In this document: positions 1 through 17,702 of the stretch, one piece after another
How the letters are laid out: each line of letters begins with the position of its first letter
Position numbering within the stretch: the first letter of the stretch is position 1
NCBI GenBank assembly: GCA_046581755.1
Contig: JAYGFR010000295.1
Span: 1 to 17,702 of the forward strand
Origin: Nitrospinota bacterium
Lineage (GTDB): Bacteria; UBA8248
Length of the DNA stretch: 17,702 bases
Reading direction: 5' to 3'
Program-made: the position numbers and the translations under genes
The notes under the pieces: generated by a model
Told to the model about the DNA's origin: nothing
The model's input: the letters and a program-made list of their open reading frames with translations, nothing else
Database searches by the model: none

Positions 1-905
1 ACTCGCCAGCTGTCCCGCCTGGGCCGGATCGAAGGCTACGTTCAAAAGGCTCGTGCCGTAATGAAAATCGCCGAAATCCTCGAGCGTAATAAAACTCGTC
101 CCCGCGTAATTCCGGTCGTCCCCCAAAATTCGATCCAGTTCGAGGGGATGCCCGATTGATTCGTGGATTTGAAAAATCATTTGATCCGGCGCGATGAGCA
201 AATCCATTTTTTCTTCCGGACAATTCGGCGCATCCAGAAGCTCCCGGGCCTCTTGCGGGATGATGGGGGCCATCCGCCTCATATCCTCGGGCGACAGCGC
301 CCCCCACCCCCCCTGCCTCGCGTGGCTCCTCGCGCCATAGGTCCTTTTTTGCGCCTCCGGGCCGGCACTCGCCACAGCGCCCATATCGGGAATGATCGTG
401 CGGAACAACTGCCGCACGCGCGCACCATTGGATGCGCAAAAAACGATGTCCTCTTCCGAGAAGGAAAAGGACGCGTACCACTCCGAGATTTTACCGCCGC
501 CTCCCAGGGGACCGTTCAACTCCTTCAAAAAATCGATTTTCTCTTTCAGAGGAACGCCGTCCCATGGAGAATCGCCGGGGCTGACATACTCTCCCTGATG
601 GCAAGGGAGATCAAGGCCGCCACCCTGGGAACCATCCGGCCAGAATTTTTTCGAGCCCCCGCGAGGGCTTCATCCGCCGAGCGCCTTAAACCTCTCTCCG
701 AAAGGTCGCTCGAGGCCGCGTACCCCATTCCGCCCCAATCGCAAACCGTGACCATGGCGCCGATATCCATCGAAACGGCGGCGGGCTGAAGGATCCCGTT
801 GCGAACGGTAAGATTTTCTCCGCGTTGGCGCACAATCCGGACGGACCAAAAATCCGCCTCCGGCGCTATTTTCCGGAATCCCTCGGCAATGGACATCAAC
901 GTCAT
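1..905 (-). pseudogene. tldD: TldD/PmbA-family metalloprotease (TldD type); one frameshift; 3' end lies beyond the window
   Basis: ORF 905-546 gives a TldD-like N-terminus (DFWSVRIV...DIGAMVTV...GMGYAASSDLS). A -1 shift somewhere in ~680-550 (e.g. GGG at 627-629) opens a frame running to base 1 that reads ...DQMIFQIHESIGHPLELDRILGDDRNYAGTSF..., with the HExxGH metal motif at 165-148. GGGAG lies 7 nt before the ATG. The frameshift may be a sequencing error. Confidence 0.88.
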
Positions 906-1002
906 ATTTTACTCCCGCAGGCCGGAGAACCATCGTTCCTGAATTTTATCGTTTCTTGGGTGTTCCGGGTGAATTTATTTTCCTCTCAAGCCGCCCGCCG
1001 GA

Positions 1003-1018
1003 GTCATGGTATGATGAC
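1003..1018 (+). promoter_or_regulatory. Possible extended -10 promoter (TGgTATGAT, 1007-1015) inside a GTCAT-N6-ATGAC inverted repeat
   Basis: Motif read directly, about 80 nt upstream of the phosphatase GTG in a divergent intergenic region. No good -35. Confidence 0.3.
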
Positions 1019-1097
1019 ATTCAGGTGTATCGAACGCATGGCAGCAAGCCGATCCATTTCGAAATGAACCATCCGGTCAAAGGAATGGGCTGAACCC

Positions 1098-2384
1098 GTG
1101 AATGACCTCGTCGCCGCCCTCGAGGATCGCATCGCCACCCTAGAGCGCGAAATCGGCAACCTTCGCCTTGTCCAGGAGTGCACCGCCACCCTCATTTCTT
1201 CGCTCGATTTCGACGAAACGCTCAATATCATCTTGAGGACCGCGAGAAACACGGTGGGAACCGAAAGGGGCTCCATTCTTCTCCTCGACATCGAACAGAC
1301 CCACCTGACCATCGCCTATGCCGTCGGACTCAGTGAAGAGACGATCAATTATACGCGCATTCCGATAGGCGAAGGATTCACCGGCCAGGTTGCCCAGTCC
1401 GGAAATCCCATTCTCGTGGAGGATATCGACGAAGACCCACGGTTCGAGGAGCGCCGATCGAGGTCCGACCGCTCCCGCTCGTTTGCCTGCCTTCCCCTAA
1501 TCTACCATGGCCGAACCCTGGGCGTCATGAACCTCAGCCATCCGATGGGCGATCGCCCTTTCAACGAAAATTCCCTGCCTTTACTCGGCGCCCTCGCCAA
1601 TCAGGCGGCGGTCGCAATTGCCCACTCGGAGTTGCACCGATCGTTGCTCGAAAAAGAGCGGCTGGAGCAACAGGTCGAAACCGCCCGCTCCATTCAGGAG
1701 AGCTTCATTTCTCCCCGCATTCGGGTCCAACACGAAGATTATATTTTTATGGGGTGCAATGTGGCGGCCAAAGCCGTGGGCGGCGATTTTTACGACGTCA
1801 TGGAACTCGATAACGGGAAGGCCGCATTGGTCCTGGGGGACGTTTCCGGAAAAGGGATCCCAGCCGCGCTCTACATGGCAAGGCTCTTCAGCGATGTTCA
1901 CCACCGAATCGCGATGAATTCGAATCCCGAAGCAGTGCTCCGTTCCCTGAATCATTCGCTTCACAAGCGCCAGCACCGGGGAATGTTCGTTACGATGGCC
2001 TGCGGGCTTATCATTCCAGAAAAAAATATCGCCCGCGTTTGCATCGCGGGCCATCCCCCGCCGATCGCCAGGAAAAAGGACGAATCGGTCTCTTTGCTTC
2101 CGCCAGCCCAATTTCCGCCCATTGGCCTGCTCGAAGAAGTCCCCTTCACTTCATACGAAGTCGGCCTTTGCCCCGGAGACTTGATCCTCCTGTACACGGA
2201 CGGCGTGAATGAAGCGACCAACTCCTCGGGCGAGGAATTCGGAACGAAACGGATCGAGCATCTGCTCCGCGATTGCGGGAAGGAAGAAGCTCCCGTCGAA
2301 CGATTATACGAGGGCCTGCTCGAATTCACCCATGGCCATCCCATTCGAGACGACATCACCCTACGGACGGCGGCAAGAATTTAA
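1098..2384 (+). CDS. GAF-domain PP2C/SpoIIE-family Ser phosphatase (RsbU-like), 428 aa
   Basis: N-terminal coiled coil, GAF domain (GEGFTGQVAQSG...SFACLPL...LGVMNL) and PP2C motifs GGDFYD, GDVSGKG, LYTDGVNEA, RDDIT. Confidence 0.92.
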   Translation: MNDLVAALEDRIATLEREIGNLRLVQECTATLISSLDFDETLNIILRTARNTVGTERGSILLLDIEQTHLTIAYAVGLSEETINYTRIPIGEGFTGQVAQSGNPILVEDIDEDPRFEERRSRSDRSRSFACLPLIYHGRTLGVMNLSHPMGDRPFNENSLPLLGALANQAAVAIAHSELHRSLLEKERLEQQVETARSIQESFISPRIRVQHEDYIFMGCNVAAKAVGGDFYDVMELDNGKAALVLGDVSGKGIPAALYMARLFSDVHHRIAMNSNPEAVLRSLNHSLHKRQHRGMFVTMACGLIIPEKNIARVCIAGHPPPIARKKDESVSLLPPAQFPPIGLLEEVPFTSYEVGLCPGDLILLYTDGVNEATNSSGEEFGTKRIEHLLRDCGKEEAPVERLYEGLLEFTHGHPIRDDITLRTAARI

Positions 2385-2392
2385 AATTCCGT

Positions 2393-2725
2393 TTATTCCG
2401 CCTTCGGATATTGGGCCTTAATGGATTCGCGCTTTACCTGAATCGCGTCCGCCGCCTCCGGCCGCCCTTCAACGGCCCTCTCCCAGAGAGCGACGATGAG
2501 AATTTCCGTTGTAATGCCCTCCGTAAGATAGGCATCCTTCCGGCTTCGCTCGTATTCCGTAGCCTCTCGCTCCGCCTCGATGGCCGCCCAATCCCCCTCG
2601 ATCTCCTCCAGCGGCGGAAGCGCCTGGGCCTCGTCCTCCCACGTCGCTTCCAACTCCTCGTAGCTGCCGGCGCGCCTCCATGCCGCTCCCAGCCTAATCC
2701 GGTCCAAAACCAGCGCGATATCCAT
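2393..2725 (-). CDS. Small phage tail-fibre-associated protein (putative assembly chaperone, XkdW-like N-terminus)
   Basis: AAGGAG 7 nt before ATG 2725 (alternative start 2731). The pattern W.D...P..EEI...W...Y.R.R..AY...LW...IK..YPK resembles small proteins that follow phage fibre genes, and it lies directly downstream of the fibre gene. Confidence 0.6.
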   Translation of the reverse strand: MDIALVLDRIRLGAAWRRAGSYEELEATWEDEAQALPPLEEIEGDWAAIEAEREATEYERSRKDAYLTEGITTEILIVALWERAVEGRPEAADAIQVKRESIKAQYPKAE

Positions 2726-2746
2726 TCCCATTCTCCTTTAGGGCCT

Positions 2747-3316
2747 CTAAGCCACCTTCCAGAACTCGGCCACCGTATAAACCTCGACTTCCGAGACATT
2801 CGTTGCATTTCCGAATCCGGTAGTCGCTGCGGTCATGGCGCATCTATGCTGCACCTCCAGGGCTTGCGCAGCCGCTATCGTGAAGCGCCCGGATACGATC
2901 GATCTTGTAGTCACTCCGTCGGCGTTGTCCGTGGTTTCCGACGTTCCGACCAGGACATTCGTCGCGCCGGTCGTGTTGTAGAGTTTGAGTTTGTGCTGCG
3001 ACACCGCATGAGCCGGGGCCGTGATCTTGCAAATGTAGGTCCCTGCGGCGAGCGTGATCTGGTTCGAGGAAAGCGAGGCGTGCCCGCCCCCGTCCGAATC
3101 CTCCTTATTCAGATCGCGCGTCCGCCAGGCGCCTTTGGTGAAGGTTCCCCCGGCGGTGTTGGCCGCCTTCTCGTCGATGATGCGGATGTAGTGATCCGAA
3201 AATGTGCCGTCGTTCTCAAGTGCGAACGCGGTCGCGAGGCGGTTCAAGGTGTTGGCTTTTTGCGGGTGGCCCGCGCCCACCATTTCTTCTGTGGACTGAA
3301 TTCTCTGATCGGCCAT
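2747..3316 (-). CDS. Short phage tail fibre / receptor-binding-like protein, 189 aa
   Basis: Strong SD (AGGGAGGT) before ATG 3316. N-terminal anchor MADQRIQSTEEMVG..HP.K..TLNRL, then a beta-rich domain with GGTFTKGAWRTRDLN...SNQITLAAGTY typical of phage fibre C-termini. The track ORF's extension to 3514 is a shadow over the upstream gene. Confidence 0.65.
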   Translation of the reverse strand: MADQRIQSTEEMVGAGHPQKANTLNRLATAFALENDGTFSDHYIRIIDEKAANTAGGTFTKGAWRTRDLNKEDSDGGGHASLSSNQITLAAGTYICKITAPAHAVSQHKLKLYNTTGATNVLVGTSETTDNADGVTTRSIVSGRFTIAAAQALEVQHRCAMTAATTGFGNATNVSEVEVYTVAEFWKVA

Positions 3317-3327
3317 GAATACCTCCC

Positions 3328-5259
3328 TTATGCGTAGACTTCTATATCTCTCCGGCCTCCGGCCAAGAGCCGCCCGCCGGCGAACGCTGCATCCTTCGGC
3401 CCCTGGGCGGCGTTGGACACCCCCGCCCATGCCGCGTTTCCGCTCAGGACCCCATGGTTCAGGTTCAAGGATGCGTCGCGCGCCAGGGTCCCGCCTCCCT
3501 CGTTGAGCGGCCAATATCCAGCCATGCCCGTTTCATCCGTGAAAACTCCATTGAAATGCTCCAGGACTTCGGGAGGGGAGAGGATGCGGCTGTAAAGCCG
3601 GACGCCGTCGATAAACCCGTCGAAAGTTAAGGCATCCCCCGATTGATTGCCTATAATTAAATCGCCACCGGAGTCAGAATCCCTTGTCCCCGTGGGGACG
3701 CTCTCTGTTGTAGTGGCCATTACGGAGCCATCTAAATAAATAACGGCCTCGTTGCCGGTAGCGTCTGCGTTATAAGTAACAACAATATGATGCCATGCGT
3801 TTAAAGAAACGCTGGCCGAGTCGGTGTTTGTGGCGTAATCGTTCCCGTCCCAGGTATGGACGAATTGGAGTTTCACGAACCCGCCCGGTTCGGAGTGGGT
3901 GGCGAGCTGAGAAACCCCGTTTCCCGACCCCTTTCCGATGATCCGCCCGAAACTCACCTCTCCGTCGCTTCTGACGTAGGCCCAGACCTCGAACGATCCC
4001 CCCCGTCGAAAATATTCTGGATCGCCGATTCATCGGGGATAGTTACGCTCCCGCTCGCCCCGTCGAATTCCGCCGCATCGGTTGCCGCGCGCCCCAGCCC
4101 CGCGCAGCTTCCATTCGCCAGGCAAGCCTTCGTCAGGAAATACCCGGTATCCCGAAGCTGAAGCTCCAGCGTTTGCTCTCTCAGATCGGGCGCGGCCGAA
4201 ATCACCTGGCCGATCTGATTCCGGAGAGGTCCAGATTCGCCGAGCGAAGCCAGGGAACCGTGAAGACCACGTAATCGTCCGGCTCCACCTCGAGCGCCCG
4301 GAACGTCGCGCCCCGTATTTGAACCGTCCGCACCGGCTCCTCGAAGCGCTCCACGATCAGCGCTTGAATCGTCCGGGCCACCGCCTCGCTTCTCACCCAT
4401 TTTAATTCGAACCGGCCGTTCTTCGGGGGCGTCCTCACGCCGTAGAGCGTCTGGGAGGCCCCGCTGCCCTCAAGGACCCCTTCCTCGTGAAGCAAAAATT
4501 TTCCAGCGACGTTATCCCGCGCATACAAAACGGGCACCTGATTGATCACCCCATCCCGGCTCACCTCCGACTCCACCTGCTCCGCCTCGAACTCGGGGAG
4601 CACCTTCGCCGGATGAATCTCGCCCCCCTCGGAATTCGCGATGGAAAATTTCAGCCGCCCGAAAGCCTCCACCTCGAAGCGGCCGAGAAAATTCCCGAGC
4701 AAATCGGTCAGCAGGTTCGCCGGCACGTGGTCGTCCAAAATGACCCCCGCCGCGGCATGCCCTGGGTATCCGCTGATGCGGCGGCCCGGCTGAGCGCCTG
4801 GCGGTCGATGTCCTGGCCGGCAAAGCCCCAAAAGTTCAGGGCGAGGTCCTCGATTATTTTAGCCGGATTTTCGATCAGGGCGCCGGTCTCGTCCTTCTTC
4901 CCGCGGCATACGGCCGACACGCGGCCCGCCGGCGCCACCGAAAACGCCGCCGTTGCGATCACCCCCTTGCCCTGAAAATCGTTCGCCGTATCGAGGGTGT
5001 AGTCCCCCCCAGCGATCAGGCCGTCGTTGTCGAAGAGCGATACGCCGCCGTGGATGGCGTGCCCGGCGATGCAATAGGTTCCCGCGCCCGCCGTATCGAT
5101 TTTCGGGAGCGCGTACACGCCCGCCTCCGTCCGCGCCGGAACGCTCATGTCCCCGTACACGATGGGCAGCGCGTCCCCCCCGCTCTCGGGCGCCGAATAC
5201 CGCGAGGCCCGGGCGATCAGATAGCTGTCGGCCATCCGATCCTTCGTCAAATCAGCCAT
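3328..5259 (-). pseudogene. Large phage tail-tip / host-specificity-like protein with C-terminal LamG (ConA-like) domain; about 644 aa after repairing three frameshifts
   Basis: Track ORFs 5271-4708, 4831-4202, 4400-3954 and 3957-3328 join into one frame by adding one base at ~4761 (ADTQG|HAAAGVI), ~4229 (NLD|PLRNQIG) and 3998-4004 (FDGG|GSFEVW). It contains LPIVYGD and LIENPAKII (tail-tip-like) and LamG motifs AWHHIVVTY, IYLDG, FDGFIDGVRLYSRIL, GYWPLNEG. Confidence 0.65.
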
Positions 5260-5275
5260 TCGCTCCCCCAAGGCC

Positions 5276-5706
5276 CTACACCCCCTCGTATTCGAGCACC
5301 GCCACGTCGCGCCGCTTCACCACCCGGCGCACCGAAAACGAGGCCAGCGAAATCACGTCCCCGATGTCCCCGCCCGTGAAACCCACCGGACATCCAGCTT
5401 CCCGCCCACGACCGGCTCCTGGGCCAGGATCCGCGACATCCGCGGATGCCCCTCCGCGTCCTGCCCGTTCGAGAGCGTCAGCGTCAGCCCCGAGAGCTCC
5501 TTTTTCAAATAAACGTCCAGCGGCGAGCGCCCCGCCGACTTGCCGGCCGAAAACTGCCCGCCGTCCACCACCCAGGCGTGCATCCCCAGCAGCACCTCCG
5601 AGCCCTCGCCCGCCTGCAGGCGCAACTGGATCGGACTGCCCGCCGCCCCCGGAGAAGGGGGCCCGGCGCTACGCCCCGCCCGCCACCTCGTCAACAGTTT
5701 CCTCAT
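5276..5706 (-). pseudogene. Putative phage tail protein, about 143 aa, one frameshift
   Basis: AAGGAG 6 nt before ATG 5706. Adding one G at ~5386 gives ...LTLTLSN...GGKLDVRVGFTGGDIGDVISLASFSVRRV...LEYEGV* ending at TAG 5278-5276, just before the SD/ATG of the tail-tip gene. Function inferred from context. Confidence 0.5.
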
Positions 5707-5953
5707 GTCGATCTCCTTTTGGCTCGAATCAACTTGGCCGCTCCCGCACGCGCCTCATGGCGGCTGCGCGATGGGAGGGAATGTAAGGCAGGCGGGGCAA
5801 ATCCCGGCGACAGGAAATGCGAGGTGGTTCGCGGCGGGCGAAAAAAAAGAAAAAACCCCTATGTCAATGAAAAGTACTCACTTGCAGAGAGAGCGCTCAT
5901 GCGAGAGGATGCTTTTGTGGGAATTGGGCCGTCGAAACGGGAGACTTGAGGCC

Positions 5954-7198
5954 ATGGAATCCGTCATCGGAGTGTTGTGGAAGGTTCCCTGGAACCACCT
6001 GATCGATATCTGCGTCATGTGGTTTCTGGGCTACCAGGTCTACATGCGCTTCCGGGGAACCCAGGCGATGCGCCTTCTGGTCCGCGTGCTCATAGTCTGG
6101 CTGGCCTACCTGACGGCCCAGACTGCCGGGCTGATGCTGACCTCGTTTCTCCTGTGGGCGCTCTGGATCGCCGTGCTGATCTTTTTCCTCATCACCTTCC
6201 AGGGCGAGATTCAGCGAATCCTGATGCGGATCAACCCGATGCGCCCGGTGGGGGTTCTCCTCCGCCTGGCCCGGCACGTGCACCTTCCGGACGAGACGCT
6301 CACGGCGGTCTCCGCCGCCGCCTTCGCGCTCGCCTCGAAGAGGATCGGGGCGATCATCATCTGGGAGCGGCTCGACCCGATCGAGCCGCTTTTGAGAAGC
6401 CCGGGAGAGATCATCGACGCCGAGGCGCGGCCGGCCCTTCTGGAGACGCTGTTCATCACCGGCACCCCCTACCATGACGGTGCGCTCTATATTCAGGAGG
6501 ATAAAATCTACCGGGCGGGATGCGTGCTTCCCCTGTCCGAGAACACCGAGCTCGGCGCGCATTACGGGACGCGTCACCGCGCCGCGGTCGGGCTCACCGA
6601 GCGCTCGGACGCCCTGGCGCTGGTCGTCTCCGAGGAGCGGGGCGAGGTTTCCGCCGTCGAGCACGGCGAGATCACCCCTCTCGAATCGGTCGAGGCGCTG
6701 ACCGCATGGCTCACCTCGCGCCTCCGGGGGCGGGAGGATGAATCCCAGTCGGCCGCCCACCGGCTCCGTGAAATCGTCGAGCACAATTGGCGCATCAAGC
6801 TGGCCGCCCTGGCCGCCGTCGCCGTCCTCTGGGCGGTGGCGATCAAGCAAAAGGAAAGCCCGCAAAACATATTCGCCACGCTGGGCCCGGGGATCGAACG
6901 CGCCTACACCGTTCCGGTCGAATACTACAACCTGCCGCCCGGCCTATCGCTCGGCCCGGACCGCATGACCCGGGTGAGAATCCGCCTGAAGGCCGAGGCC
7001 GATCTTTTGAACTTCATCGACTCTGGAAGGTTCCGGATCAAGATCAACCTCAGCGACGCGCGGGATGGACCGCTCGATCACGTCATCTCCACCCGGGACA
7101 TCGATCTTCCCGCGCGAATTCGCCTGGTCGGGGCCGAGCCTTCCGAGATCCGCCTCCGCCTCGGCAAAAAAACCAACACATCGGCCAGCCGGCCCTGA
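5954..7198 (+). CDS. cdaA: Diadenylate cyclase CdaA (3 TM + DisA_N/DAC) fused to a TM helix and YbbR/CdaR-like domain, 414 aa
   Basis: Three N-terminal hydrophobic helices, FQGEIQRIL linker, catalytic HDGA and GTRHRAA motifs, VVSEERGEVS; then NWRIKLAALAAVAVLW and YbbR-like VPVEYYNLP...INLSD...LP..IRLV..EP. ATG 5954 chosen because homology starts there; the track ORF from 5540 is overextended. Confidence 0.92.
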   Translation: MESVIGVLWKVPWNHLIDICVMWFLGYQVYMRFRGTQAMRLLVRVLIVWLAYLTAQTAGLMLTSFLLWALWIAVLIFFLITFQGEIQRILMRINPMRPVGVLLRLARHVHLPDETLTAVSAAAFALASKRIGAIIIWERLDPIEPLLRSPGEIIDAEARPALLETLFITGTPYHDGALYIQEDKIYRAGCVLPLSENTELGAHYGTRHRAAVGLTERSDALALVVSEERGEVSAVEHGEITPLESVEALTAWLTSRLRGREDESQSAAHRLREIVEHNWRIKLAALAAVAVLWAVAIKQKESPQNIFATLGPGIERAYTVPVEYYNLPPGLSLGPDRMTRVRIRLKAEADLLNFIDSGRFRIKINLSDARDGPLDHVISTRDIDLPARIRLVGAEPSEIRLRLGKKTNTSASRP

Positions 7199-7214
7199 GC
7201 GCCGGCGCGGTTTT

Positions 7215-7263
7215 CTTTTCGGACTCTCGGCTTTTTGGACTCTCAATCTTTTCGGACTCTCGG
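7215..7263. repeat. Three tandem 16/17-bp repeats, core CTTTTYGGACTCTC
   Basis: CTTTTCGGACTCTCGG (7215-7230), CTTTTTGGACTCTCAAT (7231-7247), CTTTTCGGACTCTCGG (7248-7263). Confidence 0.9.
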
Positions 7264-7449
7264 AGGCTCGTTCCGCGCGGACCTTCGATTTTGCCGGTAA
7301 CCGGCCGCCAGGCTCCCCCGTTCAAAATAACCGAAAAGAGAAAAGAACAAATCGCACGGGGTGCGATGCGCCGCTCAATTTTTTGTGTCCGAAACGGGTG
7401 AAATATCAAATGCTTCGAGAACCTTTTCCGGGCCGCGCCCAAAAACCCG

Positions 7450-7478
7450 TTGCCGGATTCGCCCCCGGAACCCATATT
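7450..7478 (+). promoter_or_regulatory. Candidate sigma70 promoter TTGCCG-N17-CATATT
   Basis: -35 at 7450-7455 and -10 at 7473-7478, each 4/6 consensus, exact 17-nt spacer. Predicted TSS about 7485. Confidence 0.4.
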
Positions 7479-7484
7479 GGATTC

Positions 7485-7948
7485 AAGGCAGAGAGGATGT
7501 GAAAGAGTAGCGGCCCGGCCCAACCGGCCCCACTGGAAAATAGGGGAACCCGGGAGAATCTGGAGCGCCCCGGAGACGCTCCGGAACCTTTACTCCATTC
7601 GGGAAGGAGCCGATGAGAGTGATTAACTGAGCAAGCTCTCCGGCAGGCGGGCGCCACCCTCCCCGAGAGCAATGACGCGGAAGTGGCGCGAAATTCTCCG
7701 GATGGCGAGAGTCGTCCCCTCTTCCTGTCGGGAGGAGCCGATGATCGGAAACAAGATATCGAAGTTCCCCGGAGCGATAAGCGCCGATCTTTCGGGGAGC
7801 AGACACCGGCCATTCGGCGCATTTGCTGATTAAAAAAACGGGCGGCCATCCGCCCGGCACGGCCCACCCCGAAAATTTCCCACGCGGGAACGGGCGGCCG
7901 AAAGAAAAAGAGAGCATAAAGGCGGGGTGTGATGCCCCGTCTTTTTTT
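7485..7948 (+). ncRNA. Candidate structured RNA / leader of unknown family
   Basis: Bounded by the candidate promoter and a terminator, with several stems and a duplicated motif GGAGCCGATGA. No convincing long ORF and no full match to a family I recognise. Confidence 0.3.
7918..7948 (+). terminator. Intrinsic terminator
   Basis: AAAGGCGGGGTG-TGA-TGCCCCGTCTTT stem (with G.U pairs) running into T7. Confidence 0.7.
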
Positions 7949-8066
7949 GCGCCCGTTTCTGGGTCCGGCTTTTTTTATGCGCGGCGGGCGGCTATCATCC
8001 GCGGACAGCCGTTCGCCATGCAATCAGATTTCAGGCCATACGATCAGTGTTCAGGAGAACCCGCCG

Positions 8067-9065
8067 ATGAAGCAGGGCCTCGTCCTCACGCCCCCCGATC
8101 CCGCCACCCTCGCCAGGTGGTCGAGCCTCGCCGAGGAGACAGGCTTCGACGCCATCTGGGTGACGGATTCCCAGTCCCTCTACCGGGAGGTGTTCGCGTC
8201 GGTGGGCGTTTGTCTTTCGAGCACACGGCAAATCCCGTGCGGCCCCTGCGTGATCAACCCCATCACGCGGCACCCGGCGGTGGCCGCGAGCGCCATCGCC
8301 ACCCTGAGCGAAATGCACGGGGAGCGAGCCGTCCTGGGCCTGGGCAGCGGGGATAGCGCCGTCCTGAACCTCGGCATGAAGCCCGTCCGGGTCGCCCGGG
8401 TGCGCGCCTATCTGATCGCGCTCCGCTCTCTCCTCGAAGAGGGCCGCGCCGAGTACGAGGGCCGGGCCTGCATCCTGAACTGGTTCAAGCGGCGCGTGCC
8501 CCTCTACCTGGCCGCCGAGGGGCCCCGGATGCTCCGCCTCGCGGGCGAGTTGGCCGACGGCGTCATCGTCGGCTCGGGCCTCGTCCCCGAGATGGTGCGA
8601 GACTCAAAGGCGCTGATCGAAGAGGGCGCGCGGGCGGCGGGCCGCCGCATCGAGGATATCGATCTGTGGTGGATGGCCAAGGTAAACGTGCACGAGGACG
8701 GGGAGCGGGCGCGCCGGGAAATCCGCGCCGGCCTGGCCGGCAGCGCCCACCATGCCTTCAACTTCACGCTGGAGGGAAAGCACGTCCCGCCCGGGATGGC
8801 CGGATCCATCCGCGAACTCCGCCGCCGCTACGTCTTCAGCGAACACGCCATGGCCGAAAAGGACGCCAACGCCGCCCTCGTGGACGAACTCGGGCTGCGC
8901 GGCTTCCTGCTCGAGCGGTTCGCCATCGCCGGAACGCCAGAGGAATGCCGCGCGCGGCTGGGCGAACTCGAAGGGATGGGCATCGAAAACATCCGCCTCA
9001 CCGCCCACGTCCCCAACCGGCCCGCCTTCATGCGCCTCTGGAGCGAGGAGGTCATGGGCCGCTAG
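8067..9065 (+). CDS. LLM-class (luciferase-like) flavin/F420-dependent oxidoreductase, Mer-like, 332 aa
   Basis: AGGAG before ATG 8067. Motifs AEETGFDAIWVTD, NPITRHPAVAASAIATL, LGLGSGD, PLYLAAEGPRMLRLAGELADG, IAGTPEEC. Confidence 0.9.
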   Translation: MKQGLVLTPPDPATLARWSSLAEETGFDAIWVTDSQSLYREVFASVGVCLSSTRQIPCGPCVINPITRHPAVAASAIATLSEMHGERAVLGLGSGDSAVLNLGMKPVRVARVRAYLIALRSLLEEGRAEYEGRACILNWFKRRVPLYLAAEGPRMLRLAGELADGVIVGSGLVPEMVRDSKALIEEGARAAGRRIEDIDLWWMAKVNVHEDGERARREIRAGLAGSAHHAFNFTLEGKHVPPGMAGSIRELRRRYVFSEHAMAEKDANAALVDELGLRGFLLERFAIAGTPEECRARLGELEGMGIENIRLTAHVPNRPAFMRLWSEEVMGR

Positions 9066-9080
9066 GCCCCCCGCACTGGC

Positions 9081-9461
9081 TTAGGCCCGCCGCACCTGGG
9101 CGAACTCGACCCGGACCCCCGCCGGATCGCGCACATAAAACCGCTCCCACTCCTCGATGGGCTGGAGGTCGGGAACGATCTCCACCCCCCCGGCACGGAG
9201 CGCCGCCTCGGCCCGCGCCAGGTCGTCCACCTCAAAGCAAACGTGCTGGCCGCGGGCCACATTTTCCGGGGTTTCCTCGAGCGAAAGGTGAAGCTCGATC
9301 CCCGCCAGATAGAAGTAGGCCCCGCCGTTTTTGCGGAGGGGCACGGGCTTGGGCGCCTCCTTCATGCCGAGAATCCCGCCGTAAAACCGCCGGCAGGCCG
9401 CCTCATCCTCCGGGCGGACGCCGATCTGCACATGGTGGATTCCGGTGATTCCGAGCTCCAT
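9081..9461 (-). CDS. VOC / glyoxalase-family protein, 126 aa
   Basis: AAGGAG 6 nt before ATG 9461. Motifs IHHVQI, RFYGGILG, ELHLS, HVCFEVDDL, RFYVRDPAGVRVEF. Confidence 0.9.
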   Translation of the reverse strand: MELGITGIHHVQIGVRPEDEAACRRFYGGILGMKEAPKPVPLRKNGGAYFYLAGIELHLSLEETPENVARGQHVCFEVDDLARAEAALRAGGVEIVPDLQPIEEWERFYVRDPAGVRVEFAQVRRA

Positions 9462-9597
9462 GGGGCTCTCCTTGAAGTTCCGCGACTTCATCCGCCCCGC
9501 ACTTTACCAAATTCCGGCGCTGTCCTTTTTCCCGGCGATCCCTTAAATATAATGGGACCGCCTGAATTTTCCTTCTTGAGATTTCCCTGAGGAGCCC

Positions 9598-10478
9598 ATG
9601 TCCCTCCGCCCGGTCCGCATCACCGCGCTTATCCTTTTCCTCCTTGCCGCGCCCGCCATCGCCGCTCCCCCTATTGCAACCCCGGGCCGCGCCGGGGCGC
9701 GGATGGCCCTCGTCCCGGCGGGATCTTTTCGCATGGGCACCTCGAAGGCGGACATCCGCCTCCTCCTGCGCTCCTGCCCGGAGTGCAAAAACGGCCGGTT
9801 CGGGGACGAGACACCCTACCGCCTCATCCAGCTCGACGCCTTCTATATCGACCGCTATCCCGTCACCGTCCGCCTCTTCGCCCGCTTTATAAAGGAGACC
9901 CGCCGCCGCACCCTGGCCGAGGAGGAGGGCTGGGGATGGGTGCTCGCGGGCGGAAAATGGCGCAAGGAGGGCGGCGCGAGCTGGCGGCTGCCCACGGGCG
10001 GGGAGGCCGCCGCCGTCCCGGACCATCCCGTCGTCCAGGTGGCCTGGCCCGACGCCGATGCCTATTGCGCCTGGGCCGGAAAGCGCCTGCCCACCGAGGC
10101 CCAGTGGGAAAAGGCCGCGCGCGGAACCGGCGGGCGCATCTTCCCCTGGGGAAACGCCTAGACGCCGGGCCGGCTCATCCATCGAGGAAACAGCGGGGGC
10201 GGCACCCACCCCGTCCGCCGCCCCTACTCCGTCCACGACAACCCCTACGGGGTCTCCGACCTTTCCGGCCATGTCTGGGAGTGGATCGCCGACTGGTACG
10301 CAGAGGACACCTACCGCAGCGCCCCGACCTGAACCCCCAGGGCCCCTACTCCGGCACCCGGCGCGTCAAGCGCGGGGGCGCCTGGAACATCGCCACCCCC
10401 CTCGCCTTCCGCGACTACCACGAACCCGAGATGCGCAACAACATCTCAGGCTTCCGGTGTGCCGCCGAAACGAGATAA
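9598..10478 (+). pseudogene. Secreted FGE-sulfatase (SUMF1-like) domain protein, interrupted by an in-frame TAG and a frameshift
   Basis: Signal peptide; GSFRMG, HPVVQVAWPDADAYCAWAGKRLPTEAQWEKAARG, FPWGN. Reading through TAG 10159-10161 gives NPYGVSDLSGHVWEWIADWY. Adding one C at 10322-10325 gives NPQGP...RVKRGGAW...GFRCA. Confidence 0.88.
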
Positions 10479-10537
10479 CCGAATTGAGAGGTAAAAAGAG
10501 AACGCGCCGGGCGGATTCACCGCCGCCCTGGCTCCCC

Positions 10538-11923
10538 CTACCCGTCCCCGCCGAGCTGCCCGGCAAGATGGCCGAAGAGGGCCTTCGCGGCCTCGTCGGT
10601 GGTCCAGCCGCGCTGAGTGGCGAGATCGAGGGCTTCGCTCACGCGGAGAAGCGAGGCGCTCATCTTTTCGGTGTCCTTGACGGATATTTCGGGGAGAAGG
10701 GGCCGCACGCCCGCGCGGAAGGCGGCCTCGCCGATGCGTCCGGCCCGGCGGGCTTCTTCGAGCTGTTTATCAATCAGCGCCTGGAGGATGTGGCGCACGG
10801 TGCGCTGGCGGCGGGTCATCTTTTTGAGGGTGGGCTGATCCATGGATTCGGCCGAGGCGCGGTTCACGTCGTCGCCCTGGGCGAACCAGTGGGAGGGGAT
10901 GCCCATCCCGCCGAGGACGAGCCCGCGCATCATCCGCGCGATGCCCTGGGAGCCCGACTCCCCGCTCTTGCGTCGGGCGATACGGCGCGCCACTCTTCTT
11001 TCTCGTTGTGGACGCGCACGCTTGAGGGCAGGGGAGCGGCCCCGTTTTCCTCGATCCACTGGGCGATGCGCTCCGGGCCCGCGCCCTTGAGCGTGACGTC
11101 GTAGATGAAACTGTTCTGCAGCCGCGAGCGCTCGGCGGTGTCGAAGATGAATCGCTCGTAGATGTCGATCCAGTCGATGGCGGCGAGAAGATCGGAGGTC
11201 CCCCGCGTGGCGTCGCTCGCCTTGTTGATCTGGAACAGGAACGCCTCGCCGTCCCCGAAGCGCTCGCGCTCGCGGATTCCGGCCGCGCCCAGGTACTCCC
11301 GCGGATCGCCCCCGAGGACGGTGCGCACACGGCGCTCTTTTTTCCCGCCCCCCAGGCCACGGTCGCCGCTCCGGATGATGACCCCGATGGGCAGGGGGCA
11401 GTTGTCCGGATCGGGCACAACCTCTTCGATCAGGCGCGGGCTCACGTAGCCGAGGCGCACCCTCCCCTCGTATTCGGAAACCGCGACGGGCAGCAAGAGT
11501 TCGCCGAAGATGCCCAGCTCCGAGACCAGCCGCTTGAAGCGCAGGGCGAGCTGGTTCACCGGGTCGCCCCAGAAGGCGCGGATGCACGCCAGCGCGTCCG
11601 GGTCCTCGGACTGCCAGGTGACGCCCTCGCCCACGACATGATCCGTCACGACCTCGATCAGGCGCTTGCCCATCAGGTTGGTGAGCCAAAGCTCGTAGGC
11701 AATGCGCTGCATCCGGGAGTGGCTGAATTTCGGGAGGCCCCCGCTTCCCTCGCCCAGGCTCCGCCAAAGGCGCTCGTCGGGATCGATCAGGGCGCCCGCG
11801 CCGCAAGGCGGCGCGCCGCCTCCGCACCCTTCGGGCCGCGCTCTTCGCCGGAGCCGCCCGGTCTCCCCTCCGCTCCGAAACTTTCTCCATACCGCCGTTT
11901 CGATCTCCTCCCGCCTTCGTCAT
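10538..11923 (-). pseudogene. Putative phage portal protein, about 460 aa, at least two frameshifts
   Basis: Directly downstream of the terminase (ATGA overlap at 11923-11920; alternative ATG 11890). Core IDPDERLWR...RMQRIAYELW...GEG...GE.L...RGTSDL...; adding one G at 10960-10963 joins GIPSHWF..GDDVNRASAESM..PT.K....RQ, a portal-like C-terminal pattern. The N-terminal shift (~11780-11890) is unresolved. Confidence 0.72.
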
Positions 11924-13465
11924 CCTCTTCCTCCTCCGCGCCCTATGCCGCGACTCGCGCGGGGGCGCATGAATGGGTCCCGGACCGGGGGGAGAACGGT
12001 CGTGCAGGCGGGCGCCGTCAGGACGCCCTCGCTCTCGGCCAGGGCCTCGGCGAGCCTGGCGTAGGCGCAGGCAAAACCGAAGTGGTTCTCTCCCCTCTCA
12101 AAAATGTCGATCTCCTCGCCGCCGGCCCGCGTGCGGCGCACCTTCCGGAGGTTCATCAGATGGGCCTCCACCTCCGACAGCAGGGCCTCTTCGGCCTCAT
12201 CGCGCGGCGCGGGCCAGCGCACCGGGCTGCCAGGCGGTCGGCCGGAGGGGCCTCGAAGTAGACCCACCGGGCGGGGCCGCCCTCCTCCGGGCGCTCTCGC
12301 ACCGCGACCGAGCAGACCTCGCCGGTGTCGATGCCGCAAAACCGGAGGGCTCCCTTTTCATCGCTCACGAGGGGATGGGCTCCATCGAATAACCCCCGGC
12401 GTCGCGCAGGAGGGCCAAAAGTGCCAGGTCGATGGGCTGGCTCTCTCCCGCGTACGGGAGGGCCAGGACCGTGCAGCGGAACTTCGCCCGCTCACTGGGC
12501 CGCCGGGCGGCGCGCCATTTGGCGCCGATGCGACCGATGTGGATGGCCCCGACAGCGAGTTGGGGGATGCGCCAGCTTCGGTGGCCCTCGAGGGCGGCTT
12601 CCCGCCGGGGGCTCCAGCGCCCCGCCGAGCGGGCCAGGCGCGCGCCGCAGCGCGGGCAGGCCAGGTACGGTTCCCCCTCCCCGGAGAACACGTCCGGCCA
12701 GTTCTCCTCGAGCGCCCATTCGCCGCCGCAGGCGATGCAGGGCACGAGCCAGACGCTGCAGTCGCCGTCCTCGTACATGGCCTGGATCCCCCCGCCCGGC
12801 GTCCGGCCCATGGCGAGGTTGAAGGTGAGCGCCACCTTCGAGGCGTCCAGCCTGTCGTTCGACCAGGCCAGGTTTTCGGGCGGCAGATCGTCCACCTCAT
12901 CGCGGATGAGCAGGTCCAGGGGAAGGGAGATGGCGTTGCCGATGTCGCGGAGGCCGAGGATGTAGAGAAACCGCGAGCCGTCTCCGCCGGGGAACTCCTT
13001 GAGCCCCTTCGAGGATGCGCCCTTGTAGCGCCCGTCGCGCATGGCGTCCGAGAGGCGGGGATTCCAAATGGCCGAGCGGATGCGGGTGTCGCCGAAGCGG
13101 TTGGCGAATTCCTGATCAGGGAGAAAATACCCCACGTTGAGCAGGTGGACATGGACGACGTACAGGACGAGGCCGACGGCCACGGTCGTCATCCCGATCT
13201 GGGTTCCCTTGAGCACGCTCACCGTCCGCCCGGGAAGGCCGAGGCGGAGAATCTCCCCCAGGTGGTCCACGGCTTGGCGAAGCGCCTCCCTGCCCTCGAA
13301 GGTGAATGGGCCCCGATCCGTCTTTATCTCCTCCTCCAGGAACTTGCGGAACGAGGGCATGGGGCGCGAAGGCCCCCTCCGCCCGCGCGCGATGCGCTCC
13401 CCCACAGGGCTTTCGCCGCCCTCCGCCTCTATCCGGCCGCGCCATCCCGGAACATTTAGAACCAT
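11920..13465 (-). pseudogene. Phage terminase large subunit, lambda GpA-like, about 515 aa, two frameshifts, short nuclease domain
   Basis: GGAGGGG before ATG 13465. GpA-type Walker A KGTQIGMTT, YFLP, Walker B LIRDEVD, CxxC...CxxC. Adding a base at 12371-12374 gives FCGIDTG (nuclease Asp); adding one at ~12222 gives AHLMNLRK...ENHFGFACAYARLA. Confidence 0.82.
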
Positions 13466-13623
13466 TTGACGCCCCCTCCGCTGGCCCGCCCGTGCCCGAT
13501 TAGGGCGCTTCCGGGTGAATGTACGGTCTTGGACCAGGATTCCGAGCGCAGGAATGCGCGTAATTTCGATGTTTAACGCCATTTTCAAAGGCTGTGGCAT
13601 GAAATCGGGCCAAAGCAGAGGAC

Positions 13624-13655
13624 GTAATACGTTTGTAATATTTCCGTGCTATGAT
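13624..13655 (+). promoter_or_regulatory. Candidate glnK promoter: extended -10 TGcTATGAT with a GTAATA direct repeat over the -35 region
   Basis: GTAATA at 13624 and 13635 (11-bp period); TG 13647-13648; TATGAT 13650-13655; AT-rich island. Confidence 0.4.
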
Positions 13656-13666
13656 TTATTTTCTAA

Positions 13667-14098
<432 letters not shown>

Positions 14099-14156
14099 GC
14101 CCGCCGAACGAAACCACCGCCTCCCTGAGCGCCGGCACCCTTGAGGAGGGGCAGAC

Positions 14157-15461
14157 GTGTCGAACAAACTTCGAAAAACCGCTGGGACCGCGCTGGCCTT
14201 TACGGCCTTGATCCTCATTCCCTCGACCGCCATGGCATCCGGAGGGAAAATCGACGGAGGGGACACGGCCTAGCTTCTGACCTCCACCGCCCTGGTCCTG
14301 TTCATGACAATTCCGGGCCTCGCCCTGTTCTACGGCGGGCTCGTGCGGACCAAGAACGTTCTCTCGGTCCTGATGCAGTGCTTTTCGATCACCTGCCTCG
14401 TCTCGATCCTCTGGCTCGTGGGCGCTTACAGCCTCGCCTTCTCGGACGGCAACGCCTTCGTCGGCGGGCTCGGCAAGATGTTCTTCAAGGGGGTAACCTT
14501 AAAATCCATACACCCGGTCGCCGGCACCATTCCGGAAACTGTCTTCGCGATGTTCCAGCTCACCTTCGCCATCATCACGCCCGCCCTTATCGTGGGCGCC
14601 TACGCCGAGCGCATGAAATTTTCGGCGATGTTCCTCTTCTCGGGCGCCTGGCTCATCCTCGTCTACGCCCCCGTCGCCCACTGGGTCTGGGGCGGCGGTT
14701 GGCTCGGAAATATGGGCGCGCTCGACTTCGCCGGCGGCACCGTCGTCCACATCAACTCGGGCGTCAGCGCCCTCGTCGTCGCCATCCTCCTCGGCAAGCG
14801 GCACGGATTTCCCGACCAGCCGCCCTCCCCGCATAACCTCACCATGAGCGTCACCGGCGCGTCCATGCTCTGGGTCGGGTGGTTCTGCTTCAACGCCGGA
14901 AGCGCCGTTGCCGCCGACAGCGCCGCGGGCATGGCCATGCTCGTCACGCAGATGTCCGCCGCCGCCGCCGCGCTCACATGGATGTTCATCGAGTGGAGCA
15001 AGTTCGGAAAGCCCAGCGCCCTCGGACTCGTCACGGGCGCCGTGGCCGGCCTCGTCGGAATCACCCCGGCATCGGGATTCGTGGGCCCGATCGGCGGCCT
15101 CGTCATCGGCATCGCCACCGGCGCCATCTGCTTTACCGCCGTGGGCATCATCAAGCAAACGCTCCGGATCGACGACTCGCTCGACGTCTTCCCGGTCCAC
15201 GGCGTGGGCGGCATGGTGGGCGCCCTCCTGGCGGGAGTCTTCGCCTCGGCGGGCCTGGGCGGCGTCGGCCTCAAGATGAGCATGGGCTCCCAGCTCGGCG
15301 TCCAGCTCATCAGCATCGTCGCCACCACGGTGTACGCCGGCGCCCTCTCGTTCCTCATCCTCAAGGTGGTGGACGCCATCGTCGGCCTGCGCGCCAGCGC
15401 CGACGACGAGGAGGTCGGCCTCGACACCAGCCAGCACAACGAGACCGGCTACTCCATTTAA
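14157..15461 (+). pseudogene. amtB: Ammonium transporter AmtB, 434 codons, in-frame TAG at codon 39
   Basis: GAGGAGG before GTG 14157; signal peptide MSNKLRKTAGTALAFTALILIPSTAMA; GDTA*LLTSTALVLFMTIPGLALFYGG where W is conserved (TAG 14271-14273); DFAGGTVVH and DDSLDVFPVHG twin His. The stop may be a sequencing error. Confidence 0.93.
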
Positions 15462-15483
15462 TTCTCCCCCGGCATCTCTGGCC

Positions 15484-15515
15484 AAGCGCCGGCCTTCGGG
15501 CCGGCGCTTTTATTT
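15484..15515 (+). terminator. Intrinsic terminator of glnK-amtB
   Basis: Perfect AAGCGCCGGCC-TTCG-GGCCGGCGCTT hairpin with a C(UUCG)G loop followed by a T-rich tail. Confidence 0.85.
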
Positions 15516-15671
15516 GCGCCGGCGAATCTCCTGTTTCCATCCATCGATCGGCGCGGACCGCCCTCCCCCGTTGGCGCAACGGGCCCGCCCGCCGTGCAAT
15601 GAAACCCTCATTCTCTCTGGGAAGATCGTCACCGGCCCGCGCGGCATCATGCGCGAGGCGAGGAGAGCGCC

Positions 15672-16355
15672 GTGGACCTGAAGCTGGAGGGCAAGTGTGC
15701 CCTCGTCACCGGATCGAGCGAGGGCATCGGCCATGCCGCGGCGGCGATTGTGGGCGACCTCAGCCGAGGTGACGACTGCGTGCGCGTCGTCGCCGATGCG
15801 GCCGAAGCCCTGGGCGGGATCGATATCCTGGTCAATAACGTGGGCCAGATTAAGCTGGCCGGAATCGAGGAGCTCACCGACGCCGACTGGCAGGCCGAGA
15901 TCGACCGCAACGTCATGAGCGCGGTCCGCTGCGCCCGCGCGGCCTGGCCCCATCTCAAAAAGAGCGGCGCAGGGCGCGTCGTCAACATCACCGGCCTCGC
16001 CGGAAAACAGGTCTACCTGCCCGGCGACATGGCCACCTCGTTGACGAAAGCCTCGCTGATCAGTTTCACCAAGACGCTGGCCCACGAGGGCGCACCGCAC
16101 GGCATCCTGGTGAACAACGTATGCCCGGGGCCCATCGATACCGAGGGGATGCCCGAGCGCATCGGCTGGATCGCCGGCCGGCTCGGCGTCAGCTACGAGC
16201 AGGCGATGCAAAACCGCGAGCAGGCCTCCCTCCTGGGCCGGCTGGGCAGGCCCGAAGAGGTGGCCGACGTTGTGGTGTTTTTATCGTCGGCGCGGGCGAG
16301 CTTCGTGACCGGGGTGACGATCGAGGTGGGCGGCGGCGCGGCCCACTACATCTAG
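15672..16355 (+). CDS. SDR-family oxidoreductase (atypical active site) with an apparent in-frame internal deletion
   Basis: AGGAG + GTG. Motifs ALVTGSSEGIG, IDILVNNVG, ILVNNVCPGPIDT, GRLGRPEEVADVVVFLSS..ASFVTG. TSLTK replaces YxxxK. Confidence 0.88.
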   Translation: MDLKLEGKCALVTGSSEGIGHAAAAIVGDLSRGDDCVRVVADAAEALGGIDILVNNVGQIKLAGIEELTDADWQAEIDRNVMSAVRCARAAWPHLKKSGAGRVVNITGLAGKQVYLPGDMATSLTKASLISFTKTLAHEGAPHGILVNNVCPGPIDTEGMPERIGWIAGRLGVSYEQAMQNREQASLLGRLGRPEEVADVVVFLSSARASFVTGVTIEVGGGAAHYI

Positions 16356-16433
16356 GCGGTCCGGGCACTTCAGGCGGGCGCTCCGGGCGGGCGGGGGTTT
16401 ACCGCTCAACATCCATCGATAAAGGAGGATCCC

Positions 16434-17519
16434 TTGAAGATCACACGCATCGAGGCGACCTGCCACCTCGTTCCCAACGATGAGCCGCTCATGGACAAGC
16501 CAATTTCCTGGGGCTTCGTTTTCGTGCGCGTCGAGACTGACGCCGGCATCACGGGCTACGGGCTGACGGGCGCCATCCAGCAGGCCGCCGTCCGGGAGCA
16601 CACCAACGCCGAACTCGCCCCGCTCATCACGGGAGACGATCCGCTCGCCCACGAGCGCGTTTGGCACAAGTGCTTCTACAGCCATAACCCCCGTTACCAT
16701 ACCGGGGCATTTTCCTCGGCCATGAGCGCGGTGGACATCGCCCTTTGGGACATCAAGGGCAAGCACTTCGGCGAGCCCGTCTGGCGCCTCCTCGGCGGGA
16801 GCGATCCGGCCGTGCCCGCCTACATCACCTTCGGCCTGGGCGGCTACACCCGCGATCAGCTCGCCATCGCCGCCCGCTCCTGGATCGACCAGGGCTACGA
16901 CAAGCTCAAGATGGTGGTCGGGGCGGACCGCGACCACATCGACATCGGCGAGGACGCCGCCCGCGTGCGCCGGGTGCGCGATGAGATCGGGGAGGGGCCC
17001 GAGCTGATGATCGACGCCAACTACAAGCTCCCCTTTCACCGGGCGCTGGAGCTTTGCAAGAAAGTCGATCCCTGCGATATCGCCTGGTTCGAGGAGCCGG
17101 TCTACGGAAACGACGCGCGCCTGCTCGCCAACCTGCGGCGGCAGACCTCGATACCCATTGCCGCCGGGCAGAACGAGGGCTCGAAGTGGCGCCACAGGGA
17201 GCTCATGGTCCACGAGGCCGTGGACATGGCCCAGCCCAACGTCGTCTACATGGGCGGCTTCACCGAGGGGGCGAAGGTGGCCGCCATGGCCCAGACTTTC
17301 AACCTACCCATCGCCAACGGCAGCGGCTGGCCCCACCTGAACGCCCACCTCCAGGCCGGGATGGACAACGGCACGCGGGTCGAGTTCCACCTGCTCATGT
17401 GGCTGACGAGCAACCAGATTTTTATCGATCCGCCCCAGCCCGAAAACGGAACCTACACCCTGCCCGATACGCCGGGCCTGGGCCTTGAGCCGAACGAGGA
17501 TGTTTTAAGAGACTGCTGA
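16434..17519 (+). CDS. Mandelate racemase / muconate lactonizing enzyme family (enolase superfamily), 361 aa
   Basis: AAAGGAGG + TTG. Motifs SAVDIALWDIKGK...PVWRLLGG, KLK, LMIDAN, WFEEP, PGLGLE. Confidence 0.92.
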   Translation: MKITRIEATCHLVPNDEPLMDKPISWGFVFVRVETDAGITGYGLTGAIQQAAVREHTNAELAPLITGDDPLAHERVWHKCFYSHNPRYHTGAFSSAMSAVDIALWDIKGKHFGEPVWRLLGGSDPAVPAYITFGLGGYTRDQLAIAARSWIDQGYDKLKMVVGADRDHIDIGEDAARVRRVRDEIGEGPELMIDANYKLPFHRALELCKKVDPCDIAWFEEPVYGNDARLLANLRRQTSIPIAAGQNEGSKWRHRELMVHEAVDMAQPNVVYMGGFTEGAKVAAMAQTFNLPIANGSGWPHLNAHLQAGMDNGTRVEFHLLMWLTSNQIFIDPPQPENGTYTLPDTPGLGLEPNEDVLRDC

Positions 17520-17661
17520 AAAAGTCCCAAAGTGAGCTTCTCCGGACCGATAAAATATCCAATAGCAGCACATTATATAGAAAAGCTTCTATTATGATAT
17601 GATTTTGGAGGGAATATCTCTTGCCGAATGCCTCCTAGAATAGTTTTTCAGCGGTCTCTTA
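17506..17661. mobile_element. MITE-like element / internally deleted IS with 18-bp terminal inverted repeats and TA flanks
   Basis: AGAGACTGCTGAAAAAGT (17508-17525) versus reverse complement of 17642-17659, AGAGACCGCTGAAAAACT: 16/18 identical. TA on both sides, AT-rich interior, no transposase. Confidence 0.72.
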
Positions 17662-17702
17662 TATATGAAGTCTATCGGACAACAAGCGAACCTCATTATC
17701 GA

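Follow-up and report, generated by a model that had tools for sequence, protein, structure and literature searches.

Phage packaging genes and tail-tip genes stand in canonical order, interrupted by host genes, on a contig of a Nitrospinota bacterium (JAYGFR010000295.1, assembly GCA_046581755.1): are these parts of a particle system that the host still uses, or the remains of one? A sequence-only reading of the window (the whole 17,702-nt stretch analysed here) had suggested a working, dispersed system like a gene transfer agent (GTA), with capsid, tube and tape-measure genes at other loci, and had named a rearranged prophage relic as the simpler alternative. Judging from gene content and decay, we consider it probable (about 0.8) that the window carries, in decayed form, a set of head-and-tail genes that derives from a phage and is inherited vertically by the family, intact copies of which, in relatives, likely make GTA-like particles that the window copy could not make. 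The element is family-wide, vertically inherited and unrelated to RcGTA, and it is likely GTA-like.

Gene content of the window

The features are listed here from the left-hand neighbours (high coordinates) to the tail end.

13760..15461, plus strand: glnK and amtB (PF00543, PF00909), left-hand neighbours, divergent from terA
12365..13600, minus strand: terA (terL), GpA-type large-terminase ATPase cistron, one open frame (PF05876, 55.3 bits; phrog_675, 3e-46)
11929..12366, minus strand: terN, separate terminase nuclease cistron, GTG start overlapping the terA stop, internally deleted
10541..11953, minus strand: portal gene (phrog_10963), in three frame segments
9598..10478, plus strand: FGE-sulfatase-family host gene, broken (PF03781, profile positions 4-135 of 255 only)
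9081..9491, minus strand: VOC/glyoxalase-family host gene (PF00903, 7e-14)
8046..9065, plus strand: LLM (luciferase-like monooxygenase) host gene (PF00296, 4e-50)
5954..7198, plus strand: cdaA-type diadenylate cyclase with YbbR domain, host gene (PF02457, 5e-34; PF07949)
5707..5953, minus strand: promoter region retained from the capsid operon, with CGCATTTCCTG at 5811-5821, CTTACATTCC at 5774-5787 and AAAGGAG before the ATG at 5706
5279..5706, minus strand: deletion product, the start of the capsid-fusion gene joined to a tail gene, 'tail0' (DNA homology and tblastn)
3331..5259, minus strand: tail-tip gene, TipJ-like N-terminal part and LamG domain (PF13385, 1e-20), in four frame segments
2747..3316, minus strand: tail fibre gene, 189 aa, open (phrog_24210, 1.8e-25)
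2393..2731, minus strand: 112-aa ORF 3′ of the fibre gene (phrog_9114)
1098..2384, plus strand: GAF-SpoIIE phosphatase, right-hand neighbour of the tail end
1..905, minus strand: TldD-like gene, right-hand neighbour of the tail end, with a frameshift at 603-627

Much of the earlier description stands. Read on the minus strand, the order is indeed terminase ATPase, portal, FGE (+), VOC (-), LLM (+), a 730-nt gap, cdaA-YbbR (+), tail remnant, tail-tip with LamG, fibre and 112-aa ORF; terL and glnK diverge, as do the tail block and cdaA; AAGGAG-type SDs lie upstream of the ATGs at 5706, 3316 and 13465; and the GC content of terL and portal (0.68-0.72) is like that of cdaA, LLM and FGE (0.65-0.70). 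The absences were also upheld: no integrase, terS, capsid, tube, tape-measure or lysis gene was matched when the 23 window ORFs were compared with Pfam, and 11 of these also with PHROGs. For the 'structured' intergenic segment, no Rfam family reached gathering score and no inverted repeat was seen. The 112-aa ORF had been called a chaperone, a guess from its position; its sole match is phrog_9114, of unknown function (E 9e-4), with none in Pfam, NCBIfam or PADLOC.

A head-and-tail gene set across the family

The relatives keep what the window has in part. Orthologues of terA, 59-73% identical, are present in 18 of 24 family genomes and the tail-tip gene in 15 of 24, while the portal is found in 32 of 42, mostly at one place per genome; in some genomes a gene that is broken or split shows up as two or three pieces. 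The portal search gave no match in genera g3 and g4, in two genomes of g8 or in one of g7, and fragments only in several g1 genomes, so selection on the element is not universal.

An intact set comprises about 16 genes in about 16 kb. In G004 and G010 these follow the canonical order of terminase ATPase, terminase nuclease, portal, host genes, protease-scaffold-capsid fusion, connector genes, tube, chaperone, tape measure, tail-tip genes and fibre, and a complete structural set (capsid, portal, terminase, tail) is present in G004, G010, G015 and G024. The capsid fusion of G010 matches PF25209 (Phage_capsid_4) with 146.8 bits against a cut-off of 27; with the NCBIfam 'exception' models for prohead protease/major capsid fusions, NF045541 and NF045540, scores of 175 and 145 bits stay below the cut-offs of 525 and 475. 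The tail-tip protein lies near TipJ/Phage-tail_3 clusters (0.95-0.97) in the ESM Atlas. We propose that intact sets would assemble siphovirus-like particles, which the two-piece terminase, for which no small subunit was found, may fill with host DNA.

The element occupies the same chromosomal place in three genera. Between portal and capsid, genera g1 and g8 have the host genes cdaA-LLM, and G010 has an FGE-like gene; LLM is a tandem pair in g8, and each genome has two DAC genes, of which cdaA is one. Synteny of amtB, terA-terN-portal, LLM-cdaA and capsid extends over G001, G004, G011, G015, G023 and G024; amtB adjoins terA in all seven mapped relatives (these six and G012), and glnK is there too in G001 and G004. 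On the other side, the TldD-like and GAF-SpoIIE neighbours recur in G004 and G010. In genus g8, 0.5-1.8 Mb separate the head locus from the tail-tip genes and tape measure, giving two distant loci in G015, G024 and G011.

Upstream of terA, capsid and tail-tip genes, where their operons begin, stands a shared word, the one still present at 5707..5953 of the window, which also precedes the capsid gene in G001 and G004 and terA in G001. It occurs at 31-46 places per genome in four of five g8 genomes and also precedes unrelated host genes; being this frequent, it points to a host-type promoter and not to a dedicated regulon.

A terminase in two cistrons

GpA-family large terminases (lambda gpA type) have a PF05876 ATPase domain and a C-terminal nuclease. 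The earlier call of a GpA-type terminase unlike that of RcGTA is confirmed: against a gathering cut-off of 25.6, the window's terA has 55.3 bits with PF05876 and that of G023 65.7, and no RcGTA model was matched over its cut-off. The match of terA covers positions 21-337 of the 576 of phrog_675 and that of the nuclease part the second half of the same profile (positions 358-549). What differs from the lambda-type enzyme is that ATPase and nuclease are not on one polypeptide: all 11 relatives examined, like the window, have them as separate cistrons. These overlap by ATGA or GTGA in g1 and g8 and lie 246-326 nt apart in g9. No paper on a natural ATPase/nuclease split of such a terminase was found in the part of the literature available to us.

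Inheritance and selection

The orthology, synteny, selection and tree agreement on which the sequence-only reading had staked domestication are all present in the family: orthologues are mostly single-copy and syntenic with glnK/amtB and cdaA, dN/dS is low and the tree follows the genus codes. Within g8, each of the 13 element genes has a dN/dS in the range 0.17-0.36, and their dS resembles that of host genes; between G004 and the window dN/dS is 0.22 for portal, 0.12 for tail-tip and 0.17 for terA. The portal is 73-83% identical to that of G015, where cdaA is 48-70% identical, and is thus more conserved than its neighbour. The element tree and the tree of linked host genes have all three starred clades in common, equal to the genus codes; as those host genes are physically linked to the element, the independence of the comparison rests on the genus codes, in place of an unlinked marker tree. 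In a search of 5.8 billion proteins, portal homologues drop from at least 57% to at most 42% identity with nothing between. Neither integrase, repressor, replication nor lysis genes occur among the 18 ORFs flanking the element in G015; these and the 23 window ORFs lack the features of an intact temperate prophage, and the structural genes are not contiguous. Synteny, dN/dS, tree and G015 flanks together give, at the family level, vertical inheritance and purifying selection of an element without self-mobilising genes.

What such an element does is a further matter. GTA particles carry host DNA in pieces too short to include the genes that encode them, and bring it into recipient cells. The element could have been domesticated for a use other than gene transfer, as a PBSX-like killer particle or for defence or delivery of a cargo other than host DNA, and this we regard as unlikely, if worth keeping in view: the contents of a capsid cannot be read from sequence, and the fibre varies between genera (identity is 36-43% in g9, and a g8 query finds no fibre in g1) in a way that would suit the targeting of other cells. 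Both terminase parts and the portal are, however, under selection (dN/dS 0.17-0.24 in g8), which argues that DNA packaging still matters, and 12 element proteins scanned against the defence families of PADLOC-DB 2.0 gave 0 matches.

Far less probable is an ordinary and fairly recent prophage that decayed and was rearranged without ever being domesticated. The genes are of phage type, the window copy is broken, and there is a cultured relative: Microcystis phage Mae-JY22 (PP438414.1), the closest among 50,697 phage records, with a portal 39% identical over 90% of the query and a capsid fusion 32% identical over 86%. Against this stand the single copy at the same place in three genera, dN/dS well below 1 with host-like dS, the tree that equals the genus codes, the portal that outdoes cdaA in conservation, and the lack of any close relative in those phage records or in IMG/VR, the latter searched with one portal query. 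The earlier alternative of a rearranged prophage relic keeps the relic; the decayed thing is a long-domesticated element and not a recent prophage.

Decay of the window copy

The window's own copy of this family element has lost its middle. About 30 N-terminal codons of the prohead protease/capsid fusion gene are left, now joined to codon ~66 of tail0 across a deletion of ~9.8 kb, which took the capsid, connector, tube and tape-measure genes from their place between cdaA and the tail genes, where the same-genus genome G004 still has them. Homology to G004 DNA ends at 5617 (G004:C95 16428) and homology to the start of the G001 capsid gene begins at 5672; a further frameshift lies in the product near 5385. 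The 'tail protein' named earlier (5353-5706) is correct for the C-terminal two thirds of a tail gene, while its N-terminus comes from the capsid gene.

The lost genes were not found elsewhere. With 20 element proteins of relatives as tblastn queries, tail0 was the sole match in the whole draft, and this and a genome search gave no capsid, tube or tape-measure gene in its 4.22 Mb; the capsid fusion, tube, tape measure, gp10-like and 398-aa proteins of G004, G010 and G015 were all unmatched. The capsid fusion has 0 matches in the window's genome (G000) against 19 of 24 other family genomes, in a draft that is of metagenome type, in 400 contigs and 96.5% complete, so that a capsid gene on an unassembled piece is conceivable. 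The complete structural gene set seen in relatives was not found here.

Genes that remain are also damaged. In terN, residues 69-145 (~77 codons) of the same-genus G001 orthologue are missing and the frame changes near 12220-12234, only residues 20-68 (frame -1) and 146-246 (frame -3) being matched. The portal runs in segments 11953-11792 (frame -2), 11799-10960 (-3) and 11089-10541 (-2), by tblastn with the G004 and G001 portals, with frameshifts near 11795 and 10969 and its phrog_10963 match split over two ORFs. The tail-tip/LamG gene, a single 643-aa ORF in G004, has three frameshifts, near 4762, 4232 and 4005 (tblastn segments 5259-4759, frame -3; 4762-4232, -2; 4238-3999, -1; 4011-3331, -3). 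The FGE gene, a single frame in G004, is interrupted by an in-frame stop (10159-10161) and shifts frame near 10330-10347. Reading frames are open in terA (likely start ATG 13465 behind GGAGG, stop TGA 12365-12367), the fibre gene and the 112-aa ORF.

Metagenome contigs from four other runs of four studies bear on both the joints and the lesions. The junctions that the earlier reading had singled out for checking, 5706-5954 and 10478-10538, are both bridged: tail0-cdaA by X1 (5133-7939) and X5 (5133-8470), FGE-portal by X4 (10013-10915). Lesions near 4762, 4005, 11795 and 12220 and those of TldD and FGE are common to window and independent contigs; X1 rec3, X2 rec10 and X4 rec16 span the terN site gap-free, X1 rec2 (8513-10406) does so across the FGE lesions, and the TldD frameshift recurs in an X2 contig that also lacks 80 nt at 294-373. 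Other window frameshifts are absent from these contigs, which have an extra T after 4229 (X1, X5), an extra C after 5385 (X1, X4, X5) and an extra G after 10969 (X1, X5) that removes the second portal shift; these three may be assembly errors, by which the window overstates the damage, and removing them would leave most of the portal open. The contigs in turn have lesions of their own: a deletion of 4880-5132 (253 nt) in X1, X4 and X5, a -1 at 5175, and the loss of 44 nt (13375-13418) from terA in X1 and X2 contigs. Other marine populations of the same organism have partly different lesions.

From its genes, the window copy is predicted to be unable to make particles, and loss may be under way in the window's genus. 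A working dispersed system in this genome, as the sequence-only reading had it, would be in keeping with the two loci of g8 relatives, with the open frames of terA, fibre gene and 112-aa ORF, and with the capsid-operon promoter word (5774-5821) and SD before 5706 still present; we nevertheless think it most improbable and already contradicted, given the unmatched head, tube and tape-measure proteins, the deletion junction inside the window, the shortened terN and at least two tail-tip frameshifts common to independent contigs. Part of what that reading had itself named as counting against it, independent degradation and a genome devoid of head and tail-tube genes, holds here, where head and tube genes are gone and remaining genes carry lesions. 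Its dispersed, domesticated system is found at the family level, g8 being truly dispersed over two loci; in the window's genome, missing parts were deleted, not relocated. An assembly artefact, in which contig chimerism or consensus indels would give an intact prophage a split and broken appearance, could draw on the 400-contig draft and the three run-variable frameshifts and is scarcely credible when contigs from four runs bridge both junctions and have most lesions in common and G004 and G001 have the same gene order.

Implications

Experimentally known GTAs come from very few lineages, and each independent origin is a test of whether bacteria repeatedly tame phages for DNA exchange. The genomic hallmarks of such taming are present in 32 of 42 genomes here: a fixed place, co-divergence with the host, selection on 13 of 13 genes, lack of mobility genes and a two-locus split. 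As a joint reading, which we offer tentatively and at rather less than even odds, a marine family may have its own GTA, independently domesticated from a Mu-like siphovirus, with packaging by a split ATPase/nuclease terminase, with cdaA and LLM inside the head module and, in one genus, with expression from two loci far apart through a promoter word found throughout the host genome; the window would then be a GTA being lost from one genus. Should the particles of intact sets carry host DNA, this would be a new GTA family in abundant marine bacteria and a natural system for a packaging motor with its nuclease on a separate chain. The polymorphic, partly independent lesions in several ocean populations show the way in which an element of this kind disappears after selection has lapsed.

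Comparison with known systems

Mae-JY22 has capsid, tube, tape measure and tail genes in the same order as the family element; its genome is of siphovirus type and has Mu-like features (Gam, DUF3486). No match was obtained between its terminase gene and the window's terA, and, unlike the element, it is a complete phage of 41 kb that also has lysis, Gam, methylase and other genes.

RcGTA-type GTAs (Rhodobacter capsulatus GTA, CcGTA) are described, in the parts of three papers available to us, as chromosomal head-tail sets of ~15-16 kb without integrase, replication or lysogeny genes, inherited vertically under purifying selection, partly at several loci and behind host-type promoters (PMC5721377, PMC9632790, PMC11150451). 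The family element is like them in size, missing mobility genes, inheritance, loci and promoters. Family-level homology was not seen among 16 proteins scanned, the sole match being NF058675 (RcGTA_tape) with 22.4 bits against a cut-off of 220. A large terminase in two translationally coupled cistrons appears unusual for a GTA by the part of the literature available to us, and host housekeeping-type genes between portal and capsid may be unusual too. The element differs from RcGTA in its GpA-type two-cistron terminase, its protease-scaffold-capsid fusion and the host genes within its head module, and its host, in contrast to the Alphaproteobacteria that carry RcGTA, belongs to a marine lineage with MAG proteins that carry the label Nitrospinaceae.

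Gene content of the window

The window likely holds a once-domesticated, probably GTA-like element, a phage-derived set of head and tail genes, in the course of being lost from its host. The window is one complete contig (17,702 bp) of a draft genome of 400 contigs, 4.22 Mb and 60% GC. The gene map below comes from translations in three frames and from long ORFs searched with Pfam and PHROGs.

Genes of the window (coordinates, strand, gene)
1-905, minus, TldD-like gene
1098-2384, plus, GAF-SpoIIE phosphatase
2393-2731, minus, 112-aa ORF
2747-3316, minus, tail fibre (phrog_24210, 1.8e-25)
3331-5259, minus, tail-tip gene with a LamG domain
5279-5706, minus, short tail-gene remnant
5954-7198, plus, cdaA-YbbR
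between cdaA-YbbR and LLM, gap of 730 nt
8046-9065, plus, LLM
9081-9491, minus, VOC
9598-10478, plus, FGE
10541-11953, minus, portal (phrog_10963)
11929-12366, minus, terminase nuclease ORF (terN)
12365-13465/13600, minus, GpA-type terminase ATPase (terA; PF05876 and phrog_675)
beyond terA, all plus, glnK, amtB, SDR and enolase-superfamily gene, in this order

The sequence-only reading was right in outline: the gene order that it listed is that of our ORF scans, and no integrase, small terminase, capsid, tube, tape-measure or lysis match was found among the 23 window ORFs scanned. What it overlooked was the damage, both frameshifts and deletions. The window has no tRNA genes, and no Rfam family reaches the gathering score anywhere in it; at E<=1 the sole match in the region 7150-8000 was ar9 (24 bits vs a cut-off of 45). 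In the cdaA-LLM gap (7199-7930), which had been called structured, the single feature is a 17-nt unit in three direct copies (7214-7263). This gap is partly conserved in G001, a relative of the same genus (g1), and contigs of other sequencing runs carry a 10-nt insertion after 7201 or, in run X4, a 149-nt deletion (7847-7995).

Two further observations concern the host genes beyond terA. The glnK gene (13760-14098) forms a sharp local dip in GC (54%, against 66-72% in the neighbours on either side). The SDR ORF may have a frameshift or an assembly error at its 5′ end in the window, for its Pfam profile match begins only at profile position 42-51; contigs of other runs lack one base at 15619 and another at 16195 and have GCG inserted after 15737.

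Lesions in this copy

Damage was assessed against G004, a member of the same genus with intact orthologues, and against G001. The tail-tip/LamG gene, one 643-aa ORF in G004, lies in four frame segments in the window, and the portal is read from 11953 to 11792 in one frame, from 11799 to 10960 in another, and then again in the first. Only residues 20-68 and 146-246 of the G001 protein are matched by the nuclease ORF, which has thus lost 77 codons. The ORF at 5353-5706 is a chimera, in which the N-terminus of the capsid fusion of G004 and G001 (its first ~30 residues) is joined to the tail gene tail0, starting at ‘AGEGSEV’, from about tail0 residue 66. At this deletion junction DNA homology to G004 ends at 5617, and from 5672 onward the sequence is homologous to the beginning of the G001 capsid gene; the corresponding points in G004 are about 9.8 kb apart, and between them lie a protease-scaffold-capsid fusion (754 aa; PF25209, phrog_29592/4523), a 146-aa protein, a 251-aa protein, an HK97-gp10-like protein, a ~180-aa protein, the tail tube (PF18906) and a 562-aa tape measure (phrog_1535).

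It had been suggested that capsid, tube and tape measure might be scattered elsewhere in this genome, but they were not found: when 20 such element proteins of the relatives G004, G010 and G015 were compared with the whole draft by tblastn, tail0 was the sole match, and a separate genome search with the capsid fusion gave 0 matches.

Two host genes are affected too: the TldD frame shifts at 603-627, and FGE is interrupted by an in-frame stop at 10159 and shifted in frame near 10335. These TldD-like and FGE-family genes beside the element, both intact in G004, are pseudogenes in the window lineage; in this selenoprotein-rich genome the FGE stop at 10159 may be a selenocysteine codon.

The decay is real and polymorphic

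The window stretch is present in marine, seawater and vent metagenomes of 11 studies, and Logan contigs from four runs (X1, X2, X4 and X5), each belonging to a different study, were aligned to it. Both window junctions, when checked, proved to be bridged by contigs of independent runs: tail0-cdaA by X1 (5133-7939) and X5 (5133-8470), and FGE-portal by an X4 contig (10013-10915). Individual contig records (rec) also align gap-free over the lesions near 4762 and 4005 (X5 rec21), over those at 11795 and 12220 (X1 rec3, X2 rec10, X4 rec16), over the TldD lesion (X2 rec8) and over the FGE lesions (X1 rec2). Other lesions are found in these runs and not in the window: the tail-tip gene lacks 253 nt (4880-5132) in X1, X4 and X5, there is a -1 change at 5175, terA has lost 44 nt from its 5′ part in X1 and X2, and TldD 80 nt in X2. 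Taken together, the bridged junctions, the lesions common to the runs and the run-specific lesions mean that the decay is real and polymorphic and that the contig is not chimeric.

That all of the frameshifts are assembly errors is rejected, since most are common to other runs' contigs. Contigs of other runs have one additional base after 4229, after 5385 and after 10969, which in each case would undo one window frameshift; these three window frameshifts are therefore either strain-specific or consensus errors.

The element in relatives

Orthologues of terA (59-73% identical) were found in 18 of the 24 other family genomes, the capsid fusion in 19 and the tail-tip gene in 15. The portal occurs in 32 of 42 family genomes, at one place in each, with only pieces in the window's own genome, G051 and G009; by genus it is present in 21/23 g8 genomes, in 4/4 of g9 and in 0/4 of the small-genome genus g4.

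The synteny with glnK-amtB and cdaA could be confirmed: the order capsid (minus), cdaA and LLM (plus), then portal, terN and terA (minus), followed by (glnK) amtB (plus), is common to G001, G011, G015, G023 and G024, and is kept in G004, spread over two contigs; G012 has the portal-terN-terA and amtB portion on a single contig. The entire set stands in canonical phage order in G004 and G010, with host genes between portal and capsid, and GAF-SpoIIE and TldD lie beyond the fibre end, like in the window. Genomes of g8 keep the tape measure and the tail-tip genes (a phrog_8610 protein of 359 aa, tail0, a 403-aa TipJ-like protein, a fibre and a 231-aa protein) apart from the head locus, at a distance of 0.5 Mb (G024), 1.2 Mb (G011) or 1.8 Mb (G015). 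The 18 flanking ORFs scanned in G015 are ordinary host genes (OsmC, dehydrogenase, ParA-like, DUF520, HepT, cyclase, YceD, CinA and others), with no integrase, repressor, replication or lysis genes among them. At the end of the G015 head locus, beyond the tail-chaperone position, a 976-aa ORF with no Pfam/PHROGs match (L009:687-3614, minus) occupies the usual tape-measure place; the recognisable g8 tape measure is at the other locus.

Three genomes of the window's genus, G001, G002 and G003, also appear to be losing the element; in G001 the portal has a TAG stop and the capsid gene is truncated. In G010 (L015/L016; C1 about 3,130,700-3,141,000) portal and terA are ~10 kb apart, with a 1119-aa ORF included, and terA is TGA-interrupted and split; this copy seems to be decaying independently.

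Constraint and inheritance

Element proteins are conserved equally with their host neighbours or more highly: portal identity to G015 is 80-83% within g8 and 73-77% in g1, and that of cdaA 67-70% and 48-51%. Within g8 (Nei-Gojobori, 6 genomes) median dN/dS is 0.17-0.36 for 13/13 element genes (dS 0.40-0.76), indicating purifying selection; eight host genes in the g8 comparison gave 0.08-0.35 (dS 0.36-1.07). Between G004 and the window dN/dS is still 0.22 for portal, 0.12 for the tail-tip gene and 0.17 for terA; the window lineage was therefore under constraint for most of this divergence, and inactivation is recent.

Maximum-likelihood trees of terA+portal and of amtB+cdaA+LLM were compared for 10 genomes. 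All three starred clades are common to both trees and correspond exactly to g1 and g8, with G012 (g9) apart, and there is no supported conflict among these genomes; because the host genes used are physically linked to the element, independent confirmation comes from the match to the genus codes. Portal relatives among 5.8 billion proteins form a block at 57-90% identity, some members being MAG proteins labelled ‘Nitrospinaceae bacterium’, and then fall to 42% or less; related contiguous clusters in other orders of the class are 24-40% identical. The portal protein, as a single query, had no relative among viral contigs, and terA alone gave only one irrelevant 41% fragment against genome contigs.

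The domestication proposed in the sequence-only reading is supported for the family, by synteny, purifying selection and tree agreement, and is refuted for this genome.

A split terminase and host genes in the head module

The large terminase is encoded by two genes. In 11/11 relatives examined terA ends in TGA; in g1 and g8 the terN start lies one base before this stop (ATGA or GTGA), and in g9 it lies 246-326 nt downstream. The G010 terminase copy is broken. The terN product matches the second half of terA's own PHROG (profile positions 358-549). No naturally split large terminase was found in those parts of the literature that were accessible. Each genome has two DAC-domain genes, one of them the cdaA of the head module; in G010 this cdaA is located outside the module. 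The tail genes matched no PADLOC or NCBIfam family, and the AlphaFold2 prediction made for the 403-aa tail-tip protein with six aligned sequences was unusable (mean pLDDT 38.6, pTM 0.29).

An upstream word of a host promoter class

In g8 a direct repeat, GCATTTGC-CC-GCATTTGC, precedes the operons of terA, of the capsid gene and of the tail-tip genes, and in G015 also that of the tape measure (G015 L009/L010 and L029/L030; other g8 loci). A box resembling TATATT or GAGAAT follows about 27 nt downstream of it. A related word, CGCATTTCCTG, is the single-copy version in g1, found before the capsid gene in G001, G004 and the window remnant (5811-5821, within the region 5774-5821, minus), and before terA in G001. 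A regulon dedicated to the element is rejected: with one mismatch or fewer, the g8 repeat occurs at 31-46 places per genome in 4/5 g8 genomes (4 in G011; reversed control 0), also before unrelated host genes (IalB, HbpS-like, MaoC, LCM, SDR) and within a repeated ~75-nt cassette. The repeat therefore marks a class of host promoters rather than a regulon of the element's own, and looks like the site of a global regulator binding 10-bp-spaced repeats.

Comparison with known systems

The intact set is likely GTA-like, and resembles a GTA on every testable genomic criterion. It is possible that the intact element instead makes a PBSX-like killer particle, or serves another use; PADLOC defence models gave no match to it. 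A link to the Dd1 agent of Desulfovibrio via a sulfate-reducing family was dropped, dsrA (TIGR02064) being below cut-off in the window's genome and 5 relatives. The literature on GTAs (or prophages) in Nitrospin* organisms, in the parts accessible, held nothing relevant. This likely GTA-like element is no member of the RcGTA family (best match 22 bits vs a cut-off of 220); among cultured phages, Microcystis phage Mae-JY22 comes closest, its portal being 39% and its capsid fusion 32% identical.
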